The notes under the pieces: model-generated
What the model was told of the DNA's origin: nothing
Seen by the model: the letters and a program-made list of their open reading frames with translations, nothing else
Databases searched by the model: none
In this document: positions 1 to 64,000 of the stretch, piece by piece
How the letters are laid out: each line of letters begins with the position of its first letter
Numbering within the stretch: position 1 is the stretch's first letter
Sequence record: NC_055721.1
Length of the DNA: 64,000 nucleotides
Source: Escherichia phage EcS1
Direction: 5' to 3' (one strand)
Made by a program: the position numbers and the translations under genes

Positions 1-1608
1 GAACTGATTGCTAACGTTAATAATATTAACGAAGCTCTTGAAATGGGATCAGATACTGAGATCATTAAACAAGTAGGCATTAACAAAGACAATATCGAAA
101 TTCTTCAAGAGCATATGCAATTTGCAGAAAATGATATTGGTAATCTTATTACTGGACTAACTCAAGTAGCTGATGATGTTGGTCCTTATGACCAAGATGT
201 TGACCCGTATTACCGTACAGTGCGTGATAACCTTGTATGGGTTAAAAAAGAAATGGGTCAATACCCAGGACAAGATTTTAATGGTCAATCTGTAGTTGGA
301 AATGTCTCGACAGGTATGAAACGTCGTATCATTGAAAACAGTTCAGAAATAGCTAGTCAAGGTTCTCGTATTACCGAGTTAGAAGACAATTACGAAAACT
401 CAGATATCGGTGCATTAACAATTGAAGTAAACAAACTTCGTAAAGAAGTAGGTCCTTCAACTGCGGCTAAAGCTGATACTTTGTATAAACGTACTGATAC
501 ATTAGAAACAAAATCAGCTTCAATGGATCGTAATATCGATGAGATCGAAATAGCAATTGGTTTTGGTGGAACTCCTATTGATACTCGTGTTACTACAAAC
601 ACTAATAGCATCTCTACACTTACTACTCAAATCACTGCACCTATTACAGGTCTTTCGCCACGTGTTGTTGTAATTGAAAATGCTATTGGAACAACCACAC
701 AACCTGCTACTATTAACGGTAAAATCTTTGTTTTACGTCGTGATTTAGATGCACTATCTCTTGTAGTCGGAAGCGATACTTCATCTGGTCTTCGCGGTGA
801 TGTTGCATGGCTGAACCAGCGCGTAGGTATTGTCCCACAAGGACAACAACCTGGTCCTACTACAGCATTTGGTCAGATTGCTACTTTATCTTCATTGGCT
901 AACTCTAATGCTTCAGCTATTCAGGATATCCAAGCTGAAATTGGTAACAACACAACTGGTCTTAAAGGACAAGTAATTAGCCTGACAAGTATCATTAATG
1001 GTACTAACCCTAATGGTGTTACTGTCGAAGAACGTGGTCTTTTAAGAACTGTTAAGGCTCATGATGTAACAATTAAGACATTAATTCCAGAAGCCCCAAT
1101 TAATGGTAAATCTTATGTGCGTAAAGATGCCGCTTGGAGTGAGTCTAATGCAATTGATACGAGTACTTTAGTTGCTGAAGCTCCTAACGACGGTAAAGAA
1201 TACGTCCGTAAGAGTAAAGCCTGGGAAGAACTTGTTTTAACATCTTATTTGACTGATGCTGCTTCTGATAGCAAATTATATGGAAGACAAGATGGAGCTT
1301 GGACTGAAGTTGTTATTCCAAGTGTAACCGGATTTATCACAGATGCTCCTAAAGAAGTTAAAAACTTCGTACGTAATAATGGCGCTTGGGTTGCTATTAC
1401 TATTCCTACTGTGCCGGATGTTTCAGATTTTATTACTGATGCACCTAACGATACCAAATTATATGGTCGTAAGGCTGAAGCATGGGAAGAAGTTGTTATT
1501 CCTGCAGCTCCAGATATCACTAATTTGATTCCTGAAGCGCCTAAAGATGGTAAGGCTTATGTTCGTAAAGATGGGGCTTGGGTAGATATTACCACATTGA
1601 CTCCATAA
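1..1608 (+). CDS. wac: Fibritin (neck whisker), 5-prime partial; reading frame open from position 1
   Basis: Frame continuous from base 1 to stop at 1606-1608; C-terminus ends in foldon-like motif PEAPKDGKAYVRKDGAWVDI resembling T4 foldon [21 protein letters not shown]; lies immediately upstream of gene 13 as in T4. Confidence 0.8.
   Translation, partial: ELIANVNNINEALEMGSDTEIIKQVGINKDNIEILQEHMQFAENDIGNLITGLTQVADDVGPYDQDVDPYYRTVRDNLVWVKKEMGQYPGQDFNGQSVVGNVSTGMKRRIIENSSEIASQGSRITELEDNYENSDIGALTIEVNKLRKEVGPSTAAKADTLYKRTDTLETKSASMDRNIDEIEIAIGFGGTPIDTRVTTNTNSISTLTTQITAPITGLSPRVVVIENAIGTTTQPATINGKIFVLRRDLDALSLVVGSDTSSGLRGDVAWLNQRVGIVPQGQQPGPTTAFGQIATLSSLANSNASAIQDIQAEIGNNTTGLKGQVISLTSIINGTNPNGVTVEERGLLRTVKAHDVTIKTLIPEAPINGKSYVRKDAAWSESNAIDTSTLVAEAPNDGKEYVRKSKAWEELVLTSYLTDAASDSKLYGRQDGAWTEVVIPSVTGFITDAPKEVKNFVRNNGAWVAITIPTVPDVSDFITDAPNDTKLYGRKAEAWEEVVIPAAPDITNLIPEAPKDGKAYVRKDGAWVDITTLTP
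1080..1605 (+). repeat. Six tandem foldon-like peptide repeats (about 30 aa period) at fibritin C-terminus
   Basis: Repeats LIPEAPINGKSYVRKDAAWSE / VAEAPNDGKEYVRKSKAWEE / TDAASDSKLYGRQDGAWTEV / ITDAPKEVKNFVRNNGAWVA / ITDAPNDTKLYGRKAEAWEEV / LIPEAPKDGKAYVRKDGAWVD. Confidence 0.85.
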
Positions 1609-1615
1609 AAATTAT

Positions 1616-1640
1616 GGGAGACTTCGGTCTCCCTTTCTTG
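1616..1640 (+). terminator. Rho-independent terminator after wac (GGGAGAC-TTCG-GTCTCCC + T-run)
   Basis: 7-bp GC stem, tetraloop, TTTCTT. Confidence 0.7.
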
Positions 1641-1672
1641 CATAAATACAGTTATTAATACAAGGACATCCT

Positions 1673-2614
1673 ATGGCCGGCTATAACGCATATAACCCAA
1701 AAGAGCTCAAGGACGTAATCCTACGTCGCCTGGGAGCTCCAATAGTAAACGTTGAAGTAACAACAGAACAAGTATATGATTGCATCCAGCGCTCCCTGGA
1801 GCTATTTGGCGAGTATCATTTCGATGGCCTTAATAAAGGCTATCAAGTATTCACAATAGGTGAAGATGACGAAGAACTTTATCGTACAGGTGTATTTGAC
1901 CTTTCAGGTAAAAACATTTATGCAATAACCCAAATTGTTCGTACTAATGTAGGCTCAATTACCTCAATGGATGGTAATGCTACTTATCCATGGTTCACTG
2001 ACTTTATGCTAGGCATGGCTGGTATTAATGGTGGTATGGGTTCAAGCTGTAATAAGTTTTATGGACCTAATGCCTTCGGTGCAGACCTTGGTTATTTCAC
2101 CCAATTGATGCAATACCGCACAATGATGCAAGACATGCTTTCGCCATTACCTGATTATTGGTATAATGATGCTACAGGCCAATTAAAGATTATGGGTAAC
2201 TTCAAAAAGAATGATATCATCATTTGTGAAGTATTCGTTAAATCTTATATAGATGTAGAGAAAGCCGTAGGGAATACTGCTGGCTATGGCTTTGCAAGTA
2301 ATTGTGCTTCTGTAAATCCTTATACCGCTAGCCAAATCTACGATAACCCAGACCGTGCGTTGTCCGGTATGCGTGCAGGTGAGGACCCTGTAATTAAGCA
2401 AGGTTCTTATAATAATCGTTGGGTCAAAGATTATGCGACCACATTAGTTAAAGAACTCAATGGACAAATTCTAGCCAAGCATCAAGGTATGCAATTACCT
2501 GGTGGAATTACAGTTGATGGCACTCGTCTAATTGAAGAAGCTCGTATTGAGAAAGAAGCATTACGACAAGAGCTTGATTTACTTGATCCACCATTTGGTA
2601 TTCTGTTAGGATAA
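1673..2614 (+). CDS. 13: Neck protein gp13
   Basis: 313 aa; N-terminus [21 protein letters not shown] matches recalled T4 gp13; synteny wac-13-14. Confidence 0.85.
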
Positions 2615-2616
2615 TT

Positions 2617-3393
2617 ATGACTACTTACGATTCATCGCTTTTTGCTAAATTAGAGAATCATACTGGGTACGGTAAAACAAATGAAGAAGAGATATTAAAC
2701 CCATTTGTTAATTTCCATAAGTATGAAAACACTCAGAATTTAGCCGATGTATTAGTAGCCGAAAGTATTCAGATGCGTGGGATAGAACTATACTATGTCC
2801 CACGTGAATTTGTTAAACCAGATATGATATTTGGTGAAGACATTCAATCTAAATTTACAAAGGCCTGGAAATTTGCGGCCTATTTAGATTCATTTGATGG
2901 TTATTCAGGCGATAATACATTCTTTAGTAAATTCGGTATGTCAGTTAATGATGAAGTAAACTTTAGTATTAACCCTAGACTCTTCAAACATCAATGTAAT
3001 GGAACAGAACCTATTGCAGGTGATTTGATTTATTTCCCAATGGATAACAGCTTATTTGAAATTAACTGGGTTGAACCTTATGACCCATTCTATCAAGTAG
3101 GGCAAAATGCTATCCGCAAAGTAACAGCTCAGAAATTCGTTTATTCTGGTGAAGAACTTAAGCCTGAACTTCAACGTAATGAAGGTATCAACATTGCTGA
3201 ATTCAGTGAACTTGATTTACGTCCTATCCATAATATTGATGGATTAGCTGATATCAATGACGACCAATATGCTGAATCAAATCAGTTTAATGAAGAAGCT
3301 TCTAAGTATGTAGAACCATACACTGTTATTAATGGTAAAGGTCTTCAAGAACCGCCTAAAGCAGATTCATTTGATGATTCTTTCTTTGATTAA
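2617..3393 (+). CDS. 14: Neck protein gp14
   Basis: 258 aa, size and position match T4 gp14. Confidence 0.8.
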
Positions 3394-3411
3394 TAAATAA
3401 GCATATATCAT

Positions 3412-3425
3412 GGGGCTTCGGCCCC
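3412..3425 (+). other. Intercistronic hairpin GGGGC-TTCG-GCCCC just upstream of gene 15 RBS
   Basis: Read directly; no T-run. Confidence 0.6.
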
Positions 3426-3437
3426 TTAGGAGAAAAA

Positions 3438-4267
3438 ATGTTCGGACACTGGTATAATTCATCACTGCGTCGCTATATTGTTTTAATGGGTGATTTGTTT
3501 TCCCATGTCCAGGTAGCACGTGTCAGAGCGGATGTAGGCACTAAGTTTATTAAAGTTCCTATTACTTATGCTTCAAAAGAAAAATTTATGTCTCAACTTG
3601 GCAAATGGACTGCTATTCAAAGCGCTCAAGATAAAGCCAAGATTGAAACAGTTCTTCCACGTATGAATCTTCATTTAGTGGACTTGCAATATAACGCACA
3701 ATATAAAACAGCTACCCAAAACAGAACTGCGGCTCAATATCAAGACGGTGACCCAAGAAAATCTGTTTCACAATTCAGTCCTACTCCAGTCAAAATGATT
3801 TTTGAGTTAGGCATTTATACTCGTCACCAAGACGATATGTATCAAATCATAGAACAAATTTTGCCTTATTTCCAACCTCATTTTAATACAACAATAACAG
3901 AACTTTATACAAATGAGATTAAATTCGAGCGTGACATCAGGATTGTATTCCAATCAGCTGCAATGGACGAACAAATAGAAGGTGACCCGATGACAAGACG
4001 TCGTTTGGAATGGTCTATTATGTTCGAAGTGAATGGTTGGCTTTATCCACCAGTTGCATCAATTGAAGGCGAAATCAGAACAGTATATATTGACTTCTTT
4101 GCCAATACTAAAGAGCTTACGCCTGAAGGCATATTCGAATCAGTTGATAGTGAAGTAGTTCCTAGATATGTAGAAGAAGCCGATTGGGACGGAAAATCAG
4201 AACAAACTTATTCGCATGATATTCCTATTCCTGTTGAGCCTGCGCCACCTAGCCCGAGGACTAATAA

Positions 4268-4271
<4 letters not shown>
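3438..4271 (+). CDS. 15: Tail sheath stabilizer / tail completion protein gp15
   Basis: 277 aa, synteny between 14 and 16; AGGAG-type RBS upstream. Confidence 0.8.
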
Positions 4272-6587
<2,316 letters not shown>

Positions 6588-6619
6588 AAAGTAAAGCAAA
6601 ACAATATTGAGGATTCAAA

Positions 6620-8602
6620 ATGGCTTTATTATCCCCGGGCATTGAGCTCAAAGAAACTAGTGTACAAAGCACCGTCGTTCGTAACGCTACAGGACGTGCT
6701 GCATTGGTAGGGAAGTTCCAGTGGGGTCCTGCGTATCAGGTTACTCAAATCACTAACGAAGTAGAATTGGTTGAACGTTTCGGTGGACCTAATAATGAAA
6801 CGGCTGACTATTTTATGTCGGGTATGAACTTCCTCCAATATGGTAATGATTTACGTGTTGCACGTGTTGTTGACCGTTTGACTGCTAAGAACGCTTCGCC
6901 TATTGCAGGCAATATTAAAACAACTATCACTTCAGCCGGTGCAAACTATGCTGTAGGCGATAAAATCACAATTAAATATCTCCAAACTGTTGTTGAAACT
7001 GAAGGTGAAGTTTCACAAGTTGACGCCGATGGTAAAATTCTGAAAGTATTCATCCCTTCAGAAAAAATCATTGCATATGCTAAATCAGTAAATCAGTATC
7101 CAGCTCTTGGTTCTGCTTGGGTTGCCGAAACGGCATCAAGTTCTTCAGGTACAAACGGAACTATTGCAGTAAATTCAATAGTCACTGATTCAGGTATTTT
7201 ACTGACTGAACCAGAAAGTGCTACAGCTGAAATTACTTCAGTCAAGTATCAAGAACTGTTGGCTGAATATGCTATGCCTGGTATTGTCGCGATTTACCCA
7301 GGTGAAATTGGTTCTCAAATCGAAGTAGAAATTGTTTCTAAAACTTCTTACGATTCGACTACTATCACTGAGCTGCCTATTTACCCAAGTGGTGGTAGTC
7401 GTGCTTCTTCAGGACGTGCTGTATTCAATTACGGACCACAGAATGATAATCAATTTGGACTTATTGTTCGTCGTGATGGTGCTATTGTAGAAACTGTTAT
7501 CCTGTCTATTAAAGAAGGTGATAAAGACGTTTACGGTAATAACATCTTCATGGATGATTATTTCTCTAAAGGAACTTCTAATTACATCTTCGGTACTACT
7601 GTGGGTTGGCCAGTAAACTTCTCAGGTATTATCCAATTGTCTGGTGGTGTTTCTTCTAGCTCAACAATTACTGCCGGTGATTTGATGCAAGGTTGGGATT
7701 TGTTCGCTGACCGTGAAGCGCTTCATATCAACCTGTTAATTGCTGGTGCGTGCGCTGGTGAAGGTGATGAAATTGCAAGTACTGTTCAGAAGCATGTTGT
7801 TTCAATTGCAGATGAACGTCAAGATTGTTTAGCATTCCTTTCTCCACCTAAAGGTACCTTAGTTAATGTTCCATTGACTAATGCGATTGATAACCTTATT
7901 AATTGGCGTACAGGTAATGGGTCATTTGATACTAATAACATGAATATCAGCACGACTTATGCTGCTATTGATGGTAACTACAAATACCAATACGACAAAT
8001 ACAACGACGTAAACCGTTGGGTCCCATTATCTGCTGATATGGCAGGTTTGTGTGCTCGTACTGATGATATCTCTCAACCTTGGATGTCGCCAGCTGGTTA
8101 TAACCGTGGACAAATTCTGAATGTCATTAAATTGGCTGTAGAACCACGTCAAGCGCATCGTGACCGTATGTATCAAGAAGGTATTAACCCAGTTACTGGC
8201 TTCGCAGGTGGTGATGGATTTATTCTTTATGGCGACAAAACCGCTACTAAAGTTCCGACTCCATTTGACCATATTAACGTGCGTCGTTTGTTCAACATGT
8301 TGAAGAAAAATATCGGTGATGCATCTAAATATCGTCTGTTCGAAAATAACGATAACTTCACGCGTTCAAGCTTCCGTATGGAAACTTCACAATACCTGAG
8401 TGGTATTAAAGCCTTAGGTGGTGTATACGAATTCCGTGTAGTTTGCGATACGACTAACAACACCCCAGCTGTTATTGACCGTAATGAATTCGTAGGAAGC
8501 ATTTACGTTAAACCTGCTCGCAGCATTAACTACATCACTCTGAACTTTGTGGCTACAAGCACTGGTGCAGACTTCGATGAGCTGATTGGTCCTGCTCAAT
8601 AA
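6620..8602 (+). CDS. 18: Tail sheath protein gp18
   Basis: 660 aa vs 659 aa in T4; preceded by TATAAATA late box. Confidence 0.95.
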   Translation: MALLSPGIELKETSVQSTVVRNATGRAALVGKFQWGPAYQVTQITNEVELVERFGGPNNETADYFMSGMNFLQYGNDLRVARVVDRLTAKNASPIAGNIKTTITSAGANYAVGDKITIKYLQTVVETEGEVSQVDADGKILKVFIPSEKIIAYAKSVNQYPALGSAWVAETASSSSGTNGTIAVNSIVTDSGILLTEPESATAEITSVKYQELLAEYAMPGIVAIYPGEIGSQIEVEIVSKTSYDSTTITELPIYPSGGSRASSGRAVFNYGPQNDNQFGLIVRRDGAIVETVILSIKEGDKDVYGNNIFMDDYFSKGTSNYIFGTTVGWPVNFSGIIQLSGGVSSSSTITAGDLMQGWDLFADREALHINLLIAGACAGEGDEIASTVQKHVVSIADERQDCLAFLSPPKGTLVNVPLTNAIDNLINWRTGNGSFDTNNMNISTTYAAIDGNYKYQYDKYNDVNRWVPLSADMAGLCARTDDISQPWMSPAGYNRGQILNVIKLAVEPRQAHRDRMYQEGINPVTGFAGGDGFILYGDKTATKVPTPFDHINVRRLFNMLKKNIGDASKYRLFENNDNFTRSSFRMETSQYLSGIKALGGVYEFRVVCDTTNNTPAVIDRNEFVGSIYVKPARSINYITLNFVATSTGADFDELIGPAQ

Positions 8603-8688
8603 TAGGATGGCGCCTAGGACATCTAATCTAGGCGCCATATATTCTATTAGGTTAATAAAAATTCTTTCCCTGACGTCCACTGAGACGT

Positions 8689-8696
8689 TATAAATA
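8689..8696 (+). promoter_or_regulatory. Late promoter TATAAATA upstream of gene 19
   Basis: Perfect box 18 nt before ATG. Confidence 0.6.
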
Positions 8697-8713
8697 ATAC
8701 ATGAGAGTGCACA

Positions 8714-9205
8714 ATGGAATTAACTGATATCACACGTGCCTTCGAATCCGGTGACTTCGCTCGTCCTAACTTGTTCGAAGTCGAAATCCCATTCCTTGGT
8801 AAAAACTTCAGCTTCAAATGTAAAGCTGCTCCGATGCCTGCAGGCATTGTAGATAAAGTCCCAGTCGGTTATATGAACCGTAAAATTAACGTTGCTGGCG
8901 ACCGTACCTTTGACGATTGGACTATCACCATTTATAATGATGACGCCCATAAAACACGTCAGTCTATTGTTGATTGGCAGAATATCTGTCATGGTATGAC
9001 TAACGAAATTACTGGTGGAGCTCCAGCAGAATATAAGAAAACTGCTATTGTTCGTCAATTCCATCGTGATGGCAAAACAGTAACTAAAGAACACACTATC
9101 ACTGGTCTGTGGCCAACTACTGTTGGTGAAGTACAGATGGACTGGGATTCAAATAACGAAGTAGAAACATTTGAAACTACTTTCGCTATCGATTGGTGGG
9201 AATAA
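8714..9205 (+). CDS. 19: Tail tube protein gp19
   Basis: 163 aa identical in length to T4 gp19; late promoter upstream, terminator downstream. Confidence 0.9.
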   Translation: MELTDITRAFESGDFARPNLFEVEIPFLGKNFSFKCKAAPMPAGIVDKVPVGYMNRKINVAGDRTFDDWTITIYNDDAHKTRQSIVDWQNICHGMTNEITGGAPAEYKKTAIVRQFHRDGKTVTKEHTITGLWPTTVGEVQMDWDSNNEVETFETTFAIDWWE

Positions 9206-9211
9206 ATAAGT

Positions 9212-9237
9212 ATGGAGCTTCGGCTCCATCAATTTTT
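9212..9237 (+). terminator. Terminator after gene 19 (ATGGAGC-TTCG-GCTCCAT + AATTTTT)
   Basis: Hairpin plus T-run. Confidence 0.6.
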
Positions 9238-9273
9238 AAAAGTGTTTTAAGCAAATCACTTTTAAAAGTTCGG

Positions 9274-9281
9274 TATAAATA
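9274..9281 (+). promoter_or_regulatory. Late promoter TATAAATA upstream of gene 20
   Basis: Perfect box about 40 nt before ATG. Confidence 0.55.
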
Positions 9282-9321
9282 TTATCAGAGAGCAACGCTC
9301 TGTTAACTTTGGAGACTCTAA

Positions 9322-10890
9322 ATGGCTTTTGACATTCTAAGTATTTTTGTTCCTTGGGCAAAAGAAGACGAACAAGAATACAAACAAACAATAAATGATG
9401 GATTAGAGTCGATTACGGCACCTAAATTTGATGATGGTGCTCTTGAAATCGAAGCTAACGAGAACGATCGCCCTGGTAATGGCTTCATGCAACAAATGTT
9501 TGGTATTCAAGAACCAGGCATGAAGACTACACGAGATATCATTGATACTTATCGTAGTTTAATGAATAACTATGAAGTTGATAATGCTGTCCAAGAAATT
9601 GTTTCTGATGCTATCGTTTATGAAGATAATCATGACGTGGTTTCATTAGATTTAGATTCAACTGACTTTAGTCAGAATATCAAAGATCGAATTCATGAAG
9701 AATTTAATGACGTATTGACAAGTCTTAATTTCCAGCGTAAAGGAACAGACCATTTCCAGCGTTGGTATGTTGATTCACGTATTTTCTTCCATAAAATTAT
9801 AAATCCTAATAAGATTAAAGATGGTATCCAAGAACTTCGTAGATTAGACCCGCGTAATGTCCAATTCGTTCGTGAAGTAATCACTAAAGATGAAGCTGGA
9901 ACTAAAGTAGTTAAAGGATATCGTGATTTCTTTATTTACGATACAGGCAATGAATCATATCAAGCCGATGGCAGAATATATGCTGCTGGAACTAAAATTA
10001 AAATTCCTCGTGCAGCCATTGTGTATGCTCACTCTGGATTAGTTGATTGTTCAGGTAAAAATATAATTGGCTATTTACATCGTGCTGTAAAGCCTGCGAA
10101 CCAATTAAAACTAATGGAAGATTCATTAGTGATTTACCGTATTACGCGTGCACCTGATCGTCGTGTATTCTACATTGATACAGGTAATATGCCTTCACGT
10201 AAGGCAGCACAACACATGCAACACATCATGAACACGATGAAAAACCGTGTTGTGTATGATGCAAGTACCGGTAAAATTAAAAACCAACAACACAACATGT
10301 CAATGACCGAAGATTATTGGTTACAAAGACGTGATGGTAAAGCTGTTACAGAAGTTGACACAATGCCTGGCGCTACTGGTATGTCGGATATGGATGACGT
10401 CCGTTATTTCCGTACTAACCTTTATCGTGCTCTACGTATCCCTGAATCCCGTATCCCTAATGATCAAGGTGGTGGCGGTGTTCAATTCGAATCGGGTGTA
10501 GCAATTACTCGTGACGAACTTAAATTTTCTAAATTTATCCGTGACCTTCAACACAAATTTGAAGAAATCATGTTGGACCCACTCAAAACTAATTTAATTC
10601 TTCGTAAGGTTATTACAGAAGACGAGTGGAACAAAGAGATAAATAATATTAAAGTTGTGTTCCACCGTGATTCATACTTCACTGAAATGAAGGATGCTGA
10701 AATCATGGAACGTAGAATCAATATGCTGACTATGGCCGAACCGTTCATAGGTAAATATATTTCTCATCAAACTGCAATGAAAGATTTCTTGCAAATGTCT
10801 GAAGAGGAAATTGAACAAGAAGCTAAGCAGATTGAACTTGAGTCTAAAGAGGCTCGTTTCCAAGACCCTGAAAATGAAGAGGATTTCTAA
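9322..10890 (+). CDS. 20: Portal vertex protein gp20
   Basis: 522 aa; synteny 19-20-67-68-21. Confidence 0.95.
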
Positions 10891-11165
10891 TGGAAGATTT
10901 CGTTTCCGCAGTTAAATCCAACGACCTCATCAAAGCTAAGAAAGCGTTCAGCGCTATTATGCTTGAAAGGACCGCTGGTTTAGTCGCTGAGCAGCGTAAG
11001 CTTATTGCTCAGTCTATTGTTATCGAAGGCGAAGAAGCTGAAGATAATGATGACGAAGATAAAAAAGATAAAAAACCTCCTTTCCCACCTAAAAAAGGCG
11101 AAAAGGACGAAGATAAAGACGACAAATCTGATTCTGAAGACGACAAAGACGATAAGGAAGATTAA
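10890..11165 (+). CDS. 67: Prohead core protein gp67 (acidic C-terminus)
   Basis: 91 aa with D/E/K-rich tail as in T4 gp67. Confidence 0.7.
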   Translation: MEDFVSAVKSNDLIKAKKAFSAIMLERTAGLVAEQRKLIAQSIVIEGEEAEDNDDEDKKDKKPPFPPKKGEKDEDKDDKSDSEDDKDDKED

Positions 11166-11591
11166 ATGTTAATGCTCCCTGAAGACCACGAATTAGTAAT
11201 CGATAATGTCGAAGCTCTGATTCCTGAAGCACAGGGTCGCCTTGACATCTTGTCGAAAGCACTTGATAAAGCCGATATAAATAAAATTGTAGAGAACATG
11301 CTGAGTGATAATACCGATTTGGCTATTGCACTTGGTTCTCTCAATGAAGATATGCAATTAAATGAATTCATTGTTAAACATGTTTCTAGTCGTGGAGAAA
11401 TTACTCGTACTAAAGACCGTAAAACACGTGAACGTAATGCTTATCAGACAACTGGCTTATCTAAAGCAGCTCGTCGTCAAATTGCTCGCAAGGCGACCAA
11501 AACAAAACGCGCTAATCCGTCTATCACCACGCGTGCCCAACGTAAAAAGAAAAAAGCGATGGCCAAGCGTAAAGCATTTGGACTAAGCTAA
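11166..11591 (+). CDS. 68: Prohead core protein gp68
   Basis: 141 aa, same length as T4 gp68; basic C-terminus. Confidence 0.7.
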
Positions 11592-12235
11592 TGAATGAAC
11601 CCCAATTACTAATTGAAAATTGGGGTCAACCAGGCGAAGTGATTAATGGTATTCCGATGCTTGAATCTCACGATGGTTCAGATTCTGGTTTAAAACCAGG
11701 TCTTTATATCGAAGGTGTATTCATGCAAGCTGAAGTTGTTAACCGTAATAAACGTCTTTACCCAAAAACAATTTTGGAAAAAGCTGTTTCTAATTACATT
11801 AAAGAACAAGTTCAGACTAAACAAGCTTTAGGAGAATTAAACCATCCACCTCGTGCTAACGTTGACCCTATGCAAGCTGCCATCATCATTGAAGAAATGT
11901 GGTGGAAAGGCAATGATGTATACGGACGTGCACGTATTATCGAAGGTGACCACGGTCCTGGTGATAAATTAGCTGCAAACATCCGTGCAGGCTGGATTCC
12001 TGGTGTGTCCAGTCGCGGCCTAGGAGCTTTGAAAGCTTCAGGTAAAGGTTATAACATCGTTCAGGAAGGTTTTCGCCTGACGGTTGGTGTGGACGCTGTA
12101 TGGGGACCTAGTGCTCCTGATGCGTGGGTCCAGCCGAAACAAATTTCTGAAAGTACAGAAGAAAAGGCGCAAGTCGCCAATACAAGTGCTGATGATGCTT
12201 TTAATGCACTAGCCGAGCGCTTAAAAGCGTTATAA
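11591..12235 (+). CDS. 21: Prohead core protease gp21
   Basis: 214 aa; near-identical to recalled T4 gp21 (MNEPQLLIE.. LNHPPRANVDPMQAAIIIE). Confidence 0.95.
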   Translation: MNEPQLLIENWGQPGEVINGIPMLESHDGSDSGLKPGLYIEGVFMQAEVVNRNKRLYPKTILEKAVSNYIKEQVQTKQALGELNHPPRANVDPMQAAIIIEEMWWKGNDVYGRARIIEGDHGPGDKLAANIRAGWIPGVSSRGLGALKASGKGYNIVQEGFRLTVGVDAVWGPSAPDAWVQPKQISESTEEKAQVANTSADDAFNALAERLKAL

Positions 12236-12238
12236 ATA
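12231..12238 (+). promoter_or_regulatory. Late promoter TATAAATA upstream of gene 22
   Basis: Perfect box overlapping gene 21 stop. Confidence 0.55.
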
Positions 12239-12267
12239 ATTATGTAACTTAACAACAGGACTTAAAA

Positions 12268-13074
12268 ATGCTGAAAGAACTACTGATTAGCGAAGCTAAA
12301 GAAATCGAAGCTTCCGTAGAACTTGATAGCGTTTTCGAATCAGTTAATCTGTCTGATGAAGCAAAAGCTAATTTCAGCACTGTATTCGAAGCGACCGTCA
12401 AAAAACACGCCGTACAACTGGCAGAATCTCATATTACTAAAATTGCCGAATTGGCCGAATCTCAGGTTCAAGAAGGTATCGAAGCTGCTAAAATCGAAGC
12501 AGAAGCTACTTTGACCGAATCTGCTTCTAAATTCTTCGACCACATCGCTAAAGAATGGCTGGCAGAAAATAAAATTGCAATTGATCGTGGTATTAAAGGC
12601 GACCTGTTCGAATCTATGCTGACCGGCATGAAAGAACTGTTCGTAGAACACAACGTTGTTATTCCTGCTGAATCTGTAGATGTTGTTGCAGAAATGGAAG
12701 AAGAACTTGCTGAAGCTAACGCCGAAACTACTAAATTGTTTGAGTCTAATGTTTCTCTGACTGCTGAAATTGCTTCTATGAAGCGTGATTTTGCAATCAC
12801 TGAAATGACTCGTGATTTAACTGAATCTCAGAAAGAGAGTGTAACATCTCTAACTGAAGGAATGGATTATTCAGATGCTTTTACTGGTAAGTTGACCGCT
12901 ATCGTCGAGATGGTTAAAACATCTAAAGATAAAACCATTACTGAAGGTGTAATAAATACTCCTGAAGATGATGCTGCAAAACTGAACTTTGTATCAGAAG
13001 CAGTCGATGAAAAATCAACTAAAGCACCTTCAGTCATGGATGCATACATCCGCGGTGCGACCCGTCTTTCTTAA
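12268..13074 (+). CDS. 22: Prohead core scaffold protein gp22
   Basis: 268 aa acidic helical protein between 21 and 23. Confidence 0.85.
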   Translation: MLKELLISEAKEIEASVELDSVFESVNLSDEAKANFSTVFEATVKKHAVQLAESHITKIAELAESQVQEGIEAAKIEAEATLTESASKFFDHIAKEWLAENKIAIDRGIKGDLFESMLTGMKELFVEHNVVIPAESVDVVAEMEEELAEANAETTKLFESNVSLTAEIASMKRDFAITEMTRDLTESQKESVTSLTEGMDYSDAFTGKLTAIVEMVKTSKDKTITEGVINTPEDDAAKLNFVSEAVDEKSTKAPSVMDAYIRGATRLS

Positions 13075-13095
13075 TTTAACAAGGTTATACAACAC

Positions 13096-14655
13096 ATGAA
13101 AAAGAACGCTCTCTTAGAAAAATGGCAGCCACTGCTGGAAAATGAAGAACTGCCAGAAATTGTTGGTGCTTCAAAACAAGCCATTATCGCTAAAATCCTG
13201 GAAAACCAGGAAAAAGACTTTACTACTTCCCCTGAATACAAAGATGAAAAAATCGCAGAAGCTTTTGGTTCGTTCCTGAGTGAAGCAGAAATTGGTGGTG
13301 ACCATGGTTATGATGCAACCAATATCGCTGCTGGTCAAACCTCTGGTGCTGTAACTCATATCGGTCCTGCTGTAATGGGTATGGTTCGTCGTTCAATCCC
13401 TAATCTGATTGCTTTCGATATCTGTGGTGTTCAGCCGATGAATAACCCTACTGGCCAGGTGTTCGCACTGCGTGCTGTGTATGGCAAAGATCCAATCGCA
13501 GCTGGCGCTAAAGAAGCATTCCACCCAATGTTCGCTCCAGATGCAATGTTCTCTGGTCAAGGTGCTGCTGAAGTATTCCCTAAAGCAACCGCTGGTAAAG
13601 TGTTAGCTGTTGGTGATATTGTAGTTCATGATTTCGAACAAACTGGTCGTGCTCATCTTCAAACTGTAGTTGCTTTCACTATTGATGCTGCTGCTACTGA
13701 TGCTGGTAAACTGGACGTAGAAATCACTAAGCAATTAGAAGCTGGTAAACTGGCTGAAATCGCTGAAGGTATGGCTACCTCTATCGCCGAATTGCAAGAA
13801 GGCTTTAACGGTTCTACTGATAATGCTTGGAACGAAATGGGCTTCCGTATCGATAAACAAGTTATCGAAGCTAAATCTCGTCAGCTTAAAGCTGCTTACT
13901 CTATCGAACTGGCTCAAGACTTACGTGCTGTTCACGGTATGGACGCTGATGCCGAACTGAGTGGTATTCTGGCTACAGAAATTATGCTGGAAATTAACCG
14001 TGAAGTAATCGACTGGATTAACTATTCAGCACAGGTTGGTAAAACCGGTATGACTCAAACTGTTGGTTCTAAAGCCGGTGTGTTTGACTTCCAAGACCCA
14101 ATCGATACGCGTGGTGCTCGTTGGGCTGGTGAAAGCTTTAAAGCTCTTCTGTTCCAAATCGATAAAGAATCAGCTGAAATCGCACGTCAAACCGGTCGTG
14201 GTGCAGGTAACTTCCTGATTGCTTCACGTAACGTTGTTAACGTACTGGCTGCTGTTGATACCAACGTATCTGTAGCTGCTCAAGGTCTGGGTCGTGGTTT
14301 CGAAACTGATACCACTAAAGCCGTATTTGCTGGTGTATTGGGTGGACGCTACCGTGTCTATATCGACCAGTATGCACGTCAAGACTACTTCACCATGGGT
14401 TATAAAGGTTCTAACGAAATGGATGCTGGTATCTACTACGCGCCATACGTTGCACTGACTCCGCTGCGTGGTTCCGATCCTAAGAACTTCCAACCAGTAA
14501 TGGGCTTCAAAACTCGTTATGGTATCGGTATTAACCCATTCGCTGACCCAGAAGCTCAGGCTCCTAAAGGTCGTGTCGTGTCTGGTATGCCTTCATTGGC
14601 TAACAGCATCGGTAAAAACGGTTACTTCCGTCGTGTGTTCGTTAAAGGTATCTAA
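13096..14655 (+). CDS. 23: Major capsid protein gp23
   Basis: 519 aa; long stretches identical to recalled T4 gp23 (e.g. IGGDHGY, NIAAGQTSGAVT, GPAVMGMVRR, YYAPYVALTPLRGSDPKNFQPVMGFKTRYGIGINPFA). Confidence 0.98.
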   Translation: MKKNALLEKWQPLLENEELPEIVGASKQAIIAKILENQEKDFTTSPEYKDEKIAEAFGSFLSEAEIGGDHGYDATNIAAGQTSGAVTHIGPAVMGMVRRSIPNLIAFDICGVQPMNNPTGQVFALRAVYGKDPIAAGAKEAFHPMFAPDAMFSGQGAAEVFPKATAGKVLAVGDIVVHDFEQTGRAHLQTVVAFTIDAAATDAGKLDVEITKQLEAGKLAEIAEGMATSIAELQEGFNGSTDNAWNEMGFRIDKQVIEAKSRQLKAAYSIELAQDLRAVHGMDADAELSGILATEIMLEINREVIDWINYSAQVGKTGMTQTVGSKAGVFDFQDPIDTRGARWAGESFKALLFQIDKESAEIARQTGRGAGNFLIASRNVVNVLAAVDTNVSVAAQGLGRGFETDTTKAVFAGVLGGRYRVYIDQYARQDYFTMGYKGSNEMDAGIYYAPYVALTPLRGSDPKNFQPVMGFKTRYGIGINPFADPEAQAPKGRVVSGMPSLANSIGKNGYFRRVFVKGI

Positions 14656-14671
14656 TACTTTAAAAAATTAT

Positions 14672-14697
14672 GGGAGACTTCGGTCTCCCATTTTTGT
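14672..14697 (+). terminator. Terminator after gene 23 (GGGAGAC-TTCG-GTCTCCC + ATTTTTGTTT)
   Basis: Hairpin plus T-run. Confidence 0.8.
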
Positions 14698-14708
14698 TTC
14701 TGAAGCTT

Positions 14709-14728
14709 TATAAATAAACTTATAAATA
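14709..14728 (+). promoter_or_regulatory. Tandem late promoters (two TATAAATA boxes) upstream of gene 24
   Basis: Boxes at 14709-14716 and 14721-14728. Confidence 0.6.
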
Positions 14729-14740
14729 AACTTATAAACA
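14709..14740 (+). repeat. Tandem 12-bp direct repeat (TATAAATAAACT x2.7) carrying two perfect TATAAATA boxes
   Basis: tataaataaact tataaataaact tataaaca read directly. Confidence 0.85.
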
Positions 14741-14755
14741 AAAGAGGAATGTGCA

Positions 14756-16036
14756 ATGAGCAAAATTCATACCCTGTTGCGCGAATCTACAACTACGAGC
14801 AGTTCGTCTCTTGGGCGTCCCGACCTCGTTGCATTGACTCGCGCCACGACTAAATTAATCTATAGCGATATTGTGGCAGAACAACGTACATCTCAACCAG
14901 TTGCGGCATTATATGGTATCAAATATTTGAACCCTAATGATGATATGACCTTTACTTCTGGTGCTACTTATGCTGGCCCATTCGGTACTAAAGAACGCAA
15001 AACGGTAGTTGAAATTACTGATGCAAATAAAGCAACATTTACAACAGGCAAATACTTCAAATATAAAGATATCGTTTATAAAGTATTAGGTGTTTCTGTT
15101 ACCGATGGGACTACTGAAACCGATCTTGATTTTATGATTCAAGAATCAATGGTTCTTTTGAATATTCGAAGTGTGCACGAAGCAGCTGAAACGGCTAAAT
15201 TTGAAGCCTCTGATGTAGAAGTATCTGAAGCATCATTTGAAGTGTCTAAATGGAATGCTCCAGTTAAATCACGTAAATTAAAAACAGCTTTGACTGTTGA
15301 ATTGATGCAAGACCTTGAAGCTAATGGATTCAATTCGCCTAATTTCGTAGAAGATCTTTTGGCTACCGAAATGGCTGATGAAATTAATAAAGACATTATC
15401 CAGTCATTGATTACAGTTTCTAGTCGTTATAAAGTTACTGGTGAAACAGATAAAGGCATTCTTGATTTAACTACTGTTGAAGACCCGTTAGCTGGACGTA
15501 AATTGTATCGTATGGTATGTGAAATCAATTCGCATATTCAAAGAACAACTTCTTATTCAGGAACTTATGTCGTTGCATCAACTCGTGTCGCTGCTGTATT
15601 AGCTTCTTCAGGTTGGTTAAAACATAAGCCAGAAGATGACCAATATCTGTCACCGGCTGCATATGGATTCTTGGCTAATGGTCTGCCACTTTATTGTGAT
15701 GCAAGTTCACCATTAGATTATGTTATTGTTGGTGTTAAAGAGGACTTTGGTGAACTAGAAATGGTTGGCTCATTGTTCTATGCGCCGTATACTGAAGGAT
15801 TGGATTTAGAAGACCCTGAACACGTAGGTGCGTTTAAGGTAATTGTTGACCCGGAATCTTTGCAACCATCTGTTGCATTACTGGTTAGATATGCTCTGTC
15901 AGCGAACCCTTATACAGTAGCTAAAAACGAGGCTGATGCTCGTATTATTGATGCTACTGATATGGATAAAATGGCAGGTCAAAGTGATATGTCTGTATTG
16001 CTTGGTGTTAAGTTACCGAAGTTAATTGCAGGCTAA
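14756..16036 (+). CDS. 24: Capsid vertex protein gp24
   Basis: 426 aa, gp23 paralog position and size. Confidence 0.9.
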   Translation: MSKIHTLLRESTTTSSSSLGRPDLVALTRATTKLIYSDIVAEQRTSQPVAALYGIKYLNPNDDMTFTSGATYAGPFGTKERKTVVEITDANKATFTTGKYFKYKDIVYKVLGVSVTDGTTETDLDFMIQESMVLLNIRSVHEAAETAKFEASDVEVSEASFEVSKWNAPVKSRKLKTALTVELMQDLEANGFNSPNFVEDLLATEMADEINKDIIQSLITVSSRYKVTGETDKGILDLTTVEDPLAGRKLYRMVCEINSHIQRTTSYSGTYVVASTRVAAVLASSGWLKHKPEDDQYLSPAAYGFLANGLPLYCDASSPLDYVIVGVKEDFGELEMVGSLFYAPYTEGLDLEDPEHVGAFKVIVDPESLQPSVALLVRYALSANPYTVAKNEADARIIDATDMDKMAGQSDMSVLLGVKLPKLIAG

Positions 16037-16070
16037 AAAAAAAAGGGAACCATATGGTTCCCTTTTTTTG
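16035..16070. terminator. Bidirectional terminator between convergent 24 and rnlB (A10-GGGAACCATATGGTTCCC-T7)
   Basis: Palindromic hairpin flanked by A-run and T-run. Confidence 0.8.
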
Positions 16071-16073
16071 TTT

Positions 16074-17078
16074 TTATACTACTTCATGCCATTTTTCACG
16101 AATGGTAGCCATTACTATTTGCTGAAGTTCTTTCTTAACTAAGTTCGGTTGGTCAGCATCGATAAGTACGATACCTTCACGTTCTGCTTCGACAAAAATA
16201 TCTTGCATAGTAAGACCCATTACCTTACCGAAGTCTTTAGCTGTCACTTCACCAATATGACTCAAAACGTTGGACACACGGTTCCAGGTACTATATTCAG
16301 CTAATGTAGACAGTGCAACCTTATCTTGGTCGCTTAATACCGCAGCCGGCTTAATAGGCTTATCAGATTTAGCCTTTTCACTGAACTTAGAGTTCTTACA
16401 TTTAATAGCAACACGATTACCGTTAGCTAAAATCACTGGATAACAAGGCTTCAGAACATAGCCTTCTGCGATATTCTTTTCACCATGAGGCAAGAAACCA
16501 AAGTGAGCTATGTTAGCATATTCAATACCGTTGGCCACAGCAAGTTCATTATAATGATTAACTACAGAATCAAAGTCATTAACTAACTGAGATAATTCTT
16601 CGAAAGAGCCACGAGCTATTAGTGGTGCTACTTTAAAACCAAAGGTACAGCACATACGTTCAACCATGAAATCATCAGCATAAGTGCCTTCTTGGTCGTG
16701 TTCTGACTTAATTAAGATATCGAATACGTAGAAGTCTTTCTCACCGTAATCCATACCTTTTTGAATTCCACCACCTGCGAACTCGCCGAAAATTTGATAC
16801 GAAGATGCTGTACCACAGATAGAGTCTTGAAGAAACTTAATAGACTTATCATATTTCTTCATAATAATTTCATGAGCAAAGAAACTTTCACCGGGCAGAA
16901 TAGGTCCTGTCCGCTTACACGGAGTGACTGCGTCACGACTAATAATTAGAGAGAAGTTTGTACCATGAATCTTTTCACGTGCTACCCATACGCCAGTGTC
17001 ATTACCAGAGAAACGAATCTTCTCGATGAACTTACCGTTGTAATGATTCTCTAAAGAGGAGTACTTTTCAAATGTCAT
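16074..17078 (-). CDS. rnlB: RNA ligase 2
   Basis: 334 aa; [37 protein letters not shown] match recalled T4 Rnl2. Confidence 0.92.
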
Positions 17079-17119
17079 AAATCACCATATTAAAATAATT
17101 AATCTTCTAGCCCCAGGCT

Positions 17120-17127
17120 TATAAATA
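17120..17127 (+). promoter_or_regulatory. Orphan TATAAATA box in loop of AGGC/GCCT hairpin, no adjacent + strand gene
   Basis: Perfect box; nearest + gene (hoc) is 660 nt downstream. Confidence 0.3.
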
Positions 17128-17176
17128 GGCCTCTGAACCATTATATCGAATATATCACATATATTCTTAAAGCATA

Positions 17177-17485
17177 TTAGAACTTAATTTCAACCCATTC
17201 GCCATCACGTTGACAACTACGCCATTTGGCTTCAATACCTTCATCTTCGAGCCATTTAAGGAAAACGTCTTTATATTTCGAGAATTTTGAAACATTCTTC
17301 AAAGGATAATAATGGAATTCTCTGCGTCCTTGTTTAGCAACATCAGTGATACACTTTTCAAAGTCTTTTTTAAGTTCAGTGTATTCTGAACTTGAAATAG
17401 AATCGGCAATAGCACCATAGTAAGTAGCTAATTTAGTAGTACGTGTCATTTTAGGCCTCGGTTTTGGATAAGGTAGCGTGTGCAT
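17177..17485 (-). CDS. Hypothetical protein (24.2-like position); true start may be internal (MTRTTKL)
   Basis: ORF only; synteny. Confidence 0.45.
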   Translation of the reverse strand: MHTLPYPKPRPKMTRTTKLATYYGAIADSISSSEYTELKKDFEKCITDVAKQGRREFHYYPLKNVSKFSKYKDVFLKWLEDEGIEAKWRSCQRDGEWVEIKF

Positions 17486-17726
17486 TGATATTTTTAACCA
17501 ATTTTTTGTGATGCAAAGTTGATGTAGTCATTCGCTTGCGATAAACAACTTTCTCGCGTGATTTGAATTTGATTTTAAGCTTTTCACCTTCAGCCCAATG
17601 TTTAGCAGCTTCTCGAGCTGAAATACCTAATTTTTCAGCTACATCACCAAATGTCATTTTTAAATCTTCAATCATTGTATAAATTTGAACAGCAATATTC
17701 ATAGTCACCTCATGTTTGTAGGTCAA
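17451..17726 (-). CDS. Hypothetical small protein with possible helix-turn-helix (24.3-like position)
   Basis: ORF; segment FGDVAEKLGISAREAAKHW resembles an HTH. Confidence 0.4.
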   Translation of the reverse strand: MTYKHEVTMNIAVQIYTMIEDLKMTFGDVAEKLGISAREAAKHWAEGEKLKIKFKSREKVVYRKRMTTSTLHHKKLVKNINAHATLSKTEA

Positions 17727-17786
17727 TTATACTCAATATTCTTATAGCATAAATACACTATATTTCATAATAAGAGGACACATCTT

Positions 17787-19124
17787 ATGGCTATTCCTTC
17801 AGTAACGATTACCCCAGTTAATGCCTCACCACAACTTGGTCAGACATTAACTATCAATTCAGTAGTTGAATTCGACCCAACAGATGTTTATACATCGTAT
17901 AAATGGGAACTTTCTGGCGCAGATACAGGCGTTACTACTGCAACATACACTAAAGCCAATATCACAAGTGCTGATGCTGGTTCTTACGTATTAAAAGTTA
18001 TGCATGGTGTTGATGCAGGTTCTGCAACTGAAACCGCTTCAAGTCCTGCCGTTATTACTACTTTACCGGCAACAACTGTTTCTATTGTTTCAACCACTAC
18101 TGACATTTATGTCGGTGATACATTAACTATTACTGCTACCCCAACTGGTGTTCCTTCTGGCGCAACAGTAGGCGCATATGAATGGTCTAAAGGTGGTACT
18201 GTAGTTTCGGGCCAAACTACTTCTACATTGACTAAAACAGTTGCGGCTGGCGATGCCGGTTCTTATACTGCTAAAGTATCTTATACTGTAACAGGCCAAG
18301 CACCAATTAAAACTGCTGCATCTAATGCTATCTCTGTTACTGTTGGACCTGCATTAGCATTTGCTACTAACCTTAATGCAACAGCTTCTGTATCAACAGG
18401 CCAAGCTCTTACCCTAACTGTAGCAGCATCCGGTGGTAAATCTCCATATACATATCAATGGAAGAAAGGAAGTGCTAACATAGGAACTAATTTAAATACA
18501 TTTATAGTTCCTTCTGCGGATTCAACAACTGCAGGAACTTATACTGTTGAAGTGACAGATGCTGCAAGTCATAAAATCACATCAGCTTCTTGTGTTGTTA
18601 CAGTGGTGCCTGCTTTATCTTTGAGCACCGATTTGTCTGCGACTAAATCAGTTGTTTCAGGTAAAACTCTTACTCTAACTATTGTTGCAGCTAATGGCAA
18701 AACGCCTTATACATATCAATGGAAAAGAGCTGGCGTTGAAATCCCAAGTGAAACAGCTGCTACATTTACTAAATCTGCGTCACCAGCGGACGCAGGTACG
18801 TATACATGTGAAGTGACAGATGATAATAACGATAAAATCACATCTAATACATGTGTTGTAACTGTTAGTTTATTGCCTGATTTAGAAGTTCTTTGGACTG
18901 TACATCCTATCCCATGGCGAGATACAAGTTTCACTCCGTTAGGTTATTGGGTATTAGATGAAATCTTACTTCAAAAAGCTGATGGCAAAGACTGGAAAAC
19001 TGATTACGCTACTTATCATTACACAGAAGAAGTTCAAACTATTTTAGAAGCATTTAATGCTATGGGTGAAGTTGAAATTCAAGACTCGCGTAATGGGTAT
19101 ATCCACAAAATGAGTTTAATTTAA
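17787..19124 (+). CDS. hoc: Hoc, highly immunogenic outer capsid protein (four Ig-like domains plus C-terminal capsid-binding domain)
   Basis: 445 aa; repeated Ig-like units with YxWxxxG and AGxYTCEVTD motifs; C-terminal HPIPWRDTSF...GKDWKTD...QDSRNGYIHK matches recalled T4 Hoc C-terminus. Confidence 0.85.
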   Translation: MAIPSVTITPVNASPQLGQTLTINSVVEFDPTDVYTSYKWELSGADTGVTTATYTKANITSADAGSYVLKVMHGVDAGSATETASSPAVITTLPATTVSIVSTTTDIYVGDTLTITATPTGVPSGATVGAYEWSKGGTVVSGQTTSTLTKTVAAGDAGSYTAKVSYTVTGQAPIKTAASNAISVTVGPALAFATNLNATASVSTGQALTLTVAASGGKSPYTYQWKKGSANIGTNLNTFIVPSADSTTAGTYTVEVTDAASHKITSASCVVTVVPALSLSTDLSATKSVVSGKTLTLTIVAANGKTPYTYQWKRAGVEIPSETAATFTKSASPADAGTYTCEVTDDNNDKITSNTCVVTVSLLPDLEVLWTVHPIPWRDTSFTPLGYWVLDEILLQKADGKDWKTDYATYHYTEEVQTILEAFNAMGEVEIQDSRNGYIHKMSLI

Positions 19125-19133
19125 GAAGGTTTT

Positions 19134-19631
19134 ATGGCTGATAAATGGACAACAGTTAACCCAATCCCGTGGCGAGATACAAGTTTTACGTATCTCCCTT
19201 ACTGGCTTTACGATATTATAGTTAAAGCCTTTAAAGACGGTAATGATTGGCGTGATTATTCTGAAACGAAATACAAATTAGAATTTGATACCTTGATTCA
19301 AGCATTCGAAGACTACGATGACATTTCAGTTATTGAATCACGTAATGGTAATCTACATGATTTATCTAATTTTACACCAGTAACAATCACAGCTAAATCA
19401 CCTGTGCCAGCTTTTAAAGTTGGTGACCCAGATTTAGTTATCAGCGCATTGTTCACAATTGATCCAGTTAAATTAGGGCAGCATGCAGTGTTATCTGTTG
19501 ATGCTTCTGGACATGCTGTATTAAGCAGCAGTGCTGTACCATCCGTTAAGGCTGTTTCGGCTGGGACAACTGTGGTGACATGTACTATTGGTGATGTATC
19601 AGAAACAATTAGTTTAGTTGTAACTGTATAG
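19134..19631 (+). CDS. Hoc-anchor-domain protein with C-terminal Big_2-like Ig domain (second putative capsid decoration protein)
   Basis: N-terminal 75 aa (NPIPWRDTSFTYLPYW...DGNDWRDY...ESRNGNLH) paralogous to the Hoc C-terminal domain of the preceding ORF; C-terminal VDASGHAVLSSS..VKAVSAGTTVVTCTIGDVSETISLVVTV has Big_2 pattern. Confidence 0.75.
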   Translation: MADKWTTVNPIPWRDTSFTYLPYWLYDIIVKAFKDGNDWRDYSETKYKLEFDTLIQAFEDYDDISVIESRNGNLHDLSNFTPVTITAKSPVPAFKVGDPDLVISALFTIDPVKLGQHAVLSVDASGHAVLSSSAVPSVKAVSAGTTVVTCTIGDVSETISLVVTV

Positions 19632-19632
19632 C

Positions 19633-19666
19633 AAAAAGGGAGAGCTTACGCTCTCCCTTTTTTATT
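19633..19666. terminator. Bidirectional terminator between convergent 19134..19631 and 19662..20375
   Basis: AAAAA-GGGAGAGC-TTAC-GCTCTCCC-TTTTTT. Confidence 0.8.
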
Positions 19667-20375
19667 TTATAACTTGGAAACTTGAATTACGCGTTTCACG
19701 AACGCGAACTAACCCATCACGCTTAATGTAATATAAAAGACTTAATATCGTATCAATACCGTAGTGGTGTGGGAACGAATGCGGATTCACTTTCCATTCT
19801 GGGTTCTTTGTAATCCATTCATAAATCCACCAAGGTAGAGTTACATAAGTTAATCCACGTCCAATTTGAGCTAATGTAGGACTGAAATCTTTTGGAAGCT
19901 CAAATACCTTTTCAGATTCAATAATCTGTTCAATAGCTTTTTCAAGAGCAGGGAGATCTTCTTCAGTCATAGGCTTGGTTGGGATAGTTTCAATGCCTTC
20001 GCTATGAATAACTGTAACAACTTCACCAATTGGAGCTTGAATAGAGTTAATGATTTTAGCTTCAACGGAAGGAGCTCCGATAGAATCGATCAAAAGTGTC
20101 TTGGCTTCATCTTTAGCTTCATCTTTAAAAACAGAAGTGCCAGTGAGTTCATCATCAGCTTGAATCAAATCAGAGATACTCATTCCGCCAATATCTTCAG
20201 GCATTGGTTCAGAAGCAAGTTTTTTCATTTCTTCTGACAAGTCAGCAACCATGTTATCAAATGACTTAGTTTTCTTTAAAGTTATGTTGAAAGTAAGAGC
20301 GTAGTCGGCCAGTTTTTCTTTGGCTTCTTTTTTGTCTAGCTCACGAAGTTCGTCAATATAAATTTTATCAATCAT
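19662..20375 (-). CDS. Hypothetical acidic protein in the position occupied by inh in T4 (identity not confirmed)
   Basis: 237 aa ORF; synteny between hoc and uvsW; sequence not recognised. Confidence 0.5.
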   Translation of the reverse strand: MIDKIYIDELRELDKKEAKEKLADYALTFNITLKKTKSFDNMVADLSEEMKKLASEPMPEDIGGMSISDLIQADDELTGTSVFKDEAKDEAKTLLIDSIGAPSVEAKIINSIQAPIGEVVTVIHSEGIETIPTKPMTEEDLPALEKAIEQIIESEKVFELPKDFSPTLAQIGRGLTYVTLPWWIYEWITKNPEWKVNPHSFPHHYGIDTILSLLYYIKRDGLVRVRETRNSSFQVIK

Positions 20376-20390
20376 AGTATAGCCTCAGTG

Positions 20391-20398
20391 TATAAATA
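20391..20398 (+). promoter_or_regulatory. Late promoter TATAAATA upstream of uvsW
   Basis: Perfect box 30 nt before GTG start. Confidence 0.5.
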
Positions 20399-20427
20399 TA
20401 TCTATATTTATTACTTAGGAATCTCTC

Positions 20428-21927
20428 GTGGATATCAATGTACATTTTGAAGATTATAGTCATGTTCTGATTGAATGCTCAGAGAGCATCTTCTTTGAAC
20501 TAAGAGACTACTTTTCATTTGAAGCTGATGGCTTCAAATTTAACCCACAATACAAATATGGTCATTGGGATGGACGAATTCGCCTTTTAGGTTATGACCG
20601 TCGTTTGCCATTTGGACTAGTTGGATTCATCGATAAATTTGCTTCCAATATGGATTACAAAGTAGCAATTGACCCTAAAATCAATGAGAAAGAAGATATC
20701 GCTCGTGTTGATTTTGATAATTGGTTGAATGCTCTTGAAATTTATTCTGGGTCTACCAAGATTGAGCCACATTGGTACCAGAAGGACGCCGTGTACACTG
20801 GCCTGATGAATCGTAGAAACATTCTTAATTTACCTACTTCCGCAGGTAAGTCATTGATTCAGGCGCTCCTGGCACGTTATTATGTTGAGAACTATGTTGG
20901 TAAGATTTTAATCATTGTTCCAACAACAGCTTTAGTTGATCAAATGATTGACGATTTTGTTGATTATCGTTTGTTCAATCGTAAGAATATGCTAGGCATT
21001 CGTGGTGGTACAGCTCGTGATTCTGACGCAGAGATTTATGTTGCTACTTGGCAAACTGCTGTTAAACAACCTAAAGAATGGTTCAGTCAGTTTGGTATGA
21101 TGATGAACGACGAATGTCATCTTGCTACAGGCAAAAGTATTTCATCTATTATTGCAGGCTTAAATAATTGTGCTTTCAAATATGGTCTTTCTGGTTCTTT
21201 AAAAGATGGTAAAGCCAATTTGATGCAATATGTAGGTATGTTTGGTAATGTTTTTAAGCCTGTGTCAACATCACAGCTTATGGAAGATGGTCAAGTAACT
21301 GATTTGAAAATCAACTCTATTTTCTTACGTTACCCTGATGAATTCTGTGCTCAAATGAAAGGCAAAGATTATCAGACAGAAATTAAGGTTATCCAAAAAG
21401 CTAAGAAACGAAATCTTTGGGTCTCTAAGCTTGCTGTTAAATTAGCTAAAAAAGAAGAGAACGTTTTCTTGATGTTCAAGAATGCCGAACATGGTAAAGA
21501 ACTTTTCCAAATGGTTAAAGACCTTGAGCATAAAGAAGTATTCTTCGTAAATGGTGAAGTTGATACTGATACTCGTAATGCATTGAAAGTAATGGCTGAA
21601 AATGGCAAGGGTATTATTGTTGTCGCTTCATACGGCGTATTCTCTACCGGCATCAGTGTTAAAAACTTACATCATATTATTTTTGCACACCCGGTAAAAT
21701 CAAAGATCATTGTGCTTCAGACTATTGGTCGTGTACTTCGTAAACACGTAAGTAAAACAACGGCTCAAGTCTGGGACATTATAGATGATATGGGTGTTAA
21801 ACCTAAGTCTGCTAATGCTAAAAAGAAATATGTTCATTTGAATTATGCATTAAAACATGCTCTTGAACGTATTCAACGTTATGCAGAAGAAAAATTCAAT
21901 TATGTAATGAAACAGGTAGACTTATGA
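20428..21927 (+). CDS. uvsW: UvsW recombination/repair helicase (GTG start)
   Basis: 499 aa; ILNLPTSAGKS Walker A, MMNDECHLA DExH box, GRVLRKH; near-identical to recalled T4 UvsW. Confidence 0.95.
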   Translation: MDINVHFEDYSHVLIECSESIFFELRDYFSFEADGFKFNPQYKYGHWDGRIRLLGYDRRLPFGLVGFIDKFASNMDYKVAIDPKINEKEDIARVDFDNWLNALEIYSGSTKIEPHWYQKDAVYTGLMNRRNILNLPTSAGKSLIQALLARYYVENYVGKILIIVPTTALVDQMIDDFVDYRLFNRKNMLGIRGGTARDSDAEIYVATWQTAVKQPKEWFSQFGMMMNDECHLATGKSISSIIAGLNNCAFKYGLSGSLKDGKANLMQYVGMFGNVFKPVSTSQLMEDGQVTDLKINSIFLRYPDEFCAQMKGKDYQTEIKVIQKAKKRNLWVSKLAVKLAKKEENVFLMFKNAEHGKELFQMVKDLEHKEVFFVNGEVDTDTRNALKVMAENGKGIIVVASYGVFSTGISVKNLHHIIFAHPVKSKIIVLQTIGRVLRKHVSKTTAQVWDIIDDMGVKPKSANAKKKYVHLNYALKHALERIQRYAEEKFNYVMKQVDL

Positions 21928-22151
21928 TTGACTTCAAACAATTTGTTCATGAAGCAGCAATCGAAACCTTTATGTCTAAAATAGGGTCTTGTATGACCCT
22001 TGATGGACTTAAAGAACTCGAAGGCTATTACAAGAAACGTTCAGGTGAAACTGAATTAGGTGATTCAGACGACATCAGTATTCGTGATGCATTGGCAGGC
22101 AAGCGTACAGAGCTTGAGTCGATGGATGATGAAGAAGATGAAGATTTTTAA
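21924..22151 (+). CDS. uvsW.1: UvsW.1 small acidic protein
   Basis: 75 aa directly downstream and overlapping uvsW stop, as in T4. Confidence 0.75.
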   Translation: MIDFKQFVHEAAIETFMSKIGSCMTLDGLKELEGYYKKRSGETELGDSDDISIRDALAGKRTELESMDDEEDEDF

Positions 22152-22154
22152 TAC

Positions 22155-22182
22155 AAAAAAGCCCCGACCATAAGGAAGGGGC
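22155..22182 (-). terminator. Minus-strand terminator after small Cys-rich ORF
   Basis: On minus strand GCCCC-loop-GGGGC followed by TTTTTTGT. Confidence 0.5.
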
Positions 22183-22212
22183 AAAACCAACAAAGTGGCT
22201 ATCAACACTAGA

Positions 22213-22377
22213 CTAAATTAAAAGTTGCGTTTCGTTCAATTGCTCTTGTGTGTCTTCAGTGACAGGCAATTCACACGCATAATTATAGCAAGGACCTGGA
22301 TGAACCAGACCTTTGTCTGATTGAACAACCAATGCCGAATCGATTGGTGTTTTACAGACGACACAAATCTCAGACAT
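22213..22377 (-). CDS. Small Cys-rich protein (54 aa, CVVC...CYNYAC)
   Basis: Hand-translated MSEICVVCKTPIDSALVVQSDKGLVHPGPCYNYACELPVTEDTQEQLNETQLLI; AAGGAG RBS 4 nt upstream; followed by minus-strand terminator hairpin. Confidence 0.45.
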   Translation of the reverse strand: MSEICVVCKTPIDSALVVQSDKGLVHPGPCYNYACELPVTEDTQEQLNETQLLI

Positions 22378-22409
22378 AATTGTCTCCTTGGTTGTCGTTA
22401 CATATCTAT

Positions 22410-22625
22410 TTATATTTGCTTTCTGGCTTTAGCTTTAAAGTCTCGCATATGCATGTCTATGCCCATTTGTGTTTCGTAGAAATACTCATCTATATACCCA
22501 GCAAACTTGCCTTTAATATAAAGAACATCTTCACCACACGGATGATCAGGTACAATACGGATATCTGAATCGGAAATTCCATGCTTTTTCTTTAAGAACT
22601 TTATCTCTTCTTCAAACTCTTCCAT
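22410..22625 (-). CDS. Hypothetical protein (uvsY.-1-like)
   Basis: 71 aa ORF abutting uvsY stop. Confidence 0.55.
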   Translation of the reverse strand: MEEFEEEIKFLKKKHGISDSDIRIVPDHPCGEDVLYIKGKFAGYIDEYFYETQMGIDMHMRDFKAKARKQI

Positions 22626-23059
22626 TACTTACCACCAGCTTCAAATACTCTGATATCAAGAATATGTTTAATGCTGAAACCACGAGCCTTTACAGCGTCC
22701 ATAGCACTTGAACAGAATTCAAGCAGAATAGCCCAATATTGCAATTGAGTTTCTACTTTCAACACATTGCTGTCTGCCGACAGAACCATTTTCATTTCTG
22801 ACTTCTCATATTGGTCCATACTCACAGCTTCACCTGGCTCACCACGACCGGTATAAAAATCCAATCGCTTCTTAAGCGCAGTCTTTTTCTGCGCTTCAAT
22901 TCTTAATATCTCTTTTCGACAAGTCGAATGCAGACGCAACCACTTCCCGTATAAAACAGGATTATTAGCAGCTTCATACTGTAACTTGGTTGAATCTATC
23001 TTTAAATCCTTATCTAACTCATCTTGAAACGACTCTAATTTAAACTCTAATCCACTCAT
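22625..23059 (-). CDS. uvsY: UvsY recombination mediator
   Basis: 144 aa; IDSTKLQYEAANN, LRIEAQKK, YEKSEMK, LQYW, RGF.IKHI match recalled T4 UvsY. Confidence 0.92.
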   Translation of the reverse strand: MSGLEFKLESFQDELDKDLKIDSTKLQYEAANNPVLYGKWLRLHSTCRKEILRIEAQKKTALKKRLDFYTGRGEPGEAVSMDQYEKSEMKMVLSADSNVLKVETQLQYWAILLEFCSSAMDAVKARGFSIKHILDIRVFEAGGK

Positions 23060-23116
23060 TAATGTTCCTTAGCAATAAACCCGTAACCCATTATACACAC
23101 CTTCAAAAGAAAGCGT

Positions 23117-23515
23117 TTAACGAGCTGAATTACTAAGTTGAAGCTTGATTTGTTCAACGGTATCCGGGTTGTCTATAATACTAAATTGAACTGTCACAAT
23201 AAGCGTATAACTATCATACAACGGTGTAACATCAACTAATAGTTTATCAATACGAGGTTCAAAGTTACGAATAGCAGATATGATATTACGCTGAGTTGTA
23301 TCTGCTGTAAGTGGTGTCATGTTTTCAAAAAGCTGATCAGACAACTCACATCCAAATTCTGGATTAAAGGGTCGAGACCCTTTACGAGTCGTAATAATGC
23401 CTAACAAACTGTTTTTAACTGCACGAGACCCAGTGGCTTTAGAAATATCGCGATCCCAAGCCATATTCATCTCGGGATCGATATCAGAGTATAATTGATT
23501 TATGTTTTTGATCAT
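23117..23515 (-). CDS. 25: Baseplate wedge protein gp25
   Basis: 132 aa; LYSDIDPEM, SLLGIITTRKGSRPF.PEFGC.LSDQLFENMTPLTADT match recalled T4 gp25. Confidence 0.93.
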   Translation of the reverse strand: MIKNINQLYSDIDPEMNMAWDRDISKATGSRAVKNSLLGIITTRKGSRPFNPEFGCELSDQLFENMTPLTADTTQRNIISAIRNFEPRIDKLLVDVTPLYDSYTLIVTVQFSIIDNPDTVEQIKLQLSNSAR

Positions 23516-24144
23516 TATAGTAGCTTAAAGAATTCTTTAAGTCCTTTAATTACATGAACACTGGTTTCGCCACATTCACATGAAATAGGCACTGCTAATA
23601 CTACTTGTGGTTTTAATAGCATAGCGGTAATGTCTTTTAGTGCTTCACTAGAGATAGCAGCATAAAGATCATCTAATTCTAAATCTGAAAGATCATCTAC
23701 TTTAATGACTGAACCATCAACATCAATGAACTCAATACACTTAGCAACCATCATAGCCATATTAGAGTCATCAAAAAGTTTAGGGTATTTGAACTTGACC
23801 TTAAAGTTAGTGAATTCCCACACCAGGGGCTCAGAGGGAGCATCAATTTGTGCATGTGTAAAGTTAAGTGGCACCTCTTGTTCCCGCTTACAGGCACACA
23901 CCCACGTATGCTCATGATTAACTTCACCTAATGAATGAGCCCAAAGTTTAATGACAAGCAATTCAGATTCTTGGCGATTAAGGTTATCAGCATCAGTACA
24001 GTTTTTAATCAGTTCTACGATGGCTAAGTCTAATGTTCCCTTAAGCTTTGCATGCATAAGGTCTTTATATTCTCTAAGAGTAAATGCTCGGCAATTAACC
24101 ACTTTACCTGAGACATGTACTGTAAATTTATATTCAAAGTTCAT
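23515..24144 (-). CDS. 26: Baseplate hub subunit gp26
   Basis: 209 aa, synteny 25-26 divergent from 51. Confidence 0.8.
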   Translation of the reverse strand: MNFEYKFTVHVSGKVVNCRAFTLREYKDLMHAKLKGTLDLAIVELIKNCTDADNLNRQESELLVIKLWAHSLGEVNHEHTWVCACKREQEVPLNFTHAQIDAPSEPLVWEFTNFKVKFKYPKLFDDSNMAMMVAKCIEFIDVDGSVIKVDDLSDLELDDLYAAISSEALKDITAMLLKPQVVLAVPISCECGETSVHVIKGLKEFFKLL

Positions 24145-24170
24145 AAAATAGTTCCTCTTATATGTGTATT

Positions 24171-24178
24171 TATAAATA
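24171..24178 (+). promoter_or_regulatory. Late promoter TATAAATA upstream of gene 51
   Basis: Perfect box 17 nt before ATG. Confidence 0.6.
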
Positions 24179-24194
24179 GATGAAAGGAGATACT

Positions 24195-24947
24195 ATGGCT
24201 AATATCGTACGTTGCAATTTGCCTGATGGTACTCATCGTTTCAAGCCGTTCACAGTCGCAGATTATCGAGATTTCTTGTTAGTTCGAAATGACATGAACA
24301 CTAAATCAAAAGAAGAACAAATCGAATTGCTTGACGATCTCTTAGATGATTATTTCGATGAATATCCTAAATCATGGCGCCCTTACATTTTTATTTCAGT
24401 TTTTACTTCATCTATCGGTAAAACAAAAATACCTGTAGCATATGAATGTTCTAAATGTGGTAACACAAAACGATTCATGATTAACCTGGCCCAACCGCCA
24501 TTAACAGCTCCAACCATTGAATGCTCAGGTGTCAAAATCAAATTCAAATACCCAAATGAATTCACTGATGACTTAGTCCAATTAGTCGCTGACAATATCG
24601 ATTCAGTCGAAGACAGTGAAGCTGTTTATAAGTGGGATGAACTTGATAATGAAACTAAAGTTCAAGTGATTGATTCTATTGATTACAAATCATTTGAAGC
24701 TCTTATCAAGAAAATGAAACCACTTTATATAGAAGTTAATTACGGCTGCTGTACAAAACACCAATATGTTTATGATTCATTAGTAGATGTATTTAAATTA
24801 TTATTGAACCCAGATGAAGTCTTTTCTTTTTATCAAGTGAATCATCTTTTAGTTAAAAGTCATTATGACTTAAATTCTGTTATGAGTATGATTCCAATTG
24901 AAAGAAGTATTGCTTTATCATTAGTCGAAAAGGACCTTAAGAAATGA
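24195..24947 (+). CDS. 51: Baseplate hub assembly protein gp51 (start chosen at second ATG after AAAGGAGA RBS)
   Basis: Synteny; TATAAATA box at 24171-24178; RBS aaggaga then ATG at 24195. Confidence 0.8.
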   Translation: MANIVRCNLPDGTHRFKPFTVADYRDFLLVRNDMNTKSKEEQIELLDDLLDDYFDEYPKSWRPYIFISVFTSSIGKTKIPVAYECSKCGNTKRFMINLAQPPLTAPTIECSGVKIKFKYPNEFTDDLVQLVADNIDSVEDSEAVYKWDELDNETKVQVIDSIDYKSFEALIKKMKPLYIEVNYGCCTKHQYVYDSLVDVFKLLLNPDEVFSFYQVNHLLVKSHYDLNSVMSMIPIERSIALSLVEKDLKK

Positions 24948-26152
24948 CCAAAACAGTCCAGATGGCTGGGTATCCTAATATTAGTATCAAGCTATATGAA
25001 AACTATGATGCTTGGCTTGAAAATAGATTTGTTGAACTTGCTGCTACATTCACTACACTCACAATGAGAGATGGACTTTATGGAAACAATGAAGGCCTTC
25101 TTCAGTTCTATGATAACAAGAATCTCCATACTAAAATGGATGGTGAACAAGTCATTCAGATTTCTGTAGCTAATGCTAACACTCAAAGAACATTATCTCG
25201 TATCTATGGATGTAAACACTTTGCTGTAGGTGTTGACTCTAAAAGTGATAACATCATTACGATTCAATTAGCACCAATTCATATTTTAGAAGACTTGAAA
25301 TTCTCAAGAACATTTTTTGCTAATGCCTCACAAAGTATTAACGAAATGATTAACGTCATCTATCAAGACCGACCGTTAATTGCACCACCCGTTGAATCAC
25401 TTAACATATATGTTCCTAAGGTTCCATGGTGTGGCAATGTTCCTAAATACTATGACTTCGTTCGCGATACTGGGTTAGCTGTTGATTCTGACCAATTCGT
25501 TTTTGTTTGGGAAGATATCCAAGGCATCAGGTTCATGGATTATCAACAAATGACTGCTCAAGAAGCTAAAACATTTGTTGTTGGTGAACCAAGACTAATT
25601 GGACAATATGTTAATCAATTAGAAACACCTATCGCATTTGACTTTGAATGGCTAACTAAAGCTAACCAACACACACGTAAGCCAATGACTAACGTTACGA
25701 TATATGCTCATTCATTTATGGATAAAGAGGTTACTCGTATTGTTGTTGGTGAAGGACAAAATAGTGTATTAGTTTCACGTTCAGGTGCTTATGCTGAACA
25801 GATTTATCGTAACGGTTATGAAGAAGCATTGCGATTAGGAACAATGGCTCAATACGATGGTTATGCTCACGTGAAGGTATACGGTGACTTTGAATTATGC
25901 CCAGGTCAAAAATTAAACTTTGCTGATATTAAGAACCAATTCGTATCTGATTTTTATATTGATGAAGTGATTCATGAAATAAGCAATAATCAATCAATCA
26001 CTAACATCTATGCATTTACAAATGGTAAGCCGATTACACCGGTAGAACCAATTAAGGTGAAAAATGAACTTAAAACTTATAATCCCGATGAAGACATTGA
26101 AACTGAATGGGAAGGACCTCAAGATCCCGAAACTGGGACTGAAACACCATAA
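24944..26152 (+). CDS. 27: Baseplate hub subunit gp27
   Basis: 402 aa, synteny. Confidence 0.85.
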   Translation: MTKTVQMAGYPNISIKLYENYDAWLENRFVELAATFTTLTMRDGLYGNNEGLLQFYDNKNLHTKMDGEQVIQISVANANTQRTLSRIYGCKHFAVGVDSKSDNIITIQLAPIHILEDLKFSRTFFANASQSINEMINVIYQDRPLIAPPVESLNIYVPKVPWCGNVPKYYDFVRDTGLAVDSDQFVFVWEDIQGIRFMDYQQMTAQEAKTFVVGEPRLIGQYVNQLETPIAFDFEWLTKANQHTRKPMTNVTIYAHSFMDKEVTRIVVGEGQNSVLVSRSGAYAEQIYRNGYEEALRLGTMAQYDGYAHVKVYGDFELCPGQKLNFADIKNQFVSDFYIDEVIHEISNNQSITNIYAFTNGKPITPVEPIKVKNELKTYNPDEDIETEWEGPQDPETGTETP

Positions 26153-26606
26153 ACTAGTTCGTGATGTCCGCGGCCCAGATGAGAATCTTAAAATACTAAT
26201 GGATTCTATATGTCCTGGTTTAACGGCTGCTGAAACAGATTTCGTTGCTCTTCATGTATTAGCATTTAATAATCGTTTGAAAGATGAAGTCACAATAGAT
26301 GGCTTCACTTATAAATTGAATGACATTTATATTTGTCAACGATTAGAACAACAATTTGCTGGTCATACATTCTATTTCAGGTCTAATAAGCCATTTGAAC
26401 AGTTCGGACCAGTCGATGATGTATTAGAGAAATGTTTCTTAAAAGTAGATAATTCTACCGAATGCCCTGATTTCATGGGTATGCCTGCATTTGTTTCTAA
26501 ATGGGCTGATGATATTACTTCGACTGTAGCTATTCCTGGTCCTAATGGCCCTATCAAAGGAATAATACCTATTATGGACATTTTAAATGATTCAACCAAA
26601 CAGTGA
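26064..26606 (+). CDS. 28: Baseplate hub distal subunit gp28 (start uncertain; overlaps gp27 end by 89 nt)
   Basis: 180 aa vs about 177 aa in T4; AAGGTGA RBS upstream of 26064. Confidence 0.7.
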   Translation: MNLKLIIPMKTLKLNGKDLKIPKLGLKHHKLVRDVRGPDENLKILMDSICPGLTAAETDFVALHVLAFNNRLKDEVTIDGFTYKLNDIYICQRLEQQFAGHTFYFRSNKPFEQFGPVDDVLEKCFLKVDNSTECPDFMGMPAFVSKWADDITSTVAIPGPNGPIKGIIPIMDILNDSTKQ

Positions 26607-28353
26607 TAAAACTACATTACGTCGTAAGAAAAAAATAGAAGATGGCGAACCTGAGCGTAAAGCTCAGGGGGCAGCATCAGATCAAACTGTTGTCCTTAAT
26701 GATATATCTGCTAAATTAACCGACGTACAAGCAGCAACTGAACTAATTTCAGATACGGTTGAAGCTAAAGGTAATCAAATATTAGGAAGCATTGATGGGC
26801 TTTCTAAAGGTCTAGAAAATGTAGAAGCGGCCTCAGAATTAGCGGCTGAAGCTTCAGAGAAAACAACTGAACAAGTTTCTAAACTCAATGATGTTGCTTC
26901 AGCTATTTCAGATAAATTAGCTAAGCTTTCAGAGATGTTCGAGCATAAGCTTTTTGGTGCATCTGATTTTGTTGGCCCACAACCTTCAGCATCTCCTGAT
27001 TCATCTTTACTTGAAGCAATTAAAGCTGCAATGCCTCTTGAAGTAATTCAGCCATCGTTGAATGAATTACTTGAAAAACTATTACCAGGAGGACAACCGC
27101 CAGAACCGCCAACTCCTCCACCTGAAGACCCTCCTGCAGAAGAGAAACCTTCTAAAGAAAAACCAGGTAAGAGTGAAGATTCTAAATTAGATGATTTGAT
27201 TAAAATCACTAAAGGAGGATTCAAAGCTTCAGTAGGTGTGTCTGACAAAATTGCTGGTATGTTGTTCAAATATACATTGACAGCAGCAGCCGAAGCAGCT
27301 AAATTAGCCGGGATGATGTTTGCACTTATTTTAGGTATTGATCTTATTAGAATTCATTTCAAATATTGGAGCGATTTGTTTAATAAGAGTTTTGAAGAGT
27401 TCTTTGCTAAAGCTGAAGAATGGGGACCTTTAATTCAATCAGTTGTTGAGATGGCTAAAAATATTTCTACAATGTGGGACGAAAAGAATTGGTCTGGTCT
27501 TGCAGGTGCTATTATTAAAGGCATCGGTGATATTACTATTGCATTAGCTGATTTAATGTTCTTAGGCATCACTAAAATTACGGCTGCAATGCTTCGTGCA
27601 ATGGGTATGGATGATAAAGCCTTAACTGTAGAAGGTTATGGTTTAGAACAATTCCAAAAATCAGGTGCAGTTCTTGATGAACAAGACCAAGATACTTTGG
27701 CTCGTTATCAAGATCGTAATATGCAAAAAGATACTAAGAAAAAAACTGAAACAGCTGAAAGGTACAAAAATAGCAAAGCGGCTCGTGAACAAGCAGTTAA
27801 TTATGGGTCTCTGACAAAAGAAGAAGCTGCTCAAATCGAAGCTGGTACTTATGGCAAAGAGAATGAAATTGCTAATCTTCCTGAAGATCAACGTATTAAA
27901 GCTATCAAGGCTCGTAATGAAACTCAAGCTGCATTAAAACGTACTAATGATTTAACAGCGACAACTCGAAGCAGTGATACTTCGCGCATCGAAAATCTCG
28001 ATAAATCTATTGACTCAATTGGTAAGCGTTTAGCTGATCCTGCATTAGCTAAAACACCTAAGCTTCGTAAAGACATGGAAGGCGAATTAGGTAAATTAAC
28101 GGCTGCAGTAGATAAGCTTAAAGCAGATGCTAAGGTAGCTCCAGCTCCGGTTGAAGAACAAGAAGATACTCAAAAATCTAATCGTATTGAACAACAGAAA
28201 CGAGCTAATGAAGCAGCTAAAAATGCTCCAGCATCAAATGCTCAAGTCACTAACAATACTGTTGTAAATAAGACTAGTAAAACCAATGTTACTGTGCCAC
28301 CTACAAGTTCAACTCCTGCTCCAGGCATGGGTGGCTCACGAAGGGTTAATTAA
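26587..28353 (+). CDS. 29: Baseplate hub subunit / tail length determinator gp29
   Basis: 588 aa; Pro-rich linker PPEPPTPPPEDPP; synteny. Confidence 0.85.
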   Translation: MIQPNSDKTTLRRKKKIEDGEPERKAQGAASDQTVVLNDISAKLTDVQAATELISDTVEAKGNQILGSIDGLSKGLENVEAASELAAEASEKTTEQVSKLNDVASAISDKLAKLSEMFEHKLFGASDFVGPQPSASPDSSLLEAIKAAMPLEVIQPSLNELLEKLLPGGQPPEPPTPPPEDPPAEEKPSKEKPGKSEDSKLDDLIKITKGGFKASVGVSDKIAGMLFKYTLTAAAEAAKLAGMMFALILGIDLIRIHFKYWSDLFNKSFEEFFAKAEEWGPLIQSVVEMAKNISTMWDEKNWSGLAGAIIKGIGDITIALADLMFLGITKITAAMLRAMGMDDKALTVEGYGLEQFQKSGAVLDEQDQDTLARYQDRNMQKDTKKKTETAERYKNSKAAREQAVNYGSLTKEEAAQIEAGTYGKENEIANLPEDQRIKAIKARNETQAALKRTNDLTATTRSSDTSRIENLDKSIDSIGKRLADPALAKTPKLRKDMEGELGKLTAAVDKLKADAKVAPAPVEEQEDTQKSNRIEQQKRANEAAKNAPASNAQVTNNTVVNKTSKTNVTVPPTSSTPAPGMGGSRRVN

Positions 28354-28361
28354 GGAATATT

Positions 28362-29420
28362 ATGGACATCAAAATTTTAGATGATTTCAAAGATAAGTTT
28401 GATTCACTTATTGGCGAAAAAACATCTGCCGGACAAAGTAAAGTTCAACCAATGAGAAAAACCATTAGCGCTCAATATCCGGCTGAGCGCGCCTCAGGCA
28501 ATGATGGTATAGACGATTTACGCATTAACGATCTTTATAAAAATGGGCTGTTATTTACAGCCTATGATTATAAATCAAGAACAACTCCTGATTTACGTTC
28601 AATGCGTTCATCTGTTATTGAAAGTGTTCGTAATAGTTTTGACCCTGTGAAAGGCACCACTGTTGGTGCCGGAACTCAATTCGATAAGAATCCTATTGCT
28701 AATATATTGTTACCACGTTCTAAATCTGACACCGATTCTATTTCGCATAAGTTCAATGATGTGGGTGAATCACTTATTACTCGTGGTGCAGGGACGGCCA
28801 CTGGTGTTTTAAGTAATGTCGCTTCTACCACAGTATTTGGTGCCATTGAATCAATTACTCAAGGTTGGATGTCAGACCATGGTGAACAGATTTATAACAC
28901 AGCACGTTCAATGTATGCTGGCCCTGATAATAGAAGCAAAGTATTCACGTGGGACTTAACCCCACGAAATGTTCAAGACTTAATTCAAATCATTAACATC
29001 TATGAGACCTTTAACTATTTCTCATATGGTGAAACAGGCAATAGTAATTTTGCTGCTGATTTGAAAGAACAGATTGACTCATGGTACAAAACCACATTCA
29101 TTAATAATCTGACACCAACAGGAGCTGACACTTCAAATACGATGATGGAACAAGTTACTTCGTTCTTGAGTAATGTCATTGTTGTGAGTAATCCAACAGT
29201 TTGGTTTATTCGTAACTTTGGTAAAACATCATCGTTTGACGGTCGCCCAGATGTGTTTGGGCCTTGTCAAATACAAAGTATAAGATTTGATAAGTCACCA
29301 AATGGTAATTTTAATGGATTGGCTATTGCTCCTAACTTACCAAGTTCATTCGTATTGGAAATCACTTTCCGTGAAATCTTGACATTGAACCGTGGAACTC
29401 TTTATAATGGAGCTCTATAA
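28362..29420 (+). CDS. 48: Baseplate tail-tube cap gp48
   Basis: 352 aa, synteny 29-48-54. Confidence 0.85.
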   Translation: MDIKILDDFKDKFDSLIGEKTSAGQSKVQPMRKTISAQYPAERASGNDGIDDLRINDLYKNGLLFTAYDYKSRTTPDLRSMRSSVIESVRNSFDPVKGTTVGAGTQFDKNPIANILLPRSKSDTDSISHKFNDVGESLITRGAGTATGVLSNVASTTVFGAIESITQGWMSDHGEQIYNTARSMYAGPDNRSKVFTWDLTPRNVQDLIQIINIYETFNYFSYGETGNSNFAADLKEQIDSWYKTTFINNLTPTGADTSNTMMEQVTSFLSNVIVVSNPTVWFIRNFGKTSSFDGRPDVFGPCQIQSIRFDKSPNGNFNGLAIAPNLPSSFVLEITFREILTLNRGTLYNGAL

Positions 29421-30385
29421 TGTTTACATTAGAAGAATTTAAAAACCAAGCTGGGAATATAGATTTTCAGCGTACCAACCTTTTTAGTGTAGTCTTCGCG
29501 ACTACACCATCAAGTAAATCACAACAACTGCTCGATCAATTTGGCGGCATGATATTCAACAACATTGCATTAGATTCTGATTGGTTAGGGTTAAAGCCTG
29601 GAGATATTACTCAGGCAGTAACGTCTATAGCCGTCGCTGGCGGTCAGCAATTGATTCGTAAGTCAGGTATAAGTAAATATCTGATTGGTGCGATGTCCAA
29701 CAGGGTTGTGCAGAGCTTACTAGGTGAGTTCCAAGTAGGAACTTATCTTTTGGACTTCTTCAATATGGCATTCCCTACTTCAGGTTTAATGGTATCAGCA
29801 GTCAAATTGCCTGAGAACCAATTACAACATGAAATGGATTTGAATCATAATGCGCCAAACATTAGAATCACTGGTCGTGATTATACTCCTTTGATTCTTA
29901 CATTCCGTATGGACCCTGAAGCAAGTAACTTTCGTGCAATGCATGATTGGGTGAATGCAGTCCAAGACCCAGTAACAGGTTTACGAGCTTTACCTGAAGA
30001 TGTTGAAGCTGATATTCAAGTTAACTTACACGCACGTAATGGTTTACCACATACCGTAGTAATGATGCAAGGGTGTGTGCCTGTGGGCGTAGGAGCCCCT
30101 GAATTAACTTATGATGGTGATAATCAGATAGCTATTTTCGATGTGACCTTCGCATACAGAGTGATGTCTGTTGGTGCTGTAGGACGTCAAGCCGCATACG
30201 ATTGGTTAGAAGATAAAGCCATAAACGTTATAACTGGTATCAATGGCGATATGAGTATGAATTCATTACTTCCAAGATTAAGTCGCTTAGGCGGAGCAGG
30301 AGGTGGTATAAGTCAGATAGTTACTGGCGCAGGACGAGCTACAGGAGCATGGAATACTCAGTCGAGGATTTTAGGCGGGATATAA
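29420..30385 (+). CDS. 54: Baseplate tail-tube initiator gp54
   Basis: 321 aa, synteny. Confidence 0.85.
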   Translation: MFTLEEFKNQAGNIDFQRTNLFSVVFATTPSSKSQQLLDQFGGMIFNNIALDSDWLGLKPGDITQAVTSIAVAGGQQLIRKSGISKYLIGAMSNRVVQSLLGEFQVGTYLLDFFNMAFPTSGLMVSAVKLPENQLQHEMDLNHNAPNIRITGRDYTPLILTFRMDPEASNFRAMHDWVNAVQDPVTGLRALPEDVEADIQVNLHARNGLPHTVVMMQGCVPVGVGAPELTYDGDNQIAIFDVTFAYRVMSVGAVGRQAAYDWLEDKAINVITGINGDMSMNSLLPRLSRLGGAGGGISQIVTGAGRATGAWNTQSRILGGI

Positions 30386-30409
30386 AAAAAGGGAGAGCTA
30401 AGCTCTCCC
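30386..30409. terminator. Terminator hairpin between gene 54 and minus-strand ORF 30418..30729
   Basis: AAAAAAA-GGGAGAGCT-A-AGCTCTCCC. Confidence 0.65.
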
Positions 30410-30417
30410 TTCAGGGT

Positions 30418-30729
30418 TTAGTTACGGAAACCAATGAAAGCTGGAATTTCAAGGAACAAACTTGTGAATTGCTCTTTACCTTCAAGAGATTTATGGAAGA
30501 ACTTCACTGATACTGGGAATTCACCTTCAATTTTGCCATGAAGGATACCGTCAACAATTGTTTCAGATTGTTCTTCTTTACCAAAGATTTCTTGAGGAAT
30601 CATTAGAACATCATATTGCTCAGGTGATTTAAAAATCTGAGATGAGGCTTTTAATGCAAACTCATCAGAAATAGGAGTAACATTTTCAACAACGATTTCA
30701 GTTTGGTTAATACGTAAGATAGATTTCAT
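30418..30729 (-). CDS. Hypothetical protein (alt.-x region)
   Basis: 103 aa ORF with own sigma70-like promoter and SD in hairpin. Confidence 0.5.
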   Translation of the reverse strand: MKSILRINQTEIVVENVTPISDEFALKASSQIFKSPEQYDVLMIPQEIFGKEEQSETIVDGILHGKIEGEFPVSVKFFHKSLEGKEQFTSLFLEIPAFIGFRN

Positions 30730-30757
30730 AATAAGTTCCTCATGTGATTGAGGTTCT

Positions 30758-30786
30758 ATAGTACCACATCCTTGTGGTGTTGTAAA
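30758..30786 (-). promoter_or_regulatory. Sigma70-like early promoter (TTTACA-17-TACTAT) for ORF 30418..30729; -35 overlaps alt stop
   Basis: Hexamers and 17-nt spacer read on minus strand. Confidence 0.45.
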
Positions 30787-32850
30787 CTACCCTTGAATAA
30801 AACGTTCTGGGATTTCTTGGATGTCTATTAAAGAAGCTAAAAGAGCTAGTCCTTCTTTGTTAGGATTAGGCTTTGAAGCCTTCACAAATGAGGTAAAGTT
30901 CAATGGTTCAGAAGTGTCCATAGCAACAAGTTCACCATTCTCAAACAATGCATCACCATCATACACTATAGTAGATTCTTCAATTTGTTCTGAAGTCATG
31001 ATTTCAGCTTGAATGAACTTTTGGTTACTATATTGAATACCGTCATTATAAGAAGCATCAGTTATAGAATTAATGGATACCATTGTTCCACGAGGTAAAA
31101 TGATTTCCATTTCAGAAGGCATATTACTCAAATCACCAGGGAAGATGACGTTAATTTTATGACCACCATCAATAGCCCAACCAACTGTAACTCTGATATC
31201 ATTTTCAAATTGGCCTGGCATATCTTTTGCTTCTTCGGAACCTGCATCAATGTTAAGTTCACTACGAACTTCTTCAGGAGCTAAACCAATAGCCGAATTT
31301 CCTTTCCAACCACCAAAGATGATAGGAGCTAATGAAGTAGAAACATAATTACGGAAATAGAATACACGGTTTTTAATCAATGATTCCCAAATAGGCTTAC
31401 GTATAGTTTGAGAACGCCATAACGTAATATTTTCTGGGATGCGGTCACCACGTTCAAAAGCAGCATCAATTCCATCAATAGCTTCTAAGACTTCATAGCG
31501 ATTCATTATATTGCTACTTTGCTCAGACCAACGGCCAAGCAAATAATCATTAATATCATGATAACCAGAACCAACATATTCTCTGATACCACGTTGCTCT
31601 TTTACTGGATATTGTAAAGGAGTACGAGAGCCAGCTATACCATTAATATTATCTGATACGTTTTTGGCATAGTTTTGAAGTGATTCTTTGATGAACTTAG
31701 TTCTTAACATAGTCCATTCAGCTTGAGCACGTTCTTTTGACATGCCATAATTATCATCCAATTGTTTATCTATAAAATCTTCTTTAAAATCTTCAGTCAT
31801 ATCCATGCATAATTTAGCATATTCTTGCATACTTTTAACAGAAGTTAAAGGAGCTTGACCTATATTTTTAATTAAAACTTCAGTCATTCGATCTGACATT
31901 CTAGCAATAGTATCTTCATCAATAAATCTTAAATTTTTTAATCTATAACCAATACCGTTGACGGCTCTTTCTGCTGATCTTGTTCTAGCAGCCTTAGAAG
32001 TTAGCACCAATTCTAATTCGCGTGCTTCTGGGACTAAATTAGCAGTTGCCGGCTTATTAAACTTAGAAGCTCTGGCTTCAATTTCATCCCATTTAGGGTC
32101 ACTAAATGAATCCGTAGCCATTGATTGGGATGCAGCTACTTGTCGGCGCGAAACCTTAGTACGATTAATTACTGAACGATCTGAACGATCTTTTTCAATT
32201 TCAGCAATAGAACCAGCAAAAGCTTCATCTTTAGTTACATTTTCGCCTGTTTTCTTAGAAACATACACATCGCCGACCTTAGATTCAACCTTAGTGTATA
32301 GCTCAGAATTGATTTCAGGGATGCCAGAGATATCCTCTAGACCACGAGACTTACGATAGATAAGAATATATGCGTGCTTTGAAGTAAATGTATAGAGCGC
32401 ATCCAGGACTTTAAATTGACCACCTGTACGAGCCATTACCAGACGTTGCATGATGCGTTGAACAGTTCGTTCTTGGCCTTTCATTTTCTTGGCCGGGAAA
32501 CGGAACATCACAGCATCCATACGGTTCTTTTTAACTACTGAATACACAGTGTCGAAGATAGTATTCAATGCACCTACAGGATCGGAACCTAATCCACCTT
32601 TAAGTTCAGCAGGTGTTCCTTTATCACTTAGTGACATCAGAATAACGTGTGCGTATTTGTCGCCTTGTTTAATCTGTTTAGTCGCATCACCTTGAGACAA
32701 ATATGAAACCATACGAGCAACTAGCTTATCATTACCTGGAACTTTAATAGACCAGAGTTGTGGAACTTTTGCTTTTGGGTTCAAATCAATGACTGGATAT
32801 CCATTTTCGGATTCGCTGTCAAAAACTTCAACCAATAAATTATCAGTCAT
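30787..32850 (-). CDS. alt: Alt, packaged ADP-ribosyltransferase
   Basis: 687 aa; QKRGIREYVGSGY, NRVFYFRNFVSTSL, EMEVILPRG, LIQAEVMT-like blocks match recalled T4 Alt. Confidence 0.9.
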   Translation of the reverse strand: MTDNLLVEVFDSESENGYPVIDLNPKAKVPQLWSIKVPGNDKLVARMVSYLSQGDATKQIKQGDKYAHVILMSLSDKGTPAELKGGLGSDPVGALNTIFDTVYSVVKKNRMDAVMFRFPAKKMKGQERTVQRIMQRLVMARTGGQFKVLDALYTFTSKHAYILIYRKSRGLEDISGIPEINSELYTKVESKVGDVYVSKKTGENVTKDEAFAGSIAEIEKDRSDRSVINRTKVSRRQVAASQSMATDSFSDPKWDEIEARASKFNKPATANLVPEARELELVLTSKAARTRSAERAVNGIGYRLKNLRFIDEDTIARMSDRMTEVLIKNIGQAPLTSVKSMQEYAKLCMDMTEDFKEDFIDKQLDDNYGMSKERAQAEWTMLRTKFIKESLQNYAKNVSDNINGIAGSRTPLQYPVKEQRGIREYVGSGYHDINDYLLGRWSEQSSNIMNRYEVLEAIDGIDAAFERGDRIPENITLWRSQTIRKPIWESLIKNRVFYFRNYVSTSLAPIIFGGWKGNSAIGLAPEEVRSELNIDAGSEEAKDMPGQFENDIRVTVGWAIDGGHKINVIFPGDLSNMPSEMEIILPRGTMVSINSITDASYNDGIQYSNQKFIQAEIMTSEQIEESTIVYDGDALFENGELVAMDTSEPLNFTSFVKASKPNPNKEGLALLASLIDIQEIPERFIQG

Positions 32851-32897
32851 AGTGTTACCTTTAGCAGTTTATTATATTCTAGTATTTATGCCCAAAA

Positions 32898-32913
32898 GGA
32901 GCCCGAAGGCTCC
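32898..32913 (-). other. Intercistronic hairpin GGAGCC-CGAA-GGCTCC upstream of alt
   Basis: Read directly. Confidence 0.55.
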
Positions 32914-33108
32914 TTAAGCTGCAGATATTGGCAATAACGTACGATAGACTTCAAAATACGGTGCTTTTTCATATGAGTCTAAAGTGTTATCTCTGAATTC
33001 ACGATAAGCAGTCATATCAAAAAAATCAAGAATAATTTGAGAACAAGAGGTGGAAACATCTCCACCTTCTTTACGAGCGATAACAACTGTTTCTAAGTAA
33101 GCTTTCAT
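32914..33108 (-). CDS. Hypothetical small protein
   Basis: 64 aa ORF overlapping ligase stop by 4 nt. Confidence 0.35.
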   Translation of the reverse strand: MKAYLETVVIARKEGGDVSTSCSQIILDFFDMTAYREFRDNTLDSYEKAPYFEVYRTLLPISAA

Positions 33109-34619
33109 TTTATACCTGTTGTTTCAGTGAAATTACCAAACACTTCGTCAAAGGTATCAGCTTTAGTTTTATCAAAACGGAAGCCTTTAATAATCGGTAA
33201 GAAGATACCAACAGTACCATCTTTACGACCTTCAGACGTTACCCAACCATTACATTCGCAGTCAGCAATACGTCCTACTAATTTACCTTCACGAGCCAGT
33301 TTCATTAGATATTCACGGTCCATCTCGTTACGAGCTTCGATTGGAATATCTACCCAGTCTTTTGTCTTCTTATCACGAACTCTTGTTGTGTCAGTAAAAC
33401 CAGAACCACAATCAGATGTAATACGTCCACACGCAGAACGAAGACGAACACCACCTAATTTGTTAGGCTCTTTAGAGTGCTCATAGTAATCTACTATTTC
33501 AAGAGCAATATCAATTACTTCTTTGAACTTAACTAAGTTCTTAGAGCGCTTGTTTTCCCAATAAGAACCCATGTTCTTCAGGATAATACCTTCAAGCTTC
33601 ATATCTACATAACGTTTGTAGATTTTAGCTGCTTCGTCAAGATTATTAACCCAATGGTTCTCAATCAGAATAACAGAATCAAAGCCATGTAATACTAGAG
33701 CTTCATTAATCATTAACTCAAGAGCTTTGAAACGTACGTCGTATTTGAAGCCTTTAATCTGACCTTCAGAATAAACTTCATCAAGTGGAACAAGGTCCCA
33801 AACCTGGAACTTCATGCCAGCAGCTTCATCAGAAGTAATAGAACCCTTTAGAGATTTATTTGCTAGCCCATTAGAAGTACTACGGTCGACAACGGCTTCA
33901 TCTGTTTCTTCATCACCAAATAAGAAGTCAAGAGATGTGTCAGAAGATTTTTTAGCCGGAGCATGATAAACTAACTCACCATCTACCATTACGCCATTAG
34001 GATGTTTCAGGCGTTCGTCTTTAGTCATAATCATCAGCTCACGAGCAAGCTTATTAAGACCTTGATATTCATTACCTGCACGACTAAAGAAAGTGACACC
34101 TTCATCACGAACTTCAGCGAAACAACGCGCACCATCAGCTTTTAATTGAGCATAAGCAGGGAACTTGATATGCTTTTTAATGAGCTTTTCATCATAAGCT
34201 GAAGCCAACATTTGCGGCTGTTCTGGAATTAAATTCTTCCAGACTTTATTCGCAATAGTAGGACCAGCACCACATTCAAGGTCACGCATCATTACGCGCC
34301 GCAATACTTCTTCTTCGCCTGGTTCTTTAAATTGAATATCACTAATAAGCATACCCAATTGACGGATAGCTTCATGACCACTGAATACTCGAGTAGCTAA
34401 TTTAGTTTCAATGAAATCTAATGCGTCTGCTAAACTACGCGAGCCACGACATTCAATAACGTCAGGCCACTTTTTGATACCATAGTTGAATCGTTTAGAA
34501 TAAGCCATCAAGAATACACGACGCAAGAGGTCATTATCTTTATTTGCTTCAATGATAGCTTGTTTTTCTTTAGTTGAATCAGTTGCTTTAACTTTATTGA
34601 GGATTGCTAAAATACTCAT
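33105..34619 (-). CDS. 30: ATP-dependent DNA ligase gp30
   Basis: 504 aa; VMMRDLECGA, IPEQPQMLAS, FPAYAQLKADGARCFAEVR, EGIILKN, KFKEVIDV match recalled T4 ligase. Confidence 0.95.
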   Translation of the reverse strand: MSILAILNKVKATDSTKEKQAIIEANKDNDLLRRVFLMAYSKRFNYGIKKWPDVIECRGSRSLADALDFIETKLATRVFSGHEAIRQLGMLISDIQFKEPGEEEVLRRVMMRDLECGAGPTIANKVWKNLIPEQPQMLASAYDEKLIKKHIKFPAYAQLKADGARCFAEVRDEGVTFFSRAGNEYQGLNKLARELMIMTKDERLKHPNGVMVDGELVYHAPAKKSSDTSLDFLFGDEETDEAVVDRSTSNGLANKSLKGSITSDEAAGMKFQVWDLVPLDEVYSEGQIKGFKYDVRFKALELMINEALVLHGFDSVILIENHWVNNLDEAAKIYKRYVDMKLEGIILKNMGSYWENKRSKNLVKFKEVIDIALEIVDYYEHSKEPNKLGGVRLRSACGRITSDCGSGFTDTTRVRDKKTKDWVDIPIEARNEMDREYLMKLAREGKLVGRIADCECNGWVTSEGRKDGTVGIFLPIIKGFRFDKTKADTFDEVFGNFTETTGIK

Positions 34620-34845
34620 TAAATTCGTCCATCAGTTCGTTGAAGGTTTTGTGATATCTTACCATACCATCGATACTGCAAAGCCATAATTCATTCTGAG
34701 CTACACAGTCTTTGAATATTGGATTCGCCGAATTCGAGAATACATGGCTACCTGTTGCTCTTAAAAACTTAATAGGCGTTTGATAATATTCAGTTTCAAG
34801 AGTATCTTTTTGTAGACAATAATTATGAACGTTAAACATTACCAA
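34594..34845 (-). CDS. Hypothetical protein (30.1-like)
   Basis: 83 aa ORF. Confidence 0.45.
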   Translation of the reverse strand: MVMFNVHNYCLQKDTLETEYYQTPIKFLRATGSHVFSNSANPIFKDCVAQNELWLCSIDGMVRYHKTFNELMDEFNEYFSNPQ

Positions 34846-35678
34846 CGGTCCTTATCAAAAGTATAATGACATTTAAAGGGTCCAATTAATGGTTGAGCAA
34901 AGTCATGATCAACTATTTTAGGATGATTATTCATCCATTCAGCTCGGAGTATAGAATCACCTTTACCAACATAAGACTTTCTTGCTTCTTCCATGATACC
35001 CATTCTCAACATGGCATCTTCCATAGAACTCATGATATCCTTTACGGATTTAGAATTAAGTTCTTTAGCTAGATGTTCCCAATCATTAACAGCGTCATAA
35101 GATTTAAGATTAGGAGCAGTACGTTGACCACGTGGCATGTGATACGAAACAACATCAGTTCCTTCAAATACTTTAACTGCAGATTCGATATGTGAACCAA
35201 GATCGTCTACATAGCAAACAACACGATCACCATATTTTTCTTTTACTTTTTCAAGCAGAACATCTTTTGATTCGTTGAAGTCGCAAACCATGATGTCTTT
35301 AAATGCACCTGGGAACAATGCGTTCAAATTGAATTGTCTATTCAAATGAGCGTCAACACTATTGCCTAATGCAGTCACGGCCACAAAGTCGTATTCTTTC
35401 TTAAGTTCATTAACCCATTTCACAGCATCATCATATGGCGCCAAATAACGAATGAAATCTGAGTTGTTATATTTCAAAAGAAGTTTAACGGCAAACTCTT
35501 CATCACATCCGAAGATTTCACCAGGCGGAACAAACTTATCATCCACTAAAAAGTCTAAAATACCTTCAATAGGCAATTGATACTTCTGAGCGAAATAAGG
35601 CAGACCAGATTGCCATTTAACTAAGATGCCATCAACATCTGTAGCAATTACTTTACGTTCTTTTTTCTGAGTCAGCAC
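34839..35678 (-). CDS. HAD-superfamily-like hydrolase (30.2-like position)
   Basis: 279 aa; N-terminal ATDVDGIL resembles HAD motif I (DxDG), later VCYVDDL resembles motif IV. Confidence 0.55.
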   Translation of the reverse strand: MLTQKKERKVIATDVDGILVKWQSGLPYFAQKYQLPIEGILDFLVDDKFVPPGEIFGCDEEFAVKLLLKYNNSDFIRYLAPYDDAVKWVNELKKEYDFVAVTALGNSVDAHLNRQFNLNALFPGAFKDIMVCDFNESKDVLLEKVKEKYGDRVVCYVDDLGSHIESAVKVFEGTDVVSYHMPRGQRTAPNLKSYDAVNDWEHLAKELNSKSVKDIMSSMEDAMLRMGIMEEARKSYVGKGDSILRAEWMNNHPKIVDHDFAQPLIGPFKCHYTFDKDRW

Positions 35679-35895
35679 GTTTTTGAGCCTCTAAAAAATA
35701 AATAGCGAAATTTGTTTTAGGGAAAGGATTGTTAGGAGCCGCAATCAATGATATCTCACCAAGAGCAAATCCACCTTTAATAGGCATAGTTACTTTTGGC
35801 CACACTAATGATGGCCAAGGATTAGGCATCATATTGCACCTCAAATACACCATAATTTGAAATGGCAACATTGACATGACAATACTCACCTTCAT
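35653..35895 (-). CDS. Hypothetical small protein
   Basis: ORF only. Confidence 0.3.
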   Translation of the reverse strand: MKVSIVMSMLPFQIMVYLRCNMMPNPWPSLVWPKVTMPIKGGFALGEISLIAAPNNPFPKTNFAIYFLEAQKRADSEKRT

Positions 35896-36022
35896 CAGTA
35901 AGAACTAAAGCCATAGCACCATTCGGTGAAACCTTCTCAATTTGATAAAGCTTCCCTTCAGTGAAAAGTTCATCATATGGAGGGAACACACGTTTAGCAA
36001 GCAGGTTCGTAGCAATCATCAT
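35822..36022 (-). CDS. Hypothetical small protein
   Basis: ORF only. Confidence 0.4.
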   Translation of the reverse strand: MMIATNLLAKRVFPPYDELFTEGKLYQIEKVSPNGAMALVLTDEGEYCHVNVAISNYGVFEVQYDA

Positions 36023-36218
36023 TTGCAGCCTTTAAAAGGGTTAATTCTGATTCCATGTGAACAGATTCAGTACCATCTGACCATGAAACTTCATATGCTG
36101 GTTCAACCTTGTATTTCAGGATTCCAGGTGTATACATTATAACCACACCCGGGATAAATCCTGAAATATGCTGAACTGGGGTTCCTAGTTCAAATTTCAC
36201 TTTATAACCTTGACCCAT
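35994..36218 (-). CDS. Hypothetical small protein
   Basis: ORF only. Confidence 0.45.
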   Translation of the reverse strand: MGQGYKVKFELGTPVQHISGFIPGVVIMYTPGILKYKVEPAYEVSWSDGTESVHMESELTLLKAANDDCYEPAC

Positions 36219-36364
36219 TCTGGGAATTCGATGAAATCAGGAGCGTCAATTTCACAAATCATCATACCTGCATTCACAGTAATATTACCTACTTCAATCA
36301 TAGGATTTGATTGAAGGCTTTGTGATAAGCGTTTTGCATCAGAAACTTGCACGAAAAGAATCAT
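36197..36364 (-). CDS. Small ORF (55 aa), start overlapping upstream stop (TAATG)
   Basis: Hand-translated MILFVQVSDAKRLSQSLQSNPMIEVGNITVNAGMMICEIDAPDFIEFPEWVKVIK; GGGGTGA RBS. Confidence 0.3.
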   Translation of the reverse strand: MILFVQVSDAKRLSQSLQSNPMIEVGNITVNAGMMICEIDAPDFIEFPEWVKVIK

Positions 36365-36813
36365 TATTTCACCCCATAAGAAACGAAAGCTTCGCCAGTC
36401 TTTTTGACCACAATAACTCGTACACCATCAGAAGCATTTCTGAGTTGACTTACCGCAAAGTCTTTAGCTTCTTGTTCAGTAAAAGGACCATTTGGTAGAG
36501 GCAGATTGCTTTTGCTTGTAGGAATAGTGATAGTCCAGAAATCTTGTTCAGTATCAACACGAATAAACTTCTTAGATATTTCATTCTGTAAGAACATACA
36601 CCAAACGTTGTCGAACTCGCCTTCATTTGCTTTGAAGGTGCCTTTATCAGTACGAACTGCAATGATGTTTCCATCCTTATCTAGTTCAGCAACTTCAAAC
36701 TCACCGAAACCTATTAAACGTTTCCATGCAGAAGCAAAGCCTGCACTACGGTCTTCCATGAATTGTTTACCAGCTTCAGTCCATTTGTAAACGATTTTTT
36801 CAGACGTCAACAT
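36364..36813 (-). CDS. Hypothetical protein (149 aa; start reassigned to MLTSEK after GAGGA RBS)
   Basis: ORF; the track N-terminus would run through an intercistronic hairpin, so internal ATG at 36813 preferred. Confidence 0.55.
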   Translation of the reverse strand: MLTSEKIVYKWTEAGKQFMEDRSAGFASAWKRLIGFGEFEVAELDKDGNIIAVRTDKGTFKANEGEFDNVWCMFLQNEISKKFIRVDTEQDFWTITIPTSKSNLPLPNGPFTEQEAKDFAVSQLRNASDGVRVIVVKKTGEAFVSYGVK

Positions 36814-36831
36814 AACAATTTCCTCAGAGTA

Positions 36832-36845
36832 GGGCCCGAAGGCCC
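36832..36845 (-). other. Intercistronic hairpin GGGCC-CGAA-GGCCC followed by GAGGA RBS module
   Basis: Same module as 37797-37813. Confidence 0.6.
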
Positions 36846-36853
36846 ATTTTAGA

Positions 36854-37216
36854 TTAGATAGTGAATTCAGATGAAACGATATCCCATAATGCTTCACGCT
36901 GCTCATCAGTAGTTTTCATACTTAACACATGACGCAACCATAACTTAACTAACATTTTGCGATTAGAACCGTTCCAAGATGGATGAGTACCTAAATCTCG
37001 AGTACGAACATCATCATGAAAACCAACTTTAATTACTGAACCTTTCAAAGAAACATCCAGCGTAATCCCGTTTTCGAAAGCAACATGAACATAGTTATCT
37101 TCCCAATACATGTTGATATCACACACTGTACCGTTTTCATGTTTCCATAAACATACAGTAGAAACATCCCATGCATTAGCTTTAACATATTTACGTTCGA
37201 AGTTTAAGTAGTTCAT
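36854..37216 (-). CDS. Hypothetical protein (about 120 aa; start reassigned downstream of promoter)
   Basis: ORF; promoter -10/-35 lie inside the track N-terminal extension. Confidence 0.5.
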   Translation of the reverse strand: MNYLNFERKYVKANAWDVSTVCLWKHENGTVCDINMYWEDNYVHVAFENGITLDVSLKGSVIKVGFHDDVRTRDLGTHPSWNGSNRKMLVKLWLRHVLSMKTTDEQREALWDIVSSEFTI

Positions 37217-37247
37217 TTTGTTATCCAAGTTTGCTGATTGAGTGTAC

Positions 37248-37276
37248 ATAATACCACACTCAATCAGCGTTGTAAA
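37248..37276 (-). promoter_or_regulatory. Sigma70-like early promoter (TTTACA-17-TATTAT) centred in a 13-bp perfect inverted repeat
   Basis: Hexamers on minus strand; IR arms 37233-37245 and 37256-37268. Confidence 0.45.
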
Positions 37277-37279
37277 CAC

Positions 37280-37783
37280 TTAGAACGAACTTTTTACTAC
37301 TTGTGGTTCTTTAACGAGTTTGAAACGAGAAATGCCTTTAAAAACAATAACTTCATCATAAGTATTTTCATGAAGCCATGCTGCAGCCCACTCTTCTGCT
37401 TGTTTTTCGCTCAAGTTTTTCGCACGAATCAAGAAATCGGTATCTTCTTCTCTAGCAACAAGACAACCATAGTCTAAATCTTCTAGAACTGGTTCAACTT
37501 CTTTTTCTGGCTCGTAGTCTTTAACTTCTGTGAAGTACTGGTATTCGTTTCCATAAATCCAGCAATCACCATACCCTTGTCTTGAGAACTGTCCAAGTTC
37601 ATCTAAACGATAAAGCTCTTTCTTACCATCAAAGCTGATTTTTAGAACATCAGTGTTATTAACTAGTTCAGTAATCATAAACGGTTTATTGCTGAGATAG
37701 TTTGCAACTGCAGTATTGATAGTAGGCGCTTCTTCAACAAATTCAGCCGCGTCAGCTAGTTTGTACCAGTGGTTTAATTCCAT
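37280..37783 (-). CDS. Hypothetical acidic protein
   Basis: 167 aa ORF with GAGGA RBS and upstream GC hairpin. Confidence 0.6.
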   Translation of the reverse strand: MELNHWYKLADAAEFVEEAPTINTAVANYLSNKPFMITELVNNTDVLKISFDGKKELYRLDELGQFSRQGYGDCWIYGNEYQYFTEVKDYEPEKEVEPVLEDLDYGCLVAREEDTDFLIRAKNLSEKQAEEWAAAWLHENTYDEVIVFKGISRFKLVKEPQVVKSSF

Positions 37784-37796
37784 AATTTCCTCAAAG

Positions 37797-37813
37797 TAGG
37801 GCCCGAAGGCCTA
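37797..37813 (-). other. Intercistronic hairpin (GGGCC-CGAA-GGCC) followed by GAGGA RBS module
   Basis: Same module as 36832-36845. Confidence 0.6.
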
Positions 37814-37817
37814 GTTA

Positions 37818-38171
37818 TTAAGCGATTGTGGTCCAGTTATCTAAATTGATAACACCTTTATCTTTCATTTGTTGAATCAATGCTTCAGCACGAGTACGAC
37901 CATTTTCATACCATGTGCAATCTTCATCATCATAAGTCTCAGAACGAATGCGACCTAAGATGACAGTTTTCAGAACATATTCTTCACCAGTAAACCAGTT
38001 AGTCAAACGAATTTTCCAAGAGAAATCATCTGACTGACCATCAGGAGTCATGCAATAAACCAGTTCAAATTGCTCCATAGATAATCCCCACTGAAGTTCT
38101 TTAACTGATTGAGCTTTGTAGCCATCATGATCTTTGCATTTGATGAAAGCGTTCAGATTAATAGTTTTCAT
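37818..38171 (-). CDS. Hypothetical protein (117 aa; start at MKTINL)
   Basis: ORF; GGAGA RBS; promoter TTTACT-16-TAAGAT upstream. Confidence 0.55.
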   Translation of the reverse strand: MKTINLNAFIKCKDHDGYKAQSVKELQWGLSMEQFELVYCMTPDGQSDDFSWKIRLTNWFTGEEYVLKTVILGRIRSETYDDEDCTWYENGRTRAEALIQQMKDKGVINLDNWTTIA

Positions 38172-38200
38172 TTTATTCTCCATTTGTTGATTGAGTGTAC

Positions 38201-38228
38201 ATCTTAACACAATCCTAGGAGAAGTAAA
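38201..38228 (-). promoter_or_regulatory. Sigma70-like early promoter (TTTACT-16-TAAGAT) sharing 15-bp -10 region with 37236-37250
   Basis: tgattgagtgtacat present at 37236-37250 and 38188-38202. Confidence 0.4.
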
Positions 38229-38232
38229 CACC

Positions 38233-38427
38233 TTATTTTACATGACTGAATTCTACATCAGACCAGATGCCGAAAGGCGGAAGATTAGGTTCTTCTTTAA
38301 AGGCTAACTTTTTGACATCAGTCCAAGGCCAACAGCAAACTTCGTGCTCGTATAACCAGCATGTTCCTTGCAAAGGACTCTCAGGATGCATTTCTATAAT
38401 TTTATAAACCAAAGTTTTCTTGAACAT
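38233..38427 (-). CDS. Hypothetical small protein (64 aa; start at MFKKTL)
   Basis: ORF; track N-terminal extension spans a terminator hairpin so internal start preferred. Confidence 0.45.
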   Translation of the reverse strand: MFKKTLVYKIIEMHPESPLQGTCWLYEHEVCCWPWTDVKKLAFKEEPNLPPFGIWSDVEFSHVK

Positions 38428-38439
38428 ATTCACCTCATA

Positions 38440-38470
38440 CAGATACAAAAATGGGAGACCGAAGTCTCCC
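38440..38470 (-). terminator. Minus-strand terminator (GGGAGAC-TTCG-GTCTCCC + ATTTTTGT) after small basic ORF
   Basis: Same 32-nt module as at 56268-56297. Confidence 0.75.
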
Positions 38471-38475
38471 ATAAC

Positions 38476-38655
38476 TTATGCTACAGCTCGCGGCTTTCCA
38501 AAACGAGAAGCATCGTCGCGTAACACGGCTCGTGCACGACGCATAATCTTCTCAACTGTCTGATTAATACGCTTGTTCGACCCACGCTTATATTTCGCGC
38601 GTTTAGAGGTACCAACTACTTCTTTAACTGCTTGTTTCTTAGCTTGCTTAGCCAT
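38476..38655 (-). CDS. Small highly basic protein (59 aa, 30.9-like position)
   Basis: Hand-translated MAKQAKKQAVKEVVGTSKRAKYKRGSNKRINQTVEKIMRRARAVLRDDASRFGKPRAVA; stop 5 nt before strong terminator hairpin. Confidence 0.4.
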   Translation of the reverse strand: MAKQAKKQAVKEVVGTSKRAKYKRGSNKRINQTVEKIMRRARAVLRDDASRFGKPRAVA

Positions 38656-38976
38656 TTTATTCTTCCAATCTTGGAGTAAAGTTAGCTCTATGACTTACGG
38701 TTTCCCTGCATAGAGCCGTTTTCTGTTTGGTCATTTCATGGCAGACCTACCAGAAGGTTTCGTTTATTTTACGTCTAGATAACCTACAACTACGACATCA
38801 TACTACTTCTATCTGTTGCACACCGTTAGCTGGCCATAGGCTGGGTCCGGGTCAGATTTCTCTGGGATAGAATATACATCAATGACTGTATAGGCCATGA
38901 GGTCACTCGGATTGTGAATCATTGTCCATCCGGTAACATGCCCTTGCCGTAATATGAACAAGTCCTCAAGGGGTAC

Positions 38977-39225
38977 TTATTTCAAAGTCACGATGAAGTG
39001 ACGGACTGCTTTACGAGCTGCAGAACACAATGGCTTAGCATATTTCAGTTCATCTTGAATAGCCAGTTCAGTAGCCAAAGCTTTCTGAGAAGGATTCAGA
39101 TGTTTGAAATATTCCAGGATGTCGAGAGCTTCAGCTTTAACATCAATGGAAGCACCATAGTTATCATGGCCTGCATTCCAGGATTTACGTTGGATGTCGA
39201 GAATAGATTTGATTAGTTCTTGCAT
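38977..39225 (-). CDS. rIII: rIII-like lysis-inhibition accessory protein (assigned by size and synteny only)
   Basis: 82 aa, same length as T4 rIII, immediately downstream of gene 31. Confidence 0.45.
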   Translation of the reverse strand: MQELIKSILDIQRKSWNAGHDNYGASIDVKAEALDILEYFKHLNPSQKALATELAIQDELKYAKPLCSAARKAVRHFIVTLK

Positions 39226-39338
39226 TATAGAGCCTCAATATGAGGTAAAAATTAGGAGACAATCATCGGTTAACTAAGGTCCGACTGCCATTATCTCCAC
39301 ATAGAAGTGATCCTGTTAATGGTCACCACTTCATAAAT

Positions 39339-39692
39339 TTATTTATACACTACGCCTAACGACTTATAATGCGCAGCTACAAATTTTTGTTTTACTTCTT
39401 TAGGTTGTTTAATACCTAAAGCAACAAGTGGATGAATCACGTTTTTAAACGTTGGGTTACTTGCAAGATAAGGAACCAAATCACCTACTTCAATGAAACC
39501 AGTTGGAACTTCATCGCCAATGGAATGAACTTCCATTACTTCTGGTAATTGACCTTGTGTTTCTTTGCCTAAAAAGATTCCAGATTCAGATGTTTTATCA
39601 TCACCTGCTTGGGACGGTTCAGAGACAAAAATAATGTGCTCACCTAGAGCTTTAATTGGGAGTTCCATTTTATTACCTGTTTGGTAGACCAT
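39339..39692 (-). CDS. 31: Co-chaperonin gp31 (GroES analogue)
   Basis: LPIKALGEHIIFVSEPSQAGDD..HSIGDEVPTGF.EVGDL..HPLVALGIKQPKEVKQKF..HYK matches recalled T4 gp31. Confidence 0.9.
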   Translation of the reverse strand: MVYQTGNKMELPIKALGEHIIFVSEPSQAGDDKTSESGIFLGKETQGQLPEVMEVHSIGDEVPTGFIEVGDLVPYLASNPTFKNVIHPLVALGIKQPKEVKQKFVAAHYKSLGVVYK

Positions 39693-39724
39693 GAGTAAAT
39701 AATATCACTCATGGTCTAAAGCAT

Positions 39725-40048
39725 TTAACCAACAAACTTAACCAGATGTTCCATCTTCATTCCATTAAAGGAAACCAGTTTGTCGATGCTAAAGCCACGC
39801 CATTGTTTGATTTCAGTATCAAATGCTGGAACCATATCTACAGCTTCTTTACGAGGCTTACTAGGATTCACATAGCTTTCATAGATTGCAGGGTCAACCA
39901 GTTTACCAATTACATCTTTATCACGAGAAGCTTTCATTACACGCATGGTGCCATCAGCTTTTTCAAAGACTACTTCAGAAGTACCCATTGCCAGTTTAGT
40001 TTTCAAGACTTCACGCAGAGCTACTTTTTGATCTTCAGTTAATTTCAT
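39725..40048 (-). CDS. Hypothetical protein (31.1-like)
   Basis: 107 aa ORF. Confidence 0.5.
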   Translation of the reverse strand: MKLTEDQKVALREVLKTKLAMGTSEVVFEKADGTMRVMKASRDKDVIGKLVDPAIYESYVNPSKPRKEAVDMVPAFDTEIKQWRGFSIDKLVSFNGMKMEHLVKFVG

Positions 40049-40600
40049 TTATTCGATTCCACAAAAGTTTTCAATTCGATTCCAGTCAAGAGACTTCAAA
40101 TTAGTACGAGAATATTCGATGACTTCAAGACCTGAATCACGTAAGATGTCATCCCAATTATCAGGAGAACGATCATATTTTTCAGCATAAACAACTTTCT
40201 TAATACCTGACTGAGCAATAGCTTTAGAACAATCAGGACAAGGAGAAGCTGTTACGTACATCGTGGCGCCATCAATAGACGAGCCATTACGAGCAGCAAA
40301 CAAAATAGCATTCAATTCAGCATGGATTTCATTACGAGCAGACCAAGAACTATGGGCTACTCGATGTTCTGCTTTAAGACCTACTCGATGATGGCGTTCA
40401 CCTGGAATAAGTTTACCTTTACCTAACCAACCTTGTTCTGCAGCATGGTCACAACAGTTTACACCACCAGATGGAGTGCCATTATAGCCAGTAGAAATGA
40501 TGCGACCATTCTTTTCAATGACCGCACCTACCTTCCAAGAACAACATTTAGATTCTTGAGAAATCAGATATGCAATCTGAAGATAAGTGCTAGATTTCAT
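40049..40600 (-). CDS. cd: dCMP deaminase
   Basis: 183 aa; zinc-binding HAELNAI and PCPDC motifs. Confidence 0.9.
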   Translation of the reverse strand: MKSSTYLQIAYLISQESKCCSWKVGAVIEKNGRIISTGYNGTPSGGVNCCDHAAEQGWLGKGKLIPGERHHRVGLKAEHRVAHSSWSARNEIHAELNAILFAARNGSSIDGATMYVTASPCPDCSKAIAQSGIKKVVYAEKYDRSPDNWDDILRDSGLEVIEYSRTNLKSLDWNRIENFCGIE

Positions 40601-40944
40601 TAAATCACCAAGTAAGTTGAGCGTTTAGTAGAAACCAATTTTAGTCCTTCAATTGGTTCGACAATATTCTTTACAGTACCAATTGTGATGAATTCTGCAT
40701 CTTTAAAACGATTCTTTTTATCGTTAAAGACTGTACCCATGTATTGGTAACCTAATTCTACGCCATGATTGTTTACAGCAATCAATACTGCATCATATTC
40801 TTCATCAGGGACCATTGAGACTGCGTGGTCCATACGCAGTTCGGTTAACACTTCATCGATGCCTTTTTGAGATACTTCACCACGTATACCAATCAAGTTC
40901 GCACGAAGAATTTTATCAATCTTTTCTTTTAGCATATTGATCAA
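40600..40944 (-). CDS. Hypothetical protein downstream of DAHP synthase
   Basis: 114 aa ORF; overlaps DAHP synthase 3-prime end. Confidence 0.5.
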   Translation of the reverse strand: MINMLKEKIDKILRANLIGIRGEVSQKGIDEVLTELRMDHAVSMVPDEEYDAVLIAVNNHGVELGYQYMGTVFNDKKNRFKDAEFITIGTVKNIVEPIEGLKLVSTKRSTYLVI

Positions 40945-41926
40945 TCTCTGTTAGAGTTTTAACTGTTTGTTCCCAGCCGATGCAAGCATCAGTCACTGAA
41001 ACACCATACTTCATGTCACGAGAAATTTTCTGAGAACCTTCGTTCAGATGAGATTCTATCATAAAACCTTTAACTAATTGGAAACCTGCTTTCAATACTT
41101 CTTTAGCTACGCCTGGTTGACGCGTGAAGTCTTTTTCACTGTTCGAGTGTGAGCAGTCAACCATAACTGATTGGTTCACACCTGCGTGATACAGGTCGTC
41201 TAAGACATCAACAATATCGTCTTCATGATAGTTAGGACCCTTATCACCGCCACGTAGAACGATGTGAGTGTTCTTATTGCCTACGGCATGAACGATACCT
41301 ACGTTTCCGTTGTTATCCATACCTAAGTAACGGTGTGGGAACGCAGCAGATTTCATAGCATCAATAGCTACTTGAGCAGAACCATTTGTTCCATTCTTGA
41401 AGCCAACACACATAGGCAGACCTGAAGCGATTTCACGGTGTGTCTGTGATTCAGTCGTACGAGCGCCGATAGCAACCCATGAGAAAATACCACTAAGATA
41501 CTTAATCGTGAATGGGTCAAGCACTTCAGTCGCTAATGGAAGGCCAATATCTAAAAGGTCTAAACATAAACGACGAGCACAATGAAGACCATAGTTCAAG
41601 TCAAATGTGTCGTTCAAATGTGGGTCATTTACATAACCTTTCCAACCTACAGTCGTACGAGGCTTTTCAAAATAAACACGCATAACTAACAATACGTCAG
41701 GCAATTGTTTTTGCAATTCAGCCAGACGTTGGCCATATTCTAAAGCAGCTTTAGGGTCATGAATAGAACATGGACCCACTACAACAAGCTTACGATGGTT
41801 TTCGCCACACATAATGCGATTAACTTCTTCGCGATGTTTTTCTACTTGTTCTTTATGTCCTGCATGAAATGGAAGTTCACGAGCAAGTTCATTAGGCGAA
41901 TACAACTGTTCTACAACCAAATTCAT
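40916..41926 (-). CDS. 3-deoxy-D-arabino-heptulosonate-7-phosphate (DAHP) synthase, class I AroG/AroF/AroH-like
   Basis: 336 aa; collinear with recalled E. coli AroG: LVVVGPCSIHDP, LLVMRVYFEKPRTTVGWKG, NDPH, WVAIGARTTESQTHREIASGL, VGFKNGTNG, IVLRGG, VMVDCSHSNS, GFMIESHLNEG, SVTDACIGWE. Confidence 0.9.
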   Translation of the reverse strand: MNLVVEQLYSPNELARELPFHAGHKEQVEKHREEVNRIMCGENHRKLVVVGPCSIHDPKAALEYGQRLAELQKQLPDVLLVMRVYFEKPRTTVGWKGYVNDPHLNDTFDLNYGLHCARRLCLDLLDIGLPLATEVLDPFTIKYLSGIFSWVAIGARTTESQTHREIASGLPMCVGFKNGTNGSAQVAIDAMKSAAFPHRYLGMDNNGNVGIVHAVGNKNTHIVLRGGDKGPNYHEDDIVDVLDDLYHAGVNQSVMVDCSHSNSEKDFTRQPGVAKEVLKAGFQLVKGFMIESHLNEGSQKISRDMKYGVSVTDACIGWEQTVKTLTEIDQYAKRKD

Positions 41927-42198
41927 TAAATTTCCCCAAAGATATTATGCATTTCTACAAGCCCGTCACGAGCATGTAATAATTGTGTGTGTTTAGACTT
42001 ATGACCTTGCTGAACAGAAATAATTACAGCACTAGGCACTAATGGGTCCTGGCGAAGAACTACTTCTGCACCAGGGATACGATTCGCAATTTCTTGAGCA
42101 AAGTTCTGAACTTTAGTCATGAACTCTTCACGAGTAATAGGAGTATCTGAAATCATTTTAACCCCAGTAGAACGAATAGCGTACAAAGAGCTTTTCAC
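41926..42198 (-). CDS. Hypothetical protein upstream of DAHP synthase (stop overlaps its start)
   Basis: 90 aa ORF. Confidence 0.45.
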   Translation of the reverse strand: MKSSLYAIRSTGVKMISDTPITREEFMTKVQNFAQEIANRIPGAEVVLRQDPLVPSAVIISVQQGHKSKHTQLLHARDGLVEMHNIFGEI

Positions 42199-42619
42199 TT
42201 AAATCAAGTTCAAGATCAAAGTCTACTTTAAAGGAGGAATAAGTAACATCTAATTTAAAGTTAGTATCTTTAAGCAGAATATTCAGTACACCTGCAACTT
42301 CACCATGAATTTGTGCCTGAGTTCCAGGCTCATTAATGTTTTCATAGAGATGATTAGAAATAACCTGTTTAACAACCAGTTCTAAGACTTCAGTGTAACG
42401 TGGGAACTGAGAAGACTTATCTTCATCCATAAAGCTATTAATGAATTCCAGAGCTTGGTTTAAATTCACATGACCTGAATAAAAGCGTTCACGTGTTGTA
42501 CGGTTAATAGCTACAATATAAGCTTTATCAACTGATGCTGTTTCATCAATATTAAAAGCAAATTTATTTTGCTTTTCTACAAGTGATTTAGCACCATATA
42601 AGGTTTCAAAGGTAATCAT
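42158..42619 (-). CDS. Hypothetical protein
   Basis: 153 aa ORF. Confidence 0.5.
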   Translation of the reverse strand: MITFETLYGAKSLVEKQNKFAFNIDETASVDKAYIVAINRTTRERFYSGHVNLNQALEFINSFMDEDKSSQFPRYTEVLELVVKQVISNHLYENINEPGTQAQIHGEVAGVLNILLKDTNFKLDVTYSSFKVDFDLELDLSEKLFVRYSFYWG

Positions 42620-42819
42620 AGGTAATTTTCCTCTACGTATTTGAATACGCTTTTGTGTGTAAAGTGTCCACCATCAACAGTCTCTTCAGTATCGTAATCA
42701 CGAATATCTAAAGCAACACCGTCTTCATTATGATGGACAACAAAGATGAAACATTTACGTTCTTCGATTTCTTCAATCAAATCGTAGAGCTCACTAATAT
42801 CTTCTAAATAGTCACACAT
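42616..42819 (-). CDS. Hypothetical acidic small protein
   Basis: 67 aa ORF. Confidence 0.45.
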   Translation of the reverse strand: MCDYLEDISELYDLIEEIEERKCFIFVVHHNEDGVALDIRDYDTEETVDGGHFTHKSVFKYVEENYL

Positions 42820-43718
42820 TAAAAGTCACCATGAGCCACTTGCCAACATTCAACACCGATACGACGCCACATTTCTACTACCTGTGCACGGTCATCGACA
42901 GCCAGAACTACATCATAATCTTGGACAATATCGTTCCAGAAGATTTCTTCTTTCACAACGTCATCTTTACGTGGGTCGCCTTGCTTGCGCTGGAAATGCT
43001 TTTCAGTCTGAATCATGTTTTCGTTTAGCCAATTGATAGTAGCCACACGATGTTTCAGAGGCTCATCTTTGTTACCTGATTCACGTCCAGAGACGGTAAG
43101 GATTTTAAACCCTTGTTGTTGCAGCAATTTAAGAAGCAGTACAACCATCTCACGAGGAGTATCGTCACAGAGCTTATCAAGGTCGTAAGGAGAGCGGTGT
43201 TCGTTATCGGCTAATGTTCCATCAAGGTCAAAGATAACCGCTTGAGGGCGCCCTTCAGGATAATCAGCGGATACATATTTCATTGGAACAGACATCTTAG
43301 CGTACATAGAACGTAAGACATCAATTGGAACAGCCTTTTCACCACGATACTGGTTACGTTTCAGAAGCTCGGTCCATGGAATATCAAAACGTTCGATTTC
43401 AAGCTTAGTTTCATGTTTAACAGAGAATTCTTGCCACACTTTCAGAGTAGTAGGGTTCAAGTTCGTATCGGCAATGATTACGCCTTTACATCCATCAAGA
43501 GCTAACAATGTTTGAGCTGAAGAGAATTGTACTTTAGAGACAGCTTTCTCTTTTTGCTTTGTATATTTGTATTGGTTACGATATTCGAGCCCAAACAACT
43601 TTTCACGGAAGTCATCACGTGACAGGATATAGAAGCCAGGGTTCTTAGCAACATATTCATTAGCCCAAGTAGTTTTACCTGAACCTGGAGCACCTTGAGT
43701 CAAAATAATCTTTTTCAT
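42819..43718 (-). CDS. pseT: Polynucleotide 5-prime kinase / 3-prime phosphatase
   Basis: 299 aa; MKKIILTQGAPGSGKTTWA P-loop, AVIFDLDGTLA phosphatase motif, QGDPRKDDVVKEEIFW, VVEMWRRIGVECWQVA match recalled T4 Pnk. Confidence 0.96.
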   Translation of the reverse strand: MKKIILTQGAPGSGKTTWANEYVAKNPGFYILSRDDFREKLFGLEYRNQYKYTKQKEKAVSKVQFSSAQTLLALDGCKGVIIADTNLNPTTLKVWQEFSVKHETKLEIERFDIPWTELLKRNQYRGEKAVPIDVLRSMYAKMSVPMKYVSADYPEGRPQAVIFDLDGTLADNEHRSPYDLDKLCDDTPREMVVLLLKLLQQQGFKILTVSGRESGNKDEPLKHRVATINWLNENMIQTEKHFQRKQGDPRKDDVVKEEIFWNDIVQDYDVVLAVDDRAQVVEMWRRIGVECWQVAHGDF

Positions 43719-43927
43719 TCTTTCACCAATGATTTAATAAAGTCTTGGAGTTCTTTAGAAGCACGACCCCAGTTTTCATGATATCTTAAAGTATGCGCTT
43801 CTAAAATAGAAGCCATTTTATGAGAATCACATGATTGCTGTCGTTCTAGGTGCCGGCCATAAATTGTTGCTCTGACTTCTGATTCATAAATCAGCCCACG
43901 AAGTTGCTCTAGATGTTCAAGAGTCAT
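43715..43927 (-). CDS. Hypothetical small protein
   Basis: 70 aa ORF. Confidence 0.45.
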   Translation of the reverse strand: MTLEHLEQLRGLIYESEVRATIYGRHLERQQSCDSHKMASILEAHTLRYHENWGRASKELQDFIKSLVKE

Positions 43928-44099
43928 TAGTCACCTGTAGCTCTACAAAAGTCATTAAGGCGGTTCTAGCCGAGCTTGCCATGCCGTATAGCTCTTGAAC
44001 ACGTGAGCTACGCATATGCAAACCTAAATTCAAAGCGCGTTGTGCCTGTTCATAAGCTTCAAACAGCCCTTTCCATACGTTATATTGTTCAAGAGTCAT
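43917..44099 (-). CDS. Hypothetical small protein
   Basis: 60 aa ORF. Confidence 0.4.
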   Translation of the reverse strand: MTLEQYNVWKGLFEAYEQAQRALNLGLHMRSSRVQELYGMASSARTALMTFVELQVTNDS

Positions 44100-44335
44100 A
44101 GTTTGTCAATCTCATTGAATATATTAAGCAAAGTTTTGTTAAGTTCGTATTCACTTAAATCGATTTCTTCAATTCCGTCTTTACGGCTAATAGACCCAGA
44201 CCGAATACGATTAGTGGTTATCTGATTAACCCCGCCTGTGCATTTTGCACTTTCACATAAAGAGTACATCTTTGCTTTTAATTGAGTTTTTAGGTCCGGC
44301 GAATTAATCATATGTACAAAATCAAGACCAGTCAT
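44096..44335 (-). CDS. Hypothetical small protein
   Basis: 79 aa ORF. Confidence 0.45.
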   Translation of the reverse strand: MTGLDFVHMINSPDLKTQLKAKMYSLCESAKCTGGVNQITTNRIRSGSISRKDGIEEIDLSEYELNKTLLNIFNEIDKL

Positions 44336-44497
44336 AACTTAATTCCTTATACAAAGCTTCGCGAGCAGCCTTAAGTTCTTTGGCTGATTCATATGCACAT
44401 TTATCGTCGATTAATGACATTGCAACTTGTGTCTGACGTTGACCATGTAGTTTGGCTTTGAGTTCATAAGCTGCAAACAAATCTTTCAATTTATCAT

Positions 44498-44995
44498 TCA
44501 TACGTCAAGTTCCTTATACAAGTCTTCACGAGCTTCTTTCAGAATTTTACCTGTTTCGCGTAAGAATGGTTCTACTTTTTCACCAGTAACGCGTCCAGAA
44601 TTAACTAATGATAAATGACGACCATGACGTAAAGCAGCTTGTTCAAAGGCATGAACAATACTACGCTTACGGTCTCGTTCAAGGACTTCTTCTTCGAAGA
44701 TAGGATAGTCATTAACAGAAGACATAATGGAGTACCAATCGCGTAAAGGAATCTGAGTTTCTTCGTTCAGTTCAAATGTACGATCTACTGTATCACTATT
44801 AGGCGAATAGTATTCTACACGATGGACCATATCGCCACCGTCTGTGAGATGCCAGATATAACAAAATGTTGCTTTCTTTTCAAGAGGTGTACGAATACAA
44901 GAACCAAGCTGCATAAGCTTACGAAGCTCAGCATTTTTGATTTTGGTAAGACGTTCAGGTGAAGAGACAAAACTGTTATAACGTGGAGCAGCCAT
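44498..44995 (-). CDS. Hypothetical protein
   Basis: 165 aa ORF with upstream GC hairpin and GAGGA RBS. Confidence 0.5.
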   Translation of the reverse strand: MAAPRYNSFVSSPERLTKIKNAELRKLMQLGSCIRTPLEKKATFCYIWHLTDGGDMVHRVEYYSPNSDTVDRTFELNEETQIPLRDWYSIMSSVNDYPIFEEEVLERDRKRSIVHAFEQAALRHGRHLSLVNSGRVTGEKVEPFLRETGKILKEAREDLYKELDV

Positions 44996-45024
44996 AATAA
45001 TATCCTCAAATTTAATTATCCCAT

Positions 45025-45040
45025 AGAGCCCGAAGGCTCT
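45025..45040 (-). other. Intercistronic hairpin AGAGCC-CGAA-GGCTCT upstream of ORF 44498..44995
   Basis: Read directly. Confidence 0.55.
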
Positions 45041-45197
45041 AAGATTTTAAAATCAGTTTAATAGCTTTATATGCAAAGATTAATATCATACCAAATGCTA
45101 TTAAGCCAGTCATACCACTAGCACAACCAACGCTGCAACGCATGCAAGCAGAGCAACAACCAATCCTGCACAAAACAATGTAGCGCCTAAAGTCATT

Positions 45198-45494
45198 TTA
45201 CTTTTCACACTTCACTTCCTTCAAAGGAGCTCGATAATAACAAATGACACCGTTAGCATCTTTTACATAACGATTAACGTCATTCAACCATACTCTAAAT
45301 TCCTGTGATTCATTATATGGCATTCCTACGAAAGCAACACCATCAATCACTTTAACTTGCCATTGACCTGTCCAAGGTTTAATCGGGTCAGGCCAACTTG
45401 GGTCAACACGTTGCACAGGTTGTAGCTCAGGGACACTCTGGGAGCATCCAACCAAAAAGATAGATAAACATATGGCTAGAGATTTAAGTTTCAT
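45198..45494 (-). CDS. o-spanin (Rz1-like outer-membrane lipoprotein; T4 pseT.2 equivalent)
   Basis: Signal peptide with lipobox LVGC (MKLKSLAICLSIFLVGCSQS); directly downstream of i-spanin. Confidence 0.7.
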   Translation of the reverse strand: MKLKSLAICLSIFLVGCSQSVPELQPVQRVDPSWPDPIKPWTGQWQVKVIDGVAFVGMPYNESQEFRVWLNDVNRYVKDANGVICYYRAPLKEVKCEK

Positions 45495-45847
45495 CTGGTC
45501 GCCTCCTGCATATCCTGAGCGAACTTATTGAAGCTGTCATTGATTTGTTTCTCAACCAATTTAGGCTTCTTAGCTACTGTATCACTTCTTTTTGCGTCTG
45601 TAAACATCTTAGCATCAGACGTATCTCTTGCTAGACGATTTGCCTTACGTTCATCATCTAAAGCACTAAGACGAGTGAATCCATCTTTCAAATCTGTTAT
45701 CTGCTTATCTTGTTCTTTAACAGTTTGTTCAACATGAGTTAAAGATTCTTTTAAGTTATCGATACGGGCTTCTTGAATCTTTACAAAAGCAAAGACACTA
45801 AGAACACCTAGTATCAACAACATGTATCCACCATTTATAGTAGGCAT
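45491..45847 (-). CDS. i-spanin (Rz-like; T4 pseT.3 equivalent)
   Basis: N-terminal TM helix GYMLLILGVLSVFAFV then charged coiled-coil-like region; overlaps o-spanin start. Confidence 0.65.
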   Translation of the reverse strand: MPTINGGYMLLILGVLSVFAFVKIQEARIDNLKESLTHVEQTVKEQDKQITDLKDGFTRLSALDDERKANRLARDTSDAKMFTDAKRSDTVAKKPKLVEKQINDSFNKFAQDMQEATR

Positions 45848-46341
45848 AATTTAACGATTGTCTCAAAGATATCGTCTTGAGTCATATTGTTGATAAGAAT
45901 ATGATGGGGTGAATCAGAAGCTGAAATCTTAAAGCAAGTTTCAACCATTGAAGCCATTTCGTCAGCAGTTAAACGAGAATGCTGGATTCCAAGACGATGA
46001 TTACCATAGATTGGGTCAACAATAATGTAACATTTGTTGCCACTCAGATGGACATTAGGCTGGCTGATGTTAATGAACACTTCAGCGCCATATTTACCCA
46101 ACTGGTTTTCAAGGAAGCTCTTCATTTCTTCTACTGCGTCAGGCATAGCATCACGACGAGCTTCAGTGACTTTGTTGTTGTATTCTTTTTGCTTTTTACG
46201 TTTAGAAAGATTACGTGCCATGGCAATACGAAGATCGGTGATGTAACCAATAGTCTTAGAACCTTTAAAGATACTGATTCCATCATGACGATCACCGTAT
46301 TGAGCCATAACCATTTCATTTGTAATAAGTTGCATATTCAT
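45835..46341 (-). CDS. Alc-like protein (assigned by size and synteny; start moved to ATG after GAGGA RBS)
   Basis: 168 aa from MNMQLIT; lies between rnlA and spanins where T4 has alc (167 aa); sequence itself not verified. Confidence 0.4.
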   Translation of the reverse strand: MNMQLITNEMVMAQYGDRHDGISIFKGSKTIGYITDLRIAMARNLSKRKKQKEYNNKVTEARRDAMPDAVEEMKSFLENQLGKYGAEVFINISQPNVHLSGNKCYIIVDPIYGNHRLGIQHSRLTADEMASMVETCFKISASDSPHHILINNMTQDDIFETIVKLCLL

Positions 46342-46370
46342 TTTAATATCCTCATTTTGTTGGTAGGAGA

Positions 46371-46399
46371 ATCTTATCACAACAAAATGAGGATGTAAA
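46371..46399 (-). promoter_or_regulatory. Sigma70-like early promoter (TTTACA-17-TAAGAT) inside 15-bp inverted repeat upstream of alc-like gene
   Basis: IR arms 46348-46362 and 46380-46394; downstream arm contains the GAGGA RBS. Confidence 0.5.
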
Positions 46400-47572
46400 C
46401 TACTCTTGTTCGATTACAATTTCTTTCTTATATTCGTCTGGAACGAAGAACTTGTGATTCTTGTTAAAAGCTTCGTTAAGCTGTGGAATTAACTTATCTA
46501 GGTCTAAACCACCTGTGAACGCTTTCATCAGAATTGGGAACAGATAAGAACGGTCTGCATCTTTAAAGATTGTTTGAGCAGAGATAGCGAAGTCTTTACG
46601 GTCACGACCAGCTAGTTGCTTATAAGTTGTTTGAACTAAGTCTAATGCATGACGCAAGAACTCTAAATGAATAGTTTCAAACTTATCAATCTTAGTGATA
46701 GCCCATTCATCGCCTGCGAACATAGAACGAAGGTCATCAGAACCACCAGACACGACAGATTCGAAGAGAGCTTCGTTTTTAGTGATGGAATCTTTAGTAC
46801 GATGCAAAGCAACATACCAATCAGTTTTGAGCTTAAAGTTCAAACCGTTTTCCATTACAAAAACATAACCTTCTACACCTTCTTTGGCGCGAATGCCAGG
46901 CACAAATCGTTCATCGGCAGGAACATTAAATGCTTCTACCAAATGAGGACGAAGCATTGCATCTTTAAACAATTCTTCATATGGAACATATTCACCAGTC
47001 TTATTTTCACGAACATTCAGAAGAATCAGGTCACGTTTACTATAAGCCAGAACGATACGGTTATCTGGTGCAACGTATTCCATGTTACAAGTGAAGCCAT
47101 CTTTAGTAAGTTGAGTCACACGTTTCAAGAATTTTTCATAACGTGGACCATTGATAACTTGTAGTGCTGCATAAGCTTGTTCAGAAGAAATAGAAGCCTT
47201 AGACTTCAAGAACAGTTGGTCGTTATCTACAAAGCTAGAGATTAGAGAACCATCAGCCTTATCCATCATCAATTTGATTTTAGTAAGGTCCAAGTTCATG
47301 GTAAATGGAGTTTCATCTAAGTTAAAGAATTTTTCCATCGGACGAGCTGCAATACGAGTAGGCTTACCATCGACCATTTCAAACATAATGCCGCGGCACT
47401 CTAGAGCGTCAGGCAGAAGCCAATCAGAGTAAGATGCATAGTTATAACTGAAGATACGATACTCACCACCAAACGGCGTCTGGTAGTCACGGAAATAGAA
47501 TTTAGACTGGTCTTTTGGGTCAGTCAATTTCATCAGGTTTTTGTACAAATCATGTTCTTGTTTAGTAATCAT
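46400..47572 (-). CDS. rnlA: RNA ligase 1
   Basis: 390 aa; YRIFSYNYASYSDWLLPDALECRGIMFEM, EKFFNL, KADGSL, RIVLAY, ILLNVRENKTGEY match recalled T4 Rnl1. Confidence 0.95.
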   Translation of the reverse strand: MITKQEHDLYKNLMKLTDPKDQSKFYFRDYQTPFGGEYRIFSYNYASYSDWLLPDALECRGIMFEMVDGKPTRIAARPMEKFFNLDETPFTMNLDLTKIKLMMDKADGSLISSFVDNDQLFLKSKASISSEQAYAALQVINGPRYEKFLKRVTQLTKDGFTCNMEYVAPDNRIVLAYSKRDLILLNVRENKTGEYVPYEELFKDAMLRPHLVEAFNVPADERFVPGIRAKEGVEGYVFVMENGLNFKLKTDWYVALHRTKDSITKNEALFESVVSGGSDDLRSMFAGDEWAITKIDKFETIHLEFLRHALDLVQTTYKQLAGRDRKDFAISAQTIFKDADRSYLFPILMKAFTGGLDLDKLIPQLNEAFNKNHKFFVPDEYKKEIVIEQE

Positions 47573-47982
47573 TTCTTAACCTTGTGCTGGACATTCCAGG
47601 GTGGATTGAATAGTTTAATGAACATCGGTTCTTCAAGGTCCATAGTGGCAACGGACATTGTGCCTAATTCGTTTGTCATGCTCAAATTAAAACATTGACG
47701 TGCGTAGAAGTCTACTTTCTTGTTATCCATCAAAGCTTCATGAATAAACACTGATTTAGTAGAATCACTAGTTGGATTGCTTCGATTTATAGCTGTACGA
47801 TAATAATTGATTCGTTTACGTAAGTTTTTTGTCTTACCAATATACACTAATTCATCATCTACAGCAATTGCATAGATTACGTTTGATTTATTTGGAACTG
47901 AAAGTAGTTCAATTTCTCCATTATTATTCATTTCGAGTGAAGCATATTTTATAAAAGAAAATTCATCTGCGAATGGTTTCAT
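47569..47982 (-). CDS. denA: Endonuclease II
   Basis: 137 aa; NVIYAIA.DDELVYIGKTKNLRKRINYYRTAINR, YARQCFNLSMTNELGTM, IKLFNPPWN match recalled T4 DenA. Confidence 0.95.
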   Translation of the reverse strand: MKPFADEFSFIKYASLEMNNNGEIELLSVPNKSNVIYAIAVDDELVYIGKTKNLRKRINYYRTAINRSNPTSDSTKSVFIHEALMDNKKVDFYARQCFNLSMTNELGTMSVATMDLEEPMFIKLFNPPWNVQHKVKK

Positions 47983-47991
47983 TACGATAAA

Positions 47992-48005
47992 GGGGCCGAA
48001 GCCCC
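47992..48005 (-). other. Intercistronic hairpin GGGGC-CGAA-GCCCC between nrdB and denA
   Basis: Read directly; TTT follows on minus strand. Confidence 0.6.
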
Positions 48006-48010
48006 ATCCT

Positions 48011-49189
48011 TTAGAGATATTTACGGAAGTCGGTTAGAACGCTCTCGTCTACGTCGTTATCAATCTGTGCTACAAGATAAGAAGACAAATCGACTTCTTG
48101 TGGAGCAGACTGAACCATATCACTATTTAAGTATTCGCGAATCCAAGATAATGGATGACGTACAGGAGCATCCTTAATTGGACAAGGGAGTCCACAAGAA
48201 TTCATACGTGATACTGTGAGGTAGTCAATAAAGTCGCTCAGGATTTTAACGTTTAACCCAGGCATACCACCATTACGGAACAAGTGGACGGCCCACTCTT
48301 TTTCCTGGCGGTTGACTTCCATGAAAATATCTACTGCTTCTTGTTCACACTCTTTAGCAATTTCTACCCATTCATCACCGTCAGTACCCATCTGCCATTG
48401 ACGAATAATGAATTGGGTCCCTTTAAGGTGAAGCTGTTCATCACGGGCAATGAACTTCATAATCTTACTGTTGCCTTCCATGATTTCCATATTCTTATGG
48501 AAGTTGAAAGTACAAGCGAAAGATACATAAAAACGTATTGCTTCAAGGGCATTGATAACATGCATGCACAAATAGAGCGCTTTCATCAAGTTGTGTTTAG
48601 CAATTTCTTCAGATTGTTCAGCAACACAGTATGAATCATAATCGTTACCTTGGACTTTATACCACTTTGTTTCTTCTTTAGCATTTTCCCACAAGCGGGT
48701 TTTAGTCAGAACATCATCATAATAAACACCAATAGATTCTGCACGTTTCATGATGGCTTCATCAAGAACGATTTCATCAAAAATCTTAGTTGGATCATTA
48801 AACAGGTTACGCATTATGTGTGTATATGAACGAGAGTGAATTGTTTCACTGAACGTCCAGGTCTGGTTCCAAGTATCAAGACTTGGGTCAGAAATCAGAG
48901 CAGATAATACTGCTGCTGGTGCACGACCTTGGATGGTATCAAGCAATGATTGATACTTCAGGTTGTTGATGAATATTTCTTTTTGGTGTTCTGGGAGCTT
49001 TTCATATTGAGCACGGTCCATCATCAGGTTAACTTCTTCAGGCCGCCAAAAAAACGATAACTGCTTTTCAATTAGGTCTTCAAATGTTTTATGATGCTGG
49101 ATGTCATAACGGGCAATACTTAGTCCTGAACCCAAGAACATTGGTTCATTCAAGACATCTACTTGTTCTTTATTAAAAACTGTACTCAT
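48011..49189 (-). CDS. nrdB: Ribonucleotide reductase small subunit (class Ia), uninterrupted
   Basis: 392 aa continuous ORF; di-iron motif region ETIHSRSYTHI. Confidence 0.95.
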   Translation of the reverse strand: MSTVFNKEQVDVLNEPMFLGSGLSIARYDIQHHKTFEDLIEKQLSFFWRPEEVNLMMDRAQYEKLPEHQKEIFINNLKYQSLLDTIQGRAPAAVLSALISDPSLDTWNQTWTFSETIHSRSYTHIMRNLFNDPTKIFDEIVLDEAIMKRAESIGVYYDDVLTKTRLWENAKEETKWYKVQGNDYDSYCVAEQSEEIAKHNLMKALYLCMHVINALEAIRFYVSFACTFNFHKNMEIMEGNSKIMKFIARDEQLHLKGTQFIIRQWQMGTDGDEWVEIAKECEQEAVDIFMEVNRQEKEWAVHLFRNGGMPGLNVKILSDFIDYLTVSRMNSCGLPCPIKDAPVRHPLSWIREYLNSDMVQSAPQEVDLSSYLVAQIDNDVDESVLTDFRKYL

Positions 49190-49374
49190 AAGGTGTAAGT
49201 CCTGTTTAGCATTTCAGGTGTCATTATTTGGGCTTTGCGTTCTTGTTCCATCTTTTCAGACAATTTAGCAAACGAGCGTTTTAATCGTTTAGTATATTCA
49301 GCTTTAAATTCAGGGTCTTTTAAAAGAAGATGATATGCTTCAATATCATAGTCAATCATTTTTAACTTCCTCAT
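49186..49374 (-). CDS. Hypothetical small protein
   Basis: 62 aa ORF. Confidence 0.4.
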   Translation of the reverse strand: MRKLKMIDYDIEAYHLLLKDPEFKAEYTKRLKRSFAKLSEKMEQERKAQIMTPEMLNRTYTL

Positions 49375-49555
49375 ATCTGAAATCTACGCTAGTGTATTCT
49401 TTAGGTGCAAAGGCTGTACCAATCCTGATACCTTCTAGCATATTGTATAATGCAGAATGTTCGTTACGTTTGATTGGTACAGATTTTAATTTTGCTATGG
49501 TAAATAAACGCTCATTTTGTCGTGAAAATTTGATATAGATTTTGTATTCTTTCAT
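49352..49555 (-). CDS. Hypothetical small protein
   Basis: 67 aa ORF preceded by hairpin. Confidence 0.4.
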   Translation of the reverse strand: MKEYKIYIKFSRQNERLFTIAKLKSVPIKRNEHSALYNMLEGIRIGTAFAPKEYTSVDFRYEEVKND

Positions 49556-49570
49556 TTTGTTTTTCTCAGA

Positions 49571-49586
49571 AGGACATCCGTGTCCT
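49571..49586 (-). other. Hairpin AGGACA-TCCG-TGTCCT between nrdA and downstream small ORF
   Basis: Read directly. Confidence 0.5.
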
Positions 49587-49593
49587 CATTATA

Positions 49594-51855
49594 TCAAAGT
49601 TTACAAGAAGAGCAATCTTCTTCTTTTGGAACTTCGATTTCATAATCATCAGTACCAGAACCATCACGAGTATTATGATAGTAAGCTGTCTTACCACCGA
49701 AGTACCACAGATGAAGCATATCATCCATCATGACTGACATCGGAACCTTACCTTTAGGGTAGTTCTGTGGGTCATAGTACATGTTAGTAGAAATAGACTG
49801 ACATACGAATTTCTGCATAATTGCTACTTGATTCAAGTAACCTTTATTACCAGATTTCGCTAACTTCCAAGCATAATCATAAAGATCAACATTAGTATCA
49901 ACATTAGGCACAACTTGGTTAAAGGAACCTTCTTTCGATTCTTTAACACTTACAGGCCCACGTGGCGGCTCGATACCATTAGTGCTATTTGATACCTGGC
50001 TCGAAGATTCACAAGGCATGAGCGCGGATAAGGTACTGTTACGGATACCGTAACTTCTGAGGTCTTCCCGCAACTGTTCCCAGTCACAAACGTACGATGG
50101 GGCTGCGAGTTGGTCAATCTTTTTATTGTACCAGTCGATAGGTAACTCGCCTCTAGACCAACGAGTGTCTGAATAATACTCGCAATGGCCTTTTTCTTTC
50201 GCTAATTTGACTGATGCTCTGATGAGTGCATATTGAAGTCTTTCCATCATTTCGTGAGTTAAATCGTTTGCATCATTATATGATGCAAAGTTATCAGCTA
50301 ACCAAGCAGCATAGTTCGTGATACCAACACCGAGTGCACGACGTTTTTTAGCTTTCAAAGCTTCCGGGACAGGATAACCTTGATAGTCTAATAAATTATC
50401 TAAAGCACGAACTTGTACTTCGGCTAATTCGTTAATTTCGTCTTGGTTCTGCCAATCGAAGTTACCGAGTACATAAGCAGATAAAGTGCAAAGTGCGATT
50501 TCTGGGTCTTCACCACCAACGTCTTTAGTAGGAAGCGCGATTTCACAGCACAAGTTTGATTGCTTAACCGTAGCCACATCACGAATAAAAGGACCATACT
50601 CACCGACGTTATCTACAAAGTAAGGGTAAATACGAGCCGTACCTGAACGTTCAGTAAAGAACAATTCGAAGAGCTCGCGAGCTTTAATTCGTTTCTTACG
50701 AACCGTAGGATCTTTTTCTAAAGCTTCATAGAAATTACGGAACTTCAGAGGGTCAGCAAAATACGCTTCGTAAAGTTCGCCTTTCATGATGTCAGGACTG
50801 AACAACGTGATGTAATCATTTTTAACCAAACGTTCAAACATCAGGTCATTAATCTGAACACCATAGTCTAGATGACGAATACGGTTTTCATCTACACCTT
50901 TGTTGTTCTTCAGAACTAACAGGTTTTCCACTTCAAGATGCCATATCGGATAATACAACGTTGCTGCACCACCACGTACGCCACCTTGTGAACAACTCTT
51001 CACTGCGGTTTGGAAATGTTTCCAGAATGGAATCACCCCAGTATGTTTGACTTCACCATGACCAATCTTAGAACCTTCAGCACGAATCATACCACCATTA
51101 ATACCAATACCAGCACGTTTACTGATATAACGAATAATAGCTTCTGCACCTTTGTTAATTGATGTCAGTGAATCACCACTTTCAATAACAACACAAGAAC
51201 TAAACTGACGAGTTGGAGTACGAACACCTGCCATAATAGGAGTAGGCAACGAAACCTTACGAGTTGAAACAGCATCATAAAAACGAACTACGTTCTTAAT
51301 ACGATGTTCACCATCATCTTGGTGCAAACACATACCGATAAGCATGAATGCAAATTGAGGCGTTTCATAAATCTTGCCAGTTGAACGATCTTTGACTAGG
51401 TATTTTTCGATTAACTGCATCGTACCAGCATAAGTGAATTCAAAGTCACGGTCGTGTTTGATTTGAGATTCAAACAACTGGATTTCTTCTGCAGACCATT
51501 TGCTTAGGATTTCGGTGTCATAAAGACCTGCGTTAACTACTGAAGAGATGTGGTCGATAAACCGAGGTGGTTCGAATTGATTGAAAACATCTTTACGAAG
51601 ACCAAACATAGCTAGATTACTTGCTACATATTGATAATCTGGTTCGTCAACTGTAATACGGTTAGCAGCAACTTTAATAACTGCTTTATGAATTTCTTTA
51701 GTGGTCATTCCATCACGCAGATGACTTTTAACTTCTTCATAAAGGTCATAAGGGTTAACGGCTATAGATGTACTTGCGCACGACCATTCAAGGACTTGGA
51801 TGATTTTACTTGGTGTAAAATCTTGACTAACGCCTGAACTTTTTATTACTTGCAT
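49594..51855 (-). CDS. nrdA: Ribonucleotide reductase large subunit (start reassigned to MQVIKSSGVSQDF)
   Basis: 753 aa from internal ATG matching recalled T4 NrdA N-terminus; C-terminal CxxC redox tail (CSSCKL). Confidence 0.95.
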   Translation of the reverse strand: MQVIKSSGVSQDFTPSKIIQVLEWSCASTSIAVNPYDLYEEVKSHLRDGMTTKEIHKAVIKVAANRITVDEPDYQYVASNLAMFGLRKDVFNQFEPPRFIDHISSVVNAGLYDTEILSKWSAEEIQLFESQIKHDRDFEFTYAGTMQLIEKYLVKDRSTGKIYETPQFAFMLIGMCLHQDDGEHRIKNVVRFYDAVSTRKVSLPTPIMAGVRTPTRQFSSCVVIESGDSLTSINKGAEAIIRYISKRAGIGINGGMIRAEGSKIGHGEVKHTGVIPFWKHFQTAVKSCSQGGVRGGAATLYYPIWHLEVENLLVLKNNKGVDENRIRHLDYGVQINDLMFERLVKNDYITLFSPDIMKGELYEAYFADPLKFRNFYEALEKDPTVRKKRIKARELFELFFTERSGTARIYPYFVDNVGEYGPFIRDVATVKQSNLCCEIALPTKDVGGEDPEIALCTLSAYVLGNFDWQNQDEINELAEVQVRALDNLLDYQGYPVPEALKAKKRRALGVGITNYAAWLADNFASYNDANDLTHEMMERLQYALIRASVKLAKEKGHCEYYSDTRWSRGELPIDWYNKKIDQLAAPSYVCDWEQLREDLRSYGIRNSTLSALMPCESSSQVSNSTNGIEPPRGPVSVKESKEGSFNQVVPNVDTNVDLYDYAWKLAKSGNKGYLNQVAIMQKFVCQSISTNMYYDPQNYPKGKVPMSVMMDDMLHLWYFGGKTAYYHNTRDGSGTDDYEIEVPKEEDCSSCKL

Positions 51856-51874
51856 TTTTGTCCCATATTGTGAA

Positions 51875-51882
51875 TATAAATA
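51875..51882 (+). promoter_or_regulatory. Late promoter TATAAATA upstream of I-TevI-like HEG
   Basis: Perfect box 26 nt before ATG, GAGGAG RBS between. Confidence 0.55.
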
Positions 51883-51907
51883 CCAAAATATAGAGGAGTT
51901 ACCCCAC

Positions 51908-52666
51908 ATGAAATCAGGCATTTATAGAATAATTAACATTAATAATAACAAATCTTACGTTGGCAGCACTATAGACTTCCAAGCAAGATGGAAACGACAT
52001 TTTTCGGATTTGAAGAACGGGTGTCATTCTTCAATCAAACTCCAACGTTCATACGATAAACATGGTAAAGATTCATTCGTTTGTGAAATAGTTGAGCAGA
52101 CTCCATATGATGAATCTATAATTTCATTAGAAGATTATTATATCATCTATTTTGATTCAAAACAAAACGGATATAATATTGCTAACGCAGCATTTGGCGA
52201 CACTTTATCGCACCACCCTAACAAAGAAGAAATATTTAAGAAAATAAGCATTTCTCTTAGAGAAAACAATGAAAAACTTTCTGAAGAAGAAAGGAAAAAT
52301 AAATTTGGAAGTAAAAGTTGTAAGAAAGGTAAAAGCTACGAAGAATTTTACGGAGCTAAAAAGGCTCAAGAAATAGGTCTTAAACTTTCAGAAAGCAATT
52401 ATAATAGACAAATGTCTGGAACTAATAATCCATTCTTTGGTAAGACACATAGTGACGAAGTTAGAAAGAGAATTTCTGCCACACAGAAAGGACGTAAGAA
52501 ACCTCATGTTAAATTAAGTATAGAAGGAACTATTTATCAATCAGTGGCAGAAGCAATGAAAGCCACAAATCTTTCTCGTAAAGTTATAGAAAGACGTTGT
52601 GGCTCTGAATTATTCATAGATTGGTTTAGACTTCATATAGCCATTTTACCTTTAATTGGAGGGTGA
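51908..52666 (+). CDS. Free-standing GIY-YIG homing endonuclease, I-TevI-like
   Basis: 252 aa; KSGIYRI..N.KSYVGST.DF.ARWKRHFSDLKNGCHSSIKLQRS, NGYNIANAAFGDT.SHHP.KEEI and C-terminal HTH-like IEGTIYQSVAEAMKATNLSRKVIERR align with recalled I-TevI; TATAAATA and GAGGAG upstream. Confidence 0.9.
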   Translation: MKSGIYRIININNNKSYVGSTIDFQARWKRHFSDLKNGCHSSIKLQRSYDKHGKDSFVCEIVEQTPYDESIISLEDYYIIYFDSKQNGYNIANAAFGDTLSHHPNKEEIFKKISISLRENNEKLSEEERKNKFGSKSCKKGKSYEEFYGAKKAQEIGLKLSESNYNRQMSGTNNPFFGKTHSDEVRKRISATQKGRKKPHVKLSIEGTIYQSVAEAMKATNLSRKVIERRCGSELFIDWFRLHIAILPLIGG

Positions 52667-53496
52667 CTTTCATAATTTTTCAAAACAAAGTCTTCATGCA
52701 TTGTCATTTCAGTTACCCAAGTCAATTGAGCATGAGTTGTAGACACGTCAAAGTTAGAAGGTAGACCTTTGATTTCTAACTGACACAGCTCTTTAGGTTC
52801 ACGTCGTAGAATTTCTTTACACTGTTCTACATGGTTCAAATAGATGTGTGTATTGCCGCCTGAGAACACTAAGTCACCTGGAATAAGATTACACATCTTC
52901 GCTACGATATGCACAAGAGCGGCGTATGACGCAATATTAAATGGCAATCCTAAGAACACGTCAACACTTCGTTGATACCATTGCAAGTCTAGGTGGCCTT
53001 CACGCACGTTGAACTGATAGAACATATGACAAGGTGGAAGAGCCATCTTATCAATTTCAGCTGGGTTCCATGCTGAAACAATTTGACGACGATCATTAGG
53101 CATAGCCTTGATACGCTCAATTGTTTTAATTACCTGGTCGACGCCACCGAAATCTCGCCATTGCTTCCCATAAACAGGACCAAGTTCGCCACCAGAATAG
53201 CCAAGGTCTTTTGCTTGGTTTTCATAGTTATCGTCCCAAATAGTGTTACCGTCAAGATAAGAACCATGTGTACGGAATCGAAGGTCATTGACATTTGTAG
53301 AACCAGACAAGAACCACAGAAGCTCAGAGATACAGGCTTTCCATGCTAATTTCTTAGTCGTTACAGCTGGAAAACCTTTAGTCAGGTCCCAGCGTAGTTT
53401 AGTACCGAACAATGCTATCGTACCAGTTCCAGTACGATCATCAGTTTCATAACCATTAGTCAAAATGTGTTGAATCAGATGTTGATATTGCTTCAT
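52633..53496 (-). CDS. td: Thymidylate synthase, intronless
   Basis: 287 aa continuous ORF, ThyA-like throughout. Confidence 0.95.
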   Translation of the reverse strand: MKQYQHLIQHILTNGYETDDRTGTGTIALFGTKLRWDLTKGFPAVTTKKLAWKACISELLWFLSGSTNVNDLRFRTHGSYLDGNTIWDDNYENQAKDLGYSGGELGPVYGKQWRDFGGVDQVIKTIERIKAMPNDRRQIVSAWNPAEIDKMALPPCHMFYQFNVREGHLDLQWYQRSVDVFLGLPFNIASYAALVHIVAKMCNLIPGDLVFSGGNTHIYLNHVEQCKEILRREPKELCQLEIKGLPSNFDVSTTHAQLTWVTEMTMHEDFVLKNYESHPPIKGKMAI

Positions 53497-53906
53497 TAAT
53501 AATTCTCTTGTAAAGGATAAAAGAGGATTTCACGTCCATTCTTTTCGAATCGACCAATCATGATAACAGAATCAGAAGTATACTCTATATTTCCTAAAGC
53601 AGAGGCCTTTACAAGTTGTCCGTAATGAGGACAAACTTTCATACGTCCTTGGTCGAATACACCTGGACCACCTGCATAACAATAGAAATAGTCAGAACCA
53701 CCACGAATAGCTTCTACGGCTACTTCTATTTTGTAGATTCCATGTTCAAAAATATCAGCGGCATATCGTTGTGGGTCTTTTTTATATTCAGCAATTGTTG
53801 GTGCTGAAATCAAAGGACATAATGGCCAGTTCTTTTGTTCTTCACGTTTAAGTAATGTTAGGAGCATAATGTTCTTCCAGTGGATTGATATAAACTTCTG
53901 AGCCAA
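53496..53906 (-). CDS. Hypothetical protein, paralog A of tandem pair (probable start at 53867, MLLTLL)
   Basis: Shares LTLL..K.W...HGIY.(V/I)E and GN(V/I).Y...GRF.K.G.E...PL(E/Q)E(N/H)Y with 53848..54195; stop overlaps td start. Confidence 0.5.
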   Translation of the reverse strand: MAQKFISIHWKNIMLLTLLKREEQKNWPLCPLISAPTIAEYKKDPQRYAADIFEHGIYKIEVAVEAIRGGSDYFYCYAGGPGVFDQGRMKVCPHYGQLVKASALGNIEYTSDSVIMIGRFEKNGREILFYPLQENY

Positions 53907-54195
53907 TTTTGTAGAATCGACCAGTGATAACCATCACAGGACCATTCTCTGAATCATTATAAGTCACATTACCTGCAGCATGACCTAAGAACCATGTTTT
54001 AGTAGAAGTGCCGATATAAACAGGCTCATTGCCTTTATTGTTATACATGCAGCAGTCTTTAGACCATTGGTACAATTCATTGACTGGAATTTCTACACGA
54101 TAGATTCCATGCTCGTGACGCCAATTCTTCCAGACTTTTTGTTTCTTGTCTGCTTCAAGAAGAGTTAAGTTATACCCCAGTTTTGACATATACAT
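53848..54195 (-). CDS. Hypothetical protein, paralog B of tandem pair
   Basis: Paralogous to 53496..53906 (see above). Confidence 0.5.
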   Translation of the reverse strand: MYMSKLGYNLTLLEADKKQKVWKNWRHEHGIYRVEIPVNELYQWSKDCCMYNNKGNEPVYIGTSTKTWFLGHAAGNVTYNDSENGPVMVITGRFYKIGSEVYINPLEEHYAPNIT

Positions 54196-54793
54196 CCTCG
54201 CTGATATTTGTTACTGCATCAATATGATAATAGTGAGATTCTTTAAACAAGAAACCAGAGTCTTCGCGCGCTGGAGCAACAATAAAGCTCATTGGCAATT
54301 GAGTGTCAGAGTTCACCCTGTGACGTTTACGGATAGAGGTTTGTATTACCTTATCTGAGAATGGATAAGCTTGCTGAAGTAGTCCTGCACCACCTATCAC
54401 TGAATATACACCTTCTTCACGACTAAAGATAGCATTGAAATCAGCATTAGGGCTAGAAACTTGAAGTTCATGACCGTTCAGGAATTTATCGAATTGATAG
54501 TCACTTATATAAAAGTGAGCCAATGAGCCATCTTGAGTTGTAGGATAGTCACGAGACAAATCGCAAACAACTACATGAGGGCGTCCTACTAGTGGCTTAG
54601 GGAAACTAGAAAACGTCTTAGCTCCCATAATTAAAGTAGTGCCTTCAGTACGAGCTTTAAAGTTTTTAAGGTCTTGAGGAATATGGCCCCATGGTAACCC
54701 ACCATTTATTCCAAATGCAAATTCATTTTCGCCTGAAACAGTTTTAGTCCCAGCATAAGCATAAATTAATTGAATCATTGATTTTCCCACCAT
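54170..54793 (-). CDS. frd: Dihydrofolate reductase
   Basis: ELAFG...GLPWG, DL.NFKARTEGT.MIMGAKTF, HIVVCDL.RDYP.T.DG.LAHFYI, QVSSPNA, VIGG match recalled T4 Frd. Confidence 0.92.
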   Translation of the reverse strand: MVGKSMIQLIYAYAGTKTVSGENEFAFGINGGLPWGHIPQDLKNFKARTEGTTLIMGAKTFSSFPKPLVGRPHVVVCDLSRDYPTTQDGSLAHFYISDYQFDKFLNGHELQVSSPNADFNAIFSREEGVYSVIGGAGLLQQAYPFSDKVIQTSIRKRHRVNSDTQLPMSFIVAPAREDSGFLFKESHYYHIDAVTNISEDVYVKTGV

Positions 54794-55011
54794 TCAATAG
54801 CTTTTTTAACATCACAAAAATAATCAGAATTAATGCAACCACCGAATTCATCGTATAGGCACACTTCAATGAAACTAAGGCGTAAATGACAATCTGATTC
54901 ATGCATAGCTTGTTCTGCATGCATCTCAAAAATAGATAAATCTGATGATGTGAATGCACAATGGAGAAGATAATTATGGTCTTCGCCTTTGTATGAAATT
55001 GTTGTAATCAT
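54775..55011 (-). CDS. Hypothetical small protein (frd.x-like)
   Basis: 78 aa ORF. Confidence 0.4.
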   Translation of the reverse strand: MITTISYKGEDHNYLLHCAFTSSDLSIFEMHAEQAMHESDCHLRLSFIEVCLYDEFGGCINSDYFCDVKKAIEWWENQ

Positions 55012-55211
55012 CGACGTACCTCTTCAGCCATTTCTTCGAGAGCAGGGATTAGTTTGCGGGAGAATTCAATATTAGGGCCGCGGCCTATACGAGAAAAGAA
55101 GCCTGAAGTCATTTCTTTATGAGCCTGACGCATTGCATCGCGTACCAATAAGACTCCTTCAGCACGAGCATCTTTAAGCAGTTTATCAAGTTCTTCTTTA
55201 CTAATTTCCAT
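55008..55211 (-). CDS. Hypothetical small protein
   Basis: 67 aa ORF. Confidence 0.45.
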   Translation of the reverse strand: MEISKEELDKLLKDARAEGVLLVRDAMRQAHKEMTSGFFSRIGRGPNIEFSRKLIPALEEMAEEVRR

Positions 55212-55305
55212 AGCCTTGCCTCATTCCACATTGAATACACTTGCCACCAGCGAACATAAGTCCACACCCACAATACTTACATTCCCAATCAGTCAGAATT
55301 CTCAT
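55201..55305 (-). CDS. Zinc-ribbon-like micro-protein (34 aa)
   Basis: Hand-translated MRILTDWECKYCGCGLMFAGGKCIQCGMRQGYGN; start overlaps upstream stop (ATGA), stop overlaps downstream start. Confidence 0.35.
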   Translation of the reverse strand: MRILTDWECKYCGCGLMFAGGKCIQCGMRQGYGN

Positions 55306-55580
55306 TTTGTTTTCTTAGCAATTTTCCAGGCAGCTTTGAAAGCTTCGACTTCTTCAATTTCAATCCAAAAACCAGAACCAAAGCCATCGTCATAACAAGG
55401 ACAGCCGTCGCAATAGTCTTCCCAAGTAAGATCACGACCGCCAAGAGAAGAACCAGTTTCCATTGCACGCAGACGAATTTCAGCAGCTTCAATAGCTTCA
55501 GGGTCGTTACCTTCAATAGTGAAGTACCATTTTCCACGATATTCATTACCTAAGTTGATTGAGTTACGTTTAAGTTTCAT
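55302..55580 (-). CDS. Hypothetical protein (start at MKLKRNS after AAGGAG RBS)
   Basis: ORF with strong RBS. Confidence 0.5.
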   Translation of the reverse strand: MKLKRNSINLGNEYRGKWYFTIEGNDPEAIEAAEIRLRAMETGSSLGGRDLTWEDYCDGCPCYDDGFGSGFWIEIEEVEAFKAAWKIAKKTK

Positions 55581-55635
55581 TTTATTCTCCTTGTTGGTGT
55601 AGAAGCATAATACCATACCTCTACACCGTTGTACA

Positions 55636-55974
55636 CTACTTATTGAAAGTCTTTTTGATCAATGCAATCATTTCTTCTGCATTGCCTTCGTAGACAGTCA
55701 AAGTTATCGACTCATCTTTTATTTTTTCAAAGTATTTGAATTCACCTTGTGCTAGTTCAAAGTAAGGGACAAAACCACCTGAACCTGCAACTTGCCCATT
55801 GGCAAACTCGATTTCATCTACATAAAGGTCATAATCACATTTACTAACATTTCGAACAGTGAACCAACCACCATTCTTATCGATCAAACGAACCATTTCA
55901 TTGTTACAATGAGCATTTTCCATGAAAGCTGAGGTGCACTCTTCTTTCAAGCGATATTTTTTATCAACTTGCAT
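55636..55974 (-). CDS. Hypothetical protein
   Basis: 112 aa ORF. Confidence 0.5.
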   Translation of the reverse strand: MQVDKKYRLKEECTSAFMENAHCNNEMVRLIDKNGGWFTVRNVSKCDYDLYVDEIEFANGQVAGSGGFVPYFELAQGEFKYFEKIKDESITLTVYEGNAEEMIALIKKTFNK

Positions 55975-55976
55975 TT

Positions 55977-56207
55977 TTATTCACCTGATTCAACAATTGT
56001 ATCAAAAAGTTCTTCAATCATTTCTGGGTACATGCCAACACAGTACTCACGGTTTAGATAAAGATTGATAGTACGACGGTCACCTTCAATAGTGATTTCC
56101 ATACTGTAACCATTAGTAACACATTCAACTTCTTTAAGATTGTACTTATCAAGACAAGTCTCTTTGAAATAAGCATAATCGTAGATATCAATAGTTACTT
56201 TAGCCAT
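55977..56207 (-). CDS. Hypothetical small protein
   Basis: 76 aa ORF with own promoter and leader hairpin. Confidence 0.5.
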   Translation of the reverse strand: MAKVTIDIYDYAYFKETCLDKYNLKEVECVTNGYSMEITIEGDRRTINLYLNREYCVGMYPEMIEELFDTIVESGE

Positions 56208-56237
56208 TTTGTTTTCCTCACTTGTTTGTAGGAAAAC

Positions 56238-56266
56238 ATCTTACCACATCTAAATGAGGTTGTAAA
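56238..56266 (-). promoter_or_regulatory. Sigma70-like early promoter (TTTACA-17-TAAGAT) immediately after gene 32 terminator
   Basis: Hexamers read on minus strand; homologous to 46371-46399 unit. Confidence 0.5.
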
Positions 56267-56267
56267 C

Positions 56268-56297
56268 AGATACAAAAATGGGAGACCGAAGTCTCCC
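56268..56297 (-). terminator. Gene 32 terminator (GGGAGAC-TTCG-GTCTCCC + ATTTTTGT)
   Basis: Hairpin 7 nt after gene 32 stop, T-run follows. Confidence 0.8.
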
Positions 56298-56304
56298 ATC
56301 ATTA

Positions 56305-57210
56305 TTACATACCTGCTAACAGAGCATCTAAGTCGTCTTCATCAGCACCACTTGGTGTGGTATCACGAGATTGGACATTAGTACGAGCTGTATCAGTAAA
56401 GTCTTTCATATCTTGGTCGAAGGCATCAAGTGAATCACCGATTGCATCAGCCTGAGCAGAAGCTTTAGCGGCAGCACCACCAAGTGCAGCGATACCAAAT
56501 ACTTGTTCAAATTTCTTCTGGTTTACATCCAGAGTTTTGAACTTATCTTTAGAAGTCAGTTCGCTCAAATCAGACATATTGTCATTGAGGAATGTCTGGA
56601 ACGTTTCGTCGTTGATATTAGGGATTTCAGATTGACCTAAGAATTTAGAGTCATCATAGTTCTTGAAATCACCGACTTTCTTAGTTTTCAGTACGAAGTT
56701 CGCACCATCGAAAGGACATGTCACATCGACTGGAGTTTCACCGATAGAGGTATCAACTTCAACCATTGCTGTGATTTTGTCGTATACTTTCTGACCAAAA
56801 CGGAACTTGAATACTTTACCTTCTGTTTCTGGGTTAGCTTTATCTTGAACAACCAAGATGTTAGCCCAGTATGAAGTCTTACGCTTCAGGAGTTGGTATT
56901 CAGGCTTATTCGTATTGTACGAATCATTTTTAGACAGATATTGGCAAACTGGACAGTTATCAAAGTCACCATGAGTAGAAGTACAGTTTTCGATGTACCA
57001 TTTACCATTTTTCTTGAAACCGTGATTCACCAGCTTAGCAAACGGAAGACCTTCATCACCTTTACCTGGAAGGAAACGAATAACAGCCATGCCATTACCG
57101 TTGTCGTCTTTCAATTTCCATTCATTCTTATCGTCAGAAGAGAAACCTTGACCACCTTTCAGAGAAGCCAGTTGTGCTTGAAGAGCTGCAGGATCTTTAC
57201 GCTTGAACAT
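56305..57210 (-). CDS. 32: Single-stranded DNA-binding protein gp32
   Basis: 301 aa (same as T4); [67 protein letters not shown] match recalled T4 gp32. Confidence 0.97.
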
Positions 57211-57295
57211 ATTTTATTACCTTATTTAAATTAACAGTTTATTTTATTAGTTGATGTGACATAATGCCTCACATCTGGCATACTGATATTTATAA
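57211..57295 (-). promoter_or_regulatory. Gene 32 leader with hairpin (ATGTGA-N9-TCACAT) and minus-strand TATAAATA; candidate translational operator
   Basis: Hairpin and A/U-rich leader read upstream of gene 32 ATG; T4 gp32 autoregulates on its leader (from memory). Confidence 0.4.
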
Positions 57296-57949
57296 TCAGA
57301 TTTTGCAACTCTTGATAGTTTGTATAAAGAGCGTTTTAGCTTCCAAGGGATTAATATTCAAAATCTTCTTGTAAGCTTTCAATTTAATCGAATAATTCGA
57401 CCAAACTAAATCAGTAGACAGTTCGTCATGTTTATCTATTATATCCAAAAAAGAATCAAGCAAAATAAACGTTTCAAAACTGATAACGTTTGATTGGAGA
57501 AGCTTGAAGATATAACTCGAGCTGACGTTCTTATTATACACAAATAATTCGTTAAGCGAATTGGTTTCAACTTTCTGAGCGAAGTAATACATGTTCTTAA
57601 TATCATCTTCGAACACGGTTTTAACTCGTTTCAGTTTACCAATATATTCACGATAAAATACTAACGCGTCAGCATCACTGATGTCGCCAATCCATGCATC
57701 TTGGTTAGCAACCAAGTTACTCATGAATATTAATGTTAGTTCTTTAAGAGTGTATTTGTCAGCTAGTTTTTCAAAGAAATACTTGTCACGACGTTTGTTA
57801 TAGGCTGCGTCAGAAATTCGCATGGTCCAATTATACTTTATAACGTCGTAACGACCATTAAAGTGCTGTTTGAGCATCAAATACAACATATAAACTGATT
57901 TACCATTTATATGTCGTGTATTATTAGGAGGCATGCGAATTTGAATCAT
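57296..57949 (-). CDS. 59: Helicase loader gp59
   Basis: 217 aa (same as T4); YDVIKYNW.MR.SDAAY.KRRDKYFF, VANQDAWIGDISDADALVFYREYIG, SSYIFKLLQSN.ISFETFILLDSFL.IIDKHDE. Confidence 0.95.
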   Translation of the reverse strand: MIQIRMPPNNTRHINGKSVYMLYLMLKQHFNGRYDVIKYNWTMRISDAAYNKRRDKYFFEKLADKYTLKELTLIFMSNLVANQDAWIGDISDADALVFYREYIGKLKRVKTVFEDDIKNMYYFAQKVETNSLNELFVYNKNVSSSYIFKLLQSNVISFETFILLDSFLDIIDKHDELSTDLVWSNYSIKLKAYKKILNINPLEAKTLFIQTIKSCKI

Positions 57950-58254
57950 AGCAAGAAATCCAGGGTATTTGTTCGTTGAGTACGAGCCATAGATGGACGA
58001 AGAAGATTATCGTCAATGGCTTCGCTCATAATTTTATCAATTATACCAGTCGGAATGAATCGAGCAAATTGACCTTCTGGAACAGAGTTTTCTTCAAGCC
58101 AGGCAGTCGTTACTTCAAGATAAGAAGAACCGGTTTTAGCAACCAGTTTTTCAATATCGAAGCCATTTTGTTGTTTATCTAAAGAAGTATTGATATCATC
58201 TTTAGTAATAGGGGCGCCAGCCCCATCATCATTTAGCAGGGAAAATTGAGTCAT
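57946..58254 (-). CDS. 33: Late transcription accessory protein gp33 (start at MTQFSL)
   Basis: C-terminal ENSVPEGQFARFIPTGIIDKIMSEAIDDNLLRPS...TNTLDFLL matches recalled T4 gp33. Confidence 0.85.
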   Translation of the reverse strand: MTQFSLLNDDGAGAPITKDDINTSLDKQQNGFDIEKLVAKTGSSYLEVTTAWLEENSVPEGQFARFIPTGIIDKIMSEAIDDNLLRPSMARTQRTNTLDFLL

Positions 58255-58519
58255 ACAGTTCAACAACCTCTTCTTTCTCAGATTCAAAACGATCACGTGT
58301 ACCTTTGTGATGCAGAGAGAACACTTGGCCAAACATTTTACCGTCTACACCAAGTTCTTTCTTAGCTCGAGTTTTGATTTCTTTAATTTGGTCGCCATAA
58401 GCTTCCATTTTCAATTTAATATCAGAAGCTTCTTTAACCATTTTAGCCAAGTCAGCACCATGGACAGCTTCGTCAAATTCAACTTTAAATTCTTTCTTTT
58501 CTTTAACTTCTTTAGACAT
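58229..58519 (-). CDS. dsbA: Double-stranded DNA-binding protein DsbA
   Basis: 96 aa basic protein between 33 and rnh as in T4. Confidence 0.6.
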   Translation of the reverse strand: MSKEVKEKKEFKVEFDEAVHGADLAKMVKEASDIKLKMEAYGDQIKEIKTRAKKELGVDGKMFGQVFSLHHKGTRDRFESEKEEVVELYDSIFPAK

Positions 58520-58527
58520 TATTCACC

Positions 58528-59469
58528 TCAAAAATCATTCAGATTATTCATTAATTTAGATAGACCAGATTTCACGAAGTAAGAATAAATTCGTGAACGT
58601 GGTGGGACCTTGTAGCTATTATAACGTTCCATAATTAAAGCTTTAATGTCAGGACGAATGAAATCCATATCGATAAGAATACGGTTTTCTTTAAATCGTT
58701 CGAACTGAACAGGAGTCAATAGAGATTCAATTTTTTCTAAGTCATAATAATGTTCAGCGATATCTTCAAGTTCTTTTTGCTTAGTAGGAGGAGTACGTTC
58801 ACCTTCCACTTTAGTCAACCAGAAATCACCACGAACTTTGATACTTGCGACGTTATCTTTCTTATCGCCTTTAACTACTTTAGTTACACAATCGAGTAAT
58901 GGAGAACCAGTTTTAGATTTTACCCATTTCTTGAACATTGGTGCCCATTGCTTCAGATTAGGCAATTTATGTAACTGAGTGAAGTCACCATCTGATGAAC
59001 AAACTACAACTGGATGGCCAAGGAAAGTCAAATATTGAGACAAGATAGCAATATGATCATCAGCCTCTATTGTGTCAATATTCATGACAATATAAGGCAT
59101 ATATTTTTCAAGTTCATCAACTACTATATGTAGAGCTTCAAATAAACCAGCCCAATCAAACATGGACTCTTCACGGTCCAATGCGCGGTTTTTCTTATAG
59201 TAGTGAGCTTCTTGACGGCGCCAATACCCTGATTTAGAGTTATCAACACACACAATAAGATGTTCATAGCCTTGTTTACGGAACATCATTTTATTCTTAC
59301 GCATAGATTGCAGAACTAAATGACGTAACATAGGAACAGTTACTTTTGGAAATTTATTAGCTTCACCAAATTCAGTGAATGCAGCAGCCATAATAATCTG
59401 ACTGAAGTCCATAAGGACAAAACCTTCTTTAGGACGATCTTCTTCAGGAAGTAAAAAATCTAAACTCAT
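58528..59469 (-). CDS. rnh: RNase H (5-prime to 3-prime exonuclease / flap endonuclease)
   Basis: 313 aa; SGYWRR, YYKKNR, REES, MPYIVM.ID, EADDHIA, SSDGDFTQLHK, KGDKKDNVASVKVR, RVEGERTP, LPPR..IYSYFVK.GLSKL match recalled T4 RNase H. Confidence 0.95.
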   Translation of the reverse strand: MSLDFLLPEEDRPKEGFVLMDFSQIIMAAAFTEFGEANKFPKVTVPMLRHLVLQSMRKNKMMFRKQGYEHLIVCVDNSKSGYWRRQEAHYYKKNRALDREESMFDWAGLFEALHIVVDELEKYMPYIVMNIDTIEADDHIAILSQYLTFLGHPVVVCSSDGDFTQLHKLPNLKQWAPMFKKWVKSKTGSPLLDCVTKVVKGDKKDNVASIKVRGDFWLTKVEGERTPPTKQKELEDIAEHYYDLEKIESLLTPVQFERFKENRILIDMDFIRPDIKALIMERYNSYKVPPRSRIYSYFVKSGLSKLMNNLNDF

Positions 59470-59530
59470 TTCAATGAACCCTGTTCAATTAGTCAACTCA
59501 GTTATTCTAACATGTCATATGGACAGCGTT

Positions 59531-59538
59531 TATAAATA
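59531..59538 (+). promoter_or_regulatory. Late promoter TATAAATA upstream of gene 34
   Basis: Perfect box 32 nt before ATG. Confidence 0.6.
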
Positions 59539-59569
59539 ACTCTATACTCTAGACCTAAGGAAAATTAAT

Positions 59570-62500
59570 ATGGCCGATATTTTAAAACCTGCTTTCCGTG
59601 CCACATCCGGCCTTGATGCAGGTGGCGATAAAGTTATCAACGTTGCGAAAGCTGATTTCGACGTTTTAAGTGATGGTGTTAACGTTGATTTCTTCATTGA
59701 AGAAAACACCATCCAAGAATATATTGAAACACGTGCATACCGTCAAAACTTTGCTGTTATGTTTGATGGACGTATCTGGACTGCTAAAGCTGATATTGCT
59801 TCACCTTCAGGGCCATTCCAAGAAGCACGTTGGACTGCATTACGTACTGACCCAAAATGGAAATATGTTACTTCAGGGGCGAACAATGCTCTTAATTCAG
59901 GCGATACCATTTCTGTTACTACTGAATTAGGCGATGTTGGATTCATTTTACCAAATGATCCACAAGATGGCGACACCATTGTAATTAAAGATGTCGGTGC
60001 GAAGGTTGGTTACAATTCACTTAAAGTAAAAGTATCAAACCAACAGATCGTTAATTTAGGTAACAAAGTAAATGAACTTCTGATTACCAAACCACGTTCA
60101 GAAAACGTGTTTATTTTTAGTAATCGTTTATGGTATTTTTATGCTGCTGAAGAAAGTATTCATGCAACTCAAATCACTGTAGCAAATAACGAATATCGTG
60201 CATCGGCTAGTGAACGTATCTTCCGTACTCACTCAGCGCCAGGTGCAATCATTGTTGTTCTGCCTAAATACGCAAACAATGGTGATATCATTTATTTCAC
60301 TGACCTTGATGGGTTAGCTCCGTTACAACATTTAATTGTTAAGACATTTGATAACACTTCAAGTATTGGTAAAGCTGGACAATATCAGATTGAATCACGT
60401 ACTTCGGCCGATGGCTTAGTTATCTACGATGCATCTACTAAAGTATGGAAGATTTGGGACGGCGATATCAGACAACGTCTTCGTATTATTCGTGATGACG
60501 TAAATCTGTTAGCCAATGAAAGTGTCATGGTTTTTGGTGTTAATAACTCAGTTCAAAAAACAATTAACATTAAATTACCTGCTGGCGTTGCGATCGGTGA
60601 TAAAGAACGTATCGCAATGAACTATATGCGTAAAGGTCAGAAAGTAATTATTACCGCTGCAACTGGCGATAAAATTGCTACTTCTAAAACTTTGCTTCAG
60701 TTCCCTAAACGTTCTCAGTATCCACCTGATGTTGAATGGGTTAAAGTCGATTCATTAGAATTTGATGGTACCATTGATTATGTTCCTATTATGGAATTAT
60801 CTTATGTGGAAGATGGTGCTGAAAAGTATTGGGTTGTTTCTACTAATGATCCGACAGTAGAACGTGTTGATGCAACTAGTGATGCTAATAGACAACGTTT
60901 AGGTGTTATTGCTCTGGCAAGCCAGGCGCAAGCTAATGCGAACCATGAACAGACTCCTGAAAAAGAATTAGCTATTACTCCAGAGACTTTAGCTAACAGA
61001 ACAGCTACTGAAACTCGTCGTGGTATAGCACGTGTAGCAACAACAGCTGAAGTTAATAAATTAACGACTGACACTTATGCTGATGATACTATTATTACAC
61101 CTAGAAAGTTAAATGAACGTTCAGCTACTGAAACTCGTCGTGGACTTGCTGAAATTGCAACTCAGCCTGAAACTAATGCCGGAACAGATGATACAGTCAT
61201 TATAACGCCGAAAAAACTAGAAGCACGTCGTGCAACTGAAACTATGGCTGGTATTGCGCCTTTAGTTGTTTCAGGTGGTATTCCAGGTATTGACCGTGAT
61301 ACTGTAGGAACTGGCATTTACGAACGTACTGAACATACTCGTCAAGTAACGCCTAAGACCTTGTTTGAAAATAAGGCTACTCAGACGGCGCAAGGTGGTG
61401 TTTGGATGGCAACTGGCAATGAAACTATTGCTGGGGTAGTTGATACTCCTGCGATGCCTCTAGCTGTGTCTCCTGAACAACTACATAAAAAGACTGCTAC
61501 TGAAACTCGTATTGGTTTTACCGAAATTGCTACACAACCGGAAACTGATGCTGGGACTGATGACTTCAGATTCATTACGCCTAAGAAATTAAATAACCGT
61601 AATGCTACCGAAACTTTGACAGGTATATCGCGTGTCGCGACACAAGTGGAATTTGATGCTGGTACTTTAGATAATGTTATTTCAACTCCGTTGAAAATTA
61701 AAACTAGATTTAATGATACCGCTCGTACTTCTGTTATCCCAGCCAGTGGTTTAACTGAATCAGGAACTCTCTGGAACCATTATACACTGGATATTCGAGA
61801 AGCATCTGAAACACAACGTGGTACAGCTCGTTTAGCGACTCAACTTGAAGTAAATACTGGTACAGATGATAAAACAATTGTTACTCCTTTAAAACTTCAT
61901 AGCAAAAAAGCTACTGAATCTTCTGAAGGTATTATCCAAGTAGCAACTCAGGCTGAAACAGTTACAGGCACATCTCCAACTAAAGCAATATCGCCTAAGA
62001 ACTTCAAATATGTTGTTCAACAAGAAACGACTTGGGAAGCAAGTCCAACCACTCGTGGTTTTGTTAAGATTTCTGAAAATGCTATTACTTGGGTAGGTAA
62101 TAATACAGCTGGGTCTACTAAACCATTAGACCAATATGTGAAATCTGGGTATGCTATTTCTCCATATGAGTTGAATAAAACTCTGGCTAATTATTTGCCA
62201 TTAATGGCTCAAGCTGAAGATTCACGTAATTTAGATGGACTTGATTCACTTCAATTCATCCGTCGTGATATCGACCAAACTGTGAATGGCAAATTAACTC
62301 TGACCAAAGAGTTAGTGACTTCTGCTGCTATTACTTCAACTGCCGCTGCAACATTTGATTCAGTATTAAGTATCAAAACAGTGACAATTGGTAATAATAC
62401 AGGTAATGCTATTTTCAATATGGCTGGGACCACGAACCCATGGGCTATTTCTGCATTATCATCTAAAGATACTATTGAATTCAAGTCTGGTACTTCAGCT

Positions 62501-63346
62501 AATGCTTTAGTATTGAATAAGAATGGTGATACAACAATTGCTGGACAAATTACTGCACCGAATATCAATATAACTTCAGCATATAAAATGAATGGTGTTA
62601 ACATCATTGCTGCTGAAACAATTGGTTCAACTCCAGTAGTTGCAATTGGTTCGACTACCCAAAAGATGGCTGTTAAAAGTGTTGATGCTGCTAATATCGA
62701 TGTATACGATAAAGACTCACCATCTGCGCCGTATAAGATATTAACATCTAAAAATGCTGTGGATATTGTAGGTCAAAACTTCGTTAAGAAGATTGGCGAT
62801 ACAATGTCTGGACGTTTAACTATTAATGCCGCGATGTCTGTTATCATGGACCAAGACAAAGCTATGGGTGCATTGACTGCCGAAACAATAGGTACTTGGT
62901 CAACCGAAATAACTAAACAAGCATTGTATAACACTTTGCCTGGTTATGTCGTTCCAGTATTTGTTAAAGATGACCAAGGACAAAGCACTCCTATTGTAGA
63001 AAGTTATACCGAAGTTAAGTCAATCGGTACAATGTCTCAATTTGGTGTATCGTCAGCTTACACGTATCGTATTTGGACTCCTCGTCCTCAAACGGTTCAA
63101 GCTAACCATAGTCCAGTTTCAATGTATACTCAGATTTGGGATTCAGCTCGTAACGTATGGGGTCAATGGTCTCGTATGTTCACCTCTGAAGCGCCTCCAA
63201 CGGCTGCTGACATTGGTGCTGTTTCTACTGCTGGTTCTGCATTCGATAACCTGACAATACATAAGTGGCTTCAGATTGGCAATGTTCGTATTGAGCCAGA
63301 TGATGTTACTCGTACAGTTAAATTCACTTGGATTGATACTCCATAA
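59570..63346 (+). CDS. 34: Long tail fibre proximal subunit gp34
   Basis: 1258 aa; GLDAGGDK, SNRLW, MNYMRKGQ, YWVV, PTVERVD, RLGVIALA.QAQAN, ELAITPETLANRTATETRRGIAR, SPYELN..LANYLPL, LDGLDS.QFIRRDI.QTVNG.LTLT match recalled T4 gp34; TATAAATA upstream. Confidence 0.95.
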   Translation: MADILKPAFRATSGLDAGGDKVINVAKADFDVLSDGVNVDFFIEENTIQEYIETRAYRQNFAVMFDGRIWTAKADIASPSGPFQEARWTALRTDPKWKYVTSGANNALNSGDTISVTTELGDVGFILPNDPQDGDTIVIKDVGAKVGYNSLKVKVSNQQIVNLGNKVNELLITKPRSENVFIFSNRLWYFYAAEESIHATQITVANNEYRASASERIFRTHSAPGAIIVVLPKYANNGDIIYFTDLDGLAPLQHLIVKTFDNTSSIGKAGQYQIESRTSADGLVIYDASTKVWKIWDGDIRQRLRIIRDDVNLLANESVMVFGVNNSVQKTINIKLPAGVAIGDKERIAMNYMRKGQKVIITAATGDKIATSKTLLQFPKRSQYPPDVEWVKVDSLEFDGTIDYVPIMELSYVEDGAEKYWVVSTNDPTVERVDATSDANRQRLGVIALASQAQANANHEQTPEKELAITPETLANRTATETRRGIARVATTAEVNKLTTDTYADDTIITPRKLNERSATETRRGLAEIATQPETNAGTDDTVIITPKKLEARRATETMAGIAPLVVSGGIPGIDRDTVGTGIYERTEHTRQVTPKTLFENKATQTAQGGVWMATGNETIAGVVDTPAMPLAVSPEQLHKKTATETRIGFTEIATQPETDAGTDDFRFITPKKLNNRNATETLTGISRVATQVEFDAGTLDNVISTPLKIKTRFNDTARTSVIPASGLTESGTLWNHYTLDIREASETQRGTARLATQLEVNTGTDDKTIVTPLKLHSKKATESSEGIIQVATQAETVTGTSPTKAISPKNFKYVVQQETTWEASPTTRGFVKISENAITWVGNNTAGSTKPLDQYVKSGYAISPYELNKTLANYLPLMAQAEDSRNLDGLDSLQFIRRDIDQTVNGKLTLTKELVTSAAITSTAAATFDSVLSIKTVTIGNNTGNAIFNMAGTTNPWAISALSSKDTIEFKSGTSANALVLNKNGDTTIAGQITAPNINITSAYKMNGVNIIAAETIGSTPVVAIGSTTQKMAVKSVDAANIDVYDKDSPSAPYKILTSKNAVDIVGQNFVKKIGDTMSGRLTINAAMSVIMDQDKAMGALTAETIGTWSTEITKQALYNTLPGYVVPVFVKDDQGQSTPIVESYTEVKSIGTMSQFGVSSAYTYRIWTPRPQTVQANHSPVSMYTQIWDSARNVWGQWSRMFTSEAPPTAADIGAVSTAGSAFDNLTIHKWLQIGNVRIEPDDVTRTVKFTWIDTP
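60950..62000 (+). repeat. Imperfect peptide repeats in gp34 (TP..L..R.ATE...G.A..ATQ.E.NAGTDD)
   Basis: At least six copies read in the translation. Confidence 0.7.
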
Positions 63347-63354
63347 GAGGTATT

Positions 63355-64000
63355 ATGTCTAATATTATGGCTGGTTTCGGTAATGGATTTGTCGAAACCC
63401 AAATCATATCAGAAAATAATGCTGTAAGATATAAACTGTCAATAGCGGCCGGACTTAAAAAGTCCGTGCCTGCTATAGGTTATGTTTTATTGCAAGATAA
63501 ACCGTTAGGCCCGCAAGAGAGTCCTCCTGGATTAACCGTTAGAGAATTTAATGTTGCAACAAATACAATTGCATCATCTAAATTATTTGAATTTAAAAAT
63601 GGTGAAGCAGGCGGAGCTTCTCAAGCATTTGTGGATTATATTACGGCCTTATCTTCTAAACCTAATGTAATTGTTATTCTTACATCAGGTGATAGATTAT
63701 ATTCTAATGCGGCAATTGATACATGGTTTTTAAATGCATCAGCAACAAGTTGGCCAGGCACATGGAGGTGTTCTAAATTCCCATGCTCTTACGTTGCTTT
63801 TTATTCTCCACTTTATAAAAAGATAGTTCAAGAACATGCTACTTATAGCGATGATATTTTAAGACAGGAAGATGTCAGAGCTCAATTAGAAATTGTTTAT
63901 GATAAGTTCAATGATATAGGCGCTACTGGATTTTCTAAACGTTCTATAGAAGACCCTACTGAATATTCAAGTAGCACTGAGTTTGACTTTGTACGATATC
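63355..64000 (+). CDS. 35: Long tail fibre hinge connector gp35, 3-prime partial (runs off window)
   Basis: Hand-translated MSNIMAGFGNGFVETQIISENNAVRYKLSIAAG...VIVILTSG...SYVAFYSP...DIGATGF resembles recalled T4 gp35; no stop before window end. Confidence 0.7.
   Translation, partial: MSNIMAGFGNGFVETQIISENNAVRYKLSIAAGLKKSVPAIGYVLLQDKPLGPQESPPGLTVREFNVATNTIASSKLFEFKNGEAGGASQAFVDYITALSSKPNVIVILTSGDRLYSNAAIDTWFLNASATSWPGTWRCSKFPCSYVAFYSPLYKKIVQEHATYSDDILRQEDVRAQLEIVYDKFNDIGATGFSKRSIEDPTEYSSSTEFDFVRY

What the first reader, a model, noticed from the sequence alone, without database searches (positions are those of the whole stretch)
1080..1608. Fibritin C-terminus carries six tandem foldon-like units rather than one
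T4 fibritin ends in a single roughly 27-aa foldon. Here the last 175 residues are six about 30-aa repeats, each with the foldon core (AP.DGK.Y.RK.GAW.E), the last being closest to canonical. This could form an extended beta-structured fibre tip or multiple trimerisation nodes, and might give fibritin a receptor-binding role.
Basis: seen in the sequence. Interest (0 to 1): 0.55.

Follow-up and report, generated by a model that had tools for sequence, protein, structure and literature searches.

The report
Fibritin ending in six foldon repeats
The neck-whisker protein (fibritin) of Escherichia phage EcS1 ends in six diverged copies of the small 'foldon' trimerisation unit instead of one, and this is a local case of a very common, unnamed repeat of phage fibre proteins that has no solved tandem structure.

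Summary
Window 1-1608 (+) is the 3' part of gene wac (fibritin, 607 aa) of Escherichia phage EcS1, lying between gp12 and gp13. Its last 175 residues (nt 1081-1605) are six contiguous units of 26-32 aa. Each matches the T4 foldon (z 5.7-19 against shuffles). Each also matches a profile built only from non-fibritin units (15-39 bits; the T4 foldon itself scores 38). The DNA copies are only 60-79% alike, so this is not an assembly artefact.

It is not unique. Eight Winklervirus records (seven named phages) carry five such units, JS98-type fibritins carry two, and 5,173 protein clusters, the ones inspected being phage tail-fibre proteins, carry up to 16 tandem units. Pfam labels them only Fibritin_C. 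The PDB holds no natural tandem array, only T4-foldon fusions and a single unit in JBD30 gp54.

AlphaFold2 on linked triple copies predicts a foldon-type beta-hairpin in every unit. Internal units 2-5 alone reach a pLDDT of about 74. Trimeric packing could not be inspected.

My best reading is a trimeric "poly-foldon" rod that extends the whisker tip, with the canonical last unit as the folding nucleus. A receptor-binding role has no support. I rate it a new variant of a known kind, of moderate interest.

The parts
1..1608 (+). 3' 1,608 nt of gene wac (fibritin neck whisker). It encodes residues 73-607 of the 607-aa protein and includes the stop codon at 1606-1608.
   Evidence: The frame is open from nt 1. 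PHROG 1056 'fibritin neck whisker' E 2.5e-155. Pfam Fibritin_C 8e-40. The full gene is in L002 1586-3409, between gp12 and gp13. The exact protein is YP_010090875.1 of phage EcS1.
1006..1080 (+). End of the segmented coiled coil: the NPNG loop plus the last helical segment (VTVEERGLLRTVKAHDVTIKT, protein residues 408-432).
   Evidence: AlphaFold2 gives a helix at construct residues 7-26, directly before unit 1. This stretch aligns with the Winklervirus, JS98-type and PEi20 fibritins.
1081..1167 (+). Unit 1: LIPEAPINGKSYVRKDAAWSESNAIDTST (protein residues 433-461).
   Evidence: z 14.8 against the T4 foldon, 12 of 18 identical. 33.4 bits with the independent profile. Predicted hairpin E37-40/E43-46. 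It sits where the first foldon-like motif of CHI14, PEi20 and the JS98-type fibritins sits, at residues 433-438.
1168..1245 (+). Unit 2: LVAEAPNDGKEYVRKSKAWEELVLTS (residues 462-487).
   Evidence: z 12.0. 34.8 bits. Hairpin predicted in both models, with block pLDDT 66-83 in the units 2-5 construct.
1246..1332 (+). Unit 3: YLTDAASDSKLYGRQDGAWTEVVIPSVTG (residues 488-516). It has A-A in place of A-P and D-S in place of D-G.
   Evidence: z 6.7. 39.5 bits. Hairpin E38-41/E44-47 with block pLDDT 86-88.
1333..1428 (+). Unit 4: FITDAPKEVKNFVRNNGAWVAITIPTVPDVSD (residues 517-548). It is the most divergent unit (E-V for D-G, F for Y). Together with the tail of unit 3 it makes up the one-unit excess over the Winklervirus fibritins.
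   Evidence: z 9.6. Only 15.4 bits. The 29-aa insertion relative to CHI14 is IPSVTGFITDAPKEVKNFVRNNGAWVAIT. Hairpin E66-70/E73-77 with block pLDDT 77-81.
1429..1524 (+). Unit 5: FITDAPNDTKLYGRKAEAWEEVVIPAAPDITN (residues 549-580).
   Evidence: z 5.7 against T4, but z 18.9 against unit 3. 37.4 bits. 75-83% identical to the CHI14 counterpart region. Block pLDDT 65 and 72 over the hairpin in the two models.
1525..1605 (+). Unit 6, the canonical terminal foldon: LIPEAPKDGKAYVRKDGAWVDITTLTP (residues 581-607).
   Evidence: 16 of 22 identical to the T4 foldon, z 19.0. Pfam Fibritin_C 25.7 bits, above the 21-bit cut-off. It matches the PDB foldon chains 1rfo and 4ncv. Block pLDDT 78-85, hairpin followed by a short helix.
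1616..1640 (+). Terminator-like hairpin GGGAGAC-TTCG-GTCTCCC followed by TTTCTTG, directly after wac.
   Evidence: 7 pairs, 5 of them G-C, 4-nt loop. The scan found 2 sites, this palindrome read on both strands, against 0.3 expected in shuffles. It is a consensus match only and its function was not tested.

Best explanation
The last 175 residues of phage EcS1 fibritin are six homologous, diverged foldon-type units laid head to tail. They follow directly on the segmented coiled coil.

Shown:
- The units are homologous to the T4 foldon and to a very large family of tandem units in phage fibre proteins.
- The sequence positions that define that family are kept in every unit.
- Every unit is predicted to be an extended segment followed by a two-stranded beta-hairpin, in some units followed by a short helix. 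That is the foldon topology.

Inferred:
- In the fibritin trimer each level of three hairpins packs around the three-fold axis like a foldon, so the six levels form a beaded 'poly-foldon' rod that lengthens the distal end of the whisker.
- The last unit is the most canonical and, with unit 5, the best conserved part of the array. It probably acts as the registration and folding nucleus, as the single foldon does in T4. The inner units would then zip up behind it and add stability and reach.
- In T4 the distal end of fibritin is the part that mediates long-tail-fibre attachment and environment-dependent control of infectivity. The array is therefore most likely a spacer and docking surface for the long tail fibres, not a host adhesin.
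- Unit number changes by gain or loss of exactly one unit (six here, five in Winklervirus), as unequal recombination between repeats would give.
For: - Gene identity and context.
- Six units, all significant against the T4 foldon and against each other. With a profile built only from non-fibritin units they score 15-39 bits, against 38 for the T4 foldon.
- Family logo from 877 units in 160 proteins: [IVL]-x-[DE]-A-P-x-D-G-x-x-Y-x-R-x-[ND]-G-x-W-x-x-[VIL]. A, P, D, Y, R and W carry 3.8-4.3 bits each, and the window units keep them. From my own knowledge of the foldon structure (Tao 1997; Guthe 2004; Habazettl 2009, not re-read here), E5-R15 is the inter-subunit salt bridge, and W20, Y13 and P7 form the trimer core.
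- AlphaFold2 on three linked copies: a hairpin on Y-x-R/x-W in all 18 unit copies of the six-unit construct, and confident for units 5-6.
- Internal units 2-5 alone, without coiled coil or terminal foldon, reach about 74 pLDDT over the units and 72-88 over the blocks holding the hairpins. Three of five models agree. The same units scored 26-43 in the larger construct, so confidence depends on context and not only on the local hairpin.
- A natural non-fibritin unit (JBD30 gp54, DAPSDGKAYARESGAW) is solved within a trimer. It is described as extending, bending back in an antiparallel sheet and ending in a short helix.
- Conservation gradient against CHI14: units 1-3 are 40-50% identical and units 5-6 are 75-83% identical.
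- The extra segment is exactly one unit long (29 aa).
- T4 and JS98 fibritins fold into trimers using only their foldon motifs, and the C-terminal domain mediates long-tail-fibre attachment: PMC3797505.
Against: - Trimeric packing of the internal units was not observed. The tool returns no coordinates or PAE. The construct was an artificial single chain with Gly-Ser linkers. pTM was low (0.24 and 0.37).
- In the six-unit construct, units 1-4 had pLDDT below 50.
- No monomer control could be run, so part of the pLDDT may reflect the hairpin alone.
- Unit 4 is a weak family member (15.4 bits), and unit 3 lacks the Pro.
- No experiment links the array to long-tail-fibre binding. gp34 has the same length in EcS1 (1,258 aa) and CHI14 (about 1,256 aa) despite the different unit number.
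Confidence: 0.6

Rival explanations
1. Only the terminal unit is a true trimerising foldon. The five inner units are independent hairpin beads on three separate, flexible strands, giving a frayed tether between coiled coil and foldon rather than a rod.
For: Only unit 6 passes Pfam's cut-off. In the six-unit construct only units 5-6 are confident. The linkers between units are Pro-rich and score lower, about 59-66 pLDDT. Trimer packing was not seen directly.
Against: All units keep the family's invariant positions, which in T4 are interface residues. Units 1-3 and 5 score as well as the T4 foldon on an independent profile. Units 2-5 alone reach hairpin pLDDT of 72-88 in the triple-copy construct. 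Arrays with no canonical terminal foldon are common in trimeric fibre proteins. The JBD30 unit is part of a solved trimer.
Confidence: 0.2
2. The array folds into a different, intertwined trimeric beta-structure, such as a triple beta-helix or beta-spiral-like shaft, in which the hairpins of neighbouring units interdigitate instead of forming discrete foldon levels.
Against: The secondary-structure pattern is exactly foldon-like in every unit: 4-5-residue strands, a 2-residue turn at [ND]-G, and an occasional short helix. Sequence conservation is that of the foldon core. The single JBD30 unit has foldon topology.
Confidence: 0.1
3. The repeats give fibritin a host receptor-binding (adhesin) role.
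For: The same units occur in tail-fibre proteins. Some distant fibritins, such as the Aeh1 type, have been suggested to take part in host recognition (PMC3797505).
Against: In P0001, P0004, P0014 and P0017 a separate domain follows the array: a depolymerase beta-sandwich, Phage_tail_C tips and a YadA stalk. The EcS1 protein ends in a plain foldon with nothing after it. The most conserved part is the canonical end, not a variable tip. No known binding domain is detected.
Confidence: 0.08
4. The repeat number is an assembly or recent-duplication artefact.
For: Repeats can be mis-assembled. The IMG/VR and NCBI records are the same genome, so they do not give independent confirmation.
Against: The DNA copies are only 60-79% identical and Tandem Repeats Finder sees no array, so reads could not be collapsed or expanded. 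Eight independently deposited Winklervirus records (seven named phages) have a colinear five-unit array. The frame is intact.
Confidence: 0.01

Closest known systems
T4 fibritin (gpwac) with its single C-terminal foldon (PDB 1aa0, 1avy, 1rfo; Pfam PF07921 Fibritin_C)
   Same: Same gene position (gp12 | wac | gp13), homologous N-terminal and segmented coiled-coil parts, and a terminal unit 16 of 22 identical to the T4 foldon.
   Different: There are six contiguous units (175 aa) instead of one (about 27 aa). Five of the units fall below Pfam's own cut-off when scored alone.
JS98-type fibritins (two foldon-like motifs; Latypov et al. 2007, as summarised in Letarov & Krisch 2013, PMC3797505). Examples read here: PEi20, L003, L004.
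   Same: There is more than one foldon-like motif. The first motif sits at the same place, residues about 433-438 at the end of the main coiled coil, and the last motif is canonical.
   Different: In the JS98 type the two motifs are separated by a coiled-coil spacer of about 70 aa. Here the space is filled by four further units and no helix is predicted between units.
Winklervirus fibritins (Serratia phages CHI14, CBH8, X20 and LC53; Erwinia phages Virsaitis27, Vettismorki and Gravdalen; Kosakonia phage Kc304). All are annotated only as 'fibritin neck whisker'.
   Same: They have a colinear array of contiguous units ending in the same canonical foldon. The whole protein is colinear with about 65-70% identity.
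   Different: They have five units (584 aa) against six here. EcS1 has one extra 29-aa unit-length segment, and units 1-3 are only 40-50% identical. I found no paper that describes the five-unit array.
Tandem foldon-like arrays in phage tail-fibre and structural proteins. The family is unnamed. Relevant models are PHROGs 26654, 15437, 3904, 14458 and 24134. Examples are the tail-fibre proteins of Pseudomonas phage Noxifer, Ralstonia jumbo phages and rV5-like coliphages.
   Same: Same unit, same invariant positions and tandem arrangement. There are 5,173 protein clusters at E<=1e-3, and the top 150 carry 3-16 units each. The window units score 15-39 bits on a profile built from these alone.
   Different: Their usual period is 23-28 aa, against 26-32 aa here. 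In several, other domains follow the array. None of the other 149 top representatives has a fibritin N-terminal part.
[quoted passage not shown]
   Same: It contains one unit, SDAPSDGKAYARESGAWTEL. This is the only natural non-T4 unit found in the PDB. It is described as extended, then an antiparallel hairpin, then a short helix, within a trimer.
   Different: It is a single unit in a siphophage baseplate protein, not an array and not a fibritin. The authors do not call it a foldon.

Membership tests
T4-type fibritin (gpwac) | Gene lies between the short tail fibre gene 12 and neck gene 13 | tested here: met
   L002 has gp12 (32-1576), wac (1586-3409), gp13 and gp14. The order is the same in CHI14, PEi20 and others.
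T4-type fibritin (gpwac) | Homologous N-terminal domain and segmented coiled coil | tested here: met
   PHROG 1056 E 2.5e-155 over residues 1-386 of the window protein. Pfam Fibritin_C 8e-40. The first 40 residues are 95% identical to CHI14.
T4-type fibritin (gpwac) | Protein ends in a canonical foldon | tested here: met
   Unit 6 is 16 of 22 identical to the T4 foldon, scores 25.7 bits against a cut-off of 21, and matches PDB foldon chains.
T4-type fibritin (gpwac) | A single foldon follows the coiled coil (T4 architecture) | tested here: not met
   Six units lie between the last helix and the C-terminus.
T4-type fibritin (gpwac) | Forms trimeric whiskers on the neck and assists long-tail-fibre assembly and retraction | not testable with these tools
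   This needs virion EM and genetics. It is inferred only from homology and from PMC3797505.
Foldon fold (three beta-hairpins around a three-fold axis), applied to the five inner units | Sequence signature [DE]-A-P-x-D-G-x-x-Y-x-R-x-x-G-x-W | tested here: met
   A, R and W are invariant and P and Y nearly invariant across 13 units. The deviations are unit 3 (A-A, D-S) and unit 4 (E-V, F).
Foldon fold (three beta-hairpins around a three-fold axis), applied to the five inner units | Extended N-terminal segment followed by a beta-hairpin with the turn at D/N-G | tested here: met
   DSSP on the AlphaFold2 models gives EEEE--EEEE in every unit of every copy. This is a prediction, not an experiment.
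Foldon fold (three beta-hairpins around a three-fold axis), applied to the five inner units | Three chains pack around the axis at each unit | tested here: inconclusive
   The triple-copy construct of units 2-5 has a pLDDT of about 74 over the units, against 26-43 for the same units in the larger construct. No coordinates or PAE were returned. pTM was 0.37. There were no structural neighbours.
Foldon fold (three beta-hairpins around a three-fold axis), applied to the five inner units | Autonomous, fast trimerisation in solution | not testable with these tools
   This needs expression of fragments and SEC-MALS, ultracentrifugation or NMR.
JS98-type fibritin | First foldon-like motif at the end of the main coiled coil and a canonical one at the C-terminus | tested here: met
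   The first motif lies at residues 433-455 here, 433-454 in PEi20 and 435-461 in L003/L004.
JS98-type fibritin | Coiled-coil spacer between the two motifs | tested here: not met
   Four further units lie in between, and no helix of four or more residues is predicted there except 4-residue turns.
   The Pfam scan at E<=1 lists Fibritin_C as the only family matching the repeats. No unit hits any other Pfam family when scanned alone.
Tandem foldon-like arrays of phage fibre proteins (unnamed family) | Units recognised by a profile built without fibritins, arranged head to tail with a period of about 21-34 aa | tested here: met
   There are six hits of 15.4-39.5 bits with the A4 profile, with periods of 26-32 aa. 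The family periods are given.

The most novel reading that the evidence does not exclude
The tandem foldon-like array is a distinct trimeric fibre architecture of its own: a 'poly-foldon' rod of stacked three-hairpin levels. It is used by thousands of phage fibre proteins but has never been named or solved. The EcS1 and Winklervirus whiskers would be its simplest natural examples, a coiled coil capped by five or six levels. Unit number, changed one unit at a time, would tune the reach or the tail-fibre docking of the whisker tip.
Probability: 0.45. Interest if true: 0.55.

Novelty: new variant of a known kind. Interest (0 to 1): 0.4.

Why it matters
The T4 foldon is one of the most used protein-engineering parts. 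Here, 566 distinct PDB sequences carry it as a fusion tag. Yet nature's own multi-foldon proteins are undescribed.

This fibritin shows that foldon units can be concatenated directly, five or six in a row, at the end of a coiled coil. The census shows that the same unit builds long arrays in thousands of phage fibre proteins, which databases label only 'Fibritin_C'.

If the array is a rigid stack, it is a new modular shaft element for fibre design, with length set by unit number. It would also be a cue for annotating phage fibres.

For T4-like phage biology, it adds a third and fourth state (5 and 6 units) to the known 1- and 2-foldon fibritin types, at the end of the whisker that handles the long tail fibres.

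Tried and rejected
- The word-indexed protein search with the 175-aa region found only 11 proteins and missed even CHI14. I replaced it with the exhaustive profile search.
- Tandem Repeats Finder found nothing, because the DNA is too diverged.
- NCBIfam gave no relevant hit.
- Pfam gave nothing for the repeats except Fibritin_C; the Phage_fiber_2 idea is rejected.
- Two profile searches of the PDB found no natural tandem array.
- The six-unit triple-copy prediction gave low confidence for units 1-4, possibly because 50-residue linkers are too short for a long parallel rod. A shorter construct did better.
- A test for co-variation of fibritin unit number with gp34 length showed none: 1,258 against about 1,256 aa.
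- A scan of all six reading frames of the window with the unit profile found no further units outside wac.
- Literature searches for tandem or multiple foldons in phage fibres, for Fibritin_C/PF07921, for Winklervirus fibritin and for EcS1 returned nothing beyond the JS98 two-motif description. The library lacks most subscription papers, so absence there is weak evidence.
Full report
**What is there**

The window opens inside a long reading frame on the + strand that stops at 1606-1608. The product matches PHROG 1056 'fibritin neck whisker' (E 2.5e-155) and Pfam Fibritin_C (E 8e-40, five matched stretches).

The genes that follow are gp13 (1673-2614), gp14 (2617-3393) and gp15 (3438-4271), as in T4-like phages. 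A 100% identical IMG/VR contig of 175,437 bp supplies the missing 5' end. The whole protein is 607 aa and is preceded by gp12.

The exact sequence is YP_010090875.1, 'fibritin neck whisker' of Escherichia phage EcS1, genus Kagamiyamavirus, Tevenvirinae. The nearest genomes in the phage collection are Winklervirus phages at about 80% nucleotide identity.

**Checking the observation**

The last 175 residues (nt 1081-1605; the stated start of 1080 is one base out of frame) split into six contiguous units. They begin at nt 1081, 1168, 1246, 1333, 1429 and 1525.

- Against the T4 foldon, each unit scores far above 2,000 shuffles of itself (z 14.8, 12.0, 6.7, 9.6, 5.7 and 19.0). All unit pairs are significant (z 5.9-18.9).
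- Scanned one by one against Pfam, five units hit only the foldon part of Fibritin_C (13.2-25.7 bits) and unit 5 hits nothing. Only unit 6 passes the 21-bit cut-off.
- To avoid circularity I built a profile from 115 units taken only from non-fibritin metagenomic proteins. It scores the six units 33.4, 34.8, 39.5, 15.4, 37.4 and 38.1 bits, and the T4 foldon 38.3 bits.

Five of the six units are therefore as good members of the family as the T4 foldon itself. Unit 4 is the outlier.

At the DNA level the copies are only 60-79% identical, and Tandem Repeats Finder reports nothing. This rules out an assembly artefact or a recent duplication.

**How unusual it is**

- The literature already describes JS98-type fibritins with two foldon-like motifs separated by a coiled-coil spacer, and reports that T4 and JS98 fibritins fold into trimers using these motifs alone (PMC3797505). 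I saw this type in PEi20 and in two IMG/VR contigs.
- All eight Winklervirus fibritin records I read (seven named phages) are 584 aa. They carry five contiguous units, colinear with those of EcS1.
- EcS1 differs by exactly one unit-length insertion of 29 aa, running from the middle of unit 3 to the middle of unit 4.
- The first unit sits at residues 433-438 in all these types, where the main coiled coil ends.

Beyond fibritins, a profile of single units searched against 1.84 billion cluster representatives found 5,173 proteins at E<=1e-3, and 87 at E<=1e-30. The top 150 carry 3-16 units each.

The units there are mostly head to tail, with periods of 23-28 aa. The ten I scanned are phage tail-fibre or virion structural proteins. 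Some also carry T4 gp9/10 N-terminal, collagen or Phage_tail_C tip domains. Pfam labels all of them only Fibritin_C.

Across 877 units the logo is [IVL]-x-[DE]-A-P-x-D-G-x-x-Y-x-R-x-[ND]-G-x-W-x-x-[VIL].

**Structural evidence**

Two profile searches of the PDB return 566 distinct sequences carrying the T4 foldon as a tag or as fibritin fragments. They return one other natural protein, gp54 of phage JBD30 (8rk3), with a single unit. The only chains with two units are engineered spikes.

The JBD30 paper describes that region, the 'knee', as extending, bending back in an antiparallel sheet and ending in a short helix, within a trimer (sequence). That is foldon topology, although the authors do not say so. 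I found no solved natural tandem array.

The prediction tool takes one chain, so I joined three copies with Gly-Ser linkers. The alignments were built from real tandem arrays treated the same way.

| Construct | Mean pLDDT | pTM | Result |
|---|---|---|---|
| Residues 408-607 x3 (all six units) | 41.6 | 0.24 | A hairpin exactly on Y-x-R/x-W in all 18 unit copies, and a helix for the last coiled-coil segment. Only units 5-6 were confident (block pLDDT 53-85). |
| Units 2-5 x3 (no coiled coil, no terminal foldon) | 64.7 with linkers, about 74 over the units | 0.37 | Blocks holding the hairpins scored 72-88. Three of five models agreed. |

**Most likely mechanism**

I read the array as a stack of foldon-like three-hairpin levels that extends the distal end of the whisker.

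The positions conserved in every unit are, from my knowledge of the foldon structure, those of the inter-subunit E5-R15 salt bridge and the W20/Y13/P7 core. This is recalled, not re-derived here.

Against CHI14, units 5-6 are 75-83% identical and units 1-3 only 40-50%. This fits a constrained distal end that acts as folding nucleus and perhaps as contact surface. In T4, the fibritin C-terminal domain mediates long-tail-fibre attachment and environment-dependent control of infectivity. A spacer or docking role for the tail fibres is therefore the natural inference.

A simple test for co-variation failed. gp34 (window 59570-63346) is 1,258 aa here and about 1,256 aa in CHI14.

**Rivals**

- A frayed tether in which only unit 6 trimerises is not excluded (0.2).
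- A different, intertwined fold is possible (0.1).
- A receptor-binding role has no support (0.08). Where a distinct terminal domain was identified in tail-fibre proteins, it follows the array. EcS1 fibritin has nothing after the last foldon.
- An artefact is excluded (0.01).

**Verdict**

The object is a new variant of a known kind: a fibritin whose single foldon is expanded into a contiguous six-unit array. Close relatives with five units sit undescribed in the databases. The repeat family is very large and unnamed, and its tandem form has no solved structure. Interest is moderate (0.4).

Noticed in passing
window 1616-1648: Directly after wac there is a terminator-like hairpin, GGGAGAC-TTCG-GTCTCCC, followed by TTTCTTG (1616-1640). 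After it comes CATAAATA (1641-1648), which is 7 of 8 matches to the T4 late-promoter motif TATAAATA (motif recalled from memory), about 25 nt upstream of gene 13.
   Followed up: partly
whole window; L002: The window is from Escherichia phage EcS1 (Kagamiyamavirus, 175,437 bp). That genome seems absent from the INPHARED copy searched, where the best full-length relatives are Winklervirus phages at about 80% identity.
   Followed up: yes
window 1-1400 versus 1401-3400: Megablast homology to Winklervirus genomes starts abruptly at nt 1401, inside unit 4, and runs on through gp13 and gp14 at 82%. The 5' part of wac is too diverged for megablast. I did not test whether this is a recombination boundary or just uneven divergence.
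   Followed up: no
L005, L006, L007 (IMG/VR contigs), fibritin ORF 1580-3352: These 591-aa fibritins end in an unrelated C-terminal domain. At the end of the coiled coil, however, they keep a degenerate foldon-like stretch, VQDVTDLNAYLRTKDQWI. It is below the profile threshold and sits where unit 1 sits in EcS1.
   Followed up: partly
L016 9125-10273 (Pseudomonas phage JBD30 gp54; PDB 8rk3): The 'knee domain' of this solved receptor-binding protein contains a clear foldon-like unit, SDAPSDGKAYARESGAWTEL, at residues 124-145. It is preceded by a hairpin-like half unit, KTYEYSGTAWVELV. The structure paper does not mention foldon or fibritin.
   Followed up: partly
P0012, P0013, P0017, P0037 (metagenomic proteins): Extreme arrays occur. 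P0012 has 16 units after a T4 gp9/10-like N-terminus. P0017 has 12 units at a strict 23-24-aa period, followed by a YadA-stalk-like segment. P0013 combines collagen repeats with an array. P0037 has an alternating 25/29-aa double unit repeated five times.
   Followed up: partly
window 59570-63346 (+): This 1,258-aa ORF is the long-tail-fibre proximal subunit gp34, 73% identical to that of CHI14. The unit profile finds no foldon-like unit in it or anywhere else in the window outside wac.
   Followed up: yes
whole window: ARAGORN finds no tRNA or tmRNA gene in the 64 kb.
   Followed up: yes

What the first reader, a model, noticed from the sequence alone, without database searches (positions are those of the whole stretch)
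14700..14755. Tandemly duplicated late promoter in a 12-bp direct repeat upstream of gene 24
TATAAATAAACT is repeated about 2.7 times, giving two perfect TATAAATA boxes 12 bp apart and a third degenerate one (TATAAACA), right after the gene 23 terminator. Duplication of the late box could modulate the gp24:gp23 ratio or reflect slippage at a hotspot.
Basis: seen in the sequence. Interest (0 to 1): 0.35.

Follow-up and report, generated by a model that had tools for sequence, protein, structure and literature searches.

The report
Duplicated late promoter before gene 24
A T4-like phage carries one extra 12-base copy of the promoter unit in front of its capsid-vertex gene, giving two perfect late-promoter boxes where its relatives have one; this is a small, lineage-specific duplication of an ordinary, well-understood promoter type.

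Summary
TATAAATAAACT occurs twice head-to-tail (14709-14732), followed by TATAAACA. It lies between the gene 23 terminator hairpin and the gene 24 start codon.

The window comes from a 175-kb T4-like phage. That genome encodes homologues of gp55, gp33 and gp45. TATAAATA is over-represented in the window (16 against 5.8 expected), and the boxes are conserved at orthologous sites in the nearest relatives.

All seven Winklervirus relatives examined (~81% nt identity) have exactly one unit fewer (TATAAATAAACT + TATAAACC). The extra unit is therefore a private 12-bp tandem duplication, made by slippage or unequal recombination on a pre-existing 1.6-copy repeat.

The "third degenerate box" is better read as the start-site motif. 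In this lineage, late boxes are followed exactly 4 nt later by T-R-T-R (10 of 16 boxes). The 12-bp unit equals the distance from box to start site, so each box keeps a correctly spaced start. Predicted starts are A14722 and A14734.

An independent tandem-box case exists upstream of gene 24 in Escherichia phage vB_EcoM_005.

Whether both boxes fire, or whether gp24 dosage changes, is untested. This is an ordinary promoter with a minor structural variant, so interest is low.

The parts
13096..14655 (+). Gene 23 (major capsid protein) ORF, 519 aa
   Evidence: ORF list. The matching stretch is annotated as major capsid protein in CHI14, X20 and many other T4-like phages.
14670..14699 (+). Intrinsic terminator after gene 23: 9-bp stem, UUCG loop (14670-14691), then a T-rich tail
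   Evidence: Terminator scan. Fold of -15.9 kcal/mol, z = -4.7. Across 14 T4-like phages, 96% of cells are paired and 6 of 9 pairs show compensatory changes.
14709..14720 (+). Repeat unit 1, TATAAATAAACT. It contains late-promoter box 1 (TATAAATA, 14709-14716). Predicted start is A14722.
   Evidence: Box position -13..-6 is from PMC2988020. The start-site motif falls at offset 12.
14721..14732 (+). Repeat unit 2, TATAAATAAACT. It contains late-promoter box 2 (TATAAATA, 14721-14728). Its first bases TATA also serve as the start-site motif for box 1. Predicted start for box 2 is A14734.
   Evidence: One of the two units is absent from all seven Winklervirus genomes.
14733..14740 (+). TATAAACA: partial third unit, read as the T-R-T-R start-site motif of box 2 (ancestrally of the single box)
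   Evidence: Present as TATAAACC in single-unit relatives. T-R-T-R sits at offset 12 in 10/16 window boxes and 8/16 CHI14 boxes, against a background of 0.0155 per position.
14743..14748 (+). Shine-Dalgarno region AGAGGA for gene 24
   Evidence: Sequence. The GG is invariant or nearly so in the alignment of 14 phages.
14756..16036 (+). Gene 24 (capsid vertex protein) ORF, 426 aa
   Evidence: ORF list. It is 64% identical to CHI14 gp24 and 65-73% identical to other T4-like gp24.
57946..58254 (-). Gene 33 homologue (late-transcription co-activator), part of the machinery that would read the boxes
   Evidence: tblastn with CHI14 gp33 gives 90% identity over the full length.

Best explanation
The region is the gene 24 late promoter of a T4-like phage. 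In this genome alone it carries one extra copy of a 12-bp unit. The ancestral promoter, seen in all Winklervirus relatives, is TATAAATA-AACT-TATAAAC: the late box, four bases, then the start-site motif T(-1)A(+1)TA. Because the start-site motif resembles the box, the ancestral sequence was already a 1.6-copy 12-bp repeat (TTATAAA twice, 12 bp apart). Replication slippage or unequal recombination on that repeat added one unit (inferred). The unit length equals the distance from box to start site. Each of the two perfect boxes therefore has a correctly spaced T-A start motif and an AT-rich melting region. Both should be usable by gp55-RNA polymerase with gp33 and the gp45 clamp (inferred). The two open complexes overlap (bubble -12..+2), so they are mutually exclusive alternatives. 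Predicted starts are A14722 and A14734, giving 34-nt and 22-nt leaders. The extra 12 nt is predicted to be unstructured, so translation should be unaffected. The likely net effect is neutral or a modest rise in gene 24 transcription, because the clamp-tethered polymerase gets two capture sites per pass. Shown: the sequence, the duplication relative to relatives, the conservation and enrichment of boxes, and the presence of the late-transcription genes. Inferred: use of either box, the start sites, and any dosage effect.
For: Exact tandem units. Seven Winklervirus genomes have one unit fewer, and otherwise the same terminator-box-SD-ATG layout. The doubled 30-mer occurs only in this genome in IMG/VR. 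TATAAATA occurs 16 times against 5.8 +/- 2.7 expected, and 0 of 100 shuffles reach 16. Of the 14 box loci in the window (the tandem pair counted once), 12 have a perfect box at the orthologous CHI14 site and the other two could not be aligned across the box. The conserved sites include ones whose flanks are only 76-80% identical. ATAAATA is invariant in 14 aligned gene-24 upstream regions, while sequence upstream of the box is not conserved. In Vettismorki a homing-endonuclease gene is inserted right up to the box. The source genome encodes gp55 (90% to CHI14), gp33 (90%) and gp45 (88%). T-R-T-R sits at offset 12 in 10/16 boxes, and a purine sits at offset 13 in 18/21 T4 boxes. This matches a box at -13..-6 (PMC2988020). 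The bubble spans -12..+2 and gp45 gives one-dimensional promoter scanning (PMC7892883). Both leaders have the same minimum-free-energy fold.
Against: There are no transcript data, so use of either box is unproven. Only one genome carries the duplication and no closer relative was found, so fixation, polymorphism or a sequencing error cannot be told apart. For box 1 the downstream region is itself a second box, which might compete for gp55 or alter promoter escape. Slippage and unequal recombination give the same product and cannot be separated.
Confidence: 0.7

Rival explanations
1. The duplication is real but functionally silent. Only one box is used, for example the proximal one that keeps the ancestral distance to the ribosome-binding site. 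The other is a neutral passenger, with no change in gp24 level.
For: Relatives manage with one box. The variant is private to one genome. Both leaders fold alike. T4 late promoter binding is weak and start choice could favour one site (PMC2988020).
Against: Both boxes are perfect consensus with correctly spaced start motifs. T4 late promoters need no upstream element that could tell the two apart.
Confidence: 0.25
2. The duplication is adaptive. A second box raises capture of the clamp-tethered polymerase and so raises gp24 supply relative to gp23. It would compensate for the efficient terminator after gene 23 or for a diverged gp24.
For: An independent tandem-box case lies upstream of gene 24 in vB_EcoM_005, whose relatives have one box. 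gp45 gives one-dimensional scanning. gp24 here is much more diverged from Winklervirus (about 63% nt, 64% aa) than gene 23 (about 88% nt).
Against: Two of 28 gene-24 upstream regions against 0 of about 50 other boxes is not significant. There are no expression data. The vB_EcoM_005 case has different spacing (10 bp) and altered flanks, which suggests a recombination junction rather than selection for copy number.
Confidence: 0.1
3. The extra unit is a sequencing or assembly artefact in an AT-rich short repeat.
For: There is a single genome, with no second isolate or metagenomic copy.
Against: The IMG/VR copy of the contig is identical. A clean in-register 12-bp insertion is not a typical error of modern assemblies. 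Other short perfect tandem duplications exist in the window.
Confidence: 0.05
4. The repeat acts at the RNA level, as an A/U-rich translational enhancer or protein-binding site in the gene 24 leader, rather than as promoter DNA.
For: The leader is A/U-rich and predicted to be unpaired.
Against: The conserved core is exactly the late-box octamer, shared with unrelated late genes. There is no Rfam match. Most of the repeat would lie upstream of the proximal start.
Confidence: 0.05

Closest known systems
Bacteriophage T4 late promoters (gp55 sigma, gp33 co-activator, gp45 sliding clamp), including the T4 gene 24 promoter
   Same: A perfect TATAAATA box with no conserved -35 region, an AT-rich segment downstream, and a purine about 6 nt after the box. 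It is placed just upstream of a structural gene. The same machinery is encoded in the genome.
   Different: Two perfect boxes lie 12 bp apart. No same-strand pair within 40 bp was found in 100 kb of T4. The start-site motif T-R-T-R is much stronger here (10/16) than in T4 (4/21). In T4 the homing-endonuclease gene segD lies between gene 23 and the promoter.
Gene 24 promoter of Winklervirus phages (CHI14, CBH8, X20, Kc304, Virsaitis27, LC53, Vettismorki)
   Same: The orthologous locus has the same terminator hairpin, the same unit TATAAATAAACT, the same TATAAAC start motif, and the same SD and first codons.
   Different: These phages have exactly one unit and the window has two. The window has TATAAACA where they have TATAAACC.
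Gene 24 upstream region of Escherichia phage vB_EcoM_005 (Dhakavirus)
   Same: Two perfect TATAAATA boxes in tandem upstream of gene 24, while relatives at 94-96% identity (C6, KIT01, fDHCT2) have one.
   Different: Spacing is 10 bp, not 12. The units are not identical and the flanking sequence differs from relatives, so it looks like a recombination junction rather than a clean duplication. This is an independent event in another genus.
Overlapping tandem sigma-70 promoters such as E. coli gal P1/P2 (from general knowledge, not tested here)
   Same: Two promoters a few bases apart that cannot be occupied together and that give transcripts differing by a few nucleotides at the 5' end.
   Different: A different sigma factor and a different activation mechanism. 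In gal the choice is regulated by CRP, and no such regulator is indicated here.

Membership tests
T4-type late promoter (gp55/gp33/gp45-dependent) | 8-bp TATAAATA box | tested here: met
   Two perfect copies at 14709-14716 and 14721-14728.
T4-type late promoter (gp55/gp33/gp45-dependent) | No conserved -35 or upstream element; conservation begins at the box | tested here: met
   In the alignment of 14 phages the invariant columns start at the box. In Vettismorki, T4 and dhakaviruses the upstream DNA is replaced by a homing-endonuclease gene while the box is kept.
T4-type late promoter (gp55/gp33/gp45-dependent) | AT-rich melting segment after the box and a purine start about 6 nt downstream (box at -13..-6) | tested here: met
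   14717-14735 is A/T except for C14719 and C14731. T-A falls at offsets 12-13 for both boxes. Offset 13 is a purine in 14/16 window boxes and 18/21 T4 boxes. Positions are from PMC2988020.
T4-type late promoter (gp55/gp33/gp45-dependent) | The phage encodes gp55, gp33 and gp45 | tested here: met
   The same contig holds gp55 (L156, 90% to CHI14), gp45 (L298, 88%) and gp33 (window 57946-58254, 90%).
T4-type late promoter (gp55/gp33/gp45-dependent) | Boxes enriched, sense-oriented upstream of late genes, and conserved at orthologous sites | tested here: met
   16 boxes against 5.8 expected. Most lie 17-50 nt upstream of a start codon. Of 14 box loci (tandem pair counted once), 12 are conserved at the orthologous CHI14 site.
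T4-type late promoter (gp55/gp33/gp45-dependent) | Replication-coupled, gp55-dependent primary transcript 5' end at the predicted position | not testable with these tools
   This needs 5'-end mapping or in vitro transcription.
Short tandem duplication by slippage or unequal recombination | Identical head-to-tail units, one unit absent in close relatives, and a pre-existing short direct repeat at the same period | tested here: met
   The units are 12/12 identical. Seven relatives lack one unit, shown as a clean 12-column gap. The ancestral TTATAAA occurs twice, 12 bp apart.
Intrinsic (Rho-independent) terminator after gene 23 | Stable GC-rich hairpin followed by a U-run, supported by covariation | tested here: met
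   Termination efficiency itself was not tested.

The most novel reading that the evidence does not exclude
Duplication of the late box in front of gene 24 is a recurrent, selected way for T4-like phages to raise vertex-protein supply independently of the major capsid protein. It would exploit one-dimensional scanning by the clamp-tethered polymerase, with two capture sites per pass. On this reading, the 12-bp 'box plus start motif' design of late promoters in this lineage makes them intrinsically easy to duplicate.
Probability: 0.1. Interest if true: 0.45.

Novelty: new member of a known kind. Interest (0 to 1): 0.2.

Why it matters
The finding has modest value. It gives a natural one-unit versus two-unit pair (the window phage against Winklervirus). 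That pair could test whether a second overlapping late box raises output from a clamp-activated, weakly binding promoter, and hence whether promoter copy number tunes structural-protein stoichiometry. The side observation may be more useful for annotation. Late boxes in this lineage are followed at a fixed 4-nt distance by T-R-T-R. This sharpens in-silico prediction of late promoters and transcription start sites in Winklervirus and Kagamiyamavirus-like phages. Otherwise the locus is an ordinary T4-type late promoter.

Tried and rejected
1. IMG/VR scan for TATAAATA-N(0-16)-TATAAATA.

2. Metagenome scan with a 24-mer spanning the SD and start of gene 24. It returned no hits. The same pattern in IMG/VR found only the CHI14-type genome and the window genome, so no closer relative is available.

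3. Metagenome scan with the terminator stem-loop 20-mer. It returned 45 hits, but this UUCG hairpin is generic. Only one hit was a gene-24 upstream region (single box) and three were other terminator-plus-single-box junctions.

4. Rfam scan of 14400-15000. Only sub-threshold chance matches were found.

5. RNA-structure role for the extra 12 nt. The fold and energy are unchanged, so this was rejected.

6. Coding potential. The only ORF touching the repeat is 14519-14713 (64 aa), out of frame inside the end of gene 23, and it was dismissed.

7. 'Third degenerate promoter'. Rejected in favour of a start-site motif.

8. 'Hotspot'. The counts are too small to claim one.

9. Literature search for tandem T4 late promoters at gene 24. 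Nothing relevant was found in the held library.

Full report
**Observation.** The sequence at 14700-14759 reads ctgaagctt TATAAATAAACT TATAAATAAACT TATAAACAAAAGAGGAATGTGCA ATG.
- The two 12-bp units (14709-14720 and 14721-14732) are identical, and each begins with a perfect TATAAATA.
- The next eight bases are TATAAACA (14733-14740).
- Tandem Repeats Finder reports 14708-14742, period 12, 2.9 copies and score 63, the best of 27 arrays in the window.
- Upstream lies the end of a 519-aa ORF (13096-14655), followed by a 9-bp-stem UUCG hairpin with a T-rich tail (14670-14699). The hairpin folds at -15.9 kcal/mol, z = -4.7.
- Downstream are GAGG (14744-14747) and the ATG of a 426-aa ORF (14756-16036).

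**What genome this is.** The ORFs are gene 23 (major capsid protein) and gene 24 (vertex protein) of a T4-like phage.
- The window is part of a 175,437-bp IMG/VR isolate contig.
- The nearest records in the phage collection are the Winklervirus genomes CHI14, CBH8, X20, Kc304, Virsaitis27, LC53, Vettismorki and Gravdalen, at about 81% nucleotide identity.
- The LC53 paper names Escherichia phage EcS1 (Kagamiyamavirus) as the nearest relative outside that genus (PMC10132071). The window may be that phage or something like it. This is an inference I could not verify.

**Is TATAAATA a late promoter here?**
- The source genome encodes full-length homologues of gp55 (90% to CHI14), gp45 (88%) and gp33 (90%, inside the window at 57946-58254 on the minus strand).
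- TATAAATA occurs 16 times against 5.8 +/- 2.7 expected, and no shuffle of 100 reaches 16. Most copies lie 17-50 nt upstream of a start codon in the sense orientation.
- Of the 14 box loci in the window (the tandem pair counted once), 12 have a perfect box at the orthologous CHI14 position and the other two could not be aligned across the box. The conserved sites include ones where the flanks are only 76-80% identical.
- In an alignment of 14 gene-24 upstream regions from different genera, ATAAATA is invariant and the sequence upstream of it is not conserved.
- In Vettismorki, T4 and the dhakaviruses, a homing-endonuclease gene is inserted between the terminator and the box, and the box and everything downstream are left intact.

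All of this matches the definition of T4 late promoters. That definition is an 8-bp box at -13 to -6, no -35 element, and an AT-rich melting segment (PMC2988020).

**Comparison with relatives.**
- CHI14, X20, Kc304, Virsaitis27, LC53 and Vettismorki were read directly. CBH8 was not read, but its match has the same length as that of CHI14. These genomes read gcttTATAAATAAACTTATAAACCAAAGAGGAATGTGCAATG, which is exactly one unit fewer. The pairwise and multiple alignments show a clean 12-column gap.
- The doubled 30-mer is found only in the window's own contig in IMG/VR.
- No closer relative turned up in IMG/VR or in metagenomes.

The extra unit is therefore a private tandem duplication. Which of the two copies is 'new' cannot be defined.

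**Why 12 bp, and what the 'third box' is.** I tabulated the bases downstream of every TATAAATA.

| Measure | Window | CHI14 (108 kb) | T4 (100 kb) |
|---|---|---|---|
| Boxes counted | 16 | 16 | 21 |
| T-R-T-R exactly at offset 12 from the first base of the box | 10 | 8 | 4 |
| Purine at offset 13 | 14 | 14 | 18 |

- In the window the per-position counts are T 12, R 14, T 12 and R 16 of 16.
- The background frequency of T-R-T-R is 0.0155 per position, and other offsets give 0-2 boxes.
- With the box at -13..-6, offset 12 is position -1 and offset 13 is +1. The motif is therefore the start site, a pyrimidine at -1 and a purine at +1.
- The ancestral gene 24 promoter is then box, AACT, and start motif TATAAAC. 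Because that start motif resembles the box, the sequence already contained TTATAAA twice, 12 bp apart. This is a ready substrate for slippage or unequal recombination.
- After duplication, box 1 finds its start motif in the first bases of box 2, and box 2 keeps the ancestral one.
- The predicted starts are A14722 and A14734, giving leaders of 34 and 22 nt.

TATAAACA is thus the initiation region, conserved in single-box relatives, and not a decayed third promoter.

**Likely function.**
- gp55 recognises the non-template strand of the opened box. The bubble spans -12 to +2, and gp45 turns promoter search into one-dimensional scanning (PMC7892883).
- The two open complexes here would overlap (14710-14723 and 14722-14735), so they are mutually exclusive.
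- Binding at late promoters is weak (PMC2988020). A second capture site could therefore raise total initiation modestly, or it could be neutral.
- The additional 12 nt in the longer leader is predicted to be unpaired, and the minimum-free-energy structure is unchanged. I expect no effect on translation.
- None of this is measured.

**How unusual is it?**
- No other same-strand pair of perfect boxes within 40 bp exists in the window, in 108 kb of CHI14 or in 100 kb of T4.
- Among 28 distinct gene-24 upstream sequences from IMG/VR, 22 have one perfect box and 4 have a one-mismatch box (GATAAATA or AATAAATA). Two have tandem perfect boxes: the window and vB_EcoM_005.
- In vB_EcoM_005 the boxes are 10 bp apart. 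Its relatives C6, KIT01 and fDHCT2 (94-96% identity) have one box. The flanks also differ, which suggests a recombination junction.
- One further phage (L248) has TATAAATAAACTTATAAATC, one base short of a second perfect box.
- Two of 28 against none of about 50 other boxes is suggestive but not significant.

**Context.**
- The terminator hairpin is well supported. Across 14 phages, 96% of cells are paired, 6 of 9 pairs have compensatory changes, and 0 of 500 shuffles reach the observed covariation score.
- Identity to CHI14 is about 88% through gene 23 and the intergenic region. It falls to 44-75% inside gene 24 from about 14,800 onward. At protein level gp24 is 64% identical.
- The promoter therefore sits near, but not at, a boundary of divergence.

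**Verdict.**
- The feature is real, and it is a T4-type late promoter region.
- The second box is a lineage-specific 12-bp duplication of a promoter unit whose length equals the distance from box to start site.
- It is a new instance of a known kind of element, and its functional consequence is untested.
- Interest is low. The start-site motif is a useful by-product for annotation.

Noticed in passing
window, all 16 TATAAATA sites (e.g. 20391, 59531, 24174-, 12231, 22414-); CHI14 loci L154/L211/L249: Late boxes in this lineage carry an extended motif: TATAAATA, then 4 nt, then T-R-T-R. It occurs at exactly offset 12 in 10/16 window boxes and 8/16 CHI14 boxes, but only 4/21 T4 boxes, against a background of 0.0155 per position. 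It probably marks -1/+1 of the late transcripts.
   Followed up: partly
window 24167-24178: TATTTATAAATA contains two overlapping late boxes on opposite strands, a divergent promoter pair between the gene 26 and gene 51 homologues. It is conserved in CHI14 and in T4, and T4 has a second such pair between genes 4 and 53.
   Followed up: partly
window 17110-17135: A TATAAATA box sits in the loop of a hairpin (CCAGGC..GGCCTCTG) between rnlB and 24.2. CHI14 has CCAGCC..GGGCTGG, which is compensatory. It may be a minus-strand terminator or processing hairpin that happens to hold a plus-strand box.
   Followed up: no
window 11276-11283 (inside the gene 68 homologue): An internal TATAAATA lies within coding sequence. 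It is conserved at the orthologous site in CHI14 and in T4 gene 68, so it is probably an internal late promoter for gene 21.
   Followed up: partly
L027 (Serratia phage LC53), terminator after gene 23: The hairpin reads GGGAGACCGAAGTCTCCC where all other winklerviruses and the window read GGGAGACTTCGGTCTCCC. The loop and closing pair are inverted, as if the palindrome had flipped.
   Followed up: no
L020/L239 (Escherichia phage vB_EcoM_005), upstream of gene 24: This is an independent case of two perfect late boxes in tandem (TATAAATAatTATAAATA). Relatives at 94-96% identity have one box. The flanks differ, which suggests a recombination junction next to the homing-endonuclease insertion.
   Followed up: yes
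L028 (Vettismorki), L030 (T4), L012, L018, L020 and the dhakavirus loci, between gene 23 and gene 24: A reverse-strand homing-endonuclease gene is inserted between the terminator and the gene 24 box in several lineages. These variants share a TGTAAA(C/T)A motif 3-6 nt upstream of the box. In T4 this gives a TGTAAATAACTT / TATAAATAGTAT / TATATTTC 12-bp periodicity.
   Followed up: no
window 14800-16036 versus CHI14 (L211 15982-17235): Gene 24 is far more diverged from Winklervirus (44-75% nt per 100 bp, 64% aa) than gene 23 and the intergenic region (about 88% nt). The window gp24 is closer to gp24 of other genera (70-73%). This indicates mosaicism or fast evolution of gp24.
   Followed up: partly
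window 20104-20127 and 49885-49907: Two other perfect 12-bp tandem duplications (GCTTCATCTTTA x2.0 and ATCAACATTAGT x1.9) occur. This is more than base composition predicts, so short tandem duplication may be a common mutation in this genome.
   Followed up: no

Follow-up and report, generated by a model that had tools for sequence, protein, structure and literature searches.

We favour, on a narrow balance of probability, the reading that the spacer between rnlB and the 24.2-like gene of this T4-like phage forms a two-strand cassette, in which a MotA/AsiA-dependent middle promoter of rnlB would face a conserved, probably weak late promoter of the gp55 type. The backward-facing late box in this spacer is probably a working but weak antisense promoter and not a chance match. 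The sequences, their geometry, and the conservation of the box in one orientation were observed directly, and the assignment of functions is deduced from them by comparison with related phages.

The window, i.e., the whole 64-kb stretch of DNA that was analysed, belongs to a T4-like phage whose nearest annotated relatives are the Winklervirus phages (X20, CHI14, Kc304, Vettismorki, and LC53). Their identity to the window was ~81% over the rnlB locus and 88% in gene 23. RnlB of the window was 100% identical over its full length to a protein of contig IMGVR_UViG_2974737508_000001 (protein similarity). The features of the locus are listed in Table 1. The rnlB/24.2-like spacer is 98 nt long (17079-17176) and contains 71% A+T. 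The assumption that it is better conserved than its coding flanks was rejected, the identity to X20 being 80.8% for the spacer vs. 81.7% for rnlB. In the Serratia phage LC53 (L163, 348-440), the 24.2 gene has been lost and the promoter-hairpin-box cassette before rnlB has been retained; the MotA box of this phage starts at the very edge of the retrieved sequence.

Table 1. Genes and sequence elements of the rnlB locus in the window.
Feature	Position	Strand	Remarks
gene 23	13096-14655	+	
gene 24	14756-16036	+	
two-way terminator hairpins	16038-16069 and 19633-19662		terminator scan
rnlB (RNA ligase 2)	16074-17078	-	phrog_548, E = 1e-119; gene served by the leader
Shine-Dalgarno GGTGA of rnlB	17082-17086	-	outside the hairpin
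interrupted stem-loop of the rnlB leader RNA	17108-17140	-	RNAfold -9.4 kcal/mol; loop holds UAUUUAUA
perfect T4-type late-promoter box TATAAATA	17120-17127	+	positions -13 to -6; predicted late start ~17133 (+)
second -10-like hexamer TATAAT, then GGTT	17140-17145	-	3 bp beyond the first -10
extended -10, TGa + TATATT	17149-17157	-	13 bp from the MotA box; predicted middle start ~17142 (-)
MotA box TATGCTTTA	17168-17176	-	directly after the 24.2 stop; fits the strict consensus
24.2-like gene	17177-17485	-	phrog_3012; named 24.2 in the annotation of X20 and PEi20
24.3-like gene (DUF2774)	17451-17702	-	PF11242, phrog_1566; likely start ATG 17702, read from the sequence
late-promoter variant of hoc, CATAAATA	17748-17755	+	31 nt before ATG 17787; A+T-rich downstream
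Hoc-like head decoration gene	17787-19124	+	phrog_1149, E = 2e-64; first + gene downstream of the box
second Hoc-like gene	19134-19631	+	
inh	19662-20375	-	
uvsW	20428-21927	+	

As originally predicted, a perfect late box in the + orientation lies within the loop of AGGC/GCCT. The box at 17120-17127 is enclosed by AGGC (17115-17118) and GCCT (17129-17132), which leave a loop of 10 nt (TTATAAATAG). It agrees with the T4 late motif, which occupies positions -13 to -6 relative to the start (PMC1524935) and deviates mainly at -13. The claim that no + strand gene follows for 660 nt was also borne out, the next + ORF being the Hoc-like gene 659 nt past the box. Late boxes usually stand 15-45 nt upstream of a gene on the same strand, a spacing that is not defining, and most perfect boxes in the window were found 17-40 nt upstream of a same-strand gene; the 17120 box is a clear orphan. 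Perfect boxes were in excess in the window as a whole, with 16 seen against 5.8 expected and none of 100 shuffles reaching 16. The late system is probably present, as suggested by a gp33 homologue in the window (PF16805, E = 5e-25, 57946-58332); the 64 kb contain no gp55 or gp45 gene, and the nearest genus encodes gp55, gp33, gp45, MotA, and AsiA. One box in a 71% A+T spacer of this kind appeared in ~3-8% of shuffles. Since neither the box nor the hairpin is significant in the window alone, their significance rests on the comparison with relatives.

In the rnlB sense, the spacer reads TAA (24.2 stop)-TATGCTTTA-AGAATATATGTGA-TATATT-CGA-TATAAT-GGTTCAGAGGCC-TATTTATA-AGCCTGGGGCTAGAAG...GGTGATTT-ATG. 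The consensus of T4 middle promoters comprises a MotA box (a/t)(a/t)(a/t)TGCTTtA located 12 +/- 1 bp from a -10 TAnnnT (PMC2988021), and the spacer carries the box, a 13-bp distance, and a TGn before TATATT. We read the segment 17176-17140 (-) as the rnlB middle promoter, with a predicted start at ~17142 or ~17133. The latter position, predicted from TATAAT, is the same base pair as the predicted late start. The rnlB spacer was the single match to TGCTTTA-N(10-24)-TATAAT in the whole window. Among the relatives, the MotA box is kept in all cassette families, the TGa + TATATT element lies inside a 24-nt block identical in Winklervirus, and TATAAT is the sole -10 in those with a shorter promoter. 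The MotA and AsiA genes are absent from the 64-kb window; LC53 (Winklervirus) has both. In T4, the middle promoters PrnlB (start 109763) and P24.3 were mapped experimentally (PMC2988021, Table 1), and PrnlB is located inside the 24.2 coding sequence. No promoter features are annotated in the rnlB/24.2 region of the T4 sequence records.

Inverted repeats that differ in sequence between lineages were noticed in or around the spacer of the rnlB middle promoter: at 17148-17166 in the window, at ~3570-3592 in locus L002, in L162, and at 2633-2668 in L011. The repeats read GAATATAT/ATATATTC in the window, TCGAA/TTCGA in X20, and AACACG/CGTGTT in FBB1, and the one in L011 (AAGAATCCG/CGGATTCTT) encloses the -10. 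They may represent an operator or, alternatively, a structure formed in RNA that reads through from 24.2.

From either of the two predicted starts, the rnlB middle transcript would begin with the stem-loop 17140-17108. Its inner stem pairs 17132-17129 with 17118-17115 (AGGC/GCCT), and its outer G-U-rich stem pairs 17140-17135 with 17113-17108. Folded as - RNA, the window hairpin gave a flank-shuffle p of 0.08; folded as + RNA, it reached -7.4 kcal/mol with z = -0.6. Because the stems differ in register between lineages, each sequence was folded separately and compared with flank shuffles instead of being scored for column covariation. In seven versions (the window, X20, Kc304, PEi20, PM2, Cronus, and FBB1), an invariant TATTTATA is placed between differing G+C-rich arms. 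The 5' and 3' arms are AGGC/GCCT in the window, CCAGCC/GGCTGG in Kc304 (X20 has CCGGCC), UUUGGGU/GGCCCGGG in PEi20, UUUGGGCU/GGCUCAGG in PM2, GGCCG/CGGCU in Cronus, and UCCGGCGC/GCAGCCGGA in FBB1. Several stem pairs are G-U in the rnlB-sense RNA and A-C mismatches in the + RNA, and the rnlB-sense fold was more stable than the + fold in six of eight sequences (the seven versions and Virsaitis27). The flank-shuffle p varied from 0.015 to 0.44 per lineage, with Fisher's combined p of 0.002. The stem-loop is real but modest and belongs mainly to the rnlB leader RNA. Rfam gave no match at 17079-17176 even at E <= 1; the only matches were sub-threshold and fell on the terminators at ~16040 and ~19640.

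To follow the box across T4-like phages, 35 rnlB loci were taken from IMG/VR by protein similarity, a sample blind to the box. Exactly one perfect box was present within 1 kb upstream of rnlB in 18 of these loci, in all 18 cases antisense to rnlB. A perfect box in the sense orientation was found in none of the 35 loci within the same 1 kb, and none occurred in either orientation in 1 kb of rnlB coding sequence. Counted by cassette families (n = 12, including the L011 group), ten had a perfect box, one had AATAAATA, and one was mixed (one member with CATAAATA, two lacking a box). A box would arise by chance with a probability of 2-8% per family, but the families share ancestry, which weakens these statistics. 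The 8-mer was invariant in seven distinct hairpin-class sequences, in which the adjacent stems have been rewritten and the identity of the rnlB protein goes down to ~57%. Variants of the box among relatives differed at -13 only. According to reviews of late promoters, -13 is the variable position, where A often replaces T; in T4, 9 of 50 sites have A, and variation at -13 is also seen in other T4-like phages. From the window, we infer that C at -13 is a late-promoter variant as well.

The position of the box defines three classes. In the first, represented by six lineages (the window phage, Winklervirus, Kanagawavirus, PM2, Cronus, and FBB1), the box occupies the loop of the hairpin, 11-13 nt beyond TATAAT. 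In the second, found in several families, it directly precedes the Shine-Dalgarno sequence (TATTTATA-A/C-T/G-GGTGA), and in the third, known from one family, it is placed at ~-55. Beside the Shine-Dalgarno sequence of the window, ATTATTTTAATATGGTGA resembles a decayed copy of the class-2 box, which suggests that the box was relocated rather than lost. Loci in which 24.2 abuts rnlB, as in T4, have no spacer and mostly no box, and T4 itself has none at rnlB. L011 is an exception: the whole cassette stands before the 24.2-like gene that abuts rnlB, with a MotA box, 13 bp, TATAATGGTTT, and, further on, TATTTATA-CGGTGA-ATG. The box is equally kept in Winklervirus and Kanagawavirus, where hoc and inh are on the other strand and no + gene follows for ~2 kb. 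A scan of viral contigs for TATAATNGTTN{5,11}TATTTATA was dominated by chance matches in A+T-rich genomes; among the matches listed, three had a MotA box, two of them T4-like and both from lineages already in the set. PeSLs are promoter/stem-loop shuffling cassettes of T4-type phages that are repeated at several intergenic sites of one genome. The rnlB cassette is not repeated in this way, as the MotA-box-to-TATAAT arrangement occurs once in the 64-kb window and TATAATGGTT has one other exact copy, inside gene 34. That the box is kept in a single orientation upstream of rnlB in many T4-like lineages speaks for a real promoter.

Several observations indicate that such a promoter would not be strong. 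The 10 nt downstream of the 17120 box (GGCCTCTGAA) contain 6/10 G+C (60%), i.e., they do not form an A+T-rich melting segment. Among the other perfect or -13-variant boxes listed (n = 19), 16 have 1-3/10 G+C downstream and the 57287 box has 5/10; at the overlapping pair 14709 and at 20405, fewer than 10 nt were scored each and G+C is undercounted. A review of late transcription stresses the A+T richness of the segment after the box, which opens on melting. A G+C-rich downstream segment is common to all hairpin-class relatives, and the promoter may therefore have little or no activity; where the box is close to the Shine-Dalgarno sequence, the downstream segment is A+T-rich. The late genes hoc and inh are carried by the - strand in T4, Winklervirus, and Kanagawavirus, so that a strong + promoter in the relatives would produce RNA antisense to needed late genes, which also argues against strong activity. 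A strong hairpin between 24.3 and hoc in the relatives was scored as a terminator on the - strand only. Finally, the box is dispensable, being missing from T4 and other phages with 24.2 abutting rnlB. Taken as a sequence element, the 17120 box is probably functional but weak.

Other late boxes of the window were recorded as well. Between inh and uvsW, two boxes are arranged back to back (20391-20412): TATAAATA (+) at 20391 precedes uvsW by 29 nt, and AATAAATA (-) at 20405-20412 precedes inh by the same distance. T4, X20, PEi20, and several IMG/VR loci show the pair with exactly this offset of 14 nt. Upstream of gene 24, two perfect boxes 12 nt apart lie within a direct repeat (14709-14732, TATAAATAAACT x2). 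Boxes on both strands overlap at 24167-24178 (TATTTATAAATA) between gene 26 (-) and a gene 51-like ORF (+); the + strand box stops 1 nt short of the listed ATG 24180, so that either this start or the function of the box is doubtful. Two perfect boxes are unusually far from the next gene, one at 57287-57294 (-), 76 nt before gene 32, and one at 39340-39347 (-), 114 nt before an 82-aa ORF.

The original prediction also proposed a late antisense RNA that crosses two minus-strand genes before reaching hoc, which was said to lack a perfect box of its own. The geometry of this proposal holds: transcription from the 17120 box would cover 24.2 and 24.3 and then enter hoc, and the consensus scan found no + strand terminator between the box and hoc. 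The dependence of hoc on the box is not supported, as hoc has its own CATAAATA at a distance of 31 nt and the box is kept where hoc is on the other strand. The same variant precedes the neck-protein gene (1673) by 24 nt (1641-1648, +) and alt (32850) by 32 nt (32883-32890, -). In total, three of the four copies of CATAAATA in the window are at the canonical distance from late genes, and the fourth (6078) is inside a gene; CATAAATA, with C at -13, appears to be a late-promoter variant in use in this phage. The copy before hoc overlaps base for base a MotA-like box TATTTATGCTATAAG (TGCTATA, 17749-17743, -), which is followed after 11 bp by TATAAT (17731-17726, -). All these elements fall within 17726-17755, and the minus-strand pair looks like the middle promoter of 24.3. 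The C at -13 of the hoc late box pairs with the G of the MotA core TGCT.

In the window, hoc is inverted compared to T4, Winklervirus, and Kanagawavirus, where hoc and inh are on the rnlB strand, and it is also doubled. Hoc of the window has 445 aa, with Ig-like repeats and a C-terminal capsid-binding-like domain. The following 165-aa ORF begins with a copy of the same C-terminal domain (NPIPWRDTSF...), succeeded by an Ig-like part, and has only 36% identity to the C-terminal part of X20 Hoc. Given the inversion of hoc relative to all annotated relatives examined, transcripts starting at 17133 could extend into hoc in this phage as a by-product. Large ORFs upstream of 24.3 and opposite to rnlB were also seen in other T4-like lineages (L010 343-1962, L026 1219-2520, and L027 693-2273, locus minus strand). 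Neither the L026 nor the L027 ORF is obviously Hoc, and each is preceded at 22 nt by its own AATAAATA; that of L010 has no box nearby. Downstream of the 17120 box, a + strand ORF of 25 codons (~17313) lies antisense inside 24.2, and owing to this overlap its conservation is inseparable from that of 24.2.

The conserved motif could act in RNA instead of DNA. Under this explanation, UAUUUAUA in the rnlB leader would be a site for a protein or for ribosomal protein S1, displayed in a loop or beside the Shine-Dalgarno sequence and serving as a translational operator/enhancer or as a stability element, and the late-box match of its reverse complement would be merely fortuitous. Such a role would agree with the better hairpin on the rnlB-sense strand with its G-U pairs (six of eight lineages), with the combination of varying stems and an invariant loop, typical of protein-bound RNA loops, with the contact between the motif and the Shine-Dalgarno sequence in several families, and with a G+C-rich segment after the box that is poor for a late promoter. 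The RNA context of the motif is inconsistent, however: it is found in a 9-13-nt loop 30 nt from the Shine-Dalgarno sequence, in a single strand abutting it, or at ~-55. The variants are confined to -13, the position that late promoters tolerate, and no other minus-strand gene in the 64 kb has the motif in its leader (+ strand reading). We also know of no UAUUUAUA in the T4 RNA operators for RegA, gp32, and gp43, which counts against an RNA element. Variation at -13 only, together with the changing RNA context, is explained by a DNA-level gp55 box and not by an RNA role of UAUUUAUA, and we consider the RNA-level explanation quite unlikely. An inactive relic or a by-product of base composition, persisting by descent while the flanking G+C stem blocks opening, would account for the G+C-rich downstream segment, for the relatedness of the families, for the absence of the box from T4-type phages, and for its decay in one family (L017, L018); a single box also turns up in 3-8% of shuffles of such spacers. 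It accounts poorly for 18 antisense loci against none in sense and none inside rnlB, for a box that stayed invariant while the adjacent stems were rewritten in seven versions with rnlB identity down to ~57%, and for a change of position with the orientation kept. We regard a relic as unlikely.

The remaining two explanations concern what lies downstream of the box and the stem-loop around it. It is improbable that the 17120 box is the main late promoter of hoc acting through a 650-nt antisense leader. The box is indeed the only perfect + strand box upstream of hoc, with no + terminator predicted in between, and the inverted large ORF of L010 likewise has no box of its own nearby. Against this, CATAAATA before hoc has an A+T-rich segment after it and belongs to a variant used at canonical distance, the orphan box is kept where hoc is on the other strand, and the inverted ORFs of L026 and L027 have their own AATAAATA. 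An intrinsic terminator of 24.3-24.2 or of + strand transcription might be suspected in a G+C-rich inverted repeat located in an intergenic spacer just past a stop codon. No T-run follows the stem on either strand, though, the scan reported no site at 17079-17176, the loop of 9-13 nt is not short, and the stem is downstream, not upstream, of the middle promoter; the terminator reading was rejected as hardly credible.

We therefore return to the facing promoters and compare them with known systems. The 17120 box shares with T4 late promoters (gp55/gp33/gp45) the identical 8-mer, the lack of need for a -35 element, and variation tolerated only at -13. It differs from them by a G+C-rich melting segment, by the lack of a same-strand gene within 40 nt, and by its location in the loop-coding DNA of an opposite-strand leader hairpin. 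The promoters pR and pL of coliphage 186 are an example of interference between convergent (face-to-face) promoters. As in 186, differently timed promoters of the rnlB cassette would face each other over a short overlap, each hindering the other; unlike in 186, the predicted starts are separated by 0-10 bp in the hairpin class and by 70-80 bp in other families, and the switch would come from a change of sigma factor. T4 PrnlB (PMC2988021) serves the same gene and has the same MotA box consensus, 13-bp spacer, and TGn + -10; it lies inside 24.2 without a facing late box, whereas the predicted promoter of the window occupies a dedicated spacer with a second TATAAT 3 bp on. In T4 gene e and I-TevI (PMC3014915), the late box also coincides with DNA encoding a leader stem-loop, but there box and gene share a strand and the ribosome-binding site is masked by the hairpin. 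In the rnlB cassette, an antisense box is combined with a hairpin (17108-17140) that leaves out the Shine-Dalgarno sequence 17082-17086, i.e., the hairpin is not of the sequestering type. The antisense RNA CfrI of the T4-like cyanophage S-PM2 (PMC2984593) covers two adjacent genes, as the predicted late RNA would; CfrI was detected experimentally, is ~225 nt long, originates from another locus, and has no sequence relationship to the rnlB element. Late RNA of either polarity is documented for T4 in the late-transcription review, and T4 late RNA opposite to prereplicative genes, e.g., antisense to gene 32, is mentioned in the passages of PMC3014915 and PMC2988021 that refer to Belin et al. (1987).

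The cassette may be expected to work as follows. On the - strand, the MotA/AsiA-dependent rnlB middle promoter would start at ~17142 and yield an RNA composed of the stem-loop 17140-17108, the Shine-Dalgarno sequence, and rnlB. On the + strand, the late box in the DNA coding the loop would be used by the host RNA polymerase core with gp55, gp33, and the gp45 clamp, with a start at ~17133 directed away from rnlB. With starts 0-10 bp apart, the facing promoters could not be occupied jointly, and polymerases starting from the late box would traverse the middle promoter. In the late phase of infection, the box would thus act as a competitor of the rnlB middle promoter or occlude it, polymerases reading through from 24.3 and 24.2 would run into late transcription, and the late RNA would be antisense to 24.2 and 24.3. 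In the window phage only, where hoc is inverted, this RNA would read on into hoc, in addition to transcription from hoc's own promoter. We infer the firing of either promoter, the start sites, the interference, and the effect of the antisense RNA from the arrangement of the elements. The most plausible conserved role would be a local one, in which the box competes and collides with the rnlB middle promoter and gives rise to RNA antisense to 24.2 and 24.3.

A broader proposal, possible but doubtful, is that the rnlB leader of many Tevenvirinae represents a dual-coded middle-to-late switch, in which ~35 bp encode both the 5' stem-loop of the middle RNA and a convergent gp55 promoter. When the late sigma factor appears, polymerase binding to the box and firing from it would turn the middle promoter off, and antisense RNA covering 24.2 and 24.3 would remain. 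If such a switch were selected for, this would account for the reappearance of the box elsewhere in a remodelled leader with its orientation unchanged. In the literature on late and antisense transcription in T4-like phages, we found no transcript data for any cassette-bearing phage. Boxes without a gene downstream are expressly left out of the promoter table published for the closest genus. LC53, a member of this genus, carries the box; promoter lists that drop boxes without a downstream gene leave conserved elements of this kind unrecorded. The turn-off of middle genes in T4-like phages is usually ascribed to sigma competition and mRNA decay, and to our knowledge programmed antisense transcription is barely documented in this phage family. 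If the box is silent, the result is an ordinary one. If true, a convergent late promoter would provide a concrete promoter-level case of middle shut-off in T4-like phages, together with programmed antisense transcription.

What the first reader, a model, noticed from the sequence alone, without database searches (positions are those of the whole stretch)
17787..19631. Hoc is followed by a second protein with the Hoc capsid-anchor domain at its N-terminus fused to a Big_2 Ig domain
The Hoc ORF (17787..19124) ends with the capsid-binding domain (HPIPWRDTSF...GKDWKTD...QDSRNGYIHK). The next ORF (19134..19631) begins with a clear paralog of that domain (NPIPWRDTSFTYLPYW...DGNDWRDY...ESRNGNLH) and ends with a Big_2-like Ig fold. 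The domain order is inverted relative to Hoc (anchor then Ig, rather than Ig then anchor). Two different decoration proteins competing for or sharing the same capsid site would be unusual.
Basis: seen in the sequence. Interest (0 to 1): 0.65.

Follow-up and report, generated by a model that had tools for sequence, protein, structure and literature searches.

The report
Second, short Hoc-type capsid decoration protein
Right after its long Hoc head-fibre gene, this T4-like phage (Escherichia phage EcS1) encodes a short second protein with the same capsid-docking domain at the opposite end, which is real but belongs to a gene family that is already annotated and already noted in the literature.

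Summary
Hoc (17787..19124, 445 aa) and the next ORF (19134..19631, 165 aa) share a 73-residue segment at 47% identity (E 5e-22). A model of the ORF2 N-terminal domain matches only the solved T4 Hoc capsid-binding domain (8t1x_X, TM 0.70). The C-terminal half is a confident Ig-like sandwich of the Big_2 kind by fold, but it misses Pfam's Big_2 threshold.

It is not unusual. The window is phage EcS1, whose record already names ORF2 "Hoc-like head decoration". ORF2 belongs to the RB43/RB16-type "Hoc" (PHROGs 14282 and 11091), which is the only Hoc of the genus Pseudotevenvirus. The same long-plus-short pair occurs in Klebsiella phage Metamorpho, KP15-like phages and metagenomic contigs. All N-terminally anchored proteins form one clade (98% bootstrap). 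That clade includes the PG7-type lipase protein, for which Fokine et al. 2023 noted the N-terminal capsid-binding domain.

Most likely both proteins are made from one late transcript. They would then compete for the centre of gp23 hexamers, whose Hoc-contact segment is 18/19 identical to T4's, giving a mosaic coat. Virion presence and competition are inferred, not shown.

The parts
17748..17755 (+). Late-promoter-like box CATAAATA, one mismatch to the T4 late consensus TATAAATA, 31 nt upstream of the hoc start codon
   Evidence: Read. The exact TATAAATA is enriched in the window (16 found, 5.8 expected), but there is none between hoc and ORF2. The promoter role is inferred.
17787..19124 (+). 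hoc: canonical long Hoc of 445 aa, with four Ig-like domains (about residues 1-362) followed by a C-terminal capsid anchor
   Evidence: Ig_3 3e-23, Ig_2 6e-22, PKD; phrog_1149, 2e-64. Domains 3 and 4 are 52% identical to each other. pI 4.8.
18879..19121 (+). Type-A anchor: the Hoc C-terminal capsid-binding domain (residues 365-445)
   Evidence: It is 79-81% identical to the C-terminal anchors of Metamorpho gp090 and KP15_195, and the type-A clade has 100% bootstrap.
19123..19129 (+). Shine-Dalgarno-like AAGAAGG for ORF2. It overlaps the hoc TAA stop (19122-19124) and lies 4 nt before the ATG.
   Evidence: Read. The 9-nt gap suggests co-transcription and possibly translational coupling, which is inferred.
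19134..19631 (+). ORF2 ('HocB'): short RB43-type Hoc-like decoration protein, 165 aa, 18 kDa, pI 4.55
   Evidence: phrog_14282 1.6e-62; phrog_11091 1.1e-53; 100% identical to EcS1 'Hoc-like head decoration'.
19134..19379 (+). Type-B anchor: the N-terminal capsid-binding domain (residues 1-82)
   Evidence: R14, W24, D27 and E68-S-R-N-G72 are conserved. These correspond to T4 Hoc R300, W310, D313 and E355-G359, which one search identifies as capsid-contact or loop-holding residues.
19380..19628 (+). Linker plus C-terminal Ig-like (Big_2-class) display domain (residues 83-165)
   Evidence: AF2 pLDDT about 94. Foldseek neighbours are Big_2-type Ig domains. Pfam is sub-threshold for ORF2 itself but above threshold in the homologue P0014.
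19633..19662 (.). Bidirectional intrinsic terminator shared by the hoc-ORF2 operon and the convergent inh gene
   Evidence: a 13-bp stem with 6 GC pairs and T-runs on both strands.
19662..20375 (-). inh: minor head protein, inhibitor of the prohead protease. Its C-terminal domain (residues about 172-235, window 19671..19862) is a remote homologue of the Hoc anchor.
   Evidence: phrog_1051, 5e-80. Searches support the anchor homology.
14065..14121 (+). Predicted docking site in the major capsid protein gp23 (gene at 13096..14655): residues 324-342, equivalent to T4 gp23 G326-R344
   Evidence: This segment is 18/19 identical to T4, with D336 and R344 kept. It is 17/19 identical in GAP161, which has only a type-B Hoc. 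The site was defined in T4 by Fokine 2023.

Best explanation
ORF2 is a second Hoc-type head decoration protein of the RB43/RB16 kind. Its N-terminal 80 residues fold like the T4 Hoc capsid-binding domain, and a short linker carries one Big_2-like Ig domain away from the shell. It is transcribed late together with the long four-Ig Hoc, from a late-type promoter upstream of hoc to the terminator after ORF2, and it is translated from its own ribosome-binding site. After head expansion, both proteins dock at the centre of gp23 hexamers. One T4 Hoc anchor touches all six subunits of a hexamer, so each hexamer can take only one of the two proteins. The capsid would therefore be a mosaic of long fibres and short knobs, with the ratio set by relative synthesis and affinity. 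Shown here: the homology, the fold, the conserved contact residues, the conserved target segment in gp23, the operon layout, and long-term retention of both paralogues in several phage genera. Inferred: presence in the virion, use of the same site, mutual exclusion, and any adhesive role of the Ig domain.
For: Anchor homology is supported by BLASTP E 5e-22, by phmmer against T4 Hoc in the PDB at E 3e-8, and by an AF2 model whose only significant PDB match is the capsomer-bound T4 Hoc domain 8t1x_X (TM 0.70). The model places R14 between strands 1 and 2, Y23-W24 at the start of helix 1, and ESRNG between strands 3 and 4, which matches the T4 description. R14, W24, D27 and E68-G72 are at least 90% conserved across 42 diverse anchors. 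The gp23 contact segment is 18/19 identical to T4's in EcS1, and 17/19 in GAP161, which has only the type-B protein. For the operon, there is a 9-nt gap, a separate Shine-Dalgarno sequence, no internal late promoter and one terminator. The two anchors are old paralogues, each conserved. Type A is 79-81% identical and type B 61-75% identical across EcS1, Metamorpho and KP15, while A versus B is 42-47%. The clades have 100% and 98% bootstrap support. The same adjacent pair is found in Metamorpho, KP15-like phages and two metagenomic contigs. The type-B form is the only Hoc in Pseudotevenvirus, so it must work as a decoration protein by itself. Both proteins are acidic, like T4 Hoc. Each T4 Hoc binds all six subunits of a capsomer.
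Against: I found no proteomic or cryo-EM evidence for ORF2, or for any type-B protein, in virions. ORF2 has N9 where T4 Hoc has H295, and most homologues have His at that position. The T4 contact residues Y293 and W309 are T and Y in ORF2. The two anchors differ at more than half of their positions, so different affinities or different capsomer preferences are possible. In the full-length model, residues 1-18 had pLDDT below 50 with the shallow alignment. The geometry by which a C-terminal extension leaves the anchor was not examined.
Confidence: 0.65

Rival explanations
1. Both proteins are on the capsid but do not compete. [quoted passage not shown]
For: Type A and type B anchors are only 42-47% identical, while each type is well conserved across genera. 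Long-term co-retention of the pair is easier to explain if the two are not redundant. In T4, vertex-proximal hexamers bind Hoc differently from other hexamers.
Against: The core contact residues and the central ESRNG loop are conserved in both types. In Pseudotevenvirus the type-B protein is the only Hoc, and gp23 keeps the same contact segment. The equivalent gp24 segment is not conserved with gp23 (see the alignment).
Confidence: 0.15
2. ORF2 is not a stable virion component. It might be a soluble or transient factor that caps or regulates Hoc sites during assembly, or a decaying duplicate with no function in EcS1.
For: No virion proteomics is available. In KP15-like phages the type-B gene is reduced to a 91-aa anchor with a Pro/Asp-rich tail, which shows that the display domain is dispensable there.
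Against: The ORF is intact and has a good ribosome-binding site. It has full-length orthologues at 56-67% identity in at least four lineages, with 40 invariant positions. Its C-terminal domain is confidently folded. The same architecture is the only Hoc in many phages.
Confidence: 0.1
3. hoc and ORF2 are really one gene, either split by an annotation or sequencing error or joined by stop-codon readthrough. That would give a 614-aa protein with two tandem anchors.
For: The two ORFs are in the same reading frame, separated only by TAA plus 9 nt. The same is true in Metamorpho.
Against: The pair is out of frame in KP15 and in contigs L005 and L008. Two of five in frame is what chance predicts. 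ORF2 has its own Shine-Dalgarno sequence and ATG, and all type-B homologues start at the same M-A-(T/D)-(E)-K-W. Type-B proteins also exist alone. From general knowledge, TAA is an efficient terminator.
Confidence: 0.02

Closest known systems
T4 Hoc (highly immunogenic outer capsid protein; PDB 8T1X, 5VF3)
   Same: The capsid-binding domain is homologous in sequence and predicted fold. R300, W310, D313 and the ESRNG loop are conserved. Both proteins are acidic. The target segment in gp23 is nearly identical.
   Different: In T4 the anchor is C-terminal, after three Ig-like domains. In ORF2 it is N-terminal, before one Ig-like domain of a different (Big_2-like) class. T4 has one such gene and EcS1 has two.
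RB43/RB16-type 'Hoc large outer capsid protein' (Pseudotevenvirus, e.g. GAP161_221; PHROGs 11091 and 14282)
   Same: Same architecture and length (about 165 aa) and 55-57% identity over the full length. Both lie in the same type-B anchor clade.
   Different: In those phages it is the only Hoc and sits downstream of inh. In EcS1 it accompanies a long canonical Hoc, and the two-gene cassette converges on inh.
Klebsiella phage Metamorpho gp090/gp089, and the KP15_195/KP15_196 pair
   Same: A canonical Hoc is immediately followed, 9-10 nt later, by a type-B anchor protein. The two are orthologous to the EcS1 pair, with type A at 79-81% and type B at 74-75% identity.
   Different: The KP15 type-A Hoc has one Ig domain, and its type-B protein has lost the Ig domain (91 aa). 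The Metamorpho pair is essentially the same as in EcS1.
Enterobacter phage PG7-type 511-aa Hoc-like protein (Fokine et al. 2023, PMC10385173, section 3.6)
   Same: It is the published example of a capsid-binding domain at the N-terminus, in a phage that also has a canonical Hoc. A homologue, L013:3492-5024, falls in the same clade as ORF2 (98% bootstrap).
   Different: Its cargo is a GDSL lipase/acylhydrolase (Pfam 5e-18), not an Ig domain. The gene lies at a distant locus near dexA and gene 39 rather than next to hoc.
Phage T5 decoration protein pb10 (PMC5292684)
   Same: It binds at the centre of major-capsid-protein hexamers (abstract seen). From my own knowledge of that paper, it has an N-terminal capsid-binding domain followed by a C-terminal Ig-like domain, which is the same order as ORF2.
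   Different: No sequence or fold relationship to the Hoc anchor was detected here; pb10 did not appear among the fold hits. The resemblance is analogy, not membership.

Membership tests
Hoc capsid-binding (anchor) domain family | [quoted passage not shown] | tested here: met
   phmmer against the PDB matches 5vf3_Z residues 294-361 at E 3e-8. BLASTP against the EcS1 Hoc anchor gives E 5e-22. The anchor HMM scores 109 bits.
Hoc capsid-binding (anchor) domain family | Fold of two strands, two helices and two strands, with the ESRNG loop between strands 3 and 4 | tested here: met
   The AF2 model has pLDDT 90.6 with elements b9-11, b16-21, a23-34, a48-61, b65-68 and b74-76. Its only significant PDB match is 8t1x_X (TM 0.70, rmsd 2.1 A).
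Hoc capsid-binding (anchor) domain family | Conservation of capsid-contact and loop-holding residues (T4 Y293, H295, R300, W309, W310, D313, E355-G359) | tested here: met
   R14, W24, D27 and E68-S-R-N-G72 are conserved. Three positions differ: H295 is N9, Y293 is T, and W309 is Y23 (residue roles).
Hoc capsid-binding (anchor) domain family | Physical binding to the centre of expanded gp23 hexamers, one copy per hexamer | not testable with these tools
   Only the conservation of the gp23 contact segment could be checked: 18/19 identical to T4.
Canonical Hoc architecture (string of Ig-like domains followed by a C-terminal anchor) | Anchor at the C-terminus, preceded by Ig-like domains | tested here: not met
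   ORF2 has the anchor at residues 1-82 and the Ig-like domain after it. The 445-aa Hoc upstream does meet this feature. Among 73 cluster representatives at 50% identity, 62 have a C-terminal anchor, 5 have an N-terminal anchor and 6 are anchor-only or short.
Type-B, N-terminally anchored Hoc-like proteins (RB43-type Hoc, PG7-type lipase protein) | Anchor sequence falls in the N-terminal-anchor clade, and the protein matches the PHROG families built on that architecture over its full length | tested here: met
   phrog_14282 at 1.6e-62 (residues 3-163) and phrog_11091 at 1.1e-53. The N-anchor clade has 98% support in 200 NJ bootstraps.
Pfam Big_2 (PF02368) bacterial Ig-like domain | Score above the Pfam gathering threshold of 22.8 bits | tested here: inconclusive
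   ORF2 itself has no Big_2 hit, only PF22359 Big-like at 16-17 bits. Homologues score 17.8 bits (P0006), 16.9 bits (P0013) and 30.6 bits (P0014). The fold neighbours are Big_2-class domains.
Virion decoration protein | Detected in purified virions | not testable with these tools
   No proteomic or structural report was found for EcS1 or for any type-B protein.

The most novel reading that the evidence does not exclude
The Hoc anchor may be a general docking module for the gp23 capsomer that is shared by three neighbouring head genes: hoc, ORF2 and inh. The C-terminal domain of Inh, the little-studied 'inhibitor of prohead protease', is a remote homologue of the anchor in T4 and in all 120 Inh proteins tested. 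On this reading, the capsomer centre is a contested port used by different proteins. Inh might use it during prohead stages, and then long and short Hoc forms would use it after expansion. Capsids would then be programmable mosaics. I found no mention of the Inh-Hoc relationship in the papers I could search.
Probability: 0.2. Interest if true: 0.6.

Novelty: new member of a known kind. Interest (0 to 1): 0.3.

Why it matters
Hoc is the main handle for phage display and vaccine work on T4 heads, and it is the proposed mucus-adherence device of gut phages. A natural anchor that works from the N-terminus, together with a phage that makes long and short forms at once, would show how phages tune their surface. 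It would also offer a ready-made way to display cargo with a free C-terminus. That idea is already in the literature for PG7 and is implied by the RB43-type Hoc, so EcS1 mainly adds another example. What this analysis adds is that the long and short forms are an old, co-inherited pair found in several genera. It also shows that all N-terminal anchors share one origin despite carrying varied cargo: one or two Big_2-like domains, a Hoc-type Ig domain, a lipase, or nothing. The Inh link, if it holds, bears on T4 itself.

Tried and rejected
A direct Pfam search for Big_2 in ORF2, whole or as the C-terminal half alone, gave only a sub-threshold 'Big-like' hit.

Foldseek with the two-domain model did not return Hoc. 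The anchor's first 18 residues were poorly modelled with the 12-sequence alignment. This was solved by modelling the anchor alone with 42 diverse anchors.

Several literature searches for virion proteomics or cryo-EM of RB43-type, KP15-type or EcS1 Hoc proteins were dominated by 'post hoc' noise and gave nothing usable. The one proteome found, for the ValerieMcCarty phages, is from ordinary Jiaodaviruses with a single Hoc.

Sathaliyawala 2010 and Fokine 2011 are not held in the library.

The readthrough or fusion idea, raised by the shared frame, was rejected after checking frames in five loci.

Megablast found no close genome in the phage collection, so EcS1 itself is not in it. The best match was about 80% identity over rnlB to Serratia phage X20. 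Identity of the window came from the protein look-up and from IMG/VR locus L014.

P0026, a 512-aa repeat protein in the representative search, is a spurious hit and was excluded.
Full report
WHAT IS THERE

The window comes from Escherichia phage EcS1. ORF2 is 100% identical to the GenBank protein 'Hoc-like head decoration [Escherichia phage EcS1]' on a 175,437-bp contig, and IMG/VR locus L014 is the same contig. A paper places EcS1 in the genus Kagamiyamavirus.

The local gene order is as follows:
- gp23 (13096..14655, +)
- gp24 (14756..16036, +)
- rnlB (16074..17078, -)
- two small ORFs on the - strand
- hoc (17787..19124, +)
- ORF2 (19134..19631, +)
- inh (19662..20375, -)
- uvsW (20428..21927, +)

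Both ORFs named in the finding exist exactly as described.

THE SHARED DOMAIN IS REAL

- BLASTP aligns Hoc 371-443 with ORF2 7-78 at 47% identity with one gap, E 5e-22.
- ORF2 residues 8-74 also match T4 Hoc residues 294-361 in the PDB at E 3e-8.
- An AlphaFold2 model of ORF2 residues 1-84, built on 42 diverse anchor sequences, has mean pLDDT 90.6. Its topology is strand-strand-helix-helix-strand-strand.
[quoted passage not shown] Every other hit has E > 0.9.
- Fokine et al. 2023 identify residues important for capsid binding or for holding the central loop: R300, W310, D313 and E355-S-R-N-G359. These are conserved in ORF2 as R14, W24, D27 and E68-G72, and they are at least 90% conserved across the 42 anchors.
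- Three contact positions differ. H295 is N9, Y293 is T, and W309 is Y.

THE C-TERMINAL HALF

With a 12-sequence family alignment, residues 83-165 are modelled at pLDDT about 94 as a beta sandwich. The nearest solved structures are Big_2-class Ig domains. They include the lambda gpV C-terminal domain (2l04, 8iyd), Big_2-CBM56 (7quz) and Leptospira Lig domains, along with phage decoration and capsid Ig domains (prob about 1.0, E 4e-3 to 1e-2).

Pfam does not call Big_2 in ORF2 itself. Homologues give sub-threshold hits, and one, P0014, gives an above-threshold Big_2 hit. 'Big_2-like Ig fold' is therefore a fair description, but membership in the Pfam family is not established.

IT IS A KNOWN KIND OF GENE

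ORF2 matches phrog_14282 (1.6e-62) and phrog_11091 (1.1e-53), both labelled 'Hoc-like head decoration', over its whole length.

A tblastn search of 50,697 phage records found 66 records with a full-length match. Almost all are RB16/RB43/GAP161/CfP1/Lw1-type phages (Pseudotevenvirus). There the 167-aa protein is annotated as Hoc and is the only anchor-bearing gene apart from inh.

The adjacent long-plus-short pair seen in EcS1 recurs in several places:
- Klebsiella phage Metamorpho has a 467-aa and a 162-aa protein, both annotated as Hoc-like.
- Two metagenomic Slopekvirus-like contigs have 467 + 164 aa and 354 + 162 aa.
- KP15-like phages have a reduced form, a one-Ig Hoc of 177 aa plus a 91-aa anchor-only protein.

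In all, 1351 anchor-coding places were found in 1198 records, so a second anchor gene is common. Fokine et al. 2023 state that Muldoon and PG7 each encode two Hoc-like proteins, and that the PG7 511-aa protein carries the capsid-binding domain at its N-terminus with a GDSL lipase behind it.

EVOLUTIONARY STRUCTURE (NEW HERE, BUT INCREMENTAL)

The C-terminal anchors of EcS1 Hoc, Metamorpho gp090 and KP15_195 are 79-81% identical to one another. The N-terminal anchors of EcS1 ORF2, Metamorpho gp089, KP15_196 and GAP161_221 are 61-75% identical to one another. Between the two groups, identity is 42-47%.

In a neighbour-joining tree of 86 anchors with 200 bootstraps, the first group forms a clade in 100% of replicates. 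All N-terminally placed anchors, including a PG7-type lipase protein (L013), form one clade in 98%.

So the permuted architecture arose once and then acquired varied cargo:
- one Big_2-like module (EcS1, RB16)
- two modules (P0006, P0007, CfP1-like)
- a Hoc-type Ig_3 domain (P0012)
- a GDSL lipase
- only a Pro/Asp-rich tail (KP15)

These cases are documented. In a search of 1.84 billion cluster representatives, 74 clusters matched the anchor. After dropping one spurious hit, 62 are C-terminal, 5 are N-terminal and 6 are anchor-only or short.

HOW IT MOST LIKELY WORKS

hoc is preceded by CATAAATA, one mismatch from the T4 late-promoter box, and by a Shine-Dalgarno sequence. ORF2 starts 9 nt after the hoc stop and has its own AAGAAGG. 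A strong bidirectional terminator follows at 19633-19662, and no late box lies between the genes. The two proteins are therefore probably made together, late in infection.

EcS1 gp23 is 84% identical to T4 gp23. The segment that contacts Hoc (T4 G326-R344) is 18/19 identical, with D336 and R344 kept. It is also 17/19 identical in GAP161, which has only the type-B protein.

One T4 Hoc anchor sits on the capsomer axis and touches all six subunits. Two anchors therefore cannot share a hexamer. The most economical reading is competition for the same sites, giving a mosaic of long four-Ig fibres and short single-Ig knobs. Both proteins are acidic, with pI 4.8 and 4.55.

The homology, the fold, the conserved residues, the conserved target and the operon layout are shown. 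Virion incorporation, site identity and exclusion are inferred. I put this explanation at 0.65.

RIVALS

- Partitioning to different capsomer classes (0.15). This fits the divergence between the anchor types and their long co-retention.
- A non-virion or decaying role (0.10). This is argued against by intact orthologues in several genera and by the type-B protein being the sole Hoc elsewhere.
- A single gene joined by readthrough (0.02). The shared reading frame in EcS1 and Metamorpho is not seen in KP15, L005 or L008, which fits chance.

SIDE LEAD: INH

A precomputed Pfam hit of 'Phage_Inh_C' on a type-B protein led me to compare Inh with the anchor.

- A profile of 82 anchors against 120 Inh C-terminal segments gives hhalign probability 95.5% (E 1.5e-8, 60 columns). 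The alignment matches the Arg, the WW, the DWK and the E-(S/T)-R-N positions.
- Twenty column-shuffled controls reached at most 3.4%, and a reversed control reached 0.1%.
- The anchor HMM hits all 120 Inh proteins (best E 5e-9), T4 Inh residues 162-222, and Inh as the third-best ORF in the whole window.
- No Inh structure is solved.
- Three T4 head reviews and the Hoc paper do not mention Inh at all, and no other paper that I searched notes the relationship.

VERDICT

ORF2 is a new member of a known kind, and interest is modest at 0.3.

Noticed in passing
window 19662..20375 (- strand), especially 19671..19862: The C-terminal domain of Inh (prohead protease inhibitor, minor head protein) is a remote homologue of the Hoc capsid-binding domain. 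hhalign gives 95.5% probability against at most 3.4% in shuffled controls. The anchor HMM hits 120 of 120 Inh proteins and T4 Inh residues 162-222. Three adjacent genes therefore carry versions of one module. I found no mention of this in the papers searched.
   Followed up: partly
window 17787..19631: hoc and ORF2 are in the same reading frame, separated only by TAA plus 9 nt, and the same holds in Klebsiella phage Metamorpho (L001 2588/4001). The pair is out of frame in KP15, L005 and L008, so this is probably chance rather than readthrough.
   Followed up: yes
window 16074..20375, compared with T4 (L011): The hoc-ORF2 cassette is on the same strand as gene 24 and converges on inh. In T4, hoc is on the opposite strand to gene 24 (L011), and the 226-aa inh ORF I recovered next to it lies on the hoc strand. 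Metamorpho, classified as a Jiaodavirus whose relatives have a T4-type hoc, shares the EcS1 arrangement, and its anchors are close to those of EcS1 and KP15. This suggests the two-gene cassette moves between T4-like genera.
   Followed up: partly
window 18345..18869 (Hoc residues 187-361): Ig domains 3 and 4 of EcS1 Hoc are 52% identical to each other, against 24-34% for the other domain pairs. This indicates a fairly recent internal domain duplication.
   Followed up: yes
P0012 (184 aa, metagenomic): A type-B N-terminal anchor is fused to a Hoc-type Ig_3 domain ('SPYTYVW...AGTYKCVVTD') instead of a Big_2-like domain. This shows that display domains are swapped between the two Hoc lineages.
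   Followed up: partly
L018 (RB43, AY967407/NC_007023) 3992..4177: In this RB43 record the type-B hoc is broken into a 61-aa ORF plus a second piece. Two other RB43 records (HE858210, HE981739) match ORF2 over 99% of its length in a single tblastn piece, with no such break. This is likely a sequencing error or a strain-specific frameshift.
   Followed up: no
window 17451..17726 (- strand): A small ORF upstream of hoc, in the position of T4 genes 24.2/24.3, contains a helix-turn-helix-looking stretch (FGDVAEKLGISAREAAKHW). It was not analysed.
   Followed up: no
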